Shown here: piece by piece, positions 1 through 64,000 of the stretch
Position numbering within the stretch: position 1 is the stretch's first letter
Layout: every line of letters starts with the position of its first letter
Assembly (NCBI GenBank): GCA_041178425.1
Contig: JBEGVH010000029.1
Coordinates: forward strand, 32,001 to 96,000
Source: Pseudomonadota bacterium
GTDB lineage: Bacteria; Bdellovibrionota; Bdellovibrionia; Bdellovibrionales; Bdellovibrionaceae
Direction: 5' to 3'
Length of the DNA stretch: 64,000 nucleotides
The notes under the pieces: model-generated
The model's database searches: none
What the model saw: the letters and a program-made list of their open reading frames with translations, nothing else
What the model was told of the DNA's origin: nothing
Made by a program: the position numbers and the translations under genes

Positions 1-143
1 GTCTCCCCAATGAAGGTTGGAAAAAAATATTCATACGCCAGCCTAGCGACTGGACCAAGGGTTGTGTCGCTGTCAAAGACCGCGAGATCGAAGAAATTTG
101 GGACATGGTTAAACCAGGAACGCCGATTGATCTTTGCCCATGA
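1..143 (+). CDS. L,D-transpeptidase (YkuD) family protein, C-terminal fragment cut by window edge
   Basis: Manual translation from nt 3: LPNEGWKKIFIRQPSDWTKGCVAVKDREIEEIWDMVKPGTPIDLCP*. Catalytic DWTxGC motif; clear paralog of 41101..41691. Confidence 0.85.
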   Translation, partial: LPNEGWKKIFIRQPSDWTKGCVAVKDREIEEIWDMVKPGTPIDLCP

Positions 144-146
144 GAC

Positions 147-1793
147 TTAGTAACCTCCAACGGCTCCCTCTCCTCGGGAGTCATAAGCCGCTTCAAGCTC
201 GCCTCCGGGTTGGCGTTTAATACCGTAAACCTTTGCGATGCCACCAAGATAATCAACTTGATGTCCTTTTTCTTTAAGACCTTTAACGGTCTCGGGAGTG
301 AACCGATTTTTTTCAACCATGAGTCGATGAGGCCGAAACTGATGATGAACCCTTGGCGCTTGGATAGCCTGATCCATGTTGAGCCCGCTGACGAGCACGC
401 GATAGAGCGTCTGAAAAACACCCGAAATAATACGCGGACCTCCTGGGGCACCAAGAGCTAACACCGTTTCTCCTTCTTTTTCGACGATCGTCGGACTCAT
501 CGAACTTAAAGGGCGTTTACCGGGCTCAACGAGATTTCCCGAACCTTGAAAAAGACCAAATTGGTTGGCTTCGTTGGTGCGGGTTGTGAAATCATCCATT
601 TCATTATTGAGAGCAATTCCATAATCGGTAGTAACAACTCCAGACCCATAGGTTCCATTGAGTGTTTCAGTGAGGCTCACCGTGTTTCCTAATTTGTCCA
701 TCACAACAAAATGAGTCGTCTCCGTTGATTCTTTAATTTTGAATTCATCGCCTCCAAGTTCTTTTGTTTTGTTGAGGCTGATCGTTTTTGCCATAGAGTC
801 GAGATGTTCGACTCCCAAAAGATGTTCTAGAGGATTTTTATGAAAGTCAGGATCTCCCAATAAAACTCTGCCTCTAAAAGCTCTCGACAGAATTTCTCCG
901 AGCAGATGAAATTCTTCTACGCTATACATAGATTGTTTATCAACGCTCACGCGCTTGGCAATTTCTAGAGCAGATTGAATCACGACTCCGCCACTGCTGG
1001 GAGGCGGCATTAAATATATTGTATGATTTTTAAACTGAGTAACCATCGGACTTAGCCAACGAACTTTGTAGTTGGATAAGTCTTCGAGAGTCATAACTCC
1101 GCCTGCCCTGTTCACAGAGTCGACAATATCTTTCGCCACGGGTCCCCCATAGAAGCCTTGAAGATTTTTATCGCGAAAGGCCAGTAGGGCACGCGACAAA
1201 AACCATTGCTTCAAGATCTCACCTGGTTTGTACATCGATTTATCAACCTTTAGAAAATGCTTTTTTCCACCCTCATCAAATCGATTTTTTTCTTCTTGGG
1301 TGTATTCCACCCATTCGCCCGACACACGAAAACCCTCTTTACTGAACTTAAGGGGTTCTGCAAATAGGGCACGCCATTTTAATTTGCCATATTTTTTATG
1401 AAGCTCCCACAGACCGGCCGGTAAACCCGGCACACCCACGGCTGAGCCGCCAGTGATGGCGGCCTCCTTGGATTTTTGCGAGTAAAATTCTTTATGCGTA
1501 GCTTGTGGCGCCATTTCACGAAAATCCAGAGCCTCCACCTTCTTGTCCATTTTAACAAGGGCAAACCCTCCACCACCAAGAGATGCAAAATAGGGACTTG
1601 TCACAGCCAAAGTTAGTCCCACCGCCACGGCCACATCCACAACGTTTCCACCGGCTCGGGCCACTTGTTGACCCACTTCCACGGCATAGGGAGACGGCGC
1701 AGAGATGAGGATTTCGGTTCCTTTGAAGGGTATGGCCCACGAAAAATGAAACGTAGAAACGATCGTCGCAACTAAAGAGAATCTTTTTATCAT
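147..1793 (-). CDS. ggt: gamma-glutamyltransferase
   Basis: GGNVVDVAVA, SLGGGGF, DFRE, autocleavage site E-T-T-H, LNNEMDDF, PGKRPLSSMSP, GAPGGPRI. Signal peptide from the ATG at 1793 (ORF track extends to 1814). Confidence 0.95.
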   Translation of the reverse strand: MIKRFSLVATIVSTFHFSWAIPFKGTEILISAPSPYAVEVGQQVARAGGNVVDVAVAVGLTLAVTSPYFASLGGGGFALVKMDKKVEALDFREMAPQATHKEFYSQKSKEAAITGGSAVGVPGLPAGLWELHKKYGKLKWRALFAEPLKFSKEGFRVSGEWVEYTQEEKNRFDEGGKKHFLKVDKSMYKPGEILKQWFLSRALLAFRDKNLQGFYGGPVAKDIVDSVNRAGGVMTLEDLSNYKVRWLSPMVTQFKNHTIYLMPPPSSGGVVIQSALEIAKRVSVDKQSMYSVEEFHLLGEILSRAFRGRVLLGDPDFHKNPLEHLLGVEHLDSMAKTISLNKTKELGGDEFKIKESTETTHFVVMDKLGNTVSLTETLNGTYGSGVVTTDYGIALNNEMDDFTTRTNEANQFGLFQGSGNLVEPGKRPLSSMSPTIVEKEGETVLALGAPGGPRIISGVFQTLYRVLVSGLNMDQAIQAPRVHHQFRPHRLMVEKNRFTPETVKGLKEKGHQVDYLGGIAKVYGIKRQPGGELEAAYDSRGEGAVGGY

Positions 1794-2093
1794 GGTAGAG
1801 CACTCCTTTGCCATTAACCTTTCTCATCTTACTGAAGGGTTTCAGAATTGAGTAGAAAAAGCCCTTTTAGCTCGACCCCGACCTTTATCCTCATCGCGCA
1901 TCCCCTAAGGCGTCTCGACCCAGGAGTTCCACTCCGTTCAACAGACTTTGAGAAGAAATGCCCCCTTTGTCGTCGATCGGATGATTAATTTTCTCCTCCT
2001 CTCCATGAGATGCAGCGCGGAAGAGGAATTCCTGTTGAAAGCCAATATCGACAATGCTGTTAATCGCTAACGGATAAATAAGTGGGGGTTAGT

Positions 2094-2900
2094 ATGATAA
2101 AATATTTATTTTCTGCAGTTCTTTTATTCTCTAGTTTTTCGTGGGCATCTAAGTGTGACAACCCACTCATGAAGGATGAAATTTGCTTCAAGATGCGACA
2201 CTTGCGAAGTCAGGTCATGGCTCTCGGTGCCCAACGCGAACTGATGCAAATCAACTACCCTTATTTGGCCATTCTCGGCCAAGAAGTATTAGAATTATCA
2301 AAAACCATCAATCCAACAACGGCGGCCGAAATGGGTCACCCCGAGGGCCTCGAGGGCCTAAAAATGGGATCACAGTCATTGCTTGATCTTGCTAGTGATA
2401 AAGATCCTCTCGCTCTGGCGGCGGCTAACACTCTTCAGAAAAAATGCTCGACTTGCCACTCGCAAACCGGACCAGGTTCAGGCAGTCACAGCTGGGATAA
2501 AATTTTTAAACATGATTGGGATCAGGTGACTAAAAATTGTAATCGCGAAGGTCGGAATCCTTACCTCTGCAAAAGCATGAACGGAATGCTGTCTGCTTTC
2601 GCTTCAGTGATTACTGCGAACAACTTAGACCTCAAAAGTTTTTCTAGCCTCCAAATGAGTGCAGAAGAAATCGCACGCATCGCTGCTGACTTAAAAGCGA
2701 AAGGACTTCTTCATGGCTCAGAAGCAATAATGACCGACGTCCAAGCAAAAGCGCTTCAAACAGCGAGTCTCGCTCTGGCGAATAACCCAGAAGCCTTTGA
2801 AGTGGCCCAGGGAATAACCAAAGGTTGTTTAGAGTGCCACGCGGGGCAACTTATGAGTGCAAACGCGAGCCAAAAGTTGAACTTTAAGTCATTAAGATAG
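2094..2900 (+). CDS. secreted dihaem c-type cytochrome, two tandem class II (four-helix-bundle-like) domains
   Basis: Signal peptide; two CxxCH motifs (CSTCH, CLECH), each closing a ~100-aa helical repeat. Confidence 0.75.
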   Translation: MIKYLFSAVLLFSSFSWASKCDNPLMKDEICFKMRHLRSQVMALGAQRELMQINYPYLAILGQEVLELSKTINPTTAAEMGHPEGLEGLKMGSQSLLDLASDKDPLALAAANTLQKKCSTCHSQTGPGSGSHSWDKIFKHDWDQVTKNCNREGRNPYLCKSMNGMLSAFASVITANNLDLKSFSSLQMSAEEIARIAADLKAKGLLHGSEAIMTDVQAKALQTASLALANNPEAFEVAQGITKGCLECHAGQLMSANASQKLNFKSLR

Positions 2901-2958
2901 TCTGATCTCTTTTTTAAGAGCAAAGATAGGGCCGCAAAATCATTGTAGGCCTTATCTT

Positions 2959-4191
2959 TTACTTAACAGACAATCCATCTTTCAGAGCCGTCCGATAAAC
3001 TTTCCACGCAGGAACAAAACCCATCATACAACCCAAAACGGCCACACCCAACAAAGACATCCAGTCTGATCCGATGGATCCTCCCGATTCAAGGAATAAG
3101 CCATATTTTTCTTTAACCCAATCTTGGGCCACAAAAATAATTAGAATTTGCAAAAGTAATCCAAGGGCTAAAGATAAAAAAGTAATCAGCGAGGATTCGA
3201 GCACAAGCAGACTGGCCAATTGAAAAGGGCTTCCTCCGAGGGCTCTTAAAATTGCCATCTCTCTACGACGCTCATTTAGAGTTGCCATTAAAATACTGAC
3301 CATCGACAGCAAGCTAACACCAAGAATACAAAAACCCAACAAACGCAGAGCCTTTTCAACGTAAGAGAGCGTTTGCCAGAGCTCGTTCACCACCACCGAT
3401 GGAATCACGGCCGATAATGGCTCCGTTTTAAAGTTATTGATTTCTCTTTGAAGATTAAGCACATCTATTCGATTTTTTAATTTAAGAAAAAAGGCCGTCA
3501 ATTCGTGATCATGGGCATGATGATGATCACCCTCTTCCTCCTCCTTACTCTCTTCATGAAGAGTTTCTAAACTCTCTAAACTGACAAAAAGGGATTGATC
3601 GATGATAGTGCCAGTTGGCCTCAATAAACCGACCACTTTAAAAGGGTGATCATCATGATGAAGCATCCCAACGTCACGAGTTACACCATGATCGATTATC
3701 ACTTTTTGACCTAAACGATAACCGAGAGTGCGAGCCACTTCGGAGCCAATCGTCACTTCGAGAAGGCCTGTCCCCCAAGCCCCTTCCATCATTTCAAGTC
3801 CGAGTTGCCCCTGGTAATGATAGTGACGAAAAAAATCTTCGCTCGTTCCCACAACTCGAAATCCACGATGACCGTCGCCCAGAGAAAGGGGTATCGTCCA
3901 TTCCACTGAAGGATGATTTTTCCAATGGTCAAAAGTGGATTCTTTTATATTATTGGCAAATGTGCCTCGATTGAACACCGTCGCAAGAATTAAATTCGTT
4001 GGTCCCGTTCTTGCCCCAACAATAAGATCAGTCTGACTGATCGTTTGCGTAAATCCTTTTTCGGTGGCGAGCCTCACCTTCTCAACACTAAGAATCAAAA
4101 ATAAACTGAGCGACAAAGACAAGACCGTAAGACCCACCGTTTGTTTTCGATGGGCCAAGGACTTAAAAGCAAGAGAAAGGAATGTCTTCAT
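2959..4191 (-). CDS. ABC transporter permease, MacB/FtsX family, with His/Glu-rich periplasmic loop
   Basis: N-terminal TM, large periplasmic domain, ERRREMAILRALG motif, three C-terminal TMs; EEEEGDHHHAHDHE segment. Confidence 0.9.
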   Translation of the reverse strand: MKTFLSLAFKSLAHRKQTVGLTVLSLSLSLFLILSVEKVRLATEKGFTQTISQTDLIVGARTGPTNLILATVFNRGTFANNIKESTFDHWKNHPSVEWTIPLSLGDGHRGFRVVGTSEDFFRHYHYQGQLGLEMMEGAWGTGLLEVTIGSEVARTLGYRLGQKVIIDHGVTRDVGMLHHDDHPFKVVGLLRPTGTIIDQSLFVSLESLETLHEESKEEEEGDHHHAHDHELTAFFLKLKNRIDVLNLQREINNFKTEPLSAVIPSVVVNELWQTLSYVEKALRLLGFCILGVSLLSMVSILMATLNERRREMAILRALGGSPFQLASLLVLESSLITFLSLALGLLLQILIIFVAQDWVKEKYGLFLESGGSIGSDWMSLLGVAVLGCMMGFVPAWKVYRTALKDGLSVK

Positions 4192-4874
4192 TTTACTACT
4201 CCAGAAAGGTCGCGATTAAGTTCCGAAAAAGGAATGCAACGGTCAAAAAGCGGCTCGAGGCTTCTATCATGCGAAACAAAAATGACCGTTGTTCCAACCT
4301 CTTTAGCTAATTCAAACAGGAGCTGCAGAAAGCTCTCGCGATTCTCGGAATCGAGAGACGAGGTCGGCTCATCAGCCAGAAGAATTGCGGGTTTACCAAG
4401 GAGTGCTCGCGCTACTGCAACCCTCTGTTGCTGACCCACACTCAGATTTTGAACCGATCGATCGATCAAATCCACGAGTCCCAAACGCTCAATGAGGCGC
4501 TTTTGCCATCCTTGAAAATTTTTGATGGTCTTTCCCGTGAGGTGGATCGGAAGTTCTATATTTTCTATGACCGTTAAATAAGGAAGTAGGTTAAAAGTCT
4601 GAAAAACATAGCCTATGTTTTGTGCACGGAACTGATCTCGCTGGGAGTTTGATAAACCGAGTAAATCAACACCGGCCACCTTCAAAAATCCCTTTTGGGG
4701 TTCCAAAACCCCACTTAGAACTTCGAGTAATGTGGTTTTACCAGAGCCACTAGGCCCGTAAATAAAAACCTTTTGCCCCGGTAGCACTTTAAGCTCCGAG
4801 ATGGACAAGGCCGGGGACAGACCCCCAGAATACGTAAACTCCAAATTCTTGATTTCAATAGTATTGTCAGCCAC
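4188..4874 (-). CDS. ABC transporter ATP-binding protein (LolD/MacB-like)
   Basis: Walker A GPSGSGKTT, signature LSVGQQQRV, Walker B ILLADEPT, SHD; overlaps the permease start. Confidence 0.95.
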   Translation of the reverse strand: MADNTIEIKNLEFTYSGGLSPALSISELKVLPGQKVFIYGPSGSGKTTLLEVLSGVLEPQKGFLKVAGVDLLGLSNSQRDQFRAQNIGYVFQTFNLLPYLTVIENIELPIHLTGKTIKNFQGWQKRLIERLGLVDLIDRSVQNLSVGQQQRVAVARALLGKPAILLADEPTSSLDSENRESFLQLLFELAKEVGTTVIFVSHDRSLEPLFDRCIPFSELNRDLSGVVK

Positions 4875-5024
4875 CCTTAAAACCCTCCTTTTTTAAATTA
4901 CGTCCAACCCAATGATATTTCTAGTCAAAACCTCATGAATGCGATAGAAATCAGGATCTTATATTTTACCGTTGACACTCGGAGGCAATCGAGTTCATTT
5001 GGTACCTATTCGGAGGCTAATTTC

Positions 5025-5414
5025 ATGGTTACTTTTCTCACTGTGTTGCACGTTATTATTACTGTTTCTTTGATTTTCCTCGTTTTGATTCAAGATTCAA
5101 AAGGCGGCGGAATGGGTGCTTTTGGTGGCGGCGGGAATTCTAATTCCGTGCTTGGTGCAACAGGAGCAACAACATTAGCGGCTAAATTAACTCAATGGTT
5201 TGCGGTCGCTTTTGCTGTCAGCTGTATTGCCCTGGCGATGTCAACAACCAGAGGCAAAAAGTCAGTCGTCGACGATATGGCACCAGTACCACCACCTCCG
5301 ACAATGGCGGCGGGAGTGGCAGCAACAGCAACACCATCTCCAACCAGCTCACCAACTCCCGAAGCTCCTGCTGCGGGCACGACCTCGGAACAGAACTCGA
5401 CTCAACAAAAATAG
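5025..5414 (+). CDS. secG: preprotein translocase subunit SecG with Pro/Ala/Thr-rich C-terminal tail
   Basis: VLIQDSKGGGMGAFGGGG loop between two TMs; GGAGG RBS before the ATG at 5025. Confidence 0.92.
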   Translation: MVTFLTVLHVIITVSLIFLVLIQDSKGGGMGAFGGGGNSNSVLGATGATTLAAKLTQWFAVAFAVSCIALAMSTTRGKKSVVDDMAPVPPPPTMAAGVAATATPSPTSSPTPEAPAAGTTSEQNSTQQK

Positions 5415-5455
5415 GGCTCGTGACATTAACGTAAAAGCCGGCTCATAATGAGGAC

Positions 5456-6364
5456 ATGGGTGAAAATCAGTCCTCAAAAACATGGTTCTTTGTGTTATCC
5501 GGCTTAGCGGTCTTTTGTCTTGGTTTTTTCTGGCCATCCCTCTTCACTTCATTGAAGCCGGCCTCTCCTCTTGCCATTGTTGTTTCATCCAAAGGAACAA
5601 CCGAATGGATTTCTCGACAAAGCATTCAAAAGGCAAAACCAAAAAAATCATTGAGCCTCTCACTGAATGAATCCCTTGCTACGGGCACTGACGGAGAACT
5701 GATTGTACGCTTTAAAAAAGGGGCCGAGATTAAATTACTCCCAAGCACCTTTATCACCCTCATAAAAAAAGCCAATGCCACACTGATAGCCATTCGCCGC
5801 GGCAGCCTCGAAGTGATCAAAGAGGGTGAGGCCGGATCCATTTTTGTTGCTCAGAACGGACGAGATCATACCATGAGAGATTATCAGCCACAGCAAATTG
5901 AGGAATCACTTGAAATCGACTCTCAATCGCTCAGTGCCAATAGAGCGGTCGATACTACAGACAGCGATAGTGCGGAATCAGCGATTCCAAAAGAAACTGC
6001 TTCTAAAATCCAATCAGAATCTTTAATGGGGTCTATCGAGAAGGCTAATAAAGACGCTCAACATCAAGTGCGAAAAATGATCGCTGATCGCATTGGCGCC
6101 AAGAAAAATCATCTTTTTCGATGCTACTCCAACCTCATTCAAAAACAGAAAAAAGCGCACGGCAGGCTCGATGTTCACTTTGTTGTAAACAATCAAGGTA
6201 AGATCAAGGATCCGACGATCATCAACGCCGAGATCAAGGACCCCAAATTTCAAAAATGTCTCGTTCAAATTATACAAAGAACTGAATTTCAACCCTTCGA
6301 AGGTCAATCAGTATCGACACTTCTTCCTTTACGCTTTGAAAAGAATTTGAATACTGTTCAATAA
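5456..6364 (+). CDS. membrane-anchored protein, FecR-like domain plus AgmX/PglI (TonB-C-like) C-terminal domain
   Basis: N-terminal TM; LATGTDG...F..GAEIKL FecR-like strands; C-terminal CY...GRLDVHF.V...G.I...KC...F pattern. Confidence 0.7.
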   Translation: MGENQSSKTWFFVLSGLAVFCLGFFWPSLFTSLKPASPLAIVVSSKGTTEWISRQSIQKAKPKKSLSLSLNESLATGTDGELIVRFKKGAEIKLLPSTFITLIKKANATLIAIRRGSLEVIKEGEAGSIFVAQNGRDHTMRDYQPQQIEESLEIDSQSLSANRAVDTTDSDSAESAIPKETASKIQSESLMGSIEKANKDAQHQVRKMIADRIGAKKNHLFRCYSNLIQKQKKAHGRLDVHFVVNNQGKIKDPTIINAEIKDPKFQKCLVQIIQRTEFQPFEGQSVSTLLPLRFEKNLNTVQ

Positions 6365-6386
6365 CGATTTAAAGTCCGACGCCAAG

Positions 6387-7079
6387 ATGTCGTCGATAAA
6401 TCCGTACTATACATTCAACTACTCCCAACCAGAAGAATATCGATTTTCTCATGACTCTGTTTTTTTAGCGCGACAAGTTTTTGAACTTTTTAATCGAGAG
6501 CAAATCAACAATTTGCGAATCTTGGATCTTTGTGCTGGATGTGGGATTATTGGCTTAGACTTTCTCTTTCATGCCAAAAAGGAATTAGACGCTTATCCAA
6601 TCAGCGTTGATTTTTTGGAAATCCAAGAAGTCTACCAATCTCACTTCGACGCCAACCGCGCCCATCTGGACCAATCACCTACAAAGATTCGCTTTATCCA
6701 ATCCAATTACGATGCGCTCCTTCAACCGCCCTACGAAGCACACTACAACCTGATTCTCTGTAATCCACCGTATTTTTTTCCAGACAAAGGACGCCCTTCC
6801 CCTTCGCCCTTCAAAAATCGTTGTCGATTCTATATCGATTCGGATTTTGAACATTTAATAAAGGGAATCACCCATTGTCTTGCAACGCCCGGACAAGCTT
6901 ATGTTCTTTTAAGAGATCTACCTCAGCACGGATGGAACCCCCTCAACGAAGCAAAAAAAATCGTTAAGGATTGTTGTGAAATTCAACTGCTCGGCGACAT
7001 TCGCGGAACACATTTGATTAAACTATCGAAAACGAGCGCCTGGGATCAAAGTGCACTATCACGGAGTCGTAATTGTTGA
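6387..7079 (+). CDS. SAM-dependent methyltransferase, tRNA m6A37 (TrmN6/YfiC)-like
   Basis: QPEEYRFSHDSVFLA, LDLCAGCGIIG (motif I), CNPPYF (motif IV). Confidence 0.8.
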   Translation: MSSINPYYTFNYSQPEEYRFSHDSVFLARQVFELFNREQINNLRILDLCAGCGIIGLDFLFHAKKELDAYPISVDFLEIQEVYQSHFDANRAHLDQSPTKIRFIQSNYDALLQPPYEAHYNLILCNPPYFFPDKGRPSPSPFKNRCRFYIDSDFEHLIKGITHCLATPGQAYVLLRDLPQHGWNPLNEAKKIVKDCCEIQLLGDIRGTHLIKLSKTSAWDQSALSRSRNC

Positions 7080-7156
7080 GGGATCTCATTTTGAATCTTT
7101 AAATGGCTTATGGAAAAGTTCTCCCAGAGTTCAACAAAAAGGGGAGAAACACCAAC

Positions 7157-7420
7157 ATGGACATCTGTGAAGTTTGCGGAAACCAATATGAAAAACCAAT
7201 CGAAATTAAGATGGCTAATGAATCCATCACTCATCACTTTGATAGCTTCGAGTGTGCCATTCATCAATTAGCTCCACGGTGTCAAGCCTGCGGCGTGCGA
7301 GTTTTGGGTCACGGTGTAGAGGTGGCAAACTCCATTTTTTGTGGCGCTCATTGTGCCCGGCTCAAGGGTTACTCTCACCTCGTCGATCACGTTGATGTAG
7401 AGTTAGCTCTCGGTAACTGA
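7157..7420 (+). CDS. small Cys/His-rich metal-binding protein (often annotated prokaryotic metallothionein-like)
   Basis: CEVCGNxY...FDSFECAIH.LAP.C..CG.RV.GHGVE.....C.AHCA; GGGGAG RBS before the ATG at 7157. Confidence 0.8.
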   Translation: MDICEVCGNQYEKPIEIKMANESITHHFDSFECAIHQLAPRCQACGVRVLGHGVEVANSIFCGAHCARLKGYSHLVDHVDVELALGN

Positions 7421-7439
7421 GTTCGGTTGGAGGGACAAC

Positions 7440-8774
7440 ATGCAGCTCTTCAAAAACAGATTAGAGGCAGGAAAAATCCTTGCGCAACGATTAGGAAGTC
7501 AAACATGGGACAACACTTGCGTCCTCGGGCTACCACGCGGGGGAGTGCCTGTCGCCATCGAAGTATCAAAACATCTTAGTCTCCCAATGGACGTTCTTAT
7601 CGTTAGTAAAATTGGAGCCCCCTTTCACCCCGAATATGCAATTGGGGCAATCGCCGAGGACGAAAAACCACTTTGGAATAGCGAAGCCCTCGATACGCTT
7701 TCAATACCCAAGGAAACGAGAGACAACCTGGTAGAAAAACTGCGCGAAAAAATAAGAAAGCGCATCCTTCTCTGGCGTCCACAGCCCCGATTTGAGATTC
7801 GAGGAAAAACGATCATTCTGGTTGATGACGGCCTAGCTACAGGGCTTACAATGAAGGCTGCGATTCATTATCTACGACAACATCATGTGGCATCGATTGT
7901 CGTCGCTGTTCCGGTGGCACCACTGTCATCAAAACTCGATTTCCAAAATCAATGCGACCAATTCATCGCTCTTAAGTGGCCGAGTTCCTTTTCGGCCGTC
8001 GGTGAATGGTACGAAGATTTTTCTCAAGTTGAAGACGATACCGTCACGGAACTACTAAAAAGCTATACACCGAACTCGCCAAAAGAACGTTCAATAGAGA
8101 TTCCAACTTCTCAGGGAGATCTCCACGGCATCATGAGAGTGCCACACTCGGCGCAAGGACTCATTCTTTTTGCTCATGGCAGTGGAAGTTCCCATAGGAG
8201 TCCAAGAAATCATAAAGTTGCACACGAACTAAATAAGATTGGTTTTGCCACCCTCCTATTTGACCTCCTCACGCCGGTGGAGGAAAACGAACGGAGCAAT
8301 GTCTTTAATATTGAACTTCTGAGTGACCGGCTACGCATCGCCACCGATTGGGCGAGACAACAGCCTGATCTTACCCATCTTCCGATTGCTTATTTTGGTG
8401 CTAGCACTGGCGCTGCTGCGGCGATTGTCGCTGCATCAAAAGACAAAGATGTTTTTACCGTCGTCAGTCGAGGGGGACGGCCCGATTTAGCAATCAGATA
8501 TTTAAACGACATTCAATGCCCAATCCTTCTTATCGTCGGAGGAAAAGACTCTGATGTGCTTAAACTTAACCGCGAAGCCAAGCTTCAACTGAGAAACTCC
8601 TCGATTGTTGTGATTCCCGGGGCCGGACACCTTTTTGAGGAACCAAATGCTCTCGATCATGTGACTCAGCAAGCATCCAACTGGTTTTTGAAGATTGTGC
8701 GTCAAAAAAACAGAATCATTTTTCAAAACAAGACTCCTCGCGAAGCTCAGGCGCCCGCTACGCGTTCACAATAA
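7440..8774 (+). CDS. phosphoribosyltransferase / dienelactone-hydrolase-like alpha/beta-hydrolase fusion
   Basis: GLPRGGVPVA and ILVDDGLATG (PRPP loop); FAHGSGSS, YFGASTG nucleophile elbow, GHLFEE. Confidence 0.9.
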   Translation: MQLFKNRLEAGKILAQRLGSQTWDNTCVLGLPRGGVPVAIEVSKHLSLPMDVLIVSKIGAPFHPEYAIGAIAEDEKPLWNSEALDTLSIPKETRDNLVEKLREKIRKRILLWRPQPRFEIRGKTIILVDDGLATGLTMKAAIHYLRQHHVASIVVAVPVAPLSSKLDFQNQCDQFIALKWPSSFSAVGEWYEDFSQVEDDTVTELLKSYTPNSPKERSIEIPTSQGDLHGIMRVPHSAQGLILFAHGSGSSHRSPRNHKVAHELNKIGFATLLFDLLTPVEENERSNVFNIELLSDRLRIATDWARQQPDLTHLPIAYFGASTGAAAAIVAASKDKDVFTVVSRGGRPDLAIRYLNDIQCPILLIVGGKDSDVLKLNREAKLQLRNSSIVVIPGAGHLFEEPNALDHVTQQASNWFLKIVRQKNRIIFQNKTPREAQAPATRSQ

Positions 8775-8854
8775 CTAATTTGGGTTTGACATTGACCTCA
8801 ATCAACTCCGTTCCTAACATGAATCTATCACCATTGTTTTTTGGAGATTCACGG

Positions 8855-9853
8855 ATGGATCGCAATGTCTTCAAACAATTACTCATCGCTTTTTGTGGCG
8901 TTCTACTCATTGGGACTCTTGGCTATAAAATCGTTGAAGATTGGTCGCTGATTGATTCTTTTTTTATGACGGTCATCACCATTACGACCGTTGGGTATCG
9001 CGAAATTGGCGGCGAACTCAGTACACCAGGAAAGATTTTTACGATCTTTCTCATTTTTGCTGGCTTTGGAGTTGCGGCCCTTGCCCTTTCTCATTTTACC
9101 TCATCTATTTTACGCGGAGAACTGAACAATATTGTAGGGAGACTTCGAATGCGAAAAGAAATCGAATCAATGAAGGGTCATTACATCATTGGAGGCTTTG
9201 GCAGAACGGGGCAAGTCATTGCCAATAATTTTAAAGTAAAAAAAATTCCCTACGTTGTTATCGATAACGATGATAAAAGTCTTAGAACTCTCGATGAGGC
9301 TCATATACCCTATGTGATAGGCGATGCAGGAGATGAAGAGGTTCTAAAAAAAGCAGGCATCGACCGCGCCAAAGGTTTTGTAGCTGTGGTTTCATCGGAT
9401 GCAAACAATGCCTTTGCCATCATGACGGCACGAACTCTCAATACAAATTTAAACATCATTGCCAGAGCACTCGATATTCACAGTGTAAAAAAACTCAAAA
9501 TGGCAGGGGCTAATAAAGTTATTGCGCCCTATCAGTTGGGTGGATCAAGAATTGCTCAGGCTGTTGCGCACCCCCACTCCTCAGACTTTATTGATATCAT
9601 TGAAAACGTAGAAGCCCAGCACATTGAAATGGCCGATCTGCCCGTCTTACAAATGGGACCCTTTGCCGGAAAAACGGTCGGTGATCCCTTTTTTCATCGT
9701 TATGATATTATTGTGATTGGCATAAAAAAGAATGATGGAACCTTTGTGTTTCATCCAAAACCAGAACATTCACTGAAGCCCCATGATCATCTGATCGTCA
9801 TGGGGCCCACACGCAGTATCGAGGAACTCTTCTCAATGGCGCAAGCCACTTAG
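8855..9853 (+). CDS. 2-TM potassium-channel-family protein with RCK (TrkA-N/TrkA-C) domains
   Basis: TITTVGYRE pore segment, GFGRTG Rossmann motif, TrkA-C tail. Start taken at MDRN after a GGAG RBS. Confidence 0.88.
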   Translation: MDRNVFKQLLIAFCGVLLIGTLGYKIVEDWSLIDSFFMTVITITTVGYREIGGELSTPGKIFTIFLIFAGFGVAALALSHFTSSILRGELNNIVGRLRMRKEIESMKGHYIIGGFGRTGQVIANNFKVKKIPYVVIDNDDKSLRTLDEAHIPYVIGDAGDEEVLKKAGIDRAKGFVAVVSSDANNAFAIMTARTLNTNLNIIARALDIHSVKKLKMAGANKVIAPYQLGGSRIAQAVAHPHSSDFIDIIENVEAQHIEMADLPVLQMGPFAGKTVGDPFFHRYDIIVIGIKKNDGTFVFHPKPEHSLKPHDHLIVMGPTRSIEELFSMAQAT

Positions 9854-10350
9854 GGCTGCCGTGCCAATCGACGATCAAGCCTCGACCAGCCAAAGAGATG
9901 ACCCAACAACACAAGACTCAGCCCTCCCAGGATGAGTTCTGTGTTGTGCTGCCAAACACCATAGAGCATGGGAATCAAGCCCGCCACTTGAACAACAAGA
10001 TTTACTGGATGCAGATGAAGAAGCGCCACCTTACCGAGCGTTGTTTGTGCCAACAACTGCGGATCACACTGCCACACGCTGACGTAGGCTATGGCCCTAA
10101 AAAATACCACGACAGAAAGCGCCATGACCCAGTCTTGCTGGGCAAGAAAATAAATCATCCACAGTCCCCCAACGGCATTAATGAAGAGACTGCGCGGATG
10201 ACTCCTTCGGACAATCAAGCGCTCAGTAGCACTGAGATTGGGCCAAGGCACTGATTCCCCGCGAGGGGACGACGTGGCCTTAATGAGAGATGACTCGCGC
10301 CGCTGTTGATTTTCTAGCTGCTGTTTAAATTCAAGATCTAGATTACTCAT
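9850..10350 (-). CDS. hypothetical membrane protein
   Basis: About four hydrophobic segments with conserved-looking H-P and GH motifs; GGAGG RBS. Confidence 0.7.
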   Translation of the reverse strand: MSNLDLEFKQQLENQQRRESSLIKATSSPRGESVPWPNLSATERLIVRRSHPRSLFINAVGGLWMIYFLAQQDWVMALSVVVFFRAIAYVSVWQCDPQLLAQTTLGKVALLHLHPVNLVVQVAGLIPMLYGVWQHNTELILGGLSLVLLGHLFGWSRLDRRLARQP

Positions 10351-10442
10351 ATTGACCTCCTGATAAACAATTTCGCTTTATCACCATAGTTTTTAACTAA
10401 GAAAAGTCCAGCGAGACTGCCAACAGGAGACATAAAGATTTC

Positions 10443-11492
10443 TTAAGATCGAACTCCATGAGCACGACTTTCATTTGCACCACTTGAGTTCATTTCGATG
10501 AATCGAGCCTTTTGGGAAATTTCATCCAGCGTTGTTGCATTGAGATAGCTCATACCAGAACGAATCCCTCCTGAGATCTCAAGAATAACGTCCTTTACGT
10601 GCCCCTTAACGGTCACCTGAGTGGCCTCACCCTCTGGAGCCATTCCCTCAGGAACTCCTCCTCGCCAAGAGACTTGAGCCGCTTTCGAAGCCATACCACG
10701 ATATTGTTTTTTTCCATTTTTAATATCGCCGGGGGTCTCGATGGTTCCTGAGAGCATACTTCCCAACATGACGGTGTTCGCACCCGCAGCGAAGGCTTTA
10801 ACCATATCGCCACTCGTTCTGATGCCACCATCAGCGATCAGTGGTACTCCTCGTTCGCGAGCCACCTCAGCGCAGAGGGCAATCGCCGTTAACTGAGGGA
10901 TTCCACAACCTGTAATAATGCGAGTGGTACACATGCTTCCGGGACCGATACCCACCTTGATGGCGTCAGCACCGGCATCGATGAGGTCTTCAGCGGCTTC
11001 GGCCGTTGCCATGTTTCCAGCAATCACGTCGACCGAGGGGAACTGATCCTTCACCCATTTGAGAGTCTCTATCATTTGAACCGAGTGCCCATGGGCAATA
11101 TCGAGTGTTAAAAGATTGCAGCCATTTTTAACTAGAAGTGTCGCTCTTTCTTTAAAATCATCACTCACACCAATACTCGCCGCAATCACTTTGAGATTTT
11201 TCTCTCTTAACTCCCTCACCATGACCACTTGTTCATCGATACTCATAAATCGATGCAAAATACCCACGCCACCCAACTCGGCCATTGCCAAGGCCATTGA
11301 AACTTCGGTAACGGTATCCATATTGGCACTCACAATGGGAGTCTCAATCTCTATGTTCTTTGTTAGCTTTGATTTGAGACTCGGTTCTCGTCGAGAACGA
11401 ACGTCAGAACGGGAGGGCACCAAGAGAACATCATCAAAGGTAAGTCCACGGCTACGGTTCTTGATCGACGACCACTGAAAAAATAAATCCAT
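10443..11492 (-). CDS. IMPDH/GMP-reductase family protein lacking CBS domains, probably GMP reductase
   Basis: [41 protein letters not shown]. No Arg-Tyr flap dyad. GAGGTGA RBS before the ATG at 11492. Confidence 0.85.
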
Positions 11493-11635
11493 ATTCACCT
11501 CATTCAAAACTCTAAAAAATGTCGGTTATTTTCCTCTGTTTGTCTACAAGACACTCGTATTAACGGCCAACAGACTATCAATTTAAAAAAATTCCCATCC
11601 TCTTTTAGTGCTAGAGACTGACCCTCTCAAAGAGA

Positions 11636-11798
11636 AGCCCTTCAAGGCTGATCGGAGTCCTAGGAGGTGAAGAACTGAGGGCTCCGGCGAACGTGATGTG
11701 TTGGCCGTGCCCCAACGGGGCCGGGCACGCCGGCGAGGCCATGGAATGGCCGCCCCGAAGTATTCACCTCCTAGGACTCCGATCAGCCTTGAAGGGCT
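11636..11798. repeat. perfect 36-bp inverted repeat around a 91-nt GC-rich structured spacer; candidate ncRNA
   Basis: 11636-11671 agcccttcaaggctgatcggagtcctaggaggtgaa is the exact reverse complement of 11763-11798. Confidence 0.95.
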
Positions 11799-11908
11799 CC
11801 CATCCGTAAGATCCTCGCCCATAACGGCACTGTCAAAAAGATCGACATCTGCGTCTTCGGTAGAAACCAGCCAAGTGTAAAGTAGGGAGGGGTCGACAAC
11901 GCCTAGCA

Positions 11909-11924
11909 AGGCATGATTCCTGCT
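11909..11924 (+). promoter_or_regulatory. putative sigma-54 promoter
   Basis: AGGCAT-N5-CTGCT (GG-N10-GC), 24 nt upstream of the 11948 start. Confidence 0.5.
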
Positions 11925-11947
11925 TTCTAATTGAGTGGAGGACACCG

Positions 11948-13369
11948 ATGAAGAAAACAACTTTTGTTGAATCAGGAAGCCATTTTTTAATTGCTGGGGT
12001 CATGGCGCTGACTATGGCTACCTCTGCCTGTAATGAAAAAAGCTCCTCCCGACAACAACGTCCCGCGCGTCGAGCTGCGGCCATGAAAAACAACACTCCA
12101 GGCCCAAATAACCAACAACCCAGCCCCGCAGACACAGCGACTCAGCCAAACACCCCCCCGTTGCTTCCACGGTTAAACTCTCCAGATGAGCCATCAAAGA
12201 GCTTTGAAAAACCAACTGGTCGAAGTGGAACTCAGGAAACTCTGACTCGTTCTAACCCATTTCCGACTTCGGAAAAAGAAAAAACAGCCTCACCCACTAC
12301 CCCTTCGCCTCAAACGCAGGTGTTCGGTGATCTTCAACATGTTCTTACACAGCTCCATAATATTTATTTAAACGCTTGGTATGCCGTCAATAAGGATAAA
12401 TCTTCGAGACCCCGTAATTTCTTTGAAGACATCGCTGCTAAAATTCAGAATCTCAGCCCAATAATCAGCCTCAAAGATGGCGAAGGAACTCCTGCTTCTA
12501 TCAATGACCGTTGTGATCGCTACCGTCTGGTGCACACCCATGATCTAGTCAAGAACCGGCAACGATTATTGCTCTATGACTGTACCACTAAAAGCTACCT
12601 CCCAGAGGCCCTCTTGACTTATCGTGTGCAAGGTAATGAGTGGCAAATAGCCACAACTCCGCAAACACTCGATTTTATTCTTCCAAATCAAATGGGATTC
12701 CTTTCCACGATTTCTTTTAAGCCTCTTTGTTTGGTGACCATAGAAAAAGAATCTAGCTCCACAAAGATCTCAAAGGCCCTTTGTAAGGAATGGGGACAAC
12801 AGCTCTCTTCGTCGAAGGCTCAAGATCGTAAAACAATTTTATTTAATTTGCTTAAGTATGATCGCTCGGCAGTGAATGTTCTCGAGGTCGAAGCTCAGTA
12901 TATCGACTATGATGGTTCTAATCAGGTTTGTCGAAGTGGAATGATGAGGCGTAAGGCACCATCTTCAAAAGAGGTGATTTATCTTGATGACGAAGACGTC
13001 AGTGAGTGCAAACCAAGCCCTTTAGATCAACCAAAGCAGGCATTTCCCATAACTGCTCCTGAGATGCAGCCACCCCAAGCCGAAACAAACACGGGTCATC
13101 GCCCTTCTCCCACCGGCGAGCCAATGGTTAAGAATCCTCGCGCGATGGCCATACCGATGAATCCTACTGCCCAAAATACACCACCGATCATGAATCCAAA
13201 TGAAGGTGAAATGAATTTTGGTAATCCCGAGATTCAAGTTCCTCCCGTCCTTGAACCCGCGGCCCCCAGTGTTGACACCTCTGAGGCCATAACTCCAGTG
13301 ATGGAGCCTCCGATGGACAGCCAAGAGCCTATGGCACCTGCGAACTTTGGAGAAGTGGAGACTCTGTGA
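11948..13369 (+). CDS. hypothetical lipoprotein with Pro-rich disordered termini
   Basis: Lipobox ...MATSA-C; central beta-rich Cys-containing domain; GGAGG RBS. Confidence 0.75.
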   Translation: MKKTTFVESGSHFLIAGVMALTMATSACNEKSSSRQQRPARRAAAMKNNTPGPNNQQPSPADTATQPNTPPLLPRLNSPDEPSKSFEKPTGRSGTQETLTRSNPFPTSEKEKTASPTTPSPQTQVFGDLQHVLTQLHNIYLNAWYAVNKDKSSRPRNFFEDIAAKIQNLSPIISLKDGEGTPASINDRCDRYRLVHTHDLVKNRQRLLLYDCTTKSYLPEALLTYRVQGNEWQIATTPQTLDFILPNQMGFLSTISFKPLCLVTIEKESSSTKISKALCKEWGQQLSSSKAQDRKTILFNLLKYDRSAVNVLEVEAQYIDYDGSNQVCRSGMMRRKAPSSKEVIYLDDEDVSECKPSPLDQPKQAFPITAPEMQPPQAETNTGHRPSPTGEPMVKNPRAMAIPMNPTAQNTPPIMNPNEGEMNFGNPEIQVPPVLEPAAPSVDTSEAITPVMEPPMDSQEPMAPANFGEVETL

Positions 13370-14298
13370 AAACCTTTCTTGTTCTCTCAACTCTTTTTTT
13401 TGGGAGCCTCAGTGCACAAGCTGGCCTCCTTCGATCCGCGGCCCTTTACTATACTCCGCAAGACGAAATCGAAATAAACTCCAACGTTGGTTATTTTGAC
13501 CGAGAACGACGGATGGGTGGTTTTCAAACGAGATCTTCTGTTACCCTGGCGGGCCTTCGCTTCGAGCATGGTCTCAGCGAAAAAATGAGCTGGGGTGCCA
13601 ACATGAACTATGGAAGCGGAACTGGAGAAATCCAGACAGCCTCGGTAAAACTTCAACAGTCTTACCAAGGTCTCTTCGACCCAGAGATTTTCCTCAAATA
13701 CCACCGAACTACAGAATCTTTTCGATTTCATACTAACGGAATTTTTAGTTTAAAAACAGATAGCATGGTGATCGCAAACGACCGAAATCCAATCAATTTT
13801 TCTTCTGGCGGTTCTTCGTTCGCTCTCCAAGTCGGCCTAGAAAAAGATCTCGGTCCAATCCTCTTAGGCGCTGATGTGCGGTCCGATCTTTGGAAAGACA
13901 CCCAAGAGATTATCCAAAGAGGCTCCAACGTCTCTTCGTATCAAACCGATACTATTTACTTTCGCGATGGAGGAAAAGCTTCATCCGCTTCCATTTTCGG
14001 CGAACTGAGCACGATCAAAAAAATTAAGCCTGGCTTTAAATTAAGAATTACTCAGGTAGACGTATCCTCAGACACGCCCCAAACCGCTCCAAACTTACTC
14101 TCTGCAACGTCTGCGTCACAGTATACAACTCCTAAGGAGCAGCTGATGGGAGTTAGCATTTATGGAAGAGTAAAGCTTCCTTCCCAGTTCGTCTTAAACT
14201 TTGAGTTGTCCTCAACTGAATTTTATCAAAATTCTTCTTTAGACAATTTAATAGGGCGCAACTACAGCCTCTTCTCAAATCTGGGCTACAAGTTCTGA
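13366..14298 (+). CDS. putative outer-membrane beta-barrel protein
   Basis: Signal peptide, alternating amphipathic strands, C-terminal LGYKF beta-signal; GTGA overlap with the upstream gene. Confidence 0.75.
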   Translation: MKTFLVLSTLFFGSLSAQAGLLRSAALYYTPQDEIEINSNVGYFDRERRMGGFQTRSSVTLAGLRFEHGLSEKMSWGANMNYGSGTGEIQTASVKLQQSYQGLFDPEIFLKYHRTTESFRFHTNGIFSLKTDSMVIANDRNPINFSSGGSSFALQVGLEKDLGPILLGADVRSDLWKDTQEIIQRGSNVSSYQTDTIYFRDGGKASSASIFGELSTIKKIKPGFKLRITQVDVSSDTPQTAPNLLSATSASQYTTPKEQLMGVSIYGRVKLPSQFVLNFELSSTEFYQNSSLDNLIGRNYSLFSNLGYKF

Positions 14299-15375
14299 TG
14301 GAGAGTCGTTGATTGTTTTTGGTTGTAACTGAAAATCCAACTCCCACCGAATCCATAGCAACAAAAGCAACACGAGGCTGGCTCCCACTTGATGAATCAC
14401 AGCCAATGGCAAACTCACGTTCAACAGTAATGTTGCCACTCCCAAACTAAATTGAGTCAATACTACACCCATCAATCCTATCAGAGCACCACGAAGAGTT
14501 TTTGGAACCAACGAACGAAACTTTAGATACACAGAAATAACACCAATGACCAAAGTCCATCCTAGCATTCGATGAACCCACTGGACCATCAAGGAGTTTT
14601 CAAAGAGATTTCGCAACAGCGACTCAAAGGCCAAGGCCCCTTGAGGAAAAAATTGCCCTTCCATATCAGGAAACGTATTGTACATGTATCCAGCCCGCAA
14701 ACCAGCAACAAAAGCACCATAGAGAATCTGAAGAACAAGGATGCCTAAAAGAATATTCAAACTTGTCTTGAGACTCTTCATTGTTCGCTGAACCGAGGTT
14801 TCCGTTGCGAAAACCGGTTTTGTTGCTTGCTGTATTTCCGTGTTATACAGCCAACCCATTCTCCAAAAATAGGCGAGAATAAAAAATGCCAGCAGAAGAT
14901 GGGCAGCCAATCGAAAATGACTGACTTGGGGCTGATCAACCAACCCACTGGCGACCATAATCCAACCCATCAAACCCTGCAGTCCACCCAACATAAAACC
15001 TAAGAGAAAGCGACCAGCCCACTTTTTATCGAAATACCCCTTCCACCAAAACCACGCCCACGGAAACAGAAACACAAGCCCCATCATGCGACCAATTAAA
15101 CGATGAAAATACTCCCAAAAGAAAATCCACTGAAAGGCAGCTAAGGTCATTCCTTTGTTAACCAATTGATACTGAGGCGAAGATTGATATTTATTAAAAA
15201 CTTCGAGCCAATCGGAATGGGTCAGCGGAGGGATTGCACCCATAAGGGGTTTCCATTCGGTGATCGACAACCCAGAACCTGTCAATCGCGTGACACCACC
15301 AATGACTACCATCATCATGACCATCGAACACAATACTAGAACCCAAAGAAATACTTGTTGGCGTTTATCAGACAT
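14275..15375 (-). CDS. ctaA: haem A synthase (COX15/CtaA)
   Basis: GGVTRLTGSGLSITEW, WEYFHRLIGR, RLAAHL, QWVHR, HQ.GA. Confidence 0.95.
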   Translation of the reverse strand: MSDKRQQVFLWVLVLCSMVMMMVVIGGVTRLTGSGLSITEWKPLMGAIPPLTHSDWLEVFNKYQSSPQYQLVNKGMTLAAFQWIFFWEYFHRLIGRMMGLVFLFPWAWFWWKGYFDKKWAGRFLLGFMLGGLQGLMGWIMVASGLVDQPQVSHFRLAAHLLLAFFILAYFWRMGWLYNTEIQQATKPVFATETSVQRTMKSLKTSLNILLGILVLQILYGAFVAGLRAGYMYNTFPDMEGQFFPQGALAFESLLRNLFENSLMVQWVHRMLGWTLVIGVISVYLKFRSLVPKTLRGALIGLMGVVLTQFSLGVATLLLNVSLPLAVIHQVGASLVLLLLLWIRWELDFQLQPKTINDSPSELVAQI

Positions 15376-15573
15376 AGTGGCCTCACCTTCTCATTTCTCA
15401 GTTAAAAGCCTCTTCTTTGATTTACCGAAAAACTATAAAACTGCCAATCAGTTCTTGTTTTTGGCTCTCCCTGCCGCAGAATTTCACCAAATCCTCCCTT
15501 GCAATATCTACAAGAGAGAACGCCCAATAGGGCTCTTTTAAATCTTCAAACCTACCAGATTGACTGCCAACGC

Positions 15574-15589
15574 TGGCACCCACCTTGAA
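15574..15589 (+). promoter_or_regulatory. putative sigma-54 promoter
   Basis: TGGCAC-N5-TTGAA, 27 nt upstream of the 15616 start. Confidence 0.5.
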
Positions 15590-15615
15590 TAAAAGAGTTT
15601 CTGAAGGAGACTCCC

Positions 15616-16137
15616 ATGCAAAAACAGTGGACTCAAAAAGTATTGAAATTGGCAGGTTTATTCTCTGTTGTTAGCTCTTTGGCCGTAGCCCAAGTTAAAC
15701 CAACGAGCTCACAACTGCAATGCAAGACCAAAGCAAAAGAAGTGGCTAAGATGGCGTATGATGACTGTATGGAATCTGCCAAGGGCAATGAAGCAGAGAG
15801 AATTCGGACTGAATACAAACTCAAAATGGCAAAACTCAAAGAGCTCTACGAACAAAAACTAAAGAAATTAAATATTAAACTCAAACAAAACACAGCCAGC
15901 CAAACTCAATCAGAAGCAAACTCCCTGCCTGTAAAAACAGAAACAGTGGTTCCTGCAGCGGAAACAATTGCTCCTGCGATCAGTTCGAGTCGAATTTCTC
16001 CAACTGAACCAAGCACTCCCATCGAACCCCCTGCAAATACTGAAGAGCCCATCGAACCAATCATTCGATTAAAGCCAGCCAACCCAGGTTTCGAGCAACA
16101 ACAAAATCTCGACAGTCCCCCAGAGCTTTCGATCTGA
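15616..16137 (+). CDS. secreted hypothetical protein (coiled coil with Cys pair, Pro/Glu-rich tail)
   Basis: Signal peptide ending AVA-Q; AGGAG RBS. Confidence 0.75.
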   Translation: MQKQWTQKVLKLAGLFSVVSSLAVAQVKPTSSQLQCKTKAKEVAKMAYDDCMESAKGNEAERIRTEYKLKMAKLKELYEQKLKKLNIKLKQNTASQTQSEANSLPVKTETVVPAAETIAPAISSSRISPTEPSTPIEPPANTEEPIEPIIRLKPANPGFEQQQNLDSPPELSI

Positions 16138-16162
16138 ATACACCCTATAAACAAACGTGATA

Positions 16163-16198
16163 AATAAAAAAAGCGCCACTCCAGGCGCTTTTTTTATT
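16163..16198. terminator. bidirectional intrinsic terminator
   Basis: aataaaaaaagcgcc-actcca-ggcgctttttttatt between convergent genes. Confidence 0.85.
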
Positions 16199-16224
16199 AG
16201 CCGATTTTTAAATAATTTTTATTT

Positions 16225-18198
16225 CTACTTTCGCACTTCCCAAAGGGGCACCTGTCGAGTTCCTTTCAAATCAAAGATTTGACTTTTTCGCTCGCCACGA
16301 ACTTGCAACATCCCATAAACAGCGCTGTCTTGTCTCCAGCCCCCATCAAAACTCAATCGCGACTTAGATTCTACCAGCAACCCCTGAAGACCACTTATCG
16401 CCATAGACTCTGGTGAGCGATTGAATTGCCCAGAAATATTTTTTACAAGAGCTCGCTCACTTCCCTCAGGTAAAATCTTGGGTAAGAATTGAGTCTCTGA
16501 AATGGGCCAATCAATGCCCGCTGCTTGAACACGACCGTTCACAAAACCTTTGTTTCCTGAAAAATCTAATTTCAACTTATCTAGAACAACGCCAGCAATC
16601 ACACTTTTCTCAAATTTCAAAAAACCATTTAGGTCATTAGTGACACCATCAACAATTTTTAGTGACAGACGTCCTTCCAATGAACCTAAACTGCCCCCAA
16701 TCGTCATTAGTTCTTCGACTTCGGGGCTCAATTTAAAATTAGAAAAATCCGACTCCAACTCCACCGTTTTTTCATTTTGGTTAAGAGCCATAGACACATC
16801 GCCCTTCCAATCCCCGTTCTCTAACTCGATTTTTCTAATGTATCCAGACCACTGATTCGATCCACCTGCCATGTCGAGCGTCATCGTTTTTATCGATTGG
16901 TGCTCACGGAGCCCACGGTTGGAGAAGATCACTTGCAAGCCTCTCCATTGACCCGACATAGAAATCAATTGGTTGTTAGTGAACTGCCCCTCACCGTCAA
17001 ATATGCCCAAGCGGTCGAAGGCCGGTGGTGGTTCACTCCAACCCAACATCCGAGTCAAAATATCTAAATCCACTTCTTTTGCGAGTGCTTTGTAGGGCTC
17101 AACACTCCATTGAGTCGCATTAGTTTCTTTTTGAGCAATGACCTTTCCCAAAATAAAGTCGCCAAATTCCCCTTCTATATGCCCCTCGCTGACCTCAATT
17201 TTTTCTGGCGCAATGGCATCATGACTCCACAAAACATCAGCCGAAACCCAAGCTTGTGAAGACGTTGGCATCGGACCCGTTCGCCCTAAAACTTGCGCCA
17301 GTACAATGAGCTGACTCCAGGGAATCTGTTTAAAGCTCCCCTTCCACAAAAAGTCTTTTCGGTGAGGATACCATTGGCCCTCGACATCAACCCGTCCCTC
17401 TCTCCAGGCCCCTCGAATTTTGGCAGTTGCTTTTTCTGCATCAGAATCTAACTCTAAACGAGCATGCAACCCCTGAAAGGGAAATCGCTGCTGATCTGAT
17501 GTAAGAGTTACTAAGCCTTCAATGTGGGTATGATCTTCACCTTTTACTGGAAGCTGCACTTCGACACCCTTTAAGTTCCAATGAAAGAGTGGCCACTCGA
17601 CAAACTGTAAATGAACTTCTTTGAAGATAAGGTTTCGCAAGAGGCTCGACTCAACCGACATCGTTTGAACCAACGGGGGGCGTTCCAGACTGTTGGCTGC
17701 AACACCGTCACTCGCCGTAGCAGTGCTGGATTCGGGCGTTGCCACGGAGGGGATCGAAGGGATTGCCTGTGATTGATCTCCACAGCTCTCTCGGCGAGCA
17801 CGCATTTCAAGAGCAAGCAATCCCACCTCGATGCGTTTAAATACCAGTGTTCGATCGAGCAAACTGGAAAAAGCCACTGGCAGCACTAAATTTTGGATTG
17901 TTGCCTTTGCTCCAAAGAGACAAGGATCATTGGTCTGTACGCTGAATTTCTCGATAACAATGGCCAGCCGCGGAAGAAAACCATCCGCTAAACTCAGCGA
18001 GGCCCCCTCGATTGAACTTGATATGCGAGGATCAGCTCCGCTGAGCGCTCGTTCAATTTCATACTGGATACGGCGTGGAGAAAAAATGGCCTTGAAAGTT
18101 AAACTGAAAAGAAAGGCGATCGAGAGACCCAGAAGCACCCACCTCCAGCCTTTTTGTTCGACCACCAAATATTTCTCTGATGCTAGATTCTTACTCAT
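16225..18198 (-). CDS. membrane-anchored beta-rich protein, AsmA-like
   Basis: Single N-terminal TM, then a long run of amphipathic beta strands; overlaps the greA stop. Confidence 0.55.
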   Translation of the reverse strand: MSKNLASEKYLVVEQKGWRWVLLGLSIAFLFSLTFKAIFSPRRIQYEIERALSGADPRISSSIEGASLSLADGFLPRLAIVIEKFSVQTNDPCLFGAKATIQNLVLPVAFSSLLDRTLVFKRIEVGLLALEMRARRESCGDQSQAIPSIPSVATPESSTATASDGVAANSLERPPLVQTMSVESSLLRNLIFKEVHLQFVEWPLFHWNLKGVEVQLPVKGEDHTHIEGLVTLTSDQQRFPFQGLHARLELDSDAEKATAKIRGAWREGRVDVEGQWYPHRKDFLWKGSFKQIPWSQLIVLAQVLGRTGPMPTSSQAWVSADVLWSHDAIAPEKIEVSEGHIEGEFGDFILGKVIAQKETNATQWSVEPYKALAKEVDLDILTRMLGWSEPPPAFDRLGIFDGEGQFTNNQLISMSGQWRGLQVIFSNRGLREHQSIKTMTLDMAGGSNQWSGYIRKIELENGDWKGDVSMALNQNEKTVELESDFSNFKLSPEVEELMTIGGSLGSLEGRLSLKIVDGVTNDLNGFLKFEKSVIAGVVLDKLKLDFSGNKGFVNGRVQAAGIDWPISETQFLPKILPEGSERALVKNISGQFNRSPESMAISGLQGLLVESKSRLSFDGGWRQDSAVYGMLQVRGERKSQIFDLKGTRQVPLWEVRK

Positions 18199-18674
18199 TC
18201 AAATCTAAAAGAAATAATCTCGTATTCTTTTTCTGCTTTAGCGCCCTTAACCAGGACAACCTCACCAGCTTTTTTTCCAATCAATGAACGCGCAATGGGC
18301 GACATCACAGAGATTCGGCCCTGCTTCACGTCAGCCTCATCGATTCCAACAATTTGATAGGTAAATTCATCCTCGGTTTCAAGATCAACCAAAGTCACAG
18401 TAGCCCCAAAGACAATCCGATCAGACTTAATGTCTTTTGGCTCAACCACTTCAGCACCAGCTAATTTGCCTTGAATCTCAGCAATTCGACCTTCAGTGAG
18501 GGCTTGACGCTCTTTTGCGGCATCATATTCTGCATTTTCACTTATGTCCCCATGGGCACGAGCCTCCTCAATGGCTTTAATGACAGCCGGTCGCTCTTCA
18601 TGGAGTAATCTCTTGAGTTCCGCGTCGAGTAATGCTTTTCCTCTCACTGTCATTGGCAATTTATCTTCAGACAT
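18195..18674 (-). CDS. greA: transcription elongation factor GreA
   Basis: EARAHGDISENAEYDAAKERQ and ISVMSPIARSLIGK. Confidence 0.97.
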   Translation of the reverse strand: MSEDKLPMTVRGKALLDAELKRLLHEERPAVIKAIEEARAHGDISENAEYDAAKERQALTEGRIAEIQGKLAGAEVVEPKDIKSDRIVFGATVTLVDLETEDEFTYQIVGIDEADVKQGRISVMSPIARSLIGKKAGEVVLVKGAKAEKEYEIISFRFE

Positions 18675-18816
18675 GAGCCATTCTCCTTCCCAATGAATCG
18701 CCAGAACCGGCGAATCGCAATAAGCTAAAGTCGATCAAAGAGATAGTTCTACTGAAAAACTTTGACCTCCTCAAGTTTAAAGCTCATGCTTTAAAAAGGG
18801 AACTACTAATTGCGTT

Positions 18817-19047
18817 ATGAATCGACCTCAGAAAAAGCCCGAAATTATTTGTCGCTGCAATAATGTTTCAAGAGAAACAATTGAGATGGCCATACGCGAT
18901 GGCTGTCAAACAATGAACGAAATTTTTGATGAAACAACGGCAGGAGTCGGCCCCTGTGGTGGCAGTTGCCGACGACTTATCGTGCCCCTCCTAAAGACCT
19001 ACCTCGAGCTGGGCGTTTTTCCCGAAAAATTACCACCTAGAAAATAG
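18817..19047 (+). CDS. BFD-like [2Fe-2S]-binding protein
   Basis: ICRCNNV...TTAGVGPCGGSC. Confidence 0.85.
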   Translation: MNRPQKKPEIICRCNNVSRETIEMAIRDGCQTMNEIFDETTAGVGPCGGSCRRLIVPLLKTYLELGVFPEKLPPRK

Positions 19048-19519
19048 TTTTGTTAATGACCGAAAGAGCTTCGGCACTCCTCACCATTTCTTCTCGGTTG
19101 CGAATTATCTCCTCGATTTTACCACGACAAGATGTGCATGAAGTACAGGCATTTGTCCACAAAGACACTTCAGCGACATTCATTGCCCCCGCTACAACGG
19201 CGTTATCAATTTTTTCACTTGTGACTTGACGGCAATTGCAAACCATTTCTCCCGCGTAAGGAATTGCCCACTGAGTCTTTGCACGTGCAATTATTTCGGC
19301 CGCTAATAAATGAGAGCGACGCTCTTCAAGACTGGCCCCTTCAAGAAGACCAGCCCCCAGCTTCCATTGCGAAATTTTTCTTCCAAAGCGAGACAACAAA
19401 TCTTCAAACAGACCCACGGTTTTTGGCGAGGCTTGAAGGTGATAACTAATAATCTCACCTTGTTCATTAGTTTCAATTTGGATATCTTCATACCCCGGCA
19501 AATTGATTTGCAGCTGCAT
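19037..19519 (-). CDS. protein with C-terminal BFD-like [2Fe-2S] domain
   Basis: VCNCRQV...TNACTSCTSC. Confidence 0.8.
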   Translation of the reverse strand: MQLQINLPGYEDIQIETNEQGEIISYHLQASPKTVGLFEDLLSRFGRKISQWKLGAGLLEGASLEERRSHLLAAEIIARAKTQWAIPYAGEMVCNCRQVTSEKIDNAVVAGAMNVAEVSLWTNACTSCTSCRGKIEEIIRNREEMVRSAEALSVINKTIF

Positions 19520-20300
19520 CTTTTACTCTCCTCAAAACATGATAAAGACGACCCGAAAGGACTGACCAATCGGCATTGAGTTGCTTATTGGTTTCGTTCA
19601 TGTAGAGCTCGCGATTCAATTCAACTTGTAGCACATGATGTTGAATCTGAGGACGACCGTAGTGCTCGGTTAATCGACCACCAAAGTAGGGCCAATTATA
19701 AGCCACAGAAAAACCCTCTTTTTCAAAAGCCTCAATAACCGCATCCTTAAAATAGGGTGCACAACTTTTACCTTTGGAATCACTAATCACGACATCTTTT
19801 CGGCGCTCCCCCGGATCTCGATGCTGAGCGGTCCCAACCGAAGGCATACTATGCAAGTCGAGATGATAAAGATCACCTTGAGAAAGGAGCTTTTGCGCAA
19901 GAGCCTGAACCTCTTTATGAAAAGGCGAGTAGACTCGATCGATCAAAGCTTGGTGCACCTCTCTACTTAAGGGAGAGTGAAGAATCTTTTCTCCTTGAGT
20001 ATTATAAACCCAATGAAAGCCTCGAGGAAAAGTTCCTGGTGGGTTATTGTTTCCTTGCACCGCTTCAGCATCAATATCCGTGGGCAAACGGTTTAAATCG
20101 GCCGCATAACGATGCCAAGAAGTCTTCACCGAAGGAATTTGGAGCTGAGCAAGACTCTCTTCATAGAGCTTATCGACAAAGCGATCAACATCTCCCATGA
20201 GGGTGACTTCATCTAATCCGATTAACCACTGAGCTTCTGGTGGAATAATCTCTCCCGAGTGAGGCAGTGTCGCCATCAACAAACAATCTCTTTTTGACAT
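19488..20300 (-). CDS. N-formylglutamate amidohydrolase family protein
   Basis: PHSG, D...D.LY, DLNR, Y.PFH, DLHSMPS, N.PY.GG, QVELNRELY. Confidence 0.9.
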   Translation of the reverse strand: MSKRDCLLMATLPHSGEIIPPEAQWLIGLDEVTLMGDVDRFVDKLYEESLAQLQIPSVKTSWHRYAADLNRLPTDIDAEAVQGNNNPPGTFPRGFHWVYNTQGEKILHSPLSREVHQALIDRVYSPFHKEVQALAQKLLSQGDLYHLDLHSMPSVGTAQHRDPGERRKDVVISDSKGKSCAPYFKDAVIEAFEKEGFSVAYNWPYFGGRLTEHYGRPQIQHHVLQVELNRELYMNETNKQLNADWSVLSGRLYHVLRRVKDAAANQFAGV

Positions 20301-20474
20301 TTAAACCTCCCTCTTTATTGATGCTGCCAAAGCCCCCAATAGAAAACAAGAACTCTTCGATGAGAGTCCTTGTTCCGATAGGAAGGAGCACCGGGCCTAA
20401 CTTCTTTTGCTGCAATAGATCTTAGAGGCAAAGGATTGAAATTATACTTGATTTATCACTCAAAAGCTCTTCCA

Positions 20475-21275
20475 ATGGCCGCGATGATGTTATTTCACTT
20501 ACTTGTTAGCTTTGCCCTCGCTCATTCACCGCTTTCAGCAGTGAGAGACCCACAAAAGGATTACAGAACTTATTTAAGACATACGATCTCTCGCGGAGCT
20601 TCTACGGGGGAAACGGTCTTAGACCGTGCTGAGGATTTAAATACAAATCCTTGGCTAAAACTACGCCCTACCAATTATAACCAAAATAAATTGCAACTAC
20701 TGTTTAACCACTTGAGAGATCATCGTCCCACCACCGACAAAGAGAATCGATCGCGTCGCCTTCCTTGGCTCTACCCAGACGATGGTTGCTATGCGAAAAG
20801 TGCTATGATGCAATCCCGTATAAAAGCAGGAGGCCAGGAGGGCTTTCACCAGATCTTTCTTTTTGGTAACTTATTCGCCGCCACGCCTAATCATCCAGCT
20901 AAGCAGGTTTCTTGGTGGTACCATGTAGCACCCATCGTGAGAACGACCGAGGGTGTCTTCGTTTTAGACCCTACACTTGATCCTCTGCAGCCACTTAAAG
21001 TAGAACATTGGATTAGCCGCATGATCCATTTTACTCAAGAGGCTAAAGTCAGTCTTTGCGAACCTGCCAGCTTTACCCCCGAAAGTGAATGCTTCTCAAA
21101 GGGGCCGATCGACGTTCCCGGTGCTACCGAAGAGATAAGAGAGGTTTATTTTGATCTCGAGTGGGAACGTATTCACCACCTAGGGAGAAATCCAGAACAA
21201 GAACTCGGGCCACTGAGGGCAAAGAGCCACAGCAACTTTTTTAACTCACGAACTATAACAAAGGAGTCACTATGA
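20475..21275 (+). CDS. secreted protein-glutamine glutaminase family protein
   Basis: DGCYA (Cys), WWYHVAP (His), VLDP (Asp) triad pattern; signal peptide. Start uncertain. Confidence 0.8.
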   Translation: MAAMMLFHLLVSFALAHSPLSAVRDPQKDYRTYLRHTISRGASTGETVLDRAEDLNTNPWLKLRPTNYNQNKLQLLFNHLRDHRPTTDKENRSRRLPWLYPDDGCYAKSAMMQSRIKAGGQEGFHQIFLFGNLFAATPNHPAKQVSWWYHVAPIVRTTEGVFVLDPTLDPLQPLKVEHWISRMIHFTQEAKVSLCEPASFTPESECFSKGPIDVPGATEEIREVYFDLEWERIHHLGRNPEQELGPLRAKSHSNFFNSRTITKESL

Positions 21276-21889
21276 TAAAAATTTACGGTTCCCCCAAATC
21301 AAGTGCTGGTCGCGTTTATTGGATGATGGAAGAACTCGGGCTCTCTTATGAACGAGCCCCCCTCAATATGTCGCAAAAAGAGCATAAAGCTCCAGATTTT
21401 TTGAAACTCAACCCCAATGGCAAAGTACCCTGCCTCGTCGATGGCACCTTTGTTTTGTGGGAGAGCATGGCGATCACCGAATACCTTGTGCAAAAGTATG
21501 GTGCCAATTCCTCTTTGGCCGCAAAAACACCTGAAGAAACAGGGCTCATCTCGCAATGGAGCTTTTGGTCGATCCTTGAGTTACAAAAGCATGCCGTCGA
21601 GTGGCTCATTCAAGAGCACTTTATGCCGGCCGAAAGAAAAGATGCCGGCGTGGTGGAAAAAGCTCAGAAAGCTCTGCTTCCATTGTTCGCGATTTTGGAC
21701 CAAGCCTTAGAAAATAAAACTTATTTGATTGGCAACCGCTTTACCATTGCTGATCTTCATGTGGCATCGGTTGTTAATGTTGCCGCAGGACTTGGCTTTA
21801 ATGTCGCTAGCTTTCCCCATGTTCAAACTTGGATCAAGGCCTGTCATGATCGACCGGCATGGCACCGCTACAACTCATTGCCACTCTAA
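21272..21889 (+). CDS. glutathione S-transferase
   Basis: LNPNGKVP, LWESMAI, YLIGNRFTIADL. Confidence 0.93.
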   Translation: MIKIYGSPKSSAGRVYWMMEELGLSYERAPLNMSQKEHKAPDFLKLNPNGKVPCLVDGTFVLWESMAITEYLVQKYGANSSLAAKTPEETGLISQWSFWSILELQKHAVEWLIQEHFMPAERKDAGVVEKAQKALLPLFAILDQALENKTYLIGNRFTIADLHVASVVNVAAGLGFNVASFPHVQTWIKACHDRPAWHRYNSLPL

Positions 21890-21892
21890 TCA

Positions 21893-22624
21893 ATGAAGAT
21901 TATTTCCCTCGTTCCCTCCTGGACTGAAACGCTCGTTCGATCAGGCATCAGTCCCGTAGGTAGAACTCGCTTTTGCATTCACCCCTTACCAAACGTTTCA
22001 GCGATTCCCGTTGTTGGCGGTACGAAGAATGTGTCTTGGGAGAAGGCTCTCTTGCTCAAGCCCGATCTCGTGATTATGGATAAAGAAGAAAACACTTTAT
22101 CCATGGCGCAGAACTGCCCCGTCCCGTTGATTGCCACCCATGTGACTGACTGGCTCACTATGATCGACGGCCTGAGACTCATTAATGAGAATCTTCCCTC
22201 GAAAAACTTAAATTCTCTCATTGATCGAGCTGAAGACTTGAGGAAGGCACCACAGCTCCAATGGGACCCAAACAATATTCCAGGTTTCAAGGCTTGGATT
22301 CAAAAGCCTCCAACGATTTTACAAAAAGTTTCCTACCTTATTTGGAAAAACCCGTGGATGGTGATTCAACCGAAAACTTTTATTGCAGATATGCTCACGC
22401 GACTTGGCGCCGAAATTCTTACCTTGAGCGAAGACAAATATCTCGAGGTGTCGATGGATCAAATCAAAGAGTCACTGCTCTTATTTTCGAGCGAGCCCTT
22501 TCCATTTTTACAACAAATTGATGAACTAAAAAAAGAAGGTCTTCACGGCGCCCTCATTGATGGAGAACCGTTTAGTTGGTATGGCATAAGAGCGATTGAA
22601 TTTCTAGAACAACAGCAACCTTAG
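21893..22624 (+). CDS. helical-backbone metal-receptor (BtuF-like) protein
   Basis: IISLVPSWTE, GRTRFCIHP, VGGTKN, SSEPFPF, DGE.FSWYG. Confidence 0.85.
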   Translation: MKIISLVPSWTETLVRSGISPVGRTRFCIHPLPNVSAIPVVGGTKNVSWEKALLLKPDLVIMDKEENTLSMAQNCPVPLIATHVTDWLTMIDGLRLINENLPSKNLNSLIDRAEDLRKAPQLQWDPNNIPGFKAWIQKPPTILQKVSYLIWKNPWMVIQPKTFIADMLTRLGAEILTLSEDKYLEVSMDQIKESLLLFSSEPFPFLQQIDELKKEGLHGALIDGEPFSWYGIRAIEFLEQQQP

Positions 22625-22668
22625 GTTTTCATTTTATTGAGATAACTCCTTTTACGGAGAGACCGCTG

Positions 22669-23028
22669 CTATTCGACATTAATAAACGTGTATCTTTGGC
22701 CACAACTCGTGCAAGAGAATGGATTTTCAGGGCTGAATAAATCTGGAAACACTAATTGTTTATTACAAACCATACACAAGTACTCTTTTGTAAGAATGAT
22801 TCTCTGTGTGACCTTGAACGCCTTGAATCCAAAAATGAAAGCTACTAATAAAAAGCTCGGCACCAAAACAAAATGAAAGACCGGTATAAAAACCGATCCA
22901 ATCGCCAACCCAAACCAAAACCCCCACTTTTTGAGAGCAAAGGCCAATCGTTCGCGCTGAGACAATTCGATGAGCGTCGACTCAAGGTTTATGAATTTAT
23001 CTGCATCATTTGATAGTACCATTTTCAT
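22669..23028 (-). CDS. hypothetical membrane protein with C-terminal Zn-ribbon-like CxxC...CxxC
   Basis: Two TMs (IPVFHFVLVP), then CMVC and CTSC. Confidence 0.7.
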   Translation of the reverse strand: MKMVLSNDADKFINLESTLIELSQRERLAFALKKWGFWFGLAIGSVFIPVFHFVLVPSFLLVAFIFGFKAFKVTQRIILTKEYLCMVCNKQLVFPDLFSPENPFSCTSCGQRYTFINVE

Positions 23029-23097
23029 TTTTAAATCCCTCGTTACAGACTATTGATCCAATTCGATTCACTTCAGGACTACGTCCAACAAACTTAT

Positions 23098-23742
23098 CTA
23101 TCTAACTAAACCTCGTTCAATTAAAACGTCATTATTTTGATAACTTTTAAGCTCGGTGAGAATGGACTCTCGCTCTTCAAAAGAAAGACACTGATAAAAG
23201 CTTCCTGACTCTGTCACTGACTTTAGAATTGCAATAGCTCTCAATTGATCCTCAGGTTTTTTACGACTAACATAGCATTGCGCTACTTTTCTCAGAGACT
23301 GACTTATCCCAACTAGAGGCGGACAACGCAATGATTCGGTTGAATCATAGGCTCTTTTACCCAGGGACGGAGCCAAAAGCGGTTTCATTTCCGCAGGAAA
23401 ACAAGTCGGCCCATAATTGAATTGGTCACTCCCCTGCCCTCTTTCTGAGGCAGGAACACTCACTTGCAGCGCAATTGCAGGGGCACACAAAATGATGGAA
23501 GCCGTAATCCCCGCGGTCACATCCCATAAAATCTGAGCCGTATAGGCCGCTCCCGTAAAAGAATATGAAACCAAATATCCTGCGCCTTGCTGACTCACTT
23601 GCGCAACTTTGTAGAACTTCTGATTTTCGGGGATTTCAAGGAGGGCTTGATCGCAATCCTTCCTTATGAGGGCATTATCAAATTTTTGTTGATGACTGCA
23701 AGAACATATACAGACCAAAAATAACGTGAGAGCTTTTTTCAT
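23098..23742 (-). CDS. hypothetical Cys-rich lipoprotein
   Basis: Lipobox-like ICSC; 214-aa ORF. Confidence 0.65.
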   Translation of the reverse strand: MKKALTLFLVCICSCSHQQKFDNALIRKDCDQALLEIPENQKFYKVAQVSQQGAGYLVSYSFTGAAYTAQILWDVTAGITASIILCAPAIALQVSVPASERGQGSDQFNYGPTCFPAEMKPLLAPSLGKRAYDSTESLRCPPLVGISQSLRKVAQCYVSRKKPEDQLRAIAILKSVTESGSFYQCLSFEERESILTELKSYQNNDVLIERGLVR

Positions 23743-23804
23743 AGACTAGCCCCTTGATCAAATTGGATGAAACCTTTCCCGACGCAATCCTCTCGAGAGC
23801 CTTT

Positions 23805-24893
23805 CTACCAGCTCGCCCTATTTAATATAGAAGCCTCGGGAGATAGACGCCCATCGGGATTCACAAGATCCAAACTCAAACCCCAACGATAAGCAAAATA
23901 CATCGCCGCGTGAACTGGTACTTTCTTTTGATACGAATCCACTTTTCGAAGAAAGGCTTTCATTTGATTCGCACGCTTGGAACTTCTTTCGAAGCCCCAC
24001 TCTGTAATCCACAAAGGCGTTGCTTTGCCAAAGAGTTTGATACAGGAATCTAAAATTGGAAGTTCCGACGGCGAAGGAGCTCCTTGTGTGAGCCCCGGAT
24101 AGATATGAATTGCAACCCCTTGAGTTTGAGCGAGGTAATTGACTCCATCGAGGTTTTTCAGATCGGCAATAAATTTGAGGGCGTTATTAAAATGATATCC
24201 CTTCCATGCAGCCGAGGGAATGTTAGCAGGAGCAAAGGGCAAGATGATAGCCTGCGGAAAATAATTCTTAACCACCTCGATCGTCGTGGTGAGGTAGCGC
24301 GCATAGGCCACCTGAGCGAATTTTACCTCCGATTTAGTGGCCACCCGGCCCCAAGGGACATCCGCGTTAAAACAAACGGTATCAAGCTCATTACCCACCT
24401 CGATCCCATCAATTTGTTGATTGGCAGATCTAAGAGCATCGAAGTACCTAGTGAGTCGCTCTCTGTATTTTACTAAGTTCAGTTGACTAAGGGGTCCGAT
24501 ATGCCCTGGCCATCCGCAGAACTTTTCCCAGTCCGGGCCATCGTAGGTTCTAGCGACCTCTGGCGAATCAAAGTCTTCGTCTTCCATCATTGTGACGGCC
24601 ATCAATTTCATTCCCGCTCGATGGGCCTGAGTGACGGCTTCAACAAAATTAGAAATTTGAGAGGAATTATGTATGACCTCTCGATACCAACTGGTTCCCA
24701 AGGATCCCATTTGATCGGGGGCAAATATTCTCCGAATCTCTTCAATGGGAGTCCAATCGAGATTACTCTGAATTCCGGTTGGCGTTTTTACTGCAACAAC
24801 CTCTGGCCCCTCGGGGCTTTGACCTGCAATGGCTGAACTACCTATAAAAGCTCCAACACAACAACATACACTTAACAACCATTGAATCTTCAT
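23805..24893 (-). CDS. secreted clan-A glycoside hydrolase-like protein
   Basis: Signal peptide; IEVGNE (acid/base), AIHIY, WITEWG (nucleophile). Confidence 0.75.
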   Translation of the reverse strand: MKIQWLLSVCCCVGAFIGSSAIAGQSPEGPEVVAVKTPTGIQSNLDWTPIEEIRRIFAPDQMGSLGTSWYREVIHNSSQISNFVEAVTQAHRAGMKLMAVTMMEDEDFDSPEVARTYDGPDWEKFCGWPGHIGPLSQLNLVKYRERLTRYFDALRSANQQIDGIEVGNELDTVCFNADVPWGRVATKSEVKFAQVAYARYLTTTIEVVKNYFPQAIILPFAPANIPSAAWKGYHFNNALKFIADLKNLDGVNYLAQTQGVAIHIYPGLTQGAPSPSELPILDSCIKLFGKATPLWITEWGFERSSKRANQMKAFLRKVDSYQKKVPVHAAMYFAYRWGLSLDLVNPDGRLSPEASILNRASW

Positions 24894-25045
24894 CCTTCTC
24901 TCCCCCACCGATATGATCATGATAGTGAGTAAGTATTAAGCAAAATAAAAGGTGTTTAGTTATTGGAAAACCATCCCAAGGTCGGTCGAAAGAACAATTT
25001 TAGATCTCATCTATTTGTGATATCACTATCAATGGGGGCGAACAG

Positions 25046-25609
25046 ATGTTTTGGAATTCAATAAAAACACTTTATTCAAAAATAGCCTTTTTTCTGGCTA
25101 TTGGTTCTTTAATATGGTCAATCACCCTAAGCCAACCAACTTTGATGTATTGGAGTATGTATTCACATCGGGATCAATACAAGAGAGAGATCTTCATTGT
25201 GAATTCCTCCTACTGTCATTATTCCGCCAGCAGAGGTAAATCGATGGGGAGTTTTACCATTTCTGCCCATGGACTCATCGAGAACAAAGAAATGGTAATG
25301 GATTTAGAGCCTTATTTCGACGGTGAAAAAAACTGTGCGAACGTTAACAACAGACTGACTTCAGAATTCAAGGTGGGAACAGCTCTTGATGTGCTTTATA
25401 TCTCAACTATTGAGGCAGGATGGGCCGGGCGCCCACCCTCCATTGTCCCTTTCAGGGAAGACTTTAAAAAACACACGCTAGATTTGTTAAAAACATATAT
25501 TTTATTAGCCTATCTTCCGCTTCTTGTTTTCGGTTTACCCTATTTTTTCAAAATGGCAGGCCTGGTGATTACTGTTCTGAAGGCCATGATCACTGGAAAA
25601 ATAAGGTAA
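25046..25609 (+). CDS. hypothetical membrane protein
   Basis: TM - soluble domain - TM topology; AT-rich. Confidence 0.6.
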   Translation: MFWNSIKTLYSKIAFFLAIGSLIWSITLSQPTLMYWSMYSHRDQYKREIFIVNSSYCHYSASRGKSMGSFTISAHGLIENKEMVMDLEPYFDGEKNCANVNNRLTSEFKVGTALDVLYISTIEAGWAGRPPSIVPFREDFKKHTLDLLKTYILLAYLPLLVFGLPYFFKMAGLVITVLKAMITGKIR

Positions 25610-25696
25610 TCAAAGCCTGAGAGTTTAAATCACAGCCTTATTTTGATTCAAAATGAGAATCCAACCGGACTCCTATAACTTCCTTTTGAAAAACTA

Positions 25697-25734
25697 TCTA
25701 ACCCCTGTATATACTCGTATATACAGGGGTTAGA
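25697..25734. promoter_or_regulatory. perfect 18-bp-arm palindrome, putative TA-type operator
   Basis: tctaacccctgtatatac-tc-gtatatacaggggttaga, just upstream of the 25758 RBS. Confidence 0.65.
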
Positions 25735-25757
25735 GTGACTTATCCTAAGGGAGATTT

Positions 25758-25955
25758 ATGAGGATCTCCCCCGATATTTTGATAACAAAAGATGTATCAC
25801 AACTTGAAACAGTAACCATCAAGGTTGGCAAGAGAAGGATCTCACTGGTAAGTCTTCAAGAGCTCTTGCGTATAAAACAAGAGGCCGGCAGACCCCAGGA
25901 TTTAGTAGATATAAAAAATATAGAGATAAAATTAAATGAAAACCAAAAAGCGTAA
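25758..25955 (+). pseudogene. internally deleted nucleotidyltransferase-like protein (C-terminal part only)
   Basis: LVSLQELLRIKQEAGRPQDLVDI is the typical C-terminal K..AGR.QD..D motif; the N-terminal GG/DxD catalytic part is absent. Confidence 0.6.
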
Positions 25956-26130
25956 GTCTCAAAAGAAAAGGACTCGGAAGCTAAAAACGCATTCACCATC
26001 AACCTTCCGAGGAGTTACTCCCGAAGAAGCTCTGCGCTTTTTAGAAGACATATGAACCCTTCAGAGTGATATTGATGAGCCAACAGTCTCAATAAGCTTA
26101 AGAGTTCCCGGTAATATCTTGCGCGCCTAA
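25936..26130 (+). pseudogene. disrupted CopG/BrnA-like (ribbon-helix-helix) antitoxin
   Basis: Manual translation: MKTKKRK...TPEEALRFLEDI*TLQSDIDEPTVSISLRVPGNILRA*. In-frame TGA at 26053; ends inside the RHH motif. Confidence 0.65.
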
Positions 26131-26181
26131 AACTCTAGAGGAACGATGAACTGGGTATCACCAGCCTGCTATCACTGATTC

Positions 26182-26870
26182 TTATCGCTGTCCATCCGCA
26201 CTGTTGCTGGGATGGGTATCATCGGAAGGATAACCATCCGTTTTATTGATGAGGGATTCCAAGCTGGGTTGAATTTTCGCAGCCCAATCGATGGCTTGGT
26301 TTTTTGGATAATGGATACCGTCGGCTCTTTTTGAGGTCGATGGGTAACGGGTGTAGTGGGTGCTATCGATAAACTTGCAGTTAGATTTTTCAATTAAAAC
26401 CTTCATCTGCTGAACTCCCGATGGAAGATTTGATCGAAAGGGATCTTTGACTAAATCAGGAGGACCAATCCAGATACAACGGCTTCGATTTTCGATAGTT
26501 TTCTTGAGCATGGCCTCTACGAATTTGAGCTCTTTTTTTATATTACTCGGGCTTGAGAGTATATTCGTTCCCAAAGCGATAATCGTAATATCTGGTTGAG
26601 CATCACTCAGGGCTTCAGCAAATGAAGGCGTGATTTGTTTCTGGGCGGAAGTGATTTTACCTTCTGAATTTTTTTTCCAAAATCCACAGTTGGTCTGTTG
26701 AAATTTGGAGCCAGTCTGGGTCCAATTGGAAGGAGAGGATCCACAACTACCTATCGACGTCACTTTGTGGCTGAACTTTCGCAAATCCCGTGGACACACT
26801 CAACACAAGAACCAGGAATGACAATACGGATACGATCACACTACCTACCCTGTTTTTATTAGATCCATTT
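26182..26870 (-). pseudogene. SGNH/GDSL-like hydrolase split by deletion/frameshift
   Basis: Signal peptide lies in the 26747..26950 frame; IIALGTN, CIWIGPP and DGIHY lie in the 26182..26799 frame; GDS block I missing. Confidence 0.6.
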
Positions 26871-27113
26871 TTCTCAGGGCTCGTCACTTTTATTCTCATT
26901 AAATTGAAATTGCGCAAGAAACCGAACACATTTATTCGCAGATGAATCACGAATCGAGGAGCGCTATATTCTGACCTCTTTATTTTTGGTGTAATCCACC
27001 ACTGAACGAAAAAAAACCTAGCTTAAAGGTATTGGTGCAGCCAACTTGAGGAGTTTCGAACTGCGTGCGTCAATTGGAGCTTCAAATCTCGAAACGAATC
27101 AATTAGTAAATGC

Positions 27114-27133
27114 AGTTGACTATATAGTCAACT
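27114..27133. promoter_or_regulatory. perfect 20-bp palindrome, putative MarR operator
   Basis: agttgactatatagtcaact, within two GTMAA-N5-TTGAC units upstream of the hydrolase-marR pair. Confidence 0.7.
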
Positions 27134-27166
27134 TGATTGACCATTCAGCTCGGAGGTATTTTAATT

Positions 27167-27976
27167 ATGCCATCATCGCAACTAAGTTTTATGTCCAGAG
27201 GAAATGGTCAAAATATTGTATTTTCTCATGGGACCCCAACTTATTCAGGCGAATACATTAGCGTTGTTAAAAGGCTTGAGTCTAAATATAAATTTATTCT
27301 TGTCGACCACTTGGGCTTTGGAAACTCACCAAAGCCCAAACAAGCGGACTACTCAATTGAAGCACATCAACAACGATTCAAGGCTTCTTTGATTGAAAAT
27401 AAAATTAAATCATTTCACTTGGTTGTTCATGACTTTGGGGGAGTCATTGCTTTACCACTCCTCCTCGATTCCGACTTTGAGGTTTTAAGTTTAACGATTT
27501 TAAATTCATGGTACTGGTCACTTATTGAAACTGAGCCGCAAATGAAAGCTCAAAGTGTCTTTGTAAAACTAGGAATACTTCCCTTTCTTTATCGTTACTT
27601 CAATTTTAGTCCAAAGGTTCTACTGAAAATAGCTTGGGGATCTCATTCGCCATTAACAAAAGAGAGGCACGATCACTATTCTGGAATGTTTCCGACGCAC
27701 AATGAAAGATCTGGAACAATTGGCTTTCTTAATGCTCTTTTTGATTTTGAAAATTCTGTTTGGAAGAAAGCCGAGACCCTGAAAAGCATTAATGTTCCCG
27801 TTCAAATAATTTGGGGCAAAGCGGATAAACTTATTTCGATCAGAAATCTAGAAAGATGGAAGACGATTTTTCCAGATGCAAAAGTCGTTGCCTTAGAAAA
27901 GGTTGGACATTTTGTAGCTGAAGAAGCTCCTGAGATTTTTACAGATGAACTCGATTCATTTTTGAGAAACAAATGA
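27167..27976 (+). CDS. alpha/beta hydrolase, haloalkane-dehalogenase-like
   Basis: HGTPT, DHLGFG.S, VVHDFGG (Asp nucleophile), GHFVAEE; GGAGG RBS. Confidence 0.88.
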   Translation: MPSSQLSFMSRGNGQNIVFSHGTPTYSGEYISVVKRLESKYKFILVDHLGFGNSPKPKQADYSIEAHQQRFKASLIENKIKSFHLVVHDFGGVIALPLLLDSDFEVLSLTILNSWYWSLIETEPQMKAQSVFVKLGILPFLYRYFNFSPKVLLKIAWGSHSPLTKERHDHYSGMFPTHNERSGTIGFLNALFDFENSVWKKAETLKSINVPVQIIWGKADKLISIRNLERWKTIFPDAKVVALEKVGHFVAEEAPEIFTDELDSFLRNK

Positions 27977-28467
27977 ATCCTAAAAAAAGTCGCATATCCA
28001 TTCAGAAATTGCGGATTCACCCCCAAGAACTTGACAGCAACCAACCGCTCGCTCGGTTCATGATAACATTGTTCAATCTATTCGAAGATGAAATCATTCT
28101 CAAAATACAAAACACGAACTACAAGGATGTTACAAGAACTGATTTAAACACTTTGCGATACATAGGACATGGGGGAGAAACTTCATCACAGCTTGCAAAT
28201 TTCGCAGGAGTTTCTAAGCAAGCAATGAGCAAGCAAATAGAAAGCCTTTCTCGCAGAGGCTATGTGAAAGCTATTCAAGATAAAAGTGATGCTCGGATTT
28301 TTAAAATTTCTTTTACCCAAAAAGGTAGCGACCTAGTCCTTTTCCTAGTTAAAGAAATAAAGGTGATTGAGCTTAGATTTCAACGGAAAGTTGGTAGATC
28401 TGTCTTTGACAAAATGAAAATAGACCTGCAGTCACTTATCAATCTTTATGGTGAATCAAAGTCGTAA
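27973..28467 (+). CDS. MarR-family transcriptional regulator
   Basis: SQLANFAGVSKQAMSKQIESL..RGYV...D.SDAR...I.FT.KG; ATGA overlap. Confidence 0.9.
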   Translation: MNPKKSRISIQKLRIHPQELDSNQPLARFMITLFNLFEDEIILKIQNTNYKDVTRTDLNTLRYIGHGGETSSQLANFAGVSKQAMSKQIESLSRRGYVKAIQDKSDARIFKISFTQKGSDLVLFLVKEIKVIELRFQRKVGRSVFDKMKIDLQSLINLYGESKS

Positions 28468-28569
28468 ATTAAATAGATGAAACGAGCCTACAGGCAGCGG
28501 TAAGCCTTGGATCGAGACATCCGCTCGGGGGATGTCTATTAAATCATTGGATTGTCTTAGATTTAAAAT

Positions 28570-28661
28570 TGGTGCCCCGGGCCGGACTTGAACCGGCACG
28601 CCCGTGTTAACGAAGCCCAGGATTTTAAGTCCTGTGCGTCTACCAATTTCGCCACCGGGGC
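28570..28661 (-). tRNA. tRNA-Leu (TAA)
   Basis: gccccggtggcgaaattggtagacgcacaggacTTAAaatcctg...ggttcaagtccggcccggggcacca; long variable arm, encoded CCA. Confidence 0.97.
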
Positions 28662-28841
28662 ATTTCTAGATGGTGAACTTTTATTAGATGTAGCAAGATG
28701 ACTCCAAAGTCTACTAGGAAGATAAGGTTTTATAAAATTTCTCGGCGCATTAAATGGAGAAATTCAGGAGTAGATACGTTGAATTAGACAAATAGCTTCA
28801 GATAGTGTGAAGAGCGAACTTCGGACAACATAGGAGTTTTT

Positions 28842-29531
28842 TTGACTGACTCGACGACTTCCCAAACAACAATTCCTCAGCTGTCAAAAGGCCAATGGGT
28901 TCGTTTGTTTGCGGCCAGTCTCGGCATGCTATTACTTAATCAACTGATTGAACAAGCCCTCAACCTTCAAATGACTGAAAGTATGAGGGGCGAAACGTCA
29001 GCCTTTGTTGTGACCGCCATGGCCCTATTTTTTAATGGAGTTTCAATTATTTGGCTACAGTCTGTGGTACTGATGGTAATGGTGCAAGCACATCACCCAG
29101 AAACGAGCTCCGTCCCCCTTGGGGTGAAGATTGGGGATTTTACGAGGGAATGGCTGCGTTCGATGGGTGAAGTCTCCTTATGGATGTTTGCTTTTGTGGT
29201 TCCTGGACTGATTCGGCTCATCGATTACTCTCTCTTGCCCTTTATCTGCTTTTTCGATTCTGCCTATCAAAAAGGCGAAATAGATGCCCTCGAAACCTGT
29301 CGCTCCCTTGCGCGGGGACGGAGGTTAAAACTCTGGGCCCTTTGGATTAGCCTCGGCCTCGTGCTCCCGATTTTGATGTCGGCCTTTTTGGGCGATTATG
29401 AATCCTTATTCGAACACCCTCTCTCGGGTACGCTCATCGTCGCCATCGAGGCCGCTTTTCAAGTGCTCTCTTTTTGCATTATTTGGCGAATCTACTCTGA
29501 CGCAATAAGCTATGCTCGACCTCAGCCGTGA
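28842..29531 (+). CDS. hypothetical multi-pass membrane protein
   Basis: About five TMs, FVVPG...DAL..R.L pattern; TTG start with AGGAG RBS. Confidence 0.75.
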   Translation: MTDSTTSQTTIPQLSKGQWVRLFAASLGMLLLNQLIEQALNLQMTESMRGETSAFVVTAMALFFNGVSIIWLQSVVLMVMVQAHHPETSSVPLGVKIGDFTREWLRSMGEVSLWMFAFVVPGLIRLIDYSLLPFICFFDSAYQKGEIDALETCRSLARGRRLKLWALWISLGLVLPILMSAFLGDYESLFEHPLSGTLIVAIEAAFQVLSFCIIWRIYSDAISYARPQP

Positions 29532-29645
29532 TGCTGACTTCCAAAAATTCATTGGAAAGAGCTTTGACCTCCGAAAGAGGGGGGAATATTCTATCGAAGA
29601 GCTAATTCTAAGGAGCCATTCCTAAAAATTGCTATCGTTGCTTTC

Positions 29646-29676
29646 AAAAAGGCCTCTTCAACAAGGGGCCTTTTTT
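29646..29676. terminator. bidirectional intrinsic terminator
   Basis: aaaaaggcctctt-caac-aaggggcctttttt. Confidence 0.8.
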
Positions 29677-29712
29677 ATTACTCCAGACATAAACTGATTT
29701 TATTTAATAACT

Positions 29713-30900
29713 TTAAGGTAAAAAGATTTCTCGAATAGGAACTTGGCGATTGTAATTACTACTCATCACTCGACCATAAGCCCCGGAATCAATAATGGCC
29801 AAAAACTGCCCTTCCTCTAAGACAGGCAGATCGATCGAAGACGCAAGCACATCGGCACTCTCACAAATGGGCCCCACAAGTTGATAATTCACCACACTGG
29901 CATTCGTGTTTTCAACCAAGGGCAGTACACGATGTTTAGCTTCGTAGAGTGCTGGTCGCAAAAGATGGTGCATGCCTGTATCAACAATGGCAAAGCTGTG
30001 GTGAGTAGTTTTTTTAATATACTCCACTCGCGTGAGCAAAGCGCCAGCGTGAGCCACCAACCAACGTCCAGGCTCTACCATGAGCGATTTGGAAAGGCCA
30101 CCCCAACTCTCGTTGATTCGTCGTCCCCACTCCTGCGCAAGCGCTAATTCTGCCGCTTCATCGCTGCGGTCGTAAAAAATACCCAGTCCCCCACCAGCAT
30201 CAAGAGTCTCGAACTCAAAACCTTTACTCTTCCAATCCTGAATGACTGGCACAAGCTTATCATAAGCTTCGCTGCAACCACTCAAGTCAGTGAGCTGCGA
30301 GCCTATATGAACACTAAATCCCTGAAAAACTAAATTGGGATTGGAACGAAAAATCTTTTCGCAGTCGCCGAGCGCTTCGAGTTCTATACCAAATTTATTA
30401 TTTTTTAGTCCGGTCGCAATATAGGGGTGAGTTTTGGCATCCACATTGGGGTTTACACGCAATCCAATGTGAGCTTTTAAATGGTGCTGCTGAGTTAGGT
30501 GGCTCAGCCGCTGGAGCTCAGGAACACTCTCTACATTGATTTGCCGAATCCCCAAACGGAGAGCTAAAAGAAGCTCCCGCTCACTTTTGCCAACGCCAGA
30601 AAAAATAATTCGGTTTGGAGGGCAACCTTGCTGAAGACTCCAATCGAGTTCTCCCCCAGACACCACATCCATACCAAATCCAAGATCAATGAATTGGCGA
30701 AGAACGTCTCGATGATCATTGGCCTTCATGGCATAGAAGATTTCTGTCTTCTGCGGCAACGCGGCTTTAAGAGCCTTTGCTCGATGTGCCATGTGAGGCC
30801 CATCATAAACATAGATTGGGCCATCGTAGTTTTCGAGCAGTTCTAAAAGTGAAGAGTCCTGATCAACGAATTTCAATTTTTTCTCTTTATAAATCAACAT
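29713..30900 (-). CDS. lysA: diaminopimelate decarboxylase
   Basis: YAMKAN (PLP Lys), FSGVGKS, THPYIATG...NKFG, HIGSQ, EPGR, GPICESAD, GAYG..MSSNYN. Confidence 0.96.
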   Translation of the reverse strand: MLIYKEKKLKFVDQDSSLLELLENYDGPIYVYDGPHMAHRAKALKAALPQKTEIFYAMKANDHRDVLRQFIDLGFGMDVVSGGELDWSLQQGCPPNRIIFSGVGKSERELLLALRLGIRQINVESVPELQRLSHLTQQHHLKAHIGLRVNPNVDAKTHPYIATGLKNNKFGIELEALGDCEKIFRSNPNLVFQGFSVHIGSQLTDLSGCSEAYDKLVPVIQDWKSKGFEFETLDAGGGLGIFYDRSDEAAELALAQEWGRRINESWGGLSKSLMVEPGRWLVAHAGALLTRVEYIKKTTHHSFAIVDTGMHHLLRPALYEAKHRVLPLVENTNASVVNYQLVGPICESADVLASSIDLPVLEEGQFLAIIDSGAYGRVMSSNYNRQVPIREIFLP

Positions 30901-30956
30901 GGTTTTAAGACTAACATTTGACTTTTCAAAGAGTCAAAAACCATAATGCGAATCCT

Positions 30957-31637
30957 ATGAACACAGCAAAAAGTTTTAGCATCGGTACCTCTGCCCATGG
31001 ACTTCCCATCAAGGCCTTTGAATTTGGGTCACCCCAATCGCCCAGCATTCTGTGCCTGGGAGGAGTTCACGGGGATGAGATTGAAGGCGTGACCCTCGCT
31101 TGGTCACTTTGGGATGAATTCATTAAAGACTTTCCTTACAAACTCCATTTGATCTTGATTCCCGAGATGAATCCCGACGGCGTGCTCTATAAAACCAGAG
31201 TCAATGCCAACAAAGTGGATCTCAATCGAAATCTCCCCACTCAAGATTGGATTTCTCAAACATTAAATCCGCGATACCCTCCTGGCCCCCACCCCGCCAG
31301 CGAACCCGAAACCAAGGCGTTTTTAAAATTGTGGGAGCAGCACAAATTCCAATTTGTGTTCTCTCTCCACTCTTGGAATCCCCTCATTAACACCAACGGA
31401 CCTTGCGGCGAAGTGGCGGATGTTCTCCATCACCATCTTGGCTCACCCGTCGAACCATCAATGGGATATCCAACGCCTGGAGCCCTCGGAACTTTCGCCG
31501 GCCTCGAAAAGGCCGTACCTACTATCACACTTGAAATTCAACGAGGGCTTCTTAACGACCAAGTGATCGAGAAATACAAGCCCGCCATGCTCGCGGCCTT
31601 AGGCGCCCTCGACAAAAAACTCAACTCTCCCACTTAA
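30957..31637 (+). CDS. mpaA: M14 zinc carboxypeptidase, murein tripeptide amidase MpaA-like
   Basis: HGDE, NPDG, NAN.VDLNRN.P, SEPET, SLHS, GYPTPG.LGT, ITLE. Confidence 0.8.
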   Translation: MNTAKSFSIGTSAHGLPIKAFEFGSPQSPSILCLGGVHGDEIEGVTLAWSLWDEFIKDFPYKLHLILIPEMNPDGVLYKTRVNANKVDLNRNLPTQDWISQTLNPRYPPGPHPASEPETKAFLKLWEQHKFQFVFSLHSWNPLINTNGPCGEVADVLHHHLGSPVEPSMGYPTPGALGTFAGLEKAVPTITLEIQRGLLNDQVIEKYKPAMLAALGALDKKLNSPT

Positions 31638-31650
31638 AAGGAATTCGTCC

Positions 31651-32487
31651 ATGCCTTCTGCTACCCTCCAAGAAATGATTGAAGCCATTTACATTAAAGT
31701 TCAAGGTGGTGTCGCGATCAGCGATCTCTCTTCACTCGAAACGCAACAAATCGAGCAAGTCATTGAAGGACTCGATACTGGAACCCTTCGCGTTTGCGAA
31801 AAGGTTCAAGGGCTTTGGATCACCCACGCCTGGGTGAAGCAAGCAATCCTTCTGTATTTTCGTATGACAAAAATGCAGACGATGGACGCCGGAGATTTTA
31901 ATTTTTTCGATAAGATCCCGGTCAAAAAATGGAGTGAAGCCGATAAGGTTCGAGTTGTACCACCCGCTTTTGTGCGCAAAGGAGCATTTGTGGCTCCCGG
32001 CGCAATCTTAATGCCCTCTTATGTGAATATCGGCGCTTATGTGGGCTCGGGAACGATGGTCGACACCTGGGCTACAGTTGGTTCTTGCGCACAAATCGGG
32101 ACCAATGTTCACCTTTCTGGAGGGGTAGGCATTGGTGGTGTGCTTGAGCCCGTTCAAGCCAATCCAGTAATCATAGAAGACAATGCTTTTATTGGCAGTC
32201 GCTGCATTGTTGTTGAAGGTGCTGTGATTGAAGAAGGGGCTGTGCTCGGCGCTGGCGTCACGATCACAGCGAGCACAAAAATAATCGACGTAACACAAAC
32301 CAAGCCAGTGGCTTATCAAGGACGAGTGCCAAGTCGTTCGGTTGTGATTCCTGGTACAACGATGAAAGAGTTTGCAGCCGGAACTTATGGAGTTCCCTGC
32401 GCTCTGATTATCGGCCAGAGAAAAGCCTCAACCGATTTAAAAACATCACTCACTGAGGCTCTTCGCGATTATCAAGTTTCGGTTTAA
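31651..32487 (+). CDS. dapD: tetrahydrodipicolinate N-succinyltransferase
   Basis: WVKQAILLYF, RVVPPA, MVDTWATVGSCAQIG.NVHLSGGVGIGGVLEP.Q. Confidence 0.96.
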   Translation: MPSATLQEMIEAIYIKVQGGVAISDLSSLETQQIEQVIEGLDTGTLRVCEKVQGLWITHAWVKQAILLYFRMTKMQTMDAGDFNFFDKIPVKKWSEADKVRVVPPAFVRKGAFVAPGAILMPSYVNIGAYVGSGTMVDTWATVGSCAQIGTNVHLSGGVGIGGVLEPVQANPVIIEDNAFIGSRCIVVEGAVIEEGAVLGAGVTITASTKIIDVTQTKPVAYQGRVPSRSVVIPGTTMKEFAAGTYGVPCALIIGQRKASTDLKTSLTEALRDYQVSV

Positions 32488-32537
32488 TGATACAAAAGTC
32501 ATTATTCGAACCAACGCAAAATTAATATCAACAAAAT

Positions 32538-32571
32538 AAAAAACCCCAAAGATTCAACTTTGGGGTTTTTT
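32538..32571. terminator. bidirectional intrinsic terminator
   Basis: aaaaaaccccaaag-attcaa-ctttggggtttttt. Confidence 0.85.
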
Positions 32572-32595
32572 CTAAGCAAAAGCTCTACGAAGGAA

Positions 32596-32865
32596 TTAAC
32601 CTTTCAAAGAAGCTTCAACCTCTGAGCGGTATTGCTTAAGTAACATTTCAGTCACTTCTTTTTTAGAAAGCTTCAAGCTGTTGCAAAGTTGCGACATAAC
32701 TTGAAGTGGAGGAGAACAAAGTCCACGCTCCCAATTAGAAACGAACTGAGGGCTAGAATATCCCAAAGTACGGCTCAAATCAGATTGAGTGATTTGCAAC
32801 TCCATTCGGCGTTTTGCTAAGAACTTTCCGATTGTGTATTTATTGCTTGTTTTTGCCATTTGCAT
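32596..32865 (-). CDS. XRE-family HTH regulator
   Basis: TQSDLSRTLGYSSPQFVSNWERGLCSPP. Confidence 0.88.
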   Translation of the reverse strand: MQMAKTSNKYTIGKFLAKRRMELQITQSDLSRTLGYSSPQFVSNWERGLCSPPLQVMSQLCNSLKLSKKEVTEMLLKQYRSEVEASLKG

Positions 32866-33052
32866 AACCTCTTTTTTAGAGTTGATTGTCAATTCATTGC
32901 CCATCAATGCCTATCAACAATATTTGTGTGGTCAAATAGCACGCTTCCTTAAATTTTGTTTAGCTAAAAGGATAACACCAAAAAAAATCCCCACAGAGGG
33001 ACCCTTTTTGGCACCTGCCCAAAAAACAGACTTTTTGAACATAAAAATGTAT

Positions 33053-34279
33053 TTAATTAGATCTGAGGGCTTCGGAGGGCCTCAATTCAAGAAGCTTTTT
33101 CATTGCCAAGTGAACGGCTCCATAAATAATCATTATTGCTAAAGCCAAAATGATTAGAATAAAGAGAAAATCGACCTGGGCAGGAATTTCACTGTCATAG
33201 TAAATGTCGGGCAAAACTTTCAATGGGAATTTTTCTAAATAAAGCCCCACAAGCACACCAACCAAAGCACCTACACCTAAACCAATGCCCGCAAGATAAA
33301 GGCCAACTCTCTGAAAAAGATCTTTAAGTCTGACATTCGACAGGCCGAGTGCCATCAACAAACCCATGTCTTTGCGTTTTTGCGCAATTAACAACGTAAG
33401 CACCGACCAAATTGAAAACGTTGTAATAAGAGCACTTAACCCCAAAAAACTCCCGAGCATTAGCTTTTCTAATTGTAATGACCAAAAAATGGCTGAATTC
33501 CTCTCGCGCCAAGTTTGCACCGATAGATCTTTAAATTGCGAGAGTCTCTTCTTGAGTGAGTTGGCACCATAGGGATCGGAGAGCCAAACATCATAACCAA
33601 CCCTTCGGCTTCCGGCCTTCGAAAAATTAACCAGAGCTTGCCCGCGCTGAAACAAAACCATTTGAGAGTCTAGTTCTGCGATATTAGTTGCAACAATTTG
33701 CTTAACCACTACTTTTGCAAAAGGAGGGTTCTCACCAGGAGCCATCAAGAGACTTTCAGGTGGCAGAATTGTTACGTACTCACCTTCGTAAACATTGAGC
33801 TGCTTGGCTAAGCCGTATCCAAGAACCACCTCTCCCGCTCCGGGAACTTCAAGCACCGCAGTGGCTGTGTTCTGTTGGGGCAAAGCTGAGAGTCTTCTTT
33901 GCATAGCCTCAATCGCTTCGACGGTGACTCCCCTTGCGACGCCGCCATGAAAAAGGCCATCGGTCGATCTTAAAATTACATCTTGTCGATCATAAATTTG
34001 AAAGTCTAAACCTCTTTGCTGCTTCAAAAAGGGAATGATGGAATGATTTTGAATGATGCTATCGTCAATATTCTTTTCGAATTCAGCCGTTAAATGAGGT
34101 TCAAGAGCAAGAATGCGAAGATTAATGTTACGATGCAAGCCCGACATGATACTTAGAACAAGAATAAAAGCCGCAACGGCAACGCCGATGCTCACCATTG
34201 AAAGCCAAGCGATTCGCTTCACCAAAGAGCCGGCCCGGGCAGAAAACAAGTAGCGCTTAAAAAAGGTCCAAGAAAGCAT
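33053..34279 (-). CDS. lipoprotein-releasing ABC permease LolC/E family
   Basis: SIGVAVAAFILVLSIMSG, W.E.N....LEK, K.KDMGLL.ALG, DIYY. Confidence 0.88.
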   Translation of the reverse strand: MLSWTFFKRYLFSARAGSLVKRIAWLSMVSIGVAVAAFILVLSIMSGLHRNINLRILALEPHLTAEFEKNIDDSIIQNHSIIPFLKQQRGLDFQIYDRQDVILRSTDGLFHGGVARGVTVEAIEAMQRRLSALPQQNTATAVLEVPGAGEVVLGYGLAKQLNVYEGEYVTILPPESLLMAPGENPPFAKVVVKQIVATNIAELDSQMVLFQRGQALVNFSKAGSRRVGYDVWLSDPYGANSLKKRLSQFKDLSVQTWRERNSAIFWSLQLEKLMLGSFLGLSALITTFSIWSVLTLLIAQKRKDMGLLMALGLSNVRLKDLFQRVGLYLAGIGLGVGALVGVLVGLYLEKFPLKVLPDIYYDSEIPAQVDFLFILIILALAIMIIYGAVHLAMKKLLELRPSEALRSN

Positions 34280-34341
34280 GCCCCAGACTAAATTTGACGG
34301 ATTGATAAATCAACATTGTGTTTTTGCGTGGGGCGTAACGA

Positions 34342-35328
34342 TTATTTACCAGAATCTTTAGTCTGTTCATTCGCAGGGACACGTTGACGTTTTGTTTCTT
34401 CTTCGCGAACCTCTTGAACGCTTCCTCTTACAAACATTGACTTTTGCAGGGCCTTCAATAGAACCACGGCTTCATCCAGCGCTTCGACCGCTCTGCGACT
34501 GGTTTTTGGTAATTGAGGCGCCATCTCAACAATCGTGGGTGTTAGTAATTTAAAATTATCAGTAAGAATCGCAACATTTGTGACGATCTTTTCCATATCT
34601 CGGCTGAGATCAGGAGCCTTTTTTCGAACCAGGGGAATCATTTGATTTAATTCATTGGTCGTCACAGCTAAATTACCAAGAACTGTGCCCAAATTGTCCT
34701 TTCGTGTTGCTTGTTTGCTCAGTTTTATTACCTCTTCAGACATGAGTCCCAAACTGCGAACGAGAGGCTCAATCTGATCGAAAACTTTAACAAAACTCTG
34801 AGTTCTTTCGGTATCAGCGAATGCCTCAACAAGTATTTTCACATTGGTCATGAGGCCATTCATTCCCTCAAGATATTCACCCAATCGACGACCACTTAAA
34901 ATGGTCATTATGTCGACGGTTTCGTGGGACCTAAGAGTCGCACCGTCTTGAATAACGGCAGATTCTTTTGATCCTACTGTCAACTCGAGTATCCTCTCCC
35001 CAATAACAAACGGACGCACTAACTGAGCCGAGCTGTCCTCTTTGATTCTTAAGCGGTATTTATCTAGAAGGGTGAAGGTCACCTTTATTTTGTTTGATTC
35101 CAAGAGGTCTACTTTTTCTACGCTACCTGCCCGCAACCCCGCCACCAACACTTCTGTTCCCGCATGAACACCATCGGCATTTTCAAACTCAGTGCTCAAC
35201 GAAATCGTAGTGGCAAACCAACCCCGCTTAATCGCTACTGTGACAGCCACAGAAAGACCCGTTACTATAAAAACAATAACAAAGATCCCCGCGACCCTCT
35301 CAAAGTGATTAAACTTTAGCCCTCTCAT
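34342..35328 (-). CDS. mlaD: MlaD/MCE-domain protein
   Basis: TM followed by F.NADG...GT.V..AG...GSV and GER..EL..G; helical tail. Confidence 0.85.
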   Translation of the reverse strand: MRGLKFNHFERVAGIFVIVFIVTGLSVAVTVAIKRGWFATTISLSTEFENADGVHAGTEVLVAGLRAGSVEKVDLLESNKIKVTFTLLDKYRLRIKEDSSAQLVRPFVIGERILELTVGSKESAVIQDGATLRSHETVDIMTILSGRRLGEYLEGMNGLMTNVKILVEAFADTERTQSFVKVFDQIEPLVRSLGLMSEEVIKLSKQATRKDNLGTVLGNLAVTTNELNQMIPLVRKKAPDLSRDMEKIVTNVAILTDNFKLLTPTIVEMAPQLPKTSRRAVEALDEAVVLLKALQKSMFVRGSVQEVREEETKRQRVPANEQTKDSGK

Positions 35329-36035
35329 AAACTAACGGCCCTTTTTTCGATTGTATGTTGGTAAATTTGTCCCCCTTCTAAAAACAGCGAAACAGTCTCA
35401 AATTGGGAGGAAAACAGTTCATCGTATGAGGAAAAAATCACGGTATGCGTTTTTCCGGCTTTTCTTAGATCATCGATGGATTGACAGTAGGTCTCAATCA
35501 CCCCTTTAGACAAACCAACCGTCATGTCATCGAGTAAAATCAACTCGGGCTCAATAAGAAGTGCTCTCACAAGACAAGCCAGTTTTCGGACCCCGCCCGA
35601 CACATTGGCGGGTCGCACATCGGCAGCCTTCTGCAGAGAAAACCTATTTATGTAGTAATTCACTCGTTCGGCCGCCTCTTGGGGTGAACAGAGTTTATGG
35701 TAATTCAAAGGAAGCAAAAGATTTTCCGAAATCGTTCTGTTACTAAGAAGCCCACCGAGATCAAAGGCGTACCCAATTTTAAGTCGATACGGCAAAAATT
35801 CATCAAAACTCATCTCAGATACATTCAAGCCATCAATTTCAATTCGGCCTTGATTAGGAACTTGAAGCCCCGCTAACAATTGCAACAACGTCGAGCGGCC
35901 GGCTCCCCGTTCGCCTCGCAAAGAGATAATCTCTCCCATCGGAAAAGAACAATTGGCATTTTGAAGAACACTTTCTTCGCCTTCAAAGGCAAAGCTGACA
36001 TCTTTAAATTCGATACTATTAATCAAAAAGCTCAT
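35325..36035 (-). CDS. mlaF: MlaF-like ABC ATP-binding protein with degenerate motifs
   Basis: Lies between mlaE and mlaD; GERGAGRST, VSGG, ILLDD, SSYD. Confidence 0.75.
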   Translation of the reverse strand: MSFLINSIEFKDVSFAFEGEESVLQNANCSFPMGEIISLRGERGAGRSTLLQLLAGLQVPNQGRIEIDGLNVSEMSFDEFLPYRLKIGYAFDLGGLLSNRTISENLLLPLNYHKLCSPQEAAERVNYYINRFSLQKAADVRPANVSGGVRKLACLVRALLIEPELILLDDMTVGLSKGVIETYCQSIDDLRKAGKTHTVIFSSYDELFSSQFETVSLFLEGGQIYQHTIEKRAVSL

Positions 36036-36850
36036 ATGACACCCAATTCAATTAGTTGGTTGAGATAAAACAAGGTCGTTACCGTCATGTTAAAAACGGT
36101 AACGTAAATAATACTATCGACCACCGCTTTGGTGGTTACCTGGGGAACTTCGTGAGAACTTCGTTTAACTAAAAGTCCCTGGTAACAGCTCACGACAAAA
36201 ATAATCATTCCACTGAATGACGTCTTAACCAGAAATAGAAAAATATCTTCAGCGGCGAGAGCTCTCACTAGAGATTCAATATAAAAAGCCACTGGTATAT
36301 CTTGGATGAGCCGCGTGCAGAGATAGCCCCCAAAAAGAGCGATCATCGTAAAATAATAAGCCAGACTCACGACACTAACAACGCCACCCACAATTCGCGG
36401 AAAGACAATGTAACTGAGTGGGTTTATCCCCATAGATTCGAGGGCATCAATTTCGCGATTGGCGCGCATATTACCCACTTCTGAGGCAACGGCCGTTCCT
36501 GATCTCGCAATCACCACCAGTGACGTTAATAGTGGCCCCACTTCACGAACGATAATCACCACCAAGAGATTTCCAATCATTTGCGACCCGCCAAGCAAGG
36601 ACAGCTGGGCTGAGCTTTGAAGAATAACAATTGATCCTGTTGCGATGGCGAGAACACTGATTAAGGGCATCGCCTGCCAACCAGTAAAGTAGATCTGAGC
36701 CGAAACCACACTAAAAATAGTTCTCAATCCTTGGGCTTGATCCGACATTGTCGCTCGAAGGGAGTAATAGACCATCATAAGTACGCGAATCGTGTATTCG
36801 ACGTTATTGATCAGTCGTCTGCCCAGATTGTCGATTGCTCTTAAAACCAT
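36032..36850 (-). CDS. mlaE: MlaE ABC permease
   Basis: REVGPLLTSLVVIARSGTAVASEVGNM..N.EIDAL..MGINP..Y.V.PR. Confidence 0.93.
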   Translation of the reverse strand: MVLRAIDNLGRRLINNVEYTIRVLMMVYYSLRATMSDQAQGLRTIFSVVSAQIYFTGWQAMPLISVLAIATGSIVILQSSAQLSLLGGSQMIGNLLVVIIVREVGPLLTSLVVIARSGTAVASEVGNMRANREIDALESMGINPLSYIVFPRIVGGVVSVVSLAYYFTMIALFGGYLCTRLIQDIPVAFYIESLVRALAAEDIFLFLVKTSFSGMIIFVVSCYQGLLVKRSSHEVPQVTTKAVVDSIIYVTVFNMTVTTLFYLNQLIELGVI

Positions 36851-37001
36851 GAGTCCCTCAGAGAGAATATCGGCATTTAAAGAAACAAAAATGAGCCCTA
36901 TCCCTATCAATAAATTACTTTTTTTCACCTTTCTAAAAAGTCCATTCCCTGACTAAGGTGTTATCGTTAAAACCTGGTATTGATTCAAGACGCTTGGAAG
37001 G

Positions 37002-37943
37002 TTGGTTATGAAGAAAAGACTCGGTAAAAGATGGCCCTTAAAGAAGTTCTTGAAAATTCGATTTGGGATATTTTTCTCCAGGCCTTTGTATGGACTTTTT
37101 CTAGGTCTTAGCCTCAATCTTGTGTCGTGTGCCAATCCAGAGGGGTATCCTTCTAAAAATCGAAATCAAAAAATTATTGATCACACAATCCATCGCGCCA
37201 CCGATCTTAATAAAAACTCTCAATTTGGCATTGTCGGCGGTACCACCCCCCAAGCCAAAGACCAGGTTCGTTGGAGCACCGTTGGTCTTTACGACCTAGA
37301 CTCTGCCACCTTGTGCACAGGCACTATCATCGGCGAAAAAACGATTTTAACGGCGGCCCATTGTGTTCAAGACCTTTTTAGTTTGATTGTTTTTTTTGGT
37401 GATAGCATCGACGAGATGGGTCGAACGTCCGTGGTAACTCAAGTGGCTGTGTTAAGCACATACTCACGAGGAAACCAAGCAAAAGTTGATCTCGGCGATG
37501 TGGCGGTGGTTGAGATAGCAGATAAGATACCGGCCACTCATAATGTTGCAGAACTCATTTCTTCAGACGAAGCTCTAAACGATGGCGAAGACATTGTCAT
37601 CGTGGGCTATGGAGCAACGACTGGTCTCCAGACTGGAACTGTGGGTTCTATCAAAGCAGCGCGAGTGAAAGTTCTCCAAAAAAGTTTGGGCCAAACAGAA
37701 TTTGTAACCAACCAGTCAAGAGGGACAGGCGCTTGCTTTGGTGACTCGGGCGGCCCGGCTTATGCTGTTAAAAATAACCGCATTAAACTTGTTGGCATCG
37801 CGAGTCGCGTGGGCAATTCGCAGGGCAAAGACCCGTGTCGTGGAATTGGAATTTACTCAAAGGCTAATTTTTACCAACCCTTTGTAGACGCTGCACAATC
37901 AGGACTCGCCAAACAATCAAAACCCTCCGTCGAGTCTAGGTAA
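37002..37943 (+). CDS. S1 (trypsin-like) serine protease, probable lipoprotein
   Basis: Lipobox LVSC, IVGG mature N-terminus, TAAHC, DVAV, CFGDSGGP. Start uncertain. Confidence 0.92.
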   Translation: MVMKKRLGKRWPLKKFLKIRFGIFFSRPLYGLFLGLSLNLVSCANPEGYPSKNRNQKIIDHTIHRATDLNKNSQFGIVGGTTPQAKDQVRWSTVGLYDLDSATLCTGTIIGEKTILTAAHCVQDLFSLIVFFGDSIDEMGRTSVVTQVAVLSTYSRGNQAKVDLGDVAVVEIADKIPATHNVAELISSDEALNDGEDIVIVGYGATTGLQTGTVGSIKAARVKVLQKSLGQTEFVTNQSRGTGACFGDSGGPAYAVKNNRIKLVGIASRVGNSQGKDPCRGIGIYSKANFYQPFVDAAQSGLAKQSKPSVESR

Positions 37944-37997
37944 ACAGTATTTATTTTTATTGACGATCTTCAGTTTGTTCACTGTATCCTAGTGGAG

Positions 37998-38471
37998 ATG
38001 AGCAAATTTCGTTTAATTTCATTGTTAATCTTTTTCTGTTTAACACCAATGTCTCCGCTCGTTGCGAACTCTGAGGGGTCTCACGATTCCAATCATAAAA
38101 ACTCTGCCCCTCCTACAGGCGCTCATGCGACGAGCTCACCCTCGGGAGCCCATCAAGGAGCCCAACCCTCGTCATCAACCACCGCCTCGGGCGCCTCAAC
38201 CATAGAAATGAAAGAAAAAATGATTCTGTGGTCTCGCCAACTCGGAGTCACCTGTGTTCATTGTCACAACCTCGAGAATTTTAAAGATGATCATAAACTC
38301 TCTTTTAAGACCGCACTAAAACATGAAAAAATGGGAAAGGTTCTTCAGGAAGAAGTTTTTAATGATCGCGATGCTGGCCATGAACTAAAAGTAAAAGTCC
38401 AATGCTATATGTGTCATCGCGGCCTCCAATGGCCTGAGTATATAGAGCCACCAAACAGTCTCACCAAATAA
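37998..38471 (+). CDS. secreted dihaem cytochrome c, reaction-centre cytochrome (PufC)-like family
   Basis: M..WS.QLGV.CVHCH and V.CYMCHRG. Confidence 0.8.
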   Translation: MSKFRLISLLIFFCLTPMSPLVANSEGSHDSNHKNSAPPTGAHATSSPSGAHQGAQPSSSTTASGASTIEMKEKMILWSRQLGVTCVHCHNLENFKDDHKLSFKTALKHEKMGKVLQEEVFNDRDAGHELKVKVQCYMCHRGLQWPEYIEPPNSLTK

Positions 38472-38478
38472 AGGCCAA

Positions 38479-39177
38479 TTACCAACCAAGAAACACCATT
38501 CCGGCGGCAACCATCGAAATAGCGCCACCCGCGAAAGCATGAGTCCAACGTTCCAACCAACCAAGTTTTACAAAATTTAGTCCTCGGTAGGCCAACCAAA
38601 CAACCCCAACCATCGTTAGTAACGTTGATACAGCGAAAGCGATGACAACGCCCAGAAGAGTCCAGACATCTTTCTGAACGGCGGGATACATCAAAATAGG
38701 AATGAGTGGCTCACAAGGACCAAAAACAAAAATCAAAAAAAGCATCCACGGGGTGACTCTATGTTTATCGACGTGTTCACTTTCATTCGATTCATGGGGG
38801 CCTTCATCATGACTGTGGGAAACGATTTTCCCATCAATAACGTGAGTATGGGTTTGCCCCAAGATTCCTTTTCGCACACCCCAGAGCATGTACAATAAAC
38901 CGAAACTGAGCAAAAGCCATCCAGCCATGGTTCCGCGTTGATCCTCGATGGAAACCAACTCACCCACGGCCCAACCGAATCCAAGACCTAGAAAACCAAG
39001 AATCACCGAGCTCAGAACGTGACCCACACCGCACCCGAGGGTTATTAATAATGTTTTTTGCAGACTCCATCGCCGAGCCTTCGATAGAGCAATAAAGGGC
39101 AAATAATGATCTGGGCCCAAAAGGGTATGCACAAAACCTATACTCAAAGCCAAAAAGAGAAACGGCATTAAATTCAT
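38479..39177 (-). CDS. Ni/Co transporter-like membrane protein (UreH/NicO/DsbD_2-like)
   Basis: HTLLGPDHYLP, GVGHVLSS, His-rich loop HTH..HSH, GPCEP. Confidence 0.8.
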   Translation of the reverse strand: MNLMPFLFLALSIGFVHTLLGPDHYLPFIALSKARRWSLQKTLLITLGCGVGHVLSSVILGFLGLGFGWAVGELVSIEDQRGTMAGWLLLSFGLLYMLWGVRKGILGQTHTHVIDGKIVSHSHDEGPHESNESEHVDKHRVTPWMLFLIFVFGPCEPLIPILMYPAVQKDVWTLLGVVIAFAVSTLLTMVGVVWLAYRGLNFVKLGWLERWTHAFAGGAISMVAAGMVFLGW

Positions 39178-39445
39178 AATTAAAAGTCTCCATTTCTTAA
39201 AGCAACCACTGTCGTTTTCGCAGACGGCGCCAGGAGCCCATATATCAGACTCCAACACGTTCATCCTACGAGAAAAACAGAAAAGAAAAAAACTTGGGCA
39301 ATCCTTGAAGACCATCGAGCTCATTGGTCCCTAGCTCATTCTTTTGTGCCCTTTTTCGACCCCCTCTGAGGCTTTTATTCGACTCCGAGGTTTCTCTTTT
39401 CTTTTTCACTGACACTTTTATGATAACAATGCTAGAGACCTTACC

Positions 39446-40225
39446 ATGGCAAAAGATTCTTCCGATGAACAAAATTCCCAGACTCCATCAGACGCTCTCG
39501 TTCGACTCAGCAAATTAATGAGTGAACGCGGTCTCTGTTCGCGCCGAGAGGCCGATCAGTACATCGAACAGGGGTTAGTCTTTGTTGATGGCCAACGCAT
39601 CAATCAACTGGGCACCAAGGTGTCTCCAAACTGTCGAATTGAACTGGCTGCCAAAGCCCAAGAAAATCAGGATTCACTGGTCACCCTTATCTTAAATAAA
39701 CCCGTCGGGTACGTGTCTGCACAGCCCGAAAAAGACTATCAGCCGGCCATTCAGCTCATTACCGCCGAGAACTTTTTCGAAGGCACCAACAAAAAACTTC
39801 CCCGCCTCGATCGTCGCTTTTTCGAAGGTCTCGCTGTGGCCGGACGCCTCGATATTGATTCTCAGGGAATACTTCTCTTTACTCAGGATGGTCGACTCGC
39901 ACGGAAGATTATTGGTGAGAATAGTGAGATCGAAAAAGAGTATCTTGTCCGCTATAAAGGCGAGCTGTCTCAAGATAAACTCCAGCAACTGCGATTTGGT
40001 CTTAGCTTGGACGGCAAAGCTCTTAAACGGGCCCGCGTCGATCGATTAAACGAAGACCAATTGCGATTTGTTCTCCGCGAAGGAAAAAAACGTCAAATTC
40101 GTCGAATGATGGAGTTGGTGGATCTTCATGTTATCGGTTTAAAAAGAGTGCGAATTGGGCAACTCCGCCTCGGAAAACTCCCCGAGGGCCAATGGCGCAT
40201 CGTTGATCCCAATGAAGAAATTTGA
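39446..40225 (+). CDS. rRNA pseudouridine synthase, RsuA/RluB/E/F family
   Basis: S4 domain [34 protein letters not shown]. Confidence 0.93.
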
Positions 40226-40259
40226 CATTCTCGAGTCGATTCTTTAACCTTGGCTCTAT

Positions 40260-40973
40260 ATGGGAAAAGGTTGGAAAACATCAATTAAAGTAGCAAATGC
40301 AGCAAAAAAAGGGGCCATGTTCACGAAGGTCGTTCGTGAAATCCAGGTCGCAGCGAAACTCGGTAGTCCCGATCCCGCAGCGAACGCCCGTCTTCGAATG
40401 GCCATTGATGCCGCTCGCGACGTGAGCTGCCCTAATGACACTATTGAACGAGCTATCAAAAAAGGAGCAGGTCTTCTCGAAGACACCCAAATTGAAGAAC
40501 TCACCTATGAAGGCTATGGCCCTCATGGCGTCGGTGTTATTGTGGAATGCCAAACCGACAATCGCAATCGAACAGCGCCTGAGATTCGACTTCTGTTTAA
40601 ACAACACGAAGGAAACATGGGTGAATCTGGAAGTGTTCAATGGATGTTTCAAAGAGTGGGTCTTTTAGAGGGTAAAAAAGCTGGAACTTTCGACCCTGAA
40701 GAAGAAGCCATTGAAGCGGGTGCCGACGAAGTCTTCAAAAATGAAGATGGCAGCTTTATGTTTCTCACTCAAGTGGAAGCCATTGAAACTACTCGAGTAG
40801 CCCTCTCTAAAAGAGGATGGACTATCACCAAAGGTGAACCTTCTTTTAAACCAAACCAAGTCACCGAATTAACAGACGAACAAATGAAAGAGGTCGGCGA
40901 ATTTCTCAGCGAACTGGAAGATCATGATGACACTCATCGTGTTCACGCCACTTTAGCTTTCGGTAACGCATAG
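40260..40973 (+). CDS. yebC: YebC/PmpR family protein
   Basis: DP.AN.RLR, YEGYGPHGV, TDNRNRT, GSV.W.F. Confidence 0.93.
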   Translation: MGKGWKTSIKVANAAKKGAMFTKVVREIQVAAKLGSPDPAANARLRMAIDAARDVSCPNDTIERAIKKGAGLLEDTQIEELTYEGYGPHGVGVIVECQTDNRNRTAPEIRLLFKQHEGNMGESGSVQWMFQRVGLLEGKKAGTFDPEEEAIEAGADEVFKNEDGSFMFLTQVEAIETTRVALSKRGWTITKGEPSFKPNQVTELTDEQMKEVGEFLSELEDHDDTHRVHATLAFGNA

Positions 40974-40995
40974 GGTCTATTAAAGTCAGTCTCTC

Positions 40996-41024
40996 AAAGG
41001 GGTCGATAAAATCGACCCCTTTTT
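40996..41024 (+). terminator. intrinsic terminator
   Basis: aaaggggtcgat-aaa-atcgacccctttt followed by a T tract. Confidence 0.85.
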
Positions 41025-41100
41025 ATTTTGGTGAGTTTAATCTACAGGCTCCTCAAAAACTTGTTGTCAGCCCTGGCCTAAATCCCCCATTGTTCGAGCC

Positions 41101-41691
41101 ATGAATGCACGATGGCTTGGCTTTATATTGGTTCTTTTATTGATCGCTCAAATTGGTACGGCAAAAACGATGGGTTTTTGTCAGAACTTAAATAGCCTTC
41201 AAGGAAATCAGTTTAAAAACGAATCTTCCAATGAGTCGCCGTTTACTTTACCGGTGACTGGCCTCTTGATTCGTAAAGATATACGCCGCCTTTATCTGCT
41301 TCACTTAAACAAAATCCTGAAAAGCTACCCCGTAGCTCTCGGCGTTCGGCCACGCGGACATAAACAAAAACAAGGTGATCTAAAAACTCCCGAGGGCGTT
41401 TACTTTATTAATCAAAAAAAACAGGACTCTAGTTACCACCTATCTCTAAAAATCAGTTATCCAAACGCGCAAGATATCGTCGAAGCCAACATGAAGGGCG
41501 TTCATCCAGGAGGCGATATTTTTATTCATGGCCTGCCAAACGAAGCCGGACTCAAAAAGAAGCTTTTGAGTGGTATCCATCCGGTGATCGACTGGACACT
41601 CGGCTGTGTTGCTGTTACGGATGAGGAAATTGAAGAAATCTACAGTCAGGTTCAGCTCGGCACACCCATTGAAATCTGCCCTCTACAATGA
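41101..41691 (+). CDS. L,D-transpeptidase (YkuD) family protein
   Basis: GD.KTPEG.Y, ISYPN, IFIHG.P, DWTLGCVAV; signal peptide. Confidence 0.92.
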   Translation: MNARWLGFILVLLLIAQIGTAKTMGFCQNLNSLQGNQFKNESSNESPFTLPVTGLLIRKDIRRLYLLHLNKILKSYPVALGVRPRGHKQKQGDLKTPEGVYFINQKKQDSSYHLSLKISYPNAQDIVEANMKGVHPGGDIFIHGLPNEAGLKKKLLSGIHPVIDWTLGCVAVTDEEIEEIYSQVQLGTPIEICPLQ

Positions 41692-41765
41692 CGCTTTGAC
41701 CTATTTTATTTTCGATACTCATAACTAGGTTTTAGTTATTATAAGGACCATAACAGGGAGCCGTT

Positions 41766-43079
41766 GTGAGTCTGAAGAAATCGGTATTTTCACGTTCTGT
41801 TGAGTTAGCCAAAATGACAGTAAAACTAGGCTTAAAAGAGATTCAATCAGGCCAACTGCAATCGCGCATCGATCAGGCCAAAATTCTCGCCCAGAGCCTC
41901 TCCCAACTCAAGGGGGCTGCCATGAAGGCTGGCCAACTCATGAGCCTCGAGTTGGCCGATTATTTTCCACCCGAAGCGGTAGAAATACTCTCTCAACTCC
42001 AAAACAATGCGAGCGCGCTCCCTTTCGATGATGTTTTACGAACCTTGATTATTGAATTAGGTCCACAAACCGTTGAAAAGTTTCAATCCATACAGAGAGT
42101 TCCCAAAGCCTCTGCCAGTATCGCACAAATTCACGAGGCCTACTGGGAAAACCAAAAACTAGCACTTAAAATTCAACACCCTGGAGTCGCAGAATCTATC
42201 GATTCTGACCTCTCCGTTCTTGAAGGCTTTGCCAATACCGTTTGTCTCCTCACTCAACGCCAAATGGACCTCAAGCCCCTGTTCTCAGAGCTCAGAGAGG
42301 TTCTTAAACAAGAAGTCGACTTTGAAAAAGAAGCTAAACTTCTTTTATTGTATCGCGAAAAACTCATGACTCTCAAAAAAGATAACGAGTTTTACTTCGC
42401 GCCTAATATTCTTCCTTCCCTCTGCACAAAAAAAGTTTTAACGATGACTTGGGAAGAAGGAGACACTCTCACCCAGTGGCTGAAGTCAAAACCCACAGTC
42501 CATCAAAAAGAACAACTCGCTCACTTGATCCTCAACCTTTATTGCCATGAGTTCTACGACTGGGGGCTCGTTCAAACAGACCCTAATTTTTCAAACTTTC
42601 TTGTACGACCGCTACAAGAAGACATCGGCCTCGTTCTTCTCGACTTCGGTTCCACTCGCCACTATGAACGCTCAATGATCCATCAGTACGTCGACCTCGT
42701 TAGAACTGTGCAAGAGGGAAAACCGCGCAAAATTTTACAAAGCGCCTTCGACTTTGGACTCTTGGACACTCGCGAGCCAGAAGAAACTCAACAACTCTTT
42801 GTCGCCATGATGAATCTTGCTCTCGAGCCATTTACTCTCAGCAACTTCATGAACAAACATCAATCAGAGACTTTTGACTTTGCGAATAGTGATTATGCCC
42901 AACGGTCTCAGGCTCTCGTCTCGGCTTTTGTTAAAAATTTAAAATACACTCCACCTCCTCATCGAATTATTTTTCTGCACCGTAAATTAGGTGGAATTTT
43001 TGCTCTGCTACGCCGCTTAGAAGTCAAATTAAACCTCACCCCCTACTGGGAAATGATGCTCGAGAAAAAAGGAGTATAA
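41766..43079 (+). CDS. AarF/ABC1/UbiB (COQ8-like) atypical kinase
   Basis: LKGAAMKAGQ (KxGQ), ASIAQIH, KIQHPG, QTDPNFSNF, LLDFG. Confidence 0.93.
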   Translation: MSLKKSVFSRSVELAKMTVKLGLKEIQSGQLQSRIDQAKILAQSLSQLKGAAMKAGQLMSLELADYFPPEAVEILSQLQNNASALPFDDVLRTLIIELGPQTVEKFQSIQRVPKASASIAQIHEAYWENQKLALKIQHPGVAESIDSDLSVLEGFANTVCLLTQRQMDLKPLFSELREVLKQEVDFEKEAKLLLLYREKLMTLKKDNEFYFAPNILPSLCTKKVLTMTWEEGDTLTQWLKSKPTVHQKEQLAHLILNLYCHEFYDWGLVQTDPNFSNFLVRPLQEDIGLVLLDFGSTRHYERSMIHQYVDLVRTVQEGKPRKILQSAFDFGLLDTREPEETQQLFVAMMNLALEPFTLSNFMNKHQSETFDFANSDYAQRSQALVSAFVKNLKYTPPPHRIIFLHRKLGGIFALLRRLEVKLNLTPYWEMMLEKKGV

Positions 43080-43080
43080 A

Positions 43081-44457
43081 ATGAAAATACTTTTAACTGG
43101 AGCCACAGGCCTCGTTGGAAAAGCCCTTGGAATTGCTCTTGCAAAAAAGGGCCACGAGATTATTGTTGTAAGTCGACGCCCTCTCGAAGCAAAAAAGCAA
43201 TGCCCCTTTCCGTGCGAAGTCATAGAGTCTGACCTCTCCAAAGGCCCTATCGAGAGCTCCTCACTCTCTGCAGTGGACGGAGTGATTAACCTCATGGGAG
43301 AGCCTATTGCGAAAGGCTTTTGGACCGAGACCAAAAAACAAAAACTACGAGATTCAAGAGTTCTGGCCACTCAGAATTTGGTGAATAGTTTTAATAAAAG
43401 AAAGCCTTCTGTGTTCATCTCCGCTTCCGCCATTGGGATCTATGGTGATCGAGGCGATGAGCTTTTGCCCGAGACAGCCTCACCCCAATCCGATTTTCTA
43501 GCTCAGCTTTGTCAAGATTGGGAAGCCGAAGCCCTCAAGATGGCGTCAGCATCAACCCGCGTTTGCATTCCACGGATCGGTTTAGTTCTCTCATCCCAAG
43601 GGGGCATCCTCTCCGAACTCACTCCCCTTTTTCGTGCGGGTCTCGGTGGAAAACTCTCTAATGGACAGCAATGGATGAGCTGGATTCATATCGATGATCT
43701 CGTGCAATCAATTCTTTGTGCTCTTGATACACCCGACTACAACGGCCCCTACAATGCGGTGGCACCAAACCCAGTGAGCAACAAGGATTTTACAAACCTT
43801 TTAGCCACCCATTTGCATCGCCCTGCTTTCGCACCAGCGCCAAAGTTTGCGTTGAAGGTATTTCTACAGGAAAAATCTGCGATCCTTCTGGCATCGCAAC
43901 GGGTGCAATGCTTGAACCTCGATCGTTGGGGATTTAGGTTTAAATACTCTCACCTCGAAGAGGCCCTCAATGCGGAGCTACAAAATGAAAAAGAGGGCGA
44001 AGATATTTTCTTGAGTCAGCAGTACATTCCTTTACCCCCGGAACAGATTTTTCCTTTTTTTGCTGAAGCTCAAAATCTCGAGAAAATAACTCCAAAAACT
44101 CTCAACTTCAAGATACTCTCGGTGAGCACGCCTTCGGTGCAATCAGGAACACTGATAGACTACACACTTCGCATTCGTGGCGTGCCTGTGCACTGGAAAA
44201 CAGAAATTGAGAACTGGAATCCTCCCCACGTATTTGTCGACAATCAACTCAAAGGTCCATACAAACTTTGGCATCACACCCATGCTTTTGAAAAACTCGG
44301 GAACGGAACATTGATGACAGATCGAGTGCGATTCAAGGTGCCACTCGGATTTTTAGGATGGGCCGTTGGTAACGCCTTCGTGCGCAGCGAGGTCGAGGGA
44401 ATTTTTTCTTATCGCCGAGAAGTCATTTATACTCAATTCGTAGCGCCTCATCAGTAG
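43081..44457 (+). CDS. TIGR01777 family NAD-dependent epimerase fused to a C-terminal SRPBCC domain
   Basis: TGATGLVG, SASAIGIYG, QWMSWIHIDD; then NL..ITP, F.D.Q.KGPY..W.H.H.F. Confidence 0.9.
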   Translation: MKILLTGATGLVGKALGIALAKKGHEIIVVSRRPLEAKKQCPFPCEVIESDLSKGPIESSSLSAVDGVINLMGEPIAKGFWTETKKQKLRDSRVLATQNLVNSFNKRKPSVFISASAIGIYGDRGDELLPETASPQSDFLAQLCQDWEAEALKMASASTRVCIPRIGLVLSSQGGILSELTPLFRAGLGGKLSNGQQWMSWIHIDDLVQSILCALDTPDYNGPYNAVAPNPVSNKDFTNLLATHLHRPAFAPAPKFALKVFLQEKSAILLASQRVQCLNLDRWGFRFKYSHLEEALNAELQNEKEGEDIFLSQQYIPLPPEQIFPFFAEAQNLEKITPKTLNFKILSVSTPSVQSGTLIDYTLRIRGVPVHWKTEIENWNPPHVFVDNQLKGPYKLWHHTHAFEKLGNGTLMTDRVRFKVPLGFLGWAVGNAFVRSEVEGIFSYRREVIYTQFVAPHQ

Positions 44458-45944
44458 GTAAGGCGCTCCCGAACTTTTTTGGCTGCCGCCGATAAAACTT
44501 TTTTTCGCTCTACCGACATTTTCTCGTAGGTTTTCGACATCATCGAGAGTCGCGGATTACCCGAAAAAAAGTTTGGGTGTTCGGCGATGAAGCTCCAGTA
44601 AAGGCCATCGACCTCCTCTTGCCAATCCCCAGTTTTGTAGGAACCCATTTTTTTGTAATAGTTCGAACCGCAGATGTAGGGCTTGGTCGCAAAGATTCCT
44701 CCGTCGCTGAAAAGCGCCATTCCAAAAACATTAGGCCCCATCACCCAGTCGGAAGAATCGATAAACATTTCCATAAACCAACGATGGGCCTCCTGAGGAT
44801 GAACCCCCATCAGAAGCATCAGATTACCAACAATCATTAAGCGCTCAATGTGATGACAGTAGCCATAGCGAAGCACTTTTTTTATAACGTCGTCTAGTGG
44901 TTCGATCCCTGTCGTGCCATCATACCAATGCTGAGTGAGTTTTGCTTTGTGATTCCAGAAATTTTGAGATTCCTGAAGGTCACTGAAATTCTGGTAAATG
45001 CCACGAATAAACTCTCTCCATCCGATCATCTGACGAACAAATCCCTCGCAGGAGTTGAGCGGAATGTCTTTCTTTTTTGAGAATTGCAAAGCTTTTGCGA
45101 CCACCTCTTGCGGTGTTAATAAACCCACATTGAGAAAGGGCGTTAAAAGGGAGTGATAGACAAAAGGGTTTTCTTTTGAAAGAGCATCTTCGTAAGGCCC
45201 AAAATCTTGAAAGCGTTTTTCAAAAAAATCCACACACCAATGACGTGCACCTTTTCGATCGGTGGGTAACCAAAAATTATCGGCTTCCCCTGGATGCTCG
45301 GGAAACATTTTTTCTACAACTGAGACTACCTCTTTTTGTAAGGCATTCATCGAAAATGGCGGCAGATCAGGAGCACGATGCCCCTTGGGCAAAGGTTTTC
45401 TATTGTCTTCGTCAAAGCTCCACTGCCCACCGATCGGCTTGAGATCTTCATCGACCAGAATTTTCAGACGCTTTCGCTGTGATTCGTAAAATGTTTTCAT
45501 GAAAGGCTTTTTTGTGGTCTTCAAATAGGCCGCAAACTGTTCGCGAGAGGTTAAAAACATCGGAGATTGCCATACGTCTAAGGCAACACTCTGAGATTGG
45601 ACCAAGGCGTTCATTCTCGTTTCGAAAAATTTATCCTCAATTTCGAACCAATGAATCTTTTTTGTTTTTTTCTTCTGTAAAAAACGAGCAAAGGCCTCAT
45701 CAAAGGTGGTCGCACCATCAGTCAGCTTTTCGTAATGAACACTAAATCCGTTCTGTTTGAGCTCTTCTGCATACTCTCTCATCGCCGATAGAAAAAAAAC
45801 CAACTTGTGTTTGTGATAAGCATAATGCTGACAAAGCTCGCGATCTTCTCTCATGAAGACATTCACATTACTAACATCACCTAAGCGTTTTTTGAGAATT
45901 TCTGGATGAAAGAGTTGATTTCCGAGAATCAGAACCACAGTCAA
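44451..45944 (-). CDS. bacterial (6-4) photolyase / cryptochrome-photolyase (PhrB-type)
   Basis: LILGNQLF, HKHK, W.FD.DNRK, FGPYEDA, HS.L, GWREF, HHIERLM, TKPY...SNY..KM. Confidence 0.93.
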   Translation of the reverse strand: MTVVLILGNQLFHPEILKKRLGDVSNVNVFMREDRELCQHYAYHKHKLVFFLSAMREYAEELKQNGFSVHYEKLTDGATTFDEAFARFLQKKKTKKIHWFEIEDKFFETRMNALVQSQSVALDVWQSPMFLTSREQFAAYLKTTKKPFMKTFYESQRKRLKILVDEDLKPIGGQWSFDEDNRKPLPKGHRAPDLPPFSMNALQKEVVSVVEKMFPEHPGEADNFWLPTDRKGARHWCVDFFEKRFQDFGPYEDALSKENPFVYHSLLTPFLNVGLLTPQEVVAKALQFSKKKDIPLNSCEGFVRQMIGWREFIRGIYQNFSDLQESQNFWNHKAKLTQHWYDGTTGIEPLDDVIKKVLRYGYCHHIERLMIVGNLMLLMGVHPQEAHRWFMEMFIDSSDWVMGPNVFGMALFSDGGIFATKPYICGSNYYKKMGSYKTGDWQEEVDGLYWSFIAEHPNFFSGNPRLSMMSKTYEKMSVERKKVLSAAAKKVRERLTY

Positions 45945-46103
45945 AACAAACCTCCTTGGTGTTCATTAAAACAATCACGTAATAGCGTCTCATCCTGAGA
46001 AAATCAAAAAGGTATCTCAGGGTGATCCGGGCAAATACTTTTTTCTGCGAAAGAAGTTAAAAAAAACTATACTGAAGTTCGACAAAAATGGGAGATATTT
46101 TTA

Positions 46104-46310
46104 ATGGAGCAAAAACAATCAACAGCAAGGGCCTTTACCACCGCCACTTTTCTCTCTTTTCTTATTCTTTTTTTTCAAAATTGCTCACCCTCCCATAACT
46201 CAGGAAAACTAAGCCTAAAAGGCCTCGAAGAGAACAAAGTAAAAGTTAGCGCCCGCGAGGCGGCCTCCCAAGAGGGCCCCTTCGGTATCGAGCCATCCTT
46301 TTCAAAATAA
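46104..46310 (+). CDS. small lipoprotein with FQNC lipobox
   Basis: Hydrophobic stretch, then FFQN-C-S; GGGAG RBS. Confidence 0.7.
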   Translation: MEQKQSTARAFTTATFLSFLILFFQNCSPSHNSGKLSLKGLEENKVKVSAREAASQEGPFGIEPSFSK

Positions 46311-46348
46311 GGGTCATCGCCAGGTCCACGATTGAAAATTAAATTTAT

Positions 46349-47953
46349 TTACTTCCACTCGATATAAACAAATCCAGGGGCTCCGTTACCGCTTTCAGCG
46401 TAGTAGCCGTGCACGTGATCCACACCGCCACCACCAGCGCATAATCCAACGCCGTCACCTCCGGGCCCTCCGGTGCCTGGCGTGCCTCCCGTGCCCCATC
46501 TCTTTTTGGGCGTCATCACAGTTGTGGTGTTGACTAATTTTGTACAAGGCGAACCCTCTGCATTGCCACCAGCAACCCAACCCCCATCGCCCCCTTGCGC
46601 TCTTAAAGAACCTCCGGGATAATTGACTGTGGTTGCTTGACCTCTGTTGCCAGGTAGCTTTGACGAGACCGCAACGGGAGCGCCACCCGTACCGATGGTA
46701 AAACTAATAACACCTTTCGCGGCCGGTGAGCTGAGAGTTGCTGTCAGCACATTTCCGGCACCACCACCAAAAGGATCACCGGGATAACCATTCCCAGACC
46801 CTCCCGACCCACCACCGCCAGCGGCAATAATCTTGAGTGTTTTTACGTTGGCAGGAATAGTAAACGACATATTACTGGGGCCCATCGAGGCTCCGCTCGC
46901 ATTAACACCAGAGGCACTAAGCATCTGATAACCATTTTTGCCCCACCCCACCAAGATATAGCCTCGATTTGGGCTTACACATACGCCATCAACGATTGTG
47001 TTGGGAGCTAAACAGGGCGTACAAACTTGATCAACGAGCGTATTGGGTGCCAGGCAGACGCAACTGCCGTTCTGCACAATATTAGGCGAAGGACACAGCT
47101 GACAAGTTCCATTGAGTAAAATTTGCGGTGGCAGGCATTGTATCTGGCAAACGCCATTCACAAGAACCCGAGGTGGATTACATCCCACCGATCCTGCTCC
47201 GTTGGGCCACCAGGGAGCGATGTAGGGATTCACCCGAGGAGAACAACTGTAAGTGTATTTGGTACCGCCCTGCCAGTAAAAAGTTGTCAGCATCTGTTGA
47301 TCACTACCGCAATTTATATTGCCAACCGGCAAGTCGGCACAGGTTGGGCTCATTGTTACTGGATCAATACTTTCTATATATTGATTAGGTGCGCACGTCG
47401 GATTGACACCACGGCAAATAGGCACCCCGGTTTGAGCATCTAGACCCATCAAAATCGGAGAATAGGTTGAGACAGCCGTGCAATCGGGATTTTGATTCAT
47501 AGAATCGGCATTCACCTGCTCCGACACTTTAATATTTTCAAGGGTAAATGTGGCATTCATGAGTTTGATGTCGGCAGAAAAAACTCCCCCGTTTGCGGCC
47601 TCAAATTTCATATTCGAAACGACGATTCCGCAATTAGGTCTATTATCACATGCTCCAGGCGTTTGAATAATCGGCCCCTGAAAGGTATTCACCACCTGAG
47701 AGTTTAAGGTGCAACCAAAACCCGCATTCTTCGTACATGTGTAAGTGAGGGGATGATGAGCCACCTCTCTTAACTTTTGTTCAACCGCCGCCATGATGGC
47801 TTTTGTGCGCGCTCTGACATTTTGATCAGTTGTCGTTTGCACCATTTGAGGAATAACCATAATTAAAAGAGCAATCACCGCGACAGCTATCATTGCTACA
47901 ATCAGCGCATCGCCTCTGCTGTTCAGTTTTTTGATTCGCATAAACGTCCTCAA
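46349..47953 (-). CDS. pilin-like protein with Cys-rich repeats and C-terminal glycine-rich fibre-type domain
   Basis: KKLNSRG|DALIVAMIAVAVIALL class III-like leader; five CxxPxxxx[ND]xxC repeats; FTIPA...AGGGGSGG...GAPGFVYIEW. Confidence 0.75.
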   Translation of the reverse strand: MRTFMRIKKLNSRGDALIVAMIAVAVIALLIMVIPQMVQTTTDQNVRARTKAIMAAVEQKLREVAHHPLTYTCTKNAGFGCTLNSQVVNTFQGPIIQTPGACDNRPNCGIVVSNMKFEAANGGVFSADIKLMNATFTLENIKVSEQVNADSMNQNPDCTAVSTYSPILMGLDAQTGVPICRGVNPTCAPNQYIESIDPVTMSPTCADLPVGNINCGSDQQMLTTFYWQGGTKYTYSCSPRVNPYIAPWWPNGAGSVGCNPPRVLVNGVCQIQCLPPQILLNGTCQLCPSPNIVQNGSCVCLAPNTLVDQVCTPCLAPNTIVDGVCVSPNRGYILVGWGKNGYQMLSASGVNASGASMGPSNMSFTIPANVKTLKIIAAGGGGSGGSGNGYPGDPFGGGAGNVLTATLSSPAAKGVISFTIGTGGAPVAVSSKLPGNRGQATTVNYPGGSLRAQGGDGGWVAGGNAEGSPCTKLVNTTTVMTPKKRWGTGGTPGTGGPGGDGVGLCAGGGGVDHVHGYYAESGNGAPGFVYIEWK

Positions 47954-49257
47954 AAATTAATCGTTCTTGTCTCAATTAAGTTACAGGTTCCACTCATCTG
48001 AGCATAACCTTGAAACACCGATTGACCATCACCACAAGGGCAACCGATCGAACCACCGGGGTTTAATTGTCCGCTCACTGTATACTGACCTGTCGTTTGA
48101 GTGGGGCAAGACGCACTCGCCTGCTCACCACCCTTCCAGCGAGTTTCTGGTCTTTGACAGTTTTTGGTGCATCTCCACGGTTCTTTTGGATCCGCCCATT
48201 CGCAACAGTAGTCCACCATCACCACATAAGAGCATCGCTGACAGACGTAGCTGTTATTCGTCACCGAACAATTCACATTGCCAACTCGATAATGAACCGG
48301 ACACACCACCCAATTATTAATATTAGGGGCCGACAAGGTTTGCTGCGGCGGTGTTGCATTGGCACCTGACGACCACGAGATAGAATCAGCACCCACAAAC
48401 ACGCAGGTTCCCGAGGGACGAGGCCCCATAGGTTCAATACCTGTGATATCGTTGAGAGTATTTATTGAGTAATTAGGCTGGCCACACGTGGCCGTGGGAG
48501 TGGGCGGACTGCAGGTCAGTTTAAATGAGTTGGTGTTACTATCGTATTCAATGTTCTGTCCGAGTGTATTAGGCGGGCACAAAATCAAATTCGAAGTGGC
48601 ACACTTAAGATCTCCCGTCTCCGCATCAAAGCCATAGGCAAATTGATTCTGCCCACAGCTTTTACCCTCCTGCTTTTGCCGACCTCGAAAATAATCCGTG
48701 TTTATATAGGCGTTGTAGTTATTTAACGGAATACCATTGTGATTTGTCGTATCAGGCCAGGGAGGGTTTCCTGCTGCGGCAGGAACACCCAAAACATTGG
48801 TCGATAGTTCACTCTCCTTCGAGGTATAGGAAACACGATAGGCCCCCTTCCAGATTCTTGACCCATTCGGTATTTCTTTGATCGCAACTTCTACCTTTAA
48901 CAAACAGTCGCTGGCACCACAGGCACAAGGTTTTAAATTATCTTTAAAGCAGGTCGGGGTTCCAACTTGAGCCATTAGATTAGGTGGCAACGACGTATCA
49001 AAGAGCTTCATAGTTGCAACACCCGCAGGAAAATTATTGGCCGTGTTGGCAGGATCGAAGTTTCGGGGGTTGTTAAGAGCGTCTAAAACTTTTGATTCGA
49101 CCGTAATCTGCCTCGCAATCATTCGATTCCGAAGACTTGTTTTAAAAACAACTTGAGTCGAAGAAATAAGACCAAGAATCCCGGCACCGATAACGACGGC
49201 TGCCAGCATGACCGAGATGAGAGTGGAGCCTTGATTTTTAGTAAACACTTGTTTCAT
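47950..49257 (-). CDS. pilin-like Cys-rich protein
   Basis: KNQG|STLISVMLAAVVIG leader; many Cys in the C-terminal half; overlaps the next gene. Confidence 0.75.
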   Translation of the reverse strand: MKQVFTKNQGSTLISVMLAAVVIGAGILGLISSTQVVFKTSLRNRMIARQITVESKVLDALNNPRNFDPANTANNFPAGVATMKLFDTSLPPNLMAQVGTPTCFKDNLKPCACGASDCLLKVEVAIKEIPNGSRIWKGAYRVSYTSKESELSTNVLGVPAAAGNPPWPDTTNHNGIPLNNYNAYINTDYFRGRQKQEGKSCGQNQFAYGFDAETGDLKCATSNLILCPPNTLGQNIEYDSNTNSFKLTCSPPTPTATCGQPNYSINTLNDITGIEPMGPRPSGTCVFVGADSISWSSGANATPPQQTLSAPNINNWVVCPVHYRVGNVNCSVTNNSYVCQRCSYVVMVDYCCEWADPKEPWRCTKNCQRPETRWKGGEQASASCPTQTTGQYTVSGQLNPGGSIGCPCGDGQSVFQGYAQMSGTCNLIETRTINF

Positions 49258-49294
49258 TAGCTAACACCTTCTCCAAATGCCCATTTGCCGTTCA

Positions 49295-50107
49295 TCACCT
49301 TAGGATCGGACACGCATCTTGGGTAGGAAACAAACCCAAGGTAGCAATCCCATTTCCGCACGAAAAACTGCCAAACTTTGGTTTTGGATCGCCAAAGGTA
49401 ATCGGCGAACAACTTGCCACAAAGTTAACAAAATCTATTTTTGTGACCAAACCAAATTGACCTTGAGCACAGCTAAAATCGATGTCTTTTCGCAGACCCA
49501 TCAGTAAAGCCCCCGATATCGTAATGGTATTGGTTCGCTCCGCAATATCATGTTGCCCATCAATGGATTTTGAGAGCGGAGAAAAAGCCGTTGATACAGT
49601 GATATCAACCGACTCGCATTTATTTTGGCCGTTACAGTTGATCTTATAGGTTGTTTTTCTCTGAATGGGGCAAGAATCACTGGGCCCAGTCACTTGAACA
49701 TTCCCCGGACACGCAGATCCGTTTTTCATAAAATTTTTGTTAAAATTATACCGATTATTATTGGCGACATCAGGGCCCAAAGGGCCCGTTCTCGAGCTAC
49801 AACCCATGCCTTTAAGATTAAAGCAATCAACGAGCGATTGATCAATGGGTAGTGGGTTATTGGGATCTGACTCCATTCGTAAAACACGCCTAATGAGCTT
49901 TGAGTTTCGCGCCATTTGCACCCCCGTATTATGGAGGGAGTCAATGTTCGTTTGAGCATTAACATGCGACGAGATCTGGTACGAGGAATTGATCGCCTGA
50001 AACACAATAGCAAGGAGAACCCCTCCGACCAAGGCGCCAAGAAGAACATTCGTTAGACTCATCCCAGATTGATTCACCAACGTACGACGGGTCATCCACT
50101 CACTCAT
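49295..50107 (-). CDS. pilin-like Cys-rich protein
   Basis: RRTLVNQSG|MSLTNVLLGALVGG leader. Confidence 0.75.
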   Translation of the reverse strand: MSEWMTRRTLVNQSGMSLTNVLLGALVGGVLLAIVFQAINSSYQISSHVNAQTNIDSLHNTGVQMARNSKLIRRVLRMESDPNNPLPIDQSLVDCFNLKGMGCSSRTGPLGPDVANNNRYNFNKNFMKNGSACPGNVQVTGPSDSCPIQRKTTYKINCNGQNKCESVDITVSTAFSPLSKSIDGQHDIAERTNTITISGALLMGLRKDIDFSCAQGQFGLVTKIDFVNFVASCSPITFGDPKPKFGSFSCGNGIATLGLFPTQDACPILR

Positions 50108-50376
50108 TCTTATTTGATGTTATGATCTTATGGTCTCACATTAGATCTGGAGTTCAAGAGGGTTTTTAATTTGTGGAGATTCCCTTTTTTAAAGTCTCTA
50201 TGTGAGGAGTTAATAACATAAAACGAGCACTGATGATCTTCTATGACTCAAAGTGAGCCGTAAGAAAGGCCGTTTTTGCTAACCTTTCAAGGGCATTTTT
50301 CGCATCAACGAATAAGAGTTCAACACTCCAACGCGCCCCTCTGTCCTGCTGGCGACCCCCTTCGACTCTTGCTCAG

Positions 50377-50392
50377 TGGTACGATTTTAGCA
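50377..50392 (+). promoter_or_regulatory. putative sigma-54 promoter
   Basis: TGGTAC-N5-TAGCA upstream of 50476. Confidence 0.4.
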
Positions 50393-50475
50393 AATCCTAG
50401 CTTGAAGGATTAATAGCTGATTGGCCCGCACCGGGAACAATCGATCAAAACTGGTTCGAAAGAGAAGGCAACTTC

Positions 50476-51111
50476 ATGTTGAGACTATTCATTACCCTCG
50501 GGCTTCTGTTTGTGTCGCACCATTCATGGGGACAGAGCTGTCTCGAAACCCTTCAAGACTGGTCCCCACCAGCTTGGTTGGGAGAATACCAACAATCCGA
50601 ATCCCACGAACCAAGACACTTTCTTGGCGAGGGATATATGGGTGGCCCTGTTTACTTGATGAAGAGAGGCGAGGAGCAGTACCTCATCAAACACTATAAA
50701 AGAAAACAATCTCTCGATAATGATATTGCCGCCTGGGATTTACTACGGGAGCTCCTTAAAGATGATCCTCGTTATCTAATTCCGAAATTCGAACGCCTCG
50801 ATGATCTCACTTTAGAAATGTCTTATATTCCCACCACTGATTTAAAACGATTGAATGAAACCGAAAAAGACTCTCCTCGTGTTAAACATTGGAACGAGAC
50901 TTATCATGATCTGATAACGACGATCAGAGAAAAAAACCGCGATTACAGCTTCTACACTTCATTCCGGCCCCACTACATGGCAAGTTTACATATGCTCGAG
51001 GTGAAAAAATACTTTGGCCCTGCTCAGTCCATCACTCTGTTACTAAAAGCCGACAATGTGGCGCCGGTTCCTGGAAATAAAAACCAGATTCTGATTTTTG
51101 ATCCGTTTTAA
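50476..51111 (+). CDS. secreted protein with protein-kinase-like fold, probable pseudokinase
   Basis: Signal peptide; LGEGYMGGPVY, YLIK, LEMSYIP, LLKADNV, ILIFDPF. Confidence 0.6.
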   Translation: MLRLFITLGLLFVSHHSWGQSCLETLQDWSPPAWLGEYQQSESHEPRHFLGEGYMGGPVYLMKRGEEQYLIKHYKRKQSLDNDIAAWDLLRELLKDDPRYLIPKFERLDDLTLEMSYIPTTDLKRLNETEKDSPRVKHWNETYHDLITTIREKNRDYSFYTSFRPHYMASLHMLEVKKYFGPAQSITLLLKADNVAPVPGNKNQILIFDPF

Positions 51112-51144
51112 ATTAACATTGAAAATCAAAGACGGTTCACTTTT

Positions 51145-51516
51145 TCAGCGACGACAAGTCGTTTTTAGTCCCATCGCAAAATCAAAAGTGACCACGGACT
51201 TATTATGTTCAGATCCGTTGTCTTTGATTGGCATTTGAGAGACTTCGGAGCGCCCGTCTCGGCGATTATAAAAGGAAACTCGAATAACAATTCCATCGGT
51301 CGCGGCACTAAAATTAACTATATCGCCCTTATATTGAAAATCAGAGGAAACTCGGTAGCCAAGATCAACGGTTCCACGTGTTAAGAACCGACCCGACGCT
51401 GCGTCTGTGACCCGACAGACATAGAGATTTTCACTTGCTAAAGTTTCTGTTGAAAAAAAGAACGATAATCCTAAATAGGAAATAAATAATAAGTGACTTA
51501 CAAAATTTGATTTCAT
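51145..51516 (-). CDS. small secreted hypothetical protein
   Basis: Signal peptide; Cys near both ends of a beta-rich domain; GAGG RBS. Confidence 0.7.
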   Translation of the reverse strand: MKSNFVSHLLFISYLGLSFFFSTETLASENLYVCRVTDAASGRFLTRGTVDLGYRVSSDFQYKGDIVNFSAATDGIVIRVSFYNRRDGRSEVSQMPIKDNGSEHNKSVVTFDFAMGLKTTCRR

Positions 51517-51548
51517 GGTGACCTCAATCCTCAGCCCTAGCCAGATTT

Positions 51549-52241
51549 TTATTTATATAAAAAACCTTGAATTCTTTGAAGGATAATCTTTTTTCTCCCA
51601 GCGGTATTTTGTCGATCTGCGATATGGCCTTCCATTGCGTCAAGAAAGTCTGTGCTTTTAAGCCAAGCAGATAATTCCGTCTTTAATTCCTTTTGAACAT
51701 CAGTGGGAGCCGATAAAAGATCTTCTGCAATATTTGATCTGCCATCGAATAGCGTGATGATATCTTCAATGTCGGTGCTAGATATGAAAGATCCTTCGCC
51801 TCGCCCTTTGAATGCTTCAATCTTAGAAGCAATTAGATAAGCGGGCCTGAAGATTTTGATTTTCTGGGGACCCAATGTTGCCTCAATGGTGTTTCGGATC
51901 GCCGGCTTGTACCACTTATTAGTGAAGCCCAAAATTCTTGCATCGGTGGGCATAACATCTAAGATAAGTGCGCCTTTCTTATAGCGACAAATTACTTTAT
52001 CTTCTACGTCTTCAGAGAAGCCCTTTTTTCTTAGTCTTTGAATAATTTCTTCGTACTCAAGTCGTCCGCTGACTTCGACGATGCAATCAACATCAAAGGT
52101 TTCTCTAACTTGGACGACTTCAGGTTCGGTAATGTAAAGTGAAATGGTAGATCCACCGATAAAAACCAGTTCATCAGCTAATTCACCGAGGGTTTGAACC
52201 ATTAGTTTTAAGATGTCTAAGTGAATGTCCCTATTTTTCAT
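51549..52241 (-). CDS. nucleotidyltransferase-like protein (AbiEii-like toxin candidate)
   Basis: VFIGG, RETFDVD, DVMP...ILGF.N.WY, K.EAF..RG, D.EDI. Confidence 0.8.
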   Translation of the reverse strand: MKNRDIHLDILKLMVQTLGELADELVFIGGSTISLYITEPEVVQVRETFDVDCIVEVSGRLEYEEIIQRLRKKGFSEDVEDKVICRYKKGALILDVMPTDARILGFTNKWYKPAIRNTIEATLGPQKIKIFRPAYLIASKIEAFKGRGEGSFISSTDIEDIITLFDGRSNIAEDLLSAPTDVQKELKTELSAWLKSTDFLDAMEGHIADRQNTAGRKKIILQRIQGFLYK

Positions 52242-52752
52242 TCAAACCCTTTATTAGCTTTTTTAGTTCGTCTTCAGCGATTTTACGTTCTCTGGCTCGT
52301 CCAGCACGGATCATTTCTACTAGACTTGCCATTCTATAAAGAACTTTATCTTCTGAGCAAGCATAAGGAAGCGAGGGGTAGATGGGTATTAAGGAGATAC
52401 CTTTTGCTTTTCCTTCTGCATATGGCCACACGAAGGACTCGCCGTCGCTGTGTTTGACATATTTGAAGTCAGGATTCGAATGCGCAGTAGGAATCCCCAA
52501 AGTGGGCGCACCAAGCTGTACAGGATAGAAGTATTTTAATGCATGAACTAGAAGCTCAATGGCCGACTCTCGAATGACCCTGCCTTCAATACTCAGTAAG
52601 TGCGAACCCTTTAGGCGCTTGAGTCCATGGCTGACTTCGGCTTGGCTCAGCTGAAGCTTTTTCGCTAGGTCCATTTGCAACAGACCGGGCTCTGATAGAA
52701 GTTTCATCATCAATAGTACATCTTGTGGTTTTAATCCGACTAAGTTTCTCAT
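52231..52752 (-). CDS. winged-HTH protein (AbiEi-like antitoxin candidate)
   Basis: LKPQD, LA..L.LS..EV...L.RL HTH, H.LKY.YP, GIPTAHS, VWP, RAGRARER; overlaps the downstream NTase gene. Confidence 0.8.
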   Translation of the reverse strand: MRNLVGLKPQDVLLMMKLLSEPGLLQMDLAKKLQLSQAEVSHGLKRLKGSHLLSIEGRVIRESAIELLVHALKYFYPVQLGAPTLGIPTAHSNPDFKYVKHSDGESFVWPYAEGKAKGISLIPIYPSLPYACSEDKVLYRMASLVEMIRAGRARERKIAEDELKKLIKGLNEK

Positions 52753-52788
52753 GAGCTTATCTTAGCACCTTTATTATATATTACAAAT

Positions 52789-52809
52789 TGCAATATGCAA
52801 TATGCAATA
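52789..52809. repeat. three tandem TGCAATA heptamers upstream of the HTH/NTase operon
   Basis: tgcaata-tgcaata-tgcaata, 37 nt upstream of the 52752 start. Confidence 0.85.
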
Positions 52810-52849
52810 AATCGGTGATTTTCAGGCAAAACTTTAATGAAATTTAAGG

Positions 52850-53290
52850 CGTCTGCCGTAGGTCGAGGTTGTATACGTTTTACGGCAAGGCTCGTACGAC
52901 TTTACGCGATGAACCCCTTCGATCAGAGGCTCTGAGGTGGTGGCAGATAAGTTCCATGTTCTGCGGCTAGAGAAGCTTTACGAATTTTATCGAATTAAAG
53001 GAGTTGTTCGAGCGGTGAAGGCTCTTCATCGGTTAATCAGTCAACTAAAGAAACGGGGCATGTAGTCCTCATGAGATTAGCGTAGACTCTGGAAACCTGG
53101 AGAACTGAAATCCTTGCCTACTTTGCAACGGGACTCACAAATGCGAGAACCGAAGCCTTTAATAAAACTGCAAAGCTTGAACAAAGGTGGGCTTGCGGGC
53201 ATAAGAACTACGAAAATTACCGATTAAGAACGCTAAACGCATGTTCTAGAAGAACTTTTTGAAGTGACCAACAGTAAAAAGAGAAGAACC
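52850..53290 (+). mobile_element. ISL3-family remnant (degraded transposase C-terminus plus right inverted repeat)
   Basis: Manual translation: LA*TLETWRTEILAYFATGLTNARTEAFNKTAKLEQRWACGHKNYENYRLR. Upstream frameshifted EKLYEFYRIKG. Terminus ...aaagagaagaacc (GGTTCTT on the reverse strand). Left boundary approximate. Confidence 0.85.
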
Positions 53291-53335
53291 AAAGGTAGAA
53301 GTGATATGAGATAGGTGCCAAACGTTAGACAACGT

Positions 53336-53411
53336 TGGCGTCCCCAAGGGGATTCGAACCCCTGCATCCTCCGTGAAAGGGAGGTGTCCTAGGCCTCTAG
53401 ACGATGGGGAC
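53336..53411 (-). tRNA. tRNA-Glu (TTC)
   Basis: gtccccatcgtctagaggcctaggacacctccctTTCacggagg...ggttcgaatccccttggggacgcca. Confidence 0.97.
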
Positions 53412-53424
53412 CTAGATAAAAAAG

Positions 53425-53500
53425 TGGTGACCCGCGATGGGCTCGAACCATCGACCCCATCCTTAAAAGGGATGTGCTCTACCAACTGAGCTAGCGGGTC
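53425..53500 (-). tRNA. tRNA-Lys (TTT)
   Basis: gacccgctagctcagttggtagagcacatccctTTTaaggatg...ggttcgagcccatcgcgggtcacca. Confidence 0.97.
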
Positions 53501-53715
53501 ACGCGAAAGAGATTCGTAATCTAAACGAAATATTTTTTAAGTCAATGAATGAGAAAAATTTTTTTTCACATGATGCCTTGTGATAAATTGCCAATAGTTT
53601 CAGCAACTTACAGCGAATCCCAAAATAAGAGTTACTCTTTCTCCAAGATCCAAAGCACGCTATCCTCAGAAGAGGTCAGAAAAATCCAGATCTCAGCTTC
53701 ACGAAGGAGCTTGTT

Positions 53716-54435
53716 TTGAGTTCAATTCGCGTTGTTCACACCGCCAATGTTCATTCACTTCAAACGCACACCGATTTGATTCGTGAATTCGTTTTTCAGT
53801 GTAAAGACTCTTCGAGTTTTAAATTTCGTGCCGGCCAATTTTTAATGCTCAATCTCACTAATCCTGCCGGCGGTAAAGATATTCTCCGCGCTTACTCTCT
53901 CGCCTCTGGAGAGCAAGACCCTAAACTATTTCGACTCCTTATTAAATATATCCCTCAAGGCATCGCTTCCGAGTTTTTTTGGAATCTCAAACAGGGAGAC
54001 GAAATTCGCTTCACCGGTCCTTTTGGTAAATTATTTTTTCCGGAGCCACCAAAAAGTCACCTCTTTTTTATGAGCACAGGCTCAGGGCTCGCGCCACATA
54101 TGAGCTATATAGAAACATTTTTAGAGAAGTATCCCAATAAACAATTCGAATTTTTGATCGGTGTACGAACGCAAAACGACTTTTTCATGCAATCTTATTT
54201 AGAAGATAAAAAGAGCCGATTCAAAAATTTTAACTTTCAATTTGTTCTTAGCAGGCCCGACGATCAATGGAGTGGCCGATGCGGATACCTTCAACATCAA
54301 ATCAACTCCCTGGGTTTTGAAAAATCTGACTGTCAGTTCTTTATTTGCGGCAACGAAGACATGGCCAAAGACTCAAAGAACTGCCTTCTCGAGCAGGGTC
54401 TTTCCGCTGATCAAATCTTTGTGGAAATTTTTTAA
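53716..54435 (+). CDS. FAD/NAD(P)-binding oxidoreductase (ferredoxin-reductase-like)
   Basis: FRAGQF, RAYSLAS, G.AS, GPFG, TGSGLAP, FICG, E.F; TTG start with RBS. Confidence 0.9.
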   Translation: MSSIRVVHTANVHSLQTHTDLIREFVFQCKDSSSFKFRAGQFLMLNLTNPAGGKDILRAYSLASGEQDPKLFRLLIKYIPQGIASEFFWNLKQGDEIRFTGPFGKLFFPEPPKSHLFFMSTGSGLAPHMSYIETFLEKYPNKQFEFLIGVRTQNDFFMQSYLEDKKSRFKNFNFQFVLSRPDDQWSGRCGYLQHQINSLGFEKSDCQFFICGNEDMAKDSKNCLLEQGLSADQIFVEIF

Positions 54436-54504
54436 CACTCCTCCCTCCTTGCAAGGCTAAACCATTTCCTCTCACAGGCAGCCAAAAGTGTCTCAACTTG
54501 AAAC

Positions 54505-54531
54505 TCAAGAATTCTGTTCGAATACCGATAA
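54505..54531 (+). promoter_or_regulatory. putative sigma-28 (FliA) promoter
   Basis: TCAA-N15-ACCGATAA upstream of 54576. Confidence 0.6.
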
Positions 54532-54575
54532 GAACAGGTAGAGACCTTTAAAGAAAGGAGCCCCAGGTTTAAACT

Positions 54576-55199
54576 ATGAAAACACTCTGTGCTCGTTTTC
54601 TTTATCACATAGTAATAACCTTAAGTGTGCTTTCGACTCTTGCTTGTCAGAGAGGAAAAGTTGAAATGCAACAGATCTCTATTAGCACCGAGGGACTCGC
54701 CTTTAGCGGTATTTTTGCCGACTTTAAAACTCGGTCTATCAATAAATTTAAACTCACGGGCCAATGCCAATCTGATATTGTTAAAATATTTTATCGTTTT
54801 GATGAGCATCAAGAATGGAAAGAGATCAACTCCAGCAATATTGATTGTGCCAATAGCAACACTTTTAGTTTTGATTTCGAGTCTGACCTCAAAACAATTC
54901 ATGAGGCTAGTGGCTACCGGTACGACAAAGAAAAAAAAGGAAAATACCCTATCCTCGAATTTGAGTTTTATGGCAGAACCCGAGAATACGCCACCAACAA
55001 GGTTAAAATCGGAGTTACTTCACTGATTGAACCCGGCAACCAAGGTTTTACCCCCAGCCCGGAGCAAATACTCGTTAGTGAATCGGCAAAAATAAAAATA
55101 AGAGGCAAACTATCGCCCTTTGGGGCGCCGTCATCATCCAATCTTCAATCAGCCTCGTTTAAAATACGCCAGGGCCAGTTAAGAACCCATAACCAATAA
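54576..55199 (+). CDS. hypothetical lipoprotein
   Basis: Lipobox STLA-C; Ig-like beta pattern with a Cys pair. Confidence 0.72.
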   Translation: MKTLCARFLYHIVITLSVLSTLACQRGKVEMQQISISTEGLAFSGIFADFKTRSINKFKLTGQCQSDIVKIFYRFDEHQEWKEINSSNIDCANSNTFSFDFESDLKTIHEASGYRYDKEKKGKYPILEFEFYGRTREYATNKVKIGVTSLIEPGNQGFTPSPEQILVSESAKIKIRGKLSPFGAPSSSNLQSASFKIRQGQLRTHNQ

Positions 55200-55298
55200 A
55201 GCTCCTAACCCAGCCCTTAGGCTTAATTAATGACCCGAATGAGGCTTTTACCTGAAAACCGCTCGACCATCCGGTAGGGCGACAACTAATATAATTTT

Positions 55299-56294
55299 AT
55301 GAGGCTAGACCTAAGAATTGTATTACTCAATGCTGAAAATCTGTTTTTACTGCTCGATGATCAATTGCCTCCCCACTTTGAAACCCTGAGTGAGTCGGAA
55401 TGGCAAAAATTTTCGAGTTCAGTTTTTTCAAACAAACCCCTCAGCAAATTGCTAAAATTAAAAAAGCACCTCCTCGAAATAGATGCCGATTTAGTTCTCC
55501 TCACTGAAGTGGGAGGCGAAGAATCGCTAAAAAATTTCAATCAATTTTTTTTAAATGGCGATTATCGTTTGGCCCTGATTGAAGGAAACAGTGATCGATC
55601 TATTGATGTTGGTTTCTTGATTCATAAGCGCGTTCCGTCCCACTTCAACATTATTTCTAACAAGGACTTACCCATCAACTTTTGGTACGCCCACGAGAGG
55701 AATATCGAGGGCCAACCAAGTCAAAAATTTTCGAGAGATGTGGCCGAACTTCATCTCTTTGATCGCGACATGAGTCAGCCTTTTCTCATCGCGCTCCTCA
55801 CTCACCTAAAGTCTCCCTTAGACCCCGAGGGGATTGACCCTATGGGAATTGCGCGAAGAACCGCCGAATTTAAGGCGCTTATTGAAATTTACAATAAAGT
55901 CCAAAAGCAGTTTCCAAAAACTCCCATTATCGTCTGTGGAGATATGAATGGAAATGCGAGCCGACATGACACCGAAAAAGAATTCTTGGGATTTTATGAG
56001 GCTACTGATTTAGACGACATTCTCGAGTTGGCAAAAAAACCTGCCGAGGAACGTAACACTTTTTATCCTCTAAAAAGTGGAACTCTCCTACCCGGCCGCC
56101 AAATTGATTTTGCTTTTTTATCAACCAGGGCTCAACGTCTGCTCGAGCTTTCTACAGCTTGCGTTTATCGTTATGAAATCGCCAATCGAGGTCGACCCTT
56201 AGGTCCCCAAACCTACGAAGAAAAGATCAACCTTCCTTCGGATCACTACCCTCTTGTTTTTGAGTTAAAAGGAATCCCCTTAAAGCCTGAGTAA
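55299..56294 (+). CDS. endonuclease/exonuclease/phosphatase family protein
   Basis: N.ENLF, L.EV, EGN..R.IDV, HLKS, GDMN, QID, PSDHYP. Confidence 0.9.
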   Translation: MRLDLRIVLLNAENLFLLLDDQLPPHFETLSESEWQKFSSSVFSNKPLSKLLKLKKHLLEIDADLVLLTEVGGEESLKNFNQFFLNGDYRLALIEGNSDRSIDVGFLIHKRVPSHFNIISNKDLPINFWYAHERNIEGQPSQKFSRDVAELHLFDRDMSQPFLIALLTHLKSPLDPEGIDPMGIARRTAEFKALIEIYNKVQKQFPKTPIIVCGDMNGNASRHDTEKEFLGFYEATDLDDILELAKKPAEERNTFYPLKSGTLLPGRQIDFAFLSTRAQRLLELSTACVYRYEIANRGRPLGPQTYEEKINLPSDHYPLVFELKGIPLKPE

Positions 56295-56296
56295 AG

Positions 56297-56902
56297 TCAG
56301 GGCGACTTCATGGTTCTAAGCCAATGTTCACCGCTGCGCTCATAAACGTAACGATGATGGAGACGCCCTTCCATACCAAACCAAAACTCTATAAATTCGG
56401 GAGAGATACGGTAGCCTCCCCAGTTTTCAGGACATGGGATCTCTTGATCCATAAATTTTTCAGTTACAGCATCGAGACGCTTTTGTAAAATATCGTAAGA
56501 CTCAATAATCTCACTCTGCTGAGAAGCCCATGCCCCTAACTGAGACAGCCGTGGTCTTGATTGAAAGTAGGCCACTGACTCAGCCCGGGTGGTTTTTGTT
56601 ACTGATCCTTCAATTCGCACTTGCACAGCCAAAGGTTCCCAGTGAAAAACTACCGCCGCACGAGCCGTCGCATCGAGTTCACGGGCTTTTGTGCTCTGAT
56701 AGTTAGTGTAAAAAACAAAATCACCTTTTTCAATTTGCTTAAGTAAAACAATTCTTGCATTTGGTCGCCCACGTTCATCAATGGTTGCAAGAGTCATTGC
56801 CGTGGGATCGATTCCTGGATGCTTCTTTGCTTCTTCAAAGAGACGATTAAAATTATCGATTGGACTTTGATCAAATTCAAAAAGATCTTTGCTTTCAAAC
56901 AT
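56297..56902 (-). CDS. pdxH: pyridoxamine 5'-phosphate oxidase
   Basis: AMTLAT, ARIVLLK, FYTNYQS.K, QVRIEG, YF.SRP..SQLGAWAS.QS, WGGY, RLH.R. Confidence 0.96.
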   Translation of the reverse strand: MFESKDLFEFDQSPIDNFNRLFEEAKKHPGIDPTAMTLATIDERGRPNARIVLLKQIEKGDFVFYTNYQSTKARELDATARAAVVFHWEPLAVQVRIEGSVTKTTRAESVAYFQSRPRLSQLGAWASQQSEIIESYDILQKRLDAVTEKFMDQEIPCPENWGGYRISPEFIEFWFGMEGRLHHRYVYERSGEHWLRTMKSP

Positions 56903-56918
56903 ACAAACCCCGAAAACT

Positions 56919-56947
56919 AAAGAGCCAGGTTTCCCTGGCTCTTTTTT
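56919..56947. terminator. intrinsic terminator downstream of the FKBP gene
   Basis: aaagagccagg-tttc-cctggctcttt hairpin. Confidence 0.7.
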
Positions 56948-56955
56948 CGTACTTT

Positions 56956-57642
56956 TTACTTTTTAGCTTCGTTTTTGATTCCCATCAATTCAACGTCGAA
57001 AACGAGAACTGAATTTGGCGGAATGCCAGGACGAGGTGAAGCGCCGTAACCTAGCTCAGGTGGCACATACAATTTAAACTTTGAACCAACTTTCATAAGT
57101 TTCAAAGCTTCTGTCCAACCAGGAATAACACCAGTCACTGGAAAGTCGGCTGGTTGGTTACGATCGTAGCTTGAATCAAACTTTTGACCGTTAACTAATT
57201 TACCCTCGTAATGAGCTGTAACAACATCTTTATCAGACGGAGTTGCGCCCGAGCCTTCTTTGAGAACTTGGTATTGAAGACCAGAAGCTGTCGTCTTAAT
57301 GCCAGACTCCGCTTTGTTCTTTTCTAGGAAAGCTTGACCCTCTTTCTTGTTCTTTTCAGCCACTTCGGCTTGTTTTTTAACAGCCATTTCTTGAAGCTTC
57401 ATAAGAGCCTGTTGAATCTCTTCTGGCTTTAACTTTAAATCTTTACCAGAGAGAGCATCGCTCAATCCCGCTGCCAAAGCAGTGCTATCGATGTCGATAT
57501 TTTGCTGCTTCATGTTGTTTCCAATTTGGGTTCCGATCCCATAACTGGCCTTTTGCACATCGTTATCTAGCTTCGCTTTTTTCTCGCAAGCAACCGTACC
57601 TAAAACAGCTGCTAACAAAAGTCCCCAAATCAAACGGTTCAT
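56956..57642 (-). CDS. fkpA: FKBP-type peptidyl-prolyl isomerase (FkpA/Mip), lipoprotein
   Basis: SYGIG dimerisation domain, SGLQY, HYEG, FDSSY, VIPGWTEAL, IPPNS.L.FDVEL. Confidence 0.93.
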   Translation of the reverse strand: MNRLIWGLLLAAVLGTVACEKKAKLDNDVQKASYGIGTQIGNNMKQQNIDIDSTALAAGLSDALSGKDLKLKPEEIQQALMKLQEMAVKKQAEVAEKNKKEGQAFLEKNKAESGIKTTASGLQYQVLKEGSGATPSDKDVVTAHYEGKLVNGQKFDSSYDRNQPADFPVTGVIPGWTEALKLMKVGSKFKLYVPPELGYGASPRPGIPPNSVLVFDVELMGIKNEAKK

Positions 57643-57797
57643 GATCTCTCCCTTGTTGTTAAAATAATTAGGGTTTCTGTTCAAAAGTAATTCAATCAGA
57701 GTGCTAAATTAATCTCAAGCAGGATTCAATTCTTATAAAAAATGGCGCGGGATGCCGAAATTTCATAAATCAGGCCTGCGCCACTCTGCATGGCAGA

Positions 57798-58034
57798 TTA
57801 TACCTCTGTGGATTCCTTTTTTTTCTCGGTGGCAGCCGCTTGGTAGGATTCGCCATCAGTACGAGTTGAGCTTTGAAGCTTTTCTTTGTCGTCTTCAGTG
57901 GGCCCACTCAAGCCTTTCTTAAAACCCCGAATAGCTTCACCAACAGATTTTCCAAGGCTCGGCAATCGGCTCGGACCAAAAAACAACAATGCAACAACGA
58001 GAATCAATATGATTTCTGGAACACCAAGGTTCAT
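57798..58034 (-). CDS. tatA: twin-arginine translocase TatA/E
   Basis: EIILILVVALLFFGPSRLP.LG..VG.AIRGFKK. Confidence 0.95.
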   Translation of the reverse strand: MNLGVPEIILILVVALLFFGPSRLPSLGKSVGEAIRGFKKGLSGPTEDDKEKLQSSTRTDGESYQAAATEKKKESTEV

Positions 58035-58167
58035 TTAACCACTCCTTATAATAGGGTCGTCTCATTTCAACACAAAGACCGACTTTCAAATTCAACCTTA
58101 TTGCGGTTCTAACGAATTCCTCGAAAGTTGGCTATTTATATTTTATTCTAATAAAAAGGCGGGGGAT

Positions 58168-58626
58168 ATGAATCGCTTGCTAATTTTATGGACTCTTTTA
58201 GTTTCTTTGTCTCCCCTTTGGGCCGCTCAGGGGAACTTCTCAACAAAAAACCCAGAAAAAGTTGAGACCGAGGAATCTTCCGACGAAGCACCAACTAAAA
58301 CCTTTACCGATCAAATCAAGAGTGTTCGGGTGTATGGCGACGATTATGATGTCTTTTTCATGGAAAATGGAGGCCCGTACGAGGTTCCCTACTCTTTCCC
58401 TCAGTCAAAAAGTTCCGTTCTTCCCGAGGAATTGATCAATGAGGCTTACAAGAATGGCAGCACACTCACCGTGACTGTTGATAATAAGACCGACACCCTC
58501 ATTTCGATCTCTTCACAGTCCGAGAGAAACCCTGCCTCCGAAGGATCCCCGAAACATAATCCCCTCCCGAAGGAACTCGAAGCCTATAAGGATATCATCC
58601 AAAACGCCCTCTCACCAAAAAAATGA
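58168..58626 (+). CDS. secreted hypothetical protein
   Basis: Signal peptide; small beta domain; RNPAS motif. Confidence 0.7.
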   Translation: MNRLLILWTLLVSLSPLWAAQGNFSTKNPEKVETEESSDEAPTKTFTDQIKSVRVYGDDYDVFFMENGGPYEVPYSFPQSKSSVLPEELINEAYKNGSTLTVTVDNKTDTLISISSQSERNPASEGSPKHNPLPKELEAYKDIIQNALSPKK

Positions 58627-58664
58627 CTTTTTGAGAGGATCTCTTTTCCCACCGCTGATGGGGT

Positions 58665-60749
58665 ATGATATACCATAGGCTAATGACTCAAGAGATCTCT
58701 CGTTCGCGACTTTTTTTATTTTGGTTCAAAGGATATTTGAGTGTCTTAGGTGCATCTCTAGCAGGAATGACAATCGTCAGACTTCTTTGGTTTGTTGCCT
58801 ACAACAAAGGAGACGAACTCTCTCATTACTCTGGAGACCTTCTTAAGGCCCTTTGGCTTGGTCTTCGTTTTGACCTCTCAGCCCTCTGTCACCTAACGAC
58901 AATTTCTTTAATTCTCTGGTTGCCATGGTTAATCTTAGGCCCGAACCGTTGGTCGTCAAAAATGTTAGGGCTCCAAAAAAACCTCTGGGCTTTTCTCTTA
59001 GTGATTTTATCTTTGATCTTAATCGCTGATTTCGCCTTTTATGGTTTTTTTCAAGACCACTTGAATGTTCTCATTTTTGGATTCATTCAAGATGACACCC
59101 AGGCTCTCATCAGAACATTTTGGAAGAACTATCCCGTCATCGAAGGGGCTGTGATAATTGCCTTGTTTTACTGGGCCTGCCAACGGTGGCTTAAAAAACT
59201 TTGGCTAGGGCCTCAAGAAGATTTTCAACCACAACTCAAATTTCCGGCCCTGGCTATTGCTGTGATTTATTTTTTAATCGGTCTCGGAGCAAGAGGCTCC
59301 ACCGGACTTTTTCCTCTAGAAATCATGCACACGGCGATTTCGAGTCAGTCGTTCATTAATGCCTTGAGCTTCAATGGCCCCCACGCTCTCGTGAGGGCTA
59401 TCCAGCTTTATGATCAACAACATCAGCGTTGGAACGAAAATCTTCTGCAATTGGGATACGAACAAGATCCTCAACGCGCTATTATTGACTTTAGTCAAAA
59501 ACCCATAAAAGAAAATTCAGACCCTTTTGGACTTCTTATTACTAGGACATCAAAAAAAGATTTAAACCATAAACCACTCCCCCATGTCGTGGTAGTTCTT
59601 ATGGAGTCTTGGGGCTCCGATTGGATGAAACTAAACTCCCCCACTTTTAATGTTCTTGGAGCTTTTGCAAAACATAAAAAAGAAGATCTGTTTACTCCCT
59701 CTTTGATGCCCTCGAACGTGGCAACGATTGGAAGCCTCGGCAGCTTGCTCGTTGATTTGCCGCACCGATTTTACAGCCCCTTTCTCACTGAGAGCACCTA
59801 CCTAAATGTGGAATTCTCCACGGCGCCCGCAAGAATTTTTCAGGCGCAAAAGTATCAAACTCACTTTATTTATGGCGGAAACTCTGGCTGGAGAAGTATC
59901 GACCAGTTTATCCCTCGCCAAGGCTATGGTCGTTTGCATGCTGAGGCCGACATCAAAGCAAAGTTCTCAGAGGTTAGTGAAGACGACCTCCTTCACGATT
60001 GGGGAGTGTACGACGAATACGTTTTTAAATACGCCCAAGATCTTTTGTTGAAATCGACGAGTCCTCAGTTTATTTTTATTTTAACCACGAGCAATCATCC
60101 TCCTTACACGACGCCTCCGTCCTATAAAAAATTACCCCTGGAGTTTACCCCCGCCATTGAAAGCAAACTCATCGGAGACGTTCAACTTGGAAAAGAAAGG
60201 CTCATGGCCTTTCAGTACGCGAATCAACAACTCGGGCTATTTCTCGACGATGTTAAAAAAGGTCCGCTTGCCAACCGCACCTTAATTGCCGCCACGGGCG
60301 ACCATAGTTTTTATATTCGGTCTTATGAAAATCTCGAAATTTTCGAAAAATGGGCTGTTCCGCTTTACCTAAAAATTCCTCCCTCTCATCAAATGGAACC
60401 TAAACCGATTTTGTCGATAGGAAGCCACATCGATATCTTTCCTACTCTTTACAATTTGATTTTTTCTGAGCTGGATTACACGAGTCTCGGTCAGGATTTA
60501 TTGAACCCCAATCAAAAGACGTGGAGTTTTCATACGCCGTCCCTGAGCGCCTTCAGTGAAAACATCGGTATCATCGTGAGTCCAAAGGGAGAAATAGTAA
60601 ACCCTCTTTGCAGAACCCCTGATTTTAAAATTGAAAATTGCCCCAAGAACGATCTCCATGAGCTAGCTCGCAAACGGCTCCTTTCGCTTATTGGAACGGC
60701 CGATCTCCTCTTTGAACGAGACCGAAAGAAAGGACTCTCTCCAAAATGA
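58665..60749 (+). CDS. LTA-synthase / phosphoglycerol-transferase family sulfatase-fold membrane protein
   Basis: GLRFDL, five TMs, VVVLMES, WGVYD, T.SNHPPY, TGDH, SHIDIFPT. Confidence 0.9.
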   Translation: MIYHRLMTQEISRSRLFLFWFKGYLSVLGASLAGMTIVRLLWFVAYNKGDELSHYSGDLLKALWLGLRFDLSALCHLTTISLILWLPWLILGPNRWSSKMLGLQKNLWAFLLVILSLILIADFAFYGFFQDHLNVLIFGFIQDDTQALIRTFWKNYPVIEGAVIIALFYWACQRWLKKLWLGPQEDFQPQLKFPALAIAVIYFLIGLGARGSTGLFPLEIMHTAISSQSFINALSFNGPHALVRAIQLYDQQHQRWNENLLQLGYEQDPQRAIIDFSQKPIKENSDPFGLLITRTSKKDLNHKPLPHVVVVLMESWGSDWMKLNSPTFNVLGAFAKHKKEDLFTPSLMPSNVATIGSLGSLLVDLPHRFYSPFLTESTYLNVEFSTAPARIFQAQKYQTHFIYGGNSGWRSIDQFIPRQGYGRLHAEADIKAKFSEVSEDDLLHDWGVYDEYVFKYAQDLLLKSTSPQFIFILTTSNHPPYTTPPSYKKLPLEFTPAIESKLIGDVQLGKERLMAFQYANQQLGLFLDDVKKGPLANRTLIAATGDHSFYIRSYENLEIFEKWAVPLYLKIPPSHQMEPKPILSIGSHIDIFPTLYNLIFSELDYTSLGQDLLNPNQKTWSFHTPSLSAFSENIGIIVSPKGEIVNPLCRTPDFKIENCPKNDLHELARKRLLSLIGTADLLFERDRKKGLSPK

Positions 60750-61756
60750 ATTCAAACGAATCAAATATGAACATTTGGGGCTGGAAAGATTTTTTTGCCC
60801 AACAAGTCACAACAGAATCTCCCGATCAAATTGCCCGCGTCATCAAAGAACAACGAGATCATCTTTTGTTGATCGATGGGACGGGACGAATGATTGGCGG
60901 TATTATATCTGGAAACTGGAAAAAACGCCGCGATGACTTTGAAAATCCAAGCGTAGGAGATTGGGTGATTGTCGACGATAAAACGAATGATCGTGATGGC
61001 ATTTCGTTCTACCGTATCAAGCAAAGGCTCAATCGATTTTCGCAAATCCTTAGGAAAGCTGCGGGCCCTAGTGAAAAATCTCAACTTTTAGCAGCCAATG
61101 TTGACGTTGCCTTTTTAGTTCAGTCGAGCAATCAAGATCTTGATGTGCGCCGGCTCGAACGCTACCTTTCTCTTTTAGGCGACGGTGAAATTAAGCCGAT
61201 TATTGTTCTTACTAAGTGCGATCTACCCAACACTGAGAAAAGCGAAAAAGAACTCTCTGAGAGATTCCCAGCGATTCCCTTACTGATGACTCGTTCGGAT
61301 CAACCCAACAGCATAAAGCTTTTAGAGCAATACCTTGGTCTTGGAATCACTAGCGTTTTTCTTGGTTCATCGGGGGTCGGCAAATCGACGCTCACCAATC
61401 TACTCTTGGAAGCTGAGGCTCAACTCGTGCAGGACATACGGAAGAATGACTCGAAGGGACGCCACACAACCACGGGCCGATCAATGTTTCTTCTTGAGAG
61501 CCAGCGCGGGCTAGTCATCGACACCCCAGGACTGCGTGAAGTGAAGCTCCCTCAAAACGAGAGCAATGTTGAAGAGGCGTTTTCTGAAATTCTAGAGCTT
61601 TCACTCAAATGCCGTTTCGCCAATTGCCTCCACAAAACAGAACCCCAGTGCGCTGTTAAAGAGGCAGTCAAACAAGGACTTCTCTCTCAAGATAAACTCA
61701 CTCATTACCAAAAACTCAAAGAAGAAACAAAAAAGAACCTCTATTCAAAAAAATAA
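60746..61756 (+). CDS. rsgA: ribosome small subunit-dependent GTPase A
   Basis: VGDWV, AANVD, TKCD, GSSGVGKSTL.N, GRHTTT, DTPG, CRF..C.H..EP.C. Confidence 0.95.
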   Translation: MNSNESNMNIWGWKDFFAQQVTTESPDQIARVIKEQRDHLLLIDGTGRMIGGIISGNWKKRRDDFENPSVGDWVIVDDKTNDRDGISFYRIKQRLNRFSQILRKAAGPSEKSQLLAANVDVAFLVQSSNQDLDVRRLERYLSLLGDGEIKPIIVLTKCDLPNTEKSEKELSERFPAIPLLMTRSDQPNSIKLLEQYLGLGITSVFLGSSGVGKSTLTNLLLEAEAQLVQDIRKNDSKGRHTTTGRSMFLLESQRGLVIDTPGLREVKLPQNESNVEEAFSEILELSLKCRFANCLHKTEPQCAVKEAVKQGLLSQDKLTHYQKLKEETKKNLYSKK

Positions 61757-61799
61757 AAGGCTTGTTGTTTAGTGTAAAAAAAAAGGCTAGCCTATAAGT

Positions 61800-62537
61800 G
61801 TGAGCAATACTGATTTTTTTAAACATTTTTTGTTTTTTAGCGAAACGCGCGAGATCTCTGATCTGATACTTCCGATGGCCGAGCGAGCGTCTTTAACACC
61901 TATTATGGCCGCCTCAATAGAAGACTTTTGGGCACAGTGGACCGAAGCCAAGGCCTTTATTAATATTTTGGCCACCGATAATCTAAAGCTTTTTTTGGAG
62001 TCTCAACAAAATCAGTACCAGGCAAACCTTGCTCCTCTTTGGTTAATCACTGCTCAAAAGACTACGTCTACAAATACTGCCTGGCCATTGTTCGTCGACG
62101 AAGTCCTCTTTAAACCCATCGACGAATCAACGTTTGACGTGGCAAAATCTTTTTGGTCTCCATCGACCCAAATTTTTGCGCAAACCGCCCTCGATCAATT
62201 AGCCAAAATGAGCACCCCTGATCTCGTCATCAAGATTTTGGGCTCTTTTAATGCAAGCTTAGATCAAGCGCTGATTCAGATTTTACACCACCTCAACGAA
62301 AGAAACCTAAAAGACTTATCAACCACCTGCCACTCATTAAAAGCATCGGCCAAACTCGTGGGCGCTCAAGCGCTCTATAACTTATGTCAATGGGTTGAAA
62401 TTAAAGAAAGAACTCAATCTCCCATCACGGAAAAGTTTGCCAATCAAAGCCGACAAATTCTGATCAAGTCTCAAAAATATTTTGAAATCCTAAACACAAT
62501 TCCCATTGAAAAGTTATTAACTAAAAATCCTCACTGA
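61800..62537 (+). CDS. Hpt-domain protein with degenerate receiver-like N-terminus
   Basis: CHSLKASAKLVGA Hpt motif; upstream DEVLFKPID resembles a REC C-terminus. Confidence 0.75.
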   Translation: MSNTDFFKHFLFFSETREISDLILPMAERASLTPIMAASIEDFWAQWTEAKAFINILATDNLKLFLESQQNQYQANLAPLWLITAQKTTSTNTAWPLFVDEVLFKPIDESTFDVAKSFWSPSTQIFAQTALDQLAKMSTPDLVIKILGSFNASLDQALIQILHHLNERNLKDLSTTCHSLKASAKLVGAQALYNLCQWVEIKERTQSPITEKFANQSRQILIKSQKYFEILNTIPIEKLLTKNPH

Positions 62538-62837
62538 ATCGCACCCCCAATTACCTCACTATGTAGGCTCCCCAAGCGCTTGGATCGACCTCTTCGAACT
62601 ATGTTTTTTTTTCACAAGTCAGCAAAACTTGTCGATACACTAAATCATTTTCGGTTCAAGACGCGGCGTATGTGGACAGGGCCGCAAATTTTTTTCTAAA
62701 GTTTAATGGTTTCTTAATAAATTCTAGATTGTGGAGAAAATCTAGGTAATTAAAGGGCTTAGATTCTAAGCCCGAGTGCCTTCAGCACAAAGGATTTGTG
62801 TTGTAACTAGTCGTGTTTTGCCTTCAAGGAGGACTTT

Positions 62838-63377
62838 GTGATTATCAGAAATTTAATTAACCTTATTAAACATAATCGTGGAACGATCGTAGTGGTTGGT
62901 TTTTGCGCGATAACAGCCTGTGGACCTGCACCTGAACTTTTAGCCAATGAACAAGTTCTCAACGGAGAAACGATCGCAGACGAAAACACCCAACCTCAGC
63001 AGCCGCCCGAAGAGACAACTCAAAGCAAAAAAGAGTATCAGGCTAAGGCCACGGCCTATTATCCAAGTAACGACGGCGTCGAAGGAGGATTTAAAGACCG
63101 CAAGGGCAATAATCTCCATCCACTTCAAAAGTTTCTCGCTGGCGAAGCACCCTACGTGTCCGTCGCCATGGACACTCACGCGTTTCCGTACGGAACAAAG
63201 CTGAGAATTCCAGAATTTGAAAAGCACTATGGCAAACCGATTGAATTTCGCGTTGTTGATACAGGCGGGGCCTTCAAAGGGAAAGGCACTTCAAGAATTG
63301 ATATTTGCGTAGAGTCTAAGAAAGACATCTACCATCCACTTGTTAACGGAACGCTCACACTGATACCAGCCCGATAA
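62838..63377 (+). CDS. 3D-domain (MltA-like) lipoprotein
   Basis: Lipobox ITA-C; ATAYYP, VAMD, YGT, VVDTGGAFKG, RIDI. Confidence 0.85.
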   Translation: MIIRNLINLIKHNRGTIVVVGFCAITACGPAPELLANEQVLNGETIADENTQPQQPPEETTQSKKEYQAKATAYYPSNDGVEGGFKDRKGNNLHPLQKFLAGEAPYVSVAMDTHAFPYGTKLRIPEFEKHYGKPIEFRVVDTGGAFKGKGTSRIDICVESKKDIYHPLVNGTLTLIPAR

Positions 63378-63410
63378 ATAGGACCCACTGCCGGCATGGC
63401 TAGTTCCATG

Positions 63411-63854
63411 TTATCTTAATTGTTTAAATTGATCGAGAATCTCGAGAATTTTTTCGGATTCAATAGGGTCTTCACGCAATAAATCAGTCGCTAAAATAAA
63501 TTTTTCTTTTCGCGATTTCACTCGAGCGATTGAGATCCACATCGGAATACTAAAAAAAAAGCCCATCCAACTAAATAAACAGGCAATAAAACCCATGATT
63601 AGATACTGTTGTTGGCCAGAAACACTCTCCCTAAATTCAAAGTCCACAATCGAATCGTTTTCAATGGACCAACGTTTACCGACCCTAGAGAGTTGCTCAT
63701 TGATTTTTTGATATCTCTTATTTTGGCGATTCAGAAACCAAATTGAAAAAAATAACCAGCTTAAAAAAGTAATGGGCACACCAAAAAATAAAATAACTAC
63801 ATCACTAAATAAAGCCGACGCCAAAACACTTTCCCCTTCTAGCTGTAAGATCAA
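63411..63854 (-). CDS. hypothetical membrane protein
   Basis: Two hydrophobic segments; start uncertain. Confidence 0.6.
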   Translation of the reverse strand: MILQLEGESVLASALFSDVVILFFGVPITFLSWLFFSIWFLNRQNKRYQKINEQLSRVGKRWSIENDSIVDFEFRESVSGQQQYLIMGFIACLFSWMGFFFSIPMWISIARVKSRKEKFILATDLLREDPIESEKILEILDQFKQLR

Positions 63855-63884
63855 AAAAAATATAATTTATTTTGATCCGACCTT

Positions 63885-64000
63885 TTACCAACAAGAGATT
63901 AATTTAGATCGTAAGAGCTCTGGCGGATCTTCCTTCCAATAACTTAAAATATAGCCACCGCCGCCCGAGCCCGTTGGTTTAACCGCCAAAGCTCCGGCGT
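63885..64000 (-). CDS. GHMP kinase (mevalonate kinase-like), C-terminal fragment cut by window edge
   Basis: Manual translation: AGALAVKPTGSGGGGYILSYWKEDPPELLRSKLISCW* (GHMP motif III). Confidence 0.8.
   Translation of the reverse strand, partial: AGALAVKPTGSGGGGYILSYWKEDPPELLRSKLISCW

Follow-up and report, generated by a model that had tools for sequence, protein, structure and literature searches.

The window, that is, the whole 64,000-nucleotide stretch of DNA analyzed here, carries a long hairpin between a gene for an IMP dehydrogenase (IMPDH)/GMP reductase and a gene for a probable lipoprotein (Table 1). The IMPDH/GMP reductase gene is divergent, with its ATG ∼145 nt from the element. 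The arms of the hairpin are exact reverse complements along 36 bp and enclose a 91-nt spacer with a GC content of 70%, compared with 56% in the arms and 44% in the genome. A survey of the 3.06-Mb genome for perfect inverted repeats (arms of at least 14 nt, spacers of up to 600 nt) returned 81, of which this is the longest. The predicted RNA fold has a free energy of −121.1 kcal/mol (z = −12.2), and none of 200 shuffled sequences was equally stable. Inverted-repeat survey and folding thus confirm the perfect 36-bp stem around a 91-nt GC-rich loop that an earlier note on this DNA had described. The inner helices that it listed (ccggcg/cgccgg, gcccc-aac-ggggc, and ggccat-gga-atggcc) are also real and part of the covarying family fold presented below. 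Its mutually exclusive fold, in which the start of the left arm pairs with tgagggct, has an ensemble pairing probability of ∼0, and the arms differ in other copies. The direct repeat tcccatcc is present as claimed but is neither a feature of the element nor a target duplication, its left copy being separated from the stem by 35 nt; in a comparison of mismatched flanks, 19 of 342 pairs had a word of at least 8 nt in common.

Table 1. Coordinates of the features at the locus, of the tRNA genes in the window, and of a second long-stem family in the same genome
Feature	Position	Strand	Remarks
IMP dehydrogenase/GMP reductase gene	10443..11489	-	PF00478, E = 3e-117; outside the element
P1, 5' arm	11636..11671	+	36 nt, copy-specific; exact complement of 11763-11798
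P2, 5' side (CUGA-GGGC)	11675..11682	+	Pairs with 11752-11760; nearly invariant G-C pairs in alignments
P3, 5' side (CCGGCG)	11684..11689	+	Pairs with 11728-11733
Small hairpin 1, KGA triloop, 3 bp	11691..11699	+	Covarying stem; UGA, not GGA, in the window copy
Variable spacer hairpin	11702..11727	+	∼26 nt here
P3, 3' side (CGCCGG)	11728..11733	+	From family alignment and RNAalifold
Hairpin 2 (GGCC-AUGGAAU-GGCC), CsrA/RsmA-type GGA loop	11737..11751	+	By sequence likeness
P2, 3' side (G-C-CCC-GAAG)	11752..11760	+	From family alignments
P1, 3' arm	11763..11798	+	Perfect here; outer end imperfect in strain X3
Sigma-54-like promoter of the lipoprotein gene	11910..11924	+	3' of the element
Probable lipoprotein gene, 473 aa	11948..13369	+	Without Pfam family; right neighbor, outside the element
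tRNA genes of the window	28573..28661, 53339..53411, 53428..53500	-	
Second-family loci (this genome)	C30:200405, C6:70345, C20:64460, C14:29317, C40:80463, C9:13217, C40:7319, C14:164325, C21:2788		

The locus is covered by contigs of three studies (X1 to X3), X1 being possibly the source of the assembly. The suspicion that the hairpin is an assembly fold-back artefact is contradicted by contigs from X2 and X3, both of them other studies, which carry the two arms at this locus with strain-specific changes that include a compensated pair; contigs of X3 extend from either flank, through an arm, into the core. Such an artefact would fit the finding that no single contig across the four runs spans the whole element, but reads cover the core ∼7 to 10 times more deeply than the flanks, as a repeat would lead one to expect, and the same architecture of stem and core is present in complete genomes, leaving the artefact next to impossible. 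The right arm of X3 differs at positions 11790, 11792, 11794, and 11798, and only the change at 11794 is matched by a left-arm change (11640). The change-type tallies of X3 leave no room for left-arm partners of 11792 and 11798; for 11790, there is a single change of the needed type, which recurs in the other runs and thus probably belongs to a variant of the core (all but 18 rows of the change table were covered). The perfect 36 bp are thus a strain-level state, since the stem of X3 is imperfect at this very locus.

BLAST and profile searches recovered eight full copies of the loop in this genome, together with one half copy and fragments, and every full copy tips its own long stem. Core identity among the eight full copies ranges from 71 to 97%, whereas the arms are no more alike than chance (median identity 45%; shuffled arms, 44%). 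Not one 14-mer of the 11636-11671 arm recurs in the genome. Judging by these comparisons, the conserved unit is the loop and not the stem, a point that the earlier note had missed; what persists in the stem is its pairing rather than its sequence. All copies are intergenic and lie beside unrelated genes (90 flanking proteins), and the covariance model described below finds 10 matches in this genome. The genome contains 21 long-stem elements, which divide into eight of the main family, two of a related form, eight of a second family, one of a third, and two that are unrelated. Multiple copies with unrelated neighbors contradict the proposal of a stand-alone, single-locus RNA. The element is also at odds with a classical MITE, as the arms are not common to the copies and target duplication is absent, abutting direct repeats having been detected at none of the 19 elements examined. 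The second family comprises eight to nine long-stem elements with a conserved two-strand core of their own and copy-specific stems; it has no Rfam family, no pair of GGA hairpins, and no match to the covariance model. Families B and D of this genome, with model scores of 6 to 22 bits on both strands, were not assigned to the main family. A flagellin gene is bracketed by the long-stem element of the third type (C30:236724-236929, with a partial tandem copy) and a main-family copy (C30:239401-239560).

The genes flanking the window copy encode neither a reverse transcriptase nor a transposase, as first noted, and none was found genome-wide either. A retron msr-msd was therefore discarded, with RVT_1 unmatched in the genome and IMPDH and a lipoprotein as neighbors. 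The only sigma-54-like match in the window (0.17 expected; at least one in 16 of 100 shuffles) lies 3' of the element, which excludes the latter from the lipoprotein leader; this placement, already proposed from the sequence, agrees with the conservation of the site at the orthologue in the relative G001. The lipoprotein itself is uncharacterized, and its G001 orthologue is also preceded by a sigma-54-type promoter. No copy of the element occurs upstream of the IMPDH orthologue of G001; the contig with the G001 lipoprotein gene stops too early for the same comparison. A leader switch operating through a mutually exclusive fold, as once suggested, conflicts with the multiple copies, their unrelated neighbors, and the negligible alternative fold. 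More generally, the element could regulate the IMPDH or the lipoprotein gene in cis, as a leader, an attenuator, or a processing site, given its position in the divergent promoter region and the three other copies that sit in sense orientation 84 to 224 nt upstream of a gene; long duplexes in general can terminate read-through transcription or lead to processing of the transcript. The diversity of neighbors across the 90 flanking proteins, the negligible alternative fold, the sigma-54 site downstream of the element, and the G001 IMPDH orthologue without element make this very improbable.

In samples of 151 genomes, a covariance model built from 11 copies identified 35 carriers within the family, 43 within the order, and 10 within the phylum. 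Carrier genomes contain 1 to 23 copies, and all these counts are lower bounds, with 24 candidates scored per genome. The 116 family genomes without a match include one congener. In the family fold, the basal stem P1 leads to helix P2 and then to a junction with P3 on one side and the GGA hairpin on the other; inside P3 are the 3-bp hairpin with a KGA triloop and the variable spacer hairpin, which in genus relatives has long perfect stems and a length of up to ∼90 nt. Covarying homologues, named at the outset as a check on the element, were thus found: when 20 copies were aligned with plain MAFFT, two-sided changes were observed at 22 of 35 pairs. The covariation score was 0.499 vs 0.135 for shuffled alignments and at most 0.197 for slid controls, and none of 500 shuffles reached it. 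In the plain MAFFT alignment, 3 of the 6 pairs of P3 change on both sides and 99% of its cells are paired. RNAalifold arrived at these helices as well, apart from a shifted register of one pair; in the window copy, the exact register of C11682 differs between RNAalifold and the structure given here. A model-fitted alignment of 66 distinct hits, which leans toward the model, raised the covarying pairs to 42 of 44. The basal stem of these 66 copies has a median length of 28.5 bp, and 1,875 of 1,994 basal-stem positions are Watson-Crick. GGA occurs in the 3' hairpin of 63 of the 66 homologues, in the 5' hairpin of 41, and in both of 40. In a second set of 45 copies (45 of 52 rows, leaving out three duplicates of one place, one near-identical orthologue, one contig-end copy, and the two weakest), GGA is present in the 3' region of 44, while the first loop reads UGA in 28, GGA in 14, and is unclassified in 3. 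P2 probably contains a tandem G·A against GAAG; the UGA/GAA sequence is present in the window copy and most genus copies, with Watson-Crick pairs instead in many distant homologues.

Divergent doublets of the element occur in G002 (four), G105 (two), G132, G395, G427, G392, and G389, and a single syntenic copy has been kept across five genomes of genus g10. Exact-pattern scans returned no match in metagenome contigs and none in viral contigs, the pattern lacking one loop variant; in genome contigs, they gave 21 matches, namely, two genus relatives and 19 without core and stem. At the orthologous ffs-dnaX locus of G062 (L243:1501-1780) and G059 (L248:1332-1601), ∼70 nt separate the element from the SRP RNA gene, which has its 5' end toward the element.

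The element, a candidate unknown ncRNA or DNA element in the earlier note, belongs to no Rfam family: none matched it at the gathering threshold, positions 11500-11960 were without a match at E ≤ 10, and the only Rfam entries at gathering in the window were three tRNAs. Sub-threshold matches to miRNA-type families elsewhere were dismissed as generic long-hairpin matches. The closest known relative is the TwoAYGGAY motif (Rfam RF01731; Weinberg 2010, PMC2864571). A genome-wide search with RF01731 at E ≤ 1 gave no match, the controls being likewise blank; of 20 homologue loci, one passes its threshold of 43 bits, with a score of 49.1 aided by the generic stem, and in two other homologue scans, none of 19 and none of 20 passed. 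By gathering threshold and loops (UGA plus AUGGAAU, with the spacer hairpin between), the window copy falls outside RF01731.

The resemblance to TwoAYGGAY is nonetheless broad. According to a recent preprint, this motif consists of two sequential AYGGAY hairpins on a basal stem and attains copy numbers of up to 202, with 68.4% in divergent doublets at a median distance of 249 bp (bioRxiv 10.64898/2026.09.22.753630). The present element likewise combines a long, sequence-variable basal stem with GGA-loop hairpins, has a high and variable copy number, and forms divergent doublets a few hundred bases apart. Its UGA/GAA helix under the 3' hairpin, probably of tandem-GA type in the window copy and most genus copies, recalls the gut rows of the published alignment, where a UGA…GAA helix lies under the second hairpin and divergent pairs occur on one contig (Weinberg 2010). 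Unlike in TwoAYGGAY, helix P3 and an extra spacer hairpin part the two small hairpins, the first loop has the three-base form KGA, here mostly as UGA, and in relatives the element resides within IS4 ends and near DUF222/HNH genes, an association that the main text of the preprint does not mention. That main text has no Bdellovibrio, HNH, or insertion sequences, and figures S17 to S29 could hold such variants. For the extended TwoAYGGAY form of Pseudomonadota, three extra hairpins, a 3' pseudoknot, and 5' GMTBT repeats have been described there; flanking repeats of the GMTBT type were not evident by eye at our copies. No published description of this repeat family was found in open-access PMC and bioRxiv. 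On these sequence comparisons, we regard the element as an uncatalogued TwoAYGGAY-like structured repeat of which the window locus is one ordinary member.

The GGA loops point to CsrA. Hairpin 2 resembles the general consensus of Csr sites, with GGA exposed in the loop of a short hairpin. It was likened to Csr sites after PMC4333381, where CsrA binding was proposed for TwoAYGGAY and its outer stem reported to be poorly conserved. As in CsrB/CsrC and RsmX/Y/Z (PMC4333381), GGA is presented in a short GC-rich hairpin loop with CA before it, in a host with a canonical CsrA. Unlike those sRNAs, which have many sites, each unit has one or two, closed by a stem of 20 to 50 bp, and the element is dispersed in multiple copies. 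We infer that the 3' GGA hairpin, or both hairpins in many homologues, binds the host CsrA. The window copy itself would be a poor two-site ligand, as its first loop is UGA and its second, AUGGAAU, is one base longer than the AUGGAU loop of congeners. CsrA is encoded in this genome and in 176 of 182 family genomes, and such near-universality means that co-occurrence discriminates nothing. In Bdellovibrio bacteriovorus, CsrA represses a flagellin (hag) reporter with GGA sites (PMC13443453), and one copy of the element in this genome precedes a flagellin gene by 205 nt and has the same orientation.

These traits might instead reveal a domesticated sRNA family in which each copy has its own promoter and all act jointly as a CsrA sponge, the equivalent of CsrB/RsmZ, with mobility being incidental. 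The GGA loops, the strand bias documented below, the covariation, the single syntenic copy of the g10 genomes, and the flagellin-upstream copy would all suit this role, which has been proposed for TwoAYGGAY (PMC4333381). Syntenic retention as a single copy in g10 is easier to reconcile with a host element that has been maintained than with a parasite. Yet each unit offers only one or two GGA, the copies share no promoter motif, the 116 family genomes lacking a match (24 candidates scored each) do so though CsrA is present, and the element occurs in IS ends and nuclease-gene arrays. Moreover, the common UGA form (28 of 45) is unexplained by a pure Csr-sponge role. We consider the sponge rather doubtful.

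At four orthologous loci, the core is kept and the stem rewritten with changes on both sides, so that stems evolve in place and are not target duplications. A collinear segment of 3.1 kb is 78% identical between G386 and G025, and the 86-nt core within it is inverted, at 93% identity, between differing stems; the invertible element envisaged in the earlier note is therefore borne out over evolutionary time. Arm homogenization and spacer inversion are described as outcomes of template switching (PMC5941160; PMC8604942). The element is absent from orthologous purD 3' ends in four congeners, and no clean empty site was found, synteny being broken at both loci checked.

The two strands of the element are not equivalent. 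Mismatches in the basal stem favor G·T over A·C by 40:21 in the 66 copies and by 38:4 in 45 further copies, with p-values that overstate the bias, given that related genomes are not independent and that the model rewards G·U in the 12 outer pairs. The wobble excess points to one functional strand, set apart from the other either because selection acts on it as a folded single strand or because mutation is linked to transcription; the bias also fits single-stranded DNA or strand-biased mutation. Most copies with a called downstream gene (42 of 56) face the 3' end of that gene, 17 copies lie between convergent and 6 between divergent genes, and no common promoter or terminator motif was seen in their flanks.

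Single-stranded DNA is the basis of a further alternative, unlikely but serious, in which the element behaves like REP/REPIN or IS200 ends: a DUF222/HNH or Y1/HUH nuclease would nick the hairpin and mobilize or rearrange it, with GGA and UGA as DNA recognition loops. The arrays, inversions, and mosaics that crowd the HNH genes of G284, the swap of UGA and GGA that leaves only GA invariant, the bias to gene 3' ends, and the near-perfect stems would all be accommodated. REP, BIME, and REPIN sequences are intergenic, palindromic, and multi-copy, form doublets, and are biased to gene 3' ends. The element shares each of these traits with the REP/BIME/REPIN sequences associated with RAYT, but its arms vary from copy to copy and a common terminal tag is missing. 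Assignment to REP/REPIN with RAYT was rejected: Y1 (PF01797) is unmatched in this genome, none of the 12 best Y1 loci carries the element, and the arms are not shared. Y1_Tnp is also absent from G095 and G134, with eight copies of the element each. A conserved terminal tetranucleotide and a common arm sequence are both lacking, and the conserved CA(N)GGA loop fits an RNA-binding site.

In relatives, some copies travel with selfish genes. G004 encodes an IS4-family transposase (Tnp_DNA_bind plus DDE_Tnp_1) with the element upstream, and a second, inverted copy begins just past the transposase stop codon, at the contig end; the complete right IS4 end was seen in G002. The terminal repeat of this IS4 occurs 30 times in G001, G002, and G004. 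Twenty of the 30 ends hold the core ∼45 bp inside, 18 in outward and 2 in inward orientation, 7 have deletions, and 3 run off the contig; these IS-end copies are located where MAG contigs end and may therefore be affected by chimeric assembly. The insertion sequence has ∼300-bp inverted ends containing the hairpin, CT termini, and a 9-bp target that is one of two near-identical words at 25 of 30 ends, with the target type common to 28 of 30. The IS4 family is reported to have CT ends and ∼10-bp duplications (De Palmenaer 2008, PMC2266710), and the arrangement in G001, G002, and G004 fits this description of IS4 (IS50/IS10/ISPepr1 type). The target itself lies in the center of another hairpin repeat family. 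One IS4 end has a related form of the core with a different stem.

Could the window copy be an orphaned end module of this IS4, that is, an IS-derived relic or MITE fragment? Its closest homologues outside this genome lie ∼45 bp inside both IS4 ends, and some arms here resemble the IS-borne stem base. Unlike an IS4 or MITE, however, the window copy lacks a terminal repeat, a target duplication, and a transposase. Its family extends through the order in the absence of this IS, and no core match was found beside 80 distant IS4 homologues (32 to 38% identity). The core variants also differ between IS ends, which suggests that the IS acquired the core. We therefore hold the relic to be highly unlikely. 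In this genome, the IS4 terminal repeat, DDE_Tnp_1, Y1_Tnp, Transposase_20 (IS110), and RVT_1 were all unmatched, as judged from a MAG of 43 contigs in which repeats may be unassembled.

A second association involves DUF222/HNH nuclease genes, to which G284 has 42 matches. Copies of the element occur within 1.5 kb of 15 of the 21 such loci scanned, often as arrays on both sides and mostly facing outward, and in three cases they start at most ∼50 nt from the stop codon. The DUF222/HNH genes of G284 share an upstream promoter-like block and are accompanied by mosaic arrays of the hairpin element. In G132, the divergent doublet encloses a broken reading frame, which we take to be IS5-like. Elsewhere, the element was found at none of five DUF222/HNH loci of three other genomes, mobile-protein matches (six queries) were absent from 34 further element loci, and the short doublet spacers of G002, G105, G395, G427, G392, and G389 contain no recognizable gene. 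Two further genes, one IS5-like at 317 nt from a copy in G104 and one of IS1380 type at 650 nt from a copy in G004, seem to be neighbors by coincidence. No element occurs near the DUF222/HNH gene of this genome. That gene is intact (C21:24734-25690) and follows short tandem repeats, and a near-identical 3' fragment (C21:7000-7209) lies 17 kb away. Most copies are without a selfish neighbor, and this counts against a vehicle model. Most simply, the repeat is free-living and was acquired by some selfish genes.

Altogether, we put at roughly one in two the probability that the window hairpin represents, as a solo copy, a structured repeat that is dispersed in Bdellovibrionales, non-autonomous, and similar to TwoAYGGAY, and that acts as RNA, binds CsrA, and is borne by vehicles. 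The element would fold as RNA, with the long stem isolating and stabilizing the branched core of ∼90 nt. Polymerase template switching between the arms would yield both perfect arms and inverted cores, the 36-bp perfection seen here being a recent state of the strain. Having no enzyme of its own, the repeat would multiply by local duplication, giving rise to doublets and arrays, and spread by riding active selfish genes, namely, IS4 in the three genus relatives and DUF222/HNH cassettes in G284. The copies in this genome would then have been stranded after loss of the vehicle.

A bolder idea, to which we assign a small but appreciable chance, is that the core is a portable cis-module recruited to both ends of unrelated selfish genes (IS4 and IS5 transposases, DUF222/HNH nucleases), where it may bind CsrA to damp read-through or serve as a nuclease substrate or partner RNA. 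The 2026 preprint leaves open how TwoAYGGAY spreads, why its doublets are divergent, and whether it contacts Csr, as well as the link between mobility and regulation (bioRxiv 10.64898/2026.09.22.753630). The window copy is an ordinary member with partly non-canonical loops, and its family gives handles on these matters: an IS4 with an outward-facing pair of modules, nuclease genes ringed by the element, and an orthologous site with an inverted core. In complete genomes of the Bdellovibrio type, the single-copy version makes the element testable in a cultured predator with an active CsrA. If the portable-module idea is true, divergent doublets of the TwoAYGGAY type in bacteria at large would be such cassettes emptied of their genes, and this would provide a first mechanism for the doublet layout and the bursts in copy number, and a first role for DUF222/HNH.
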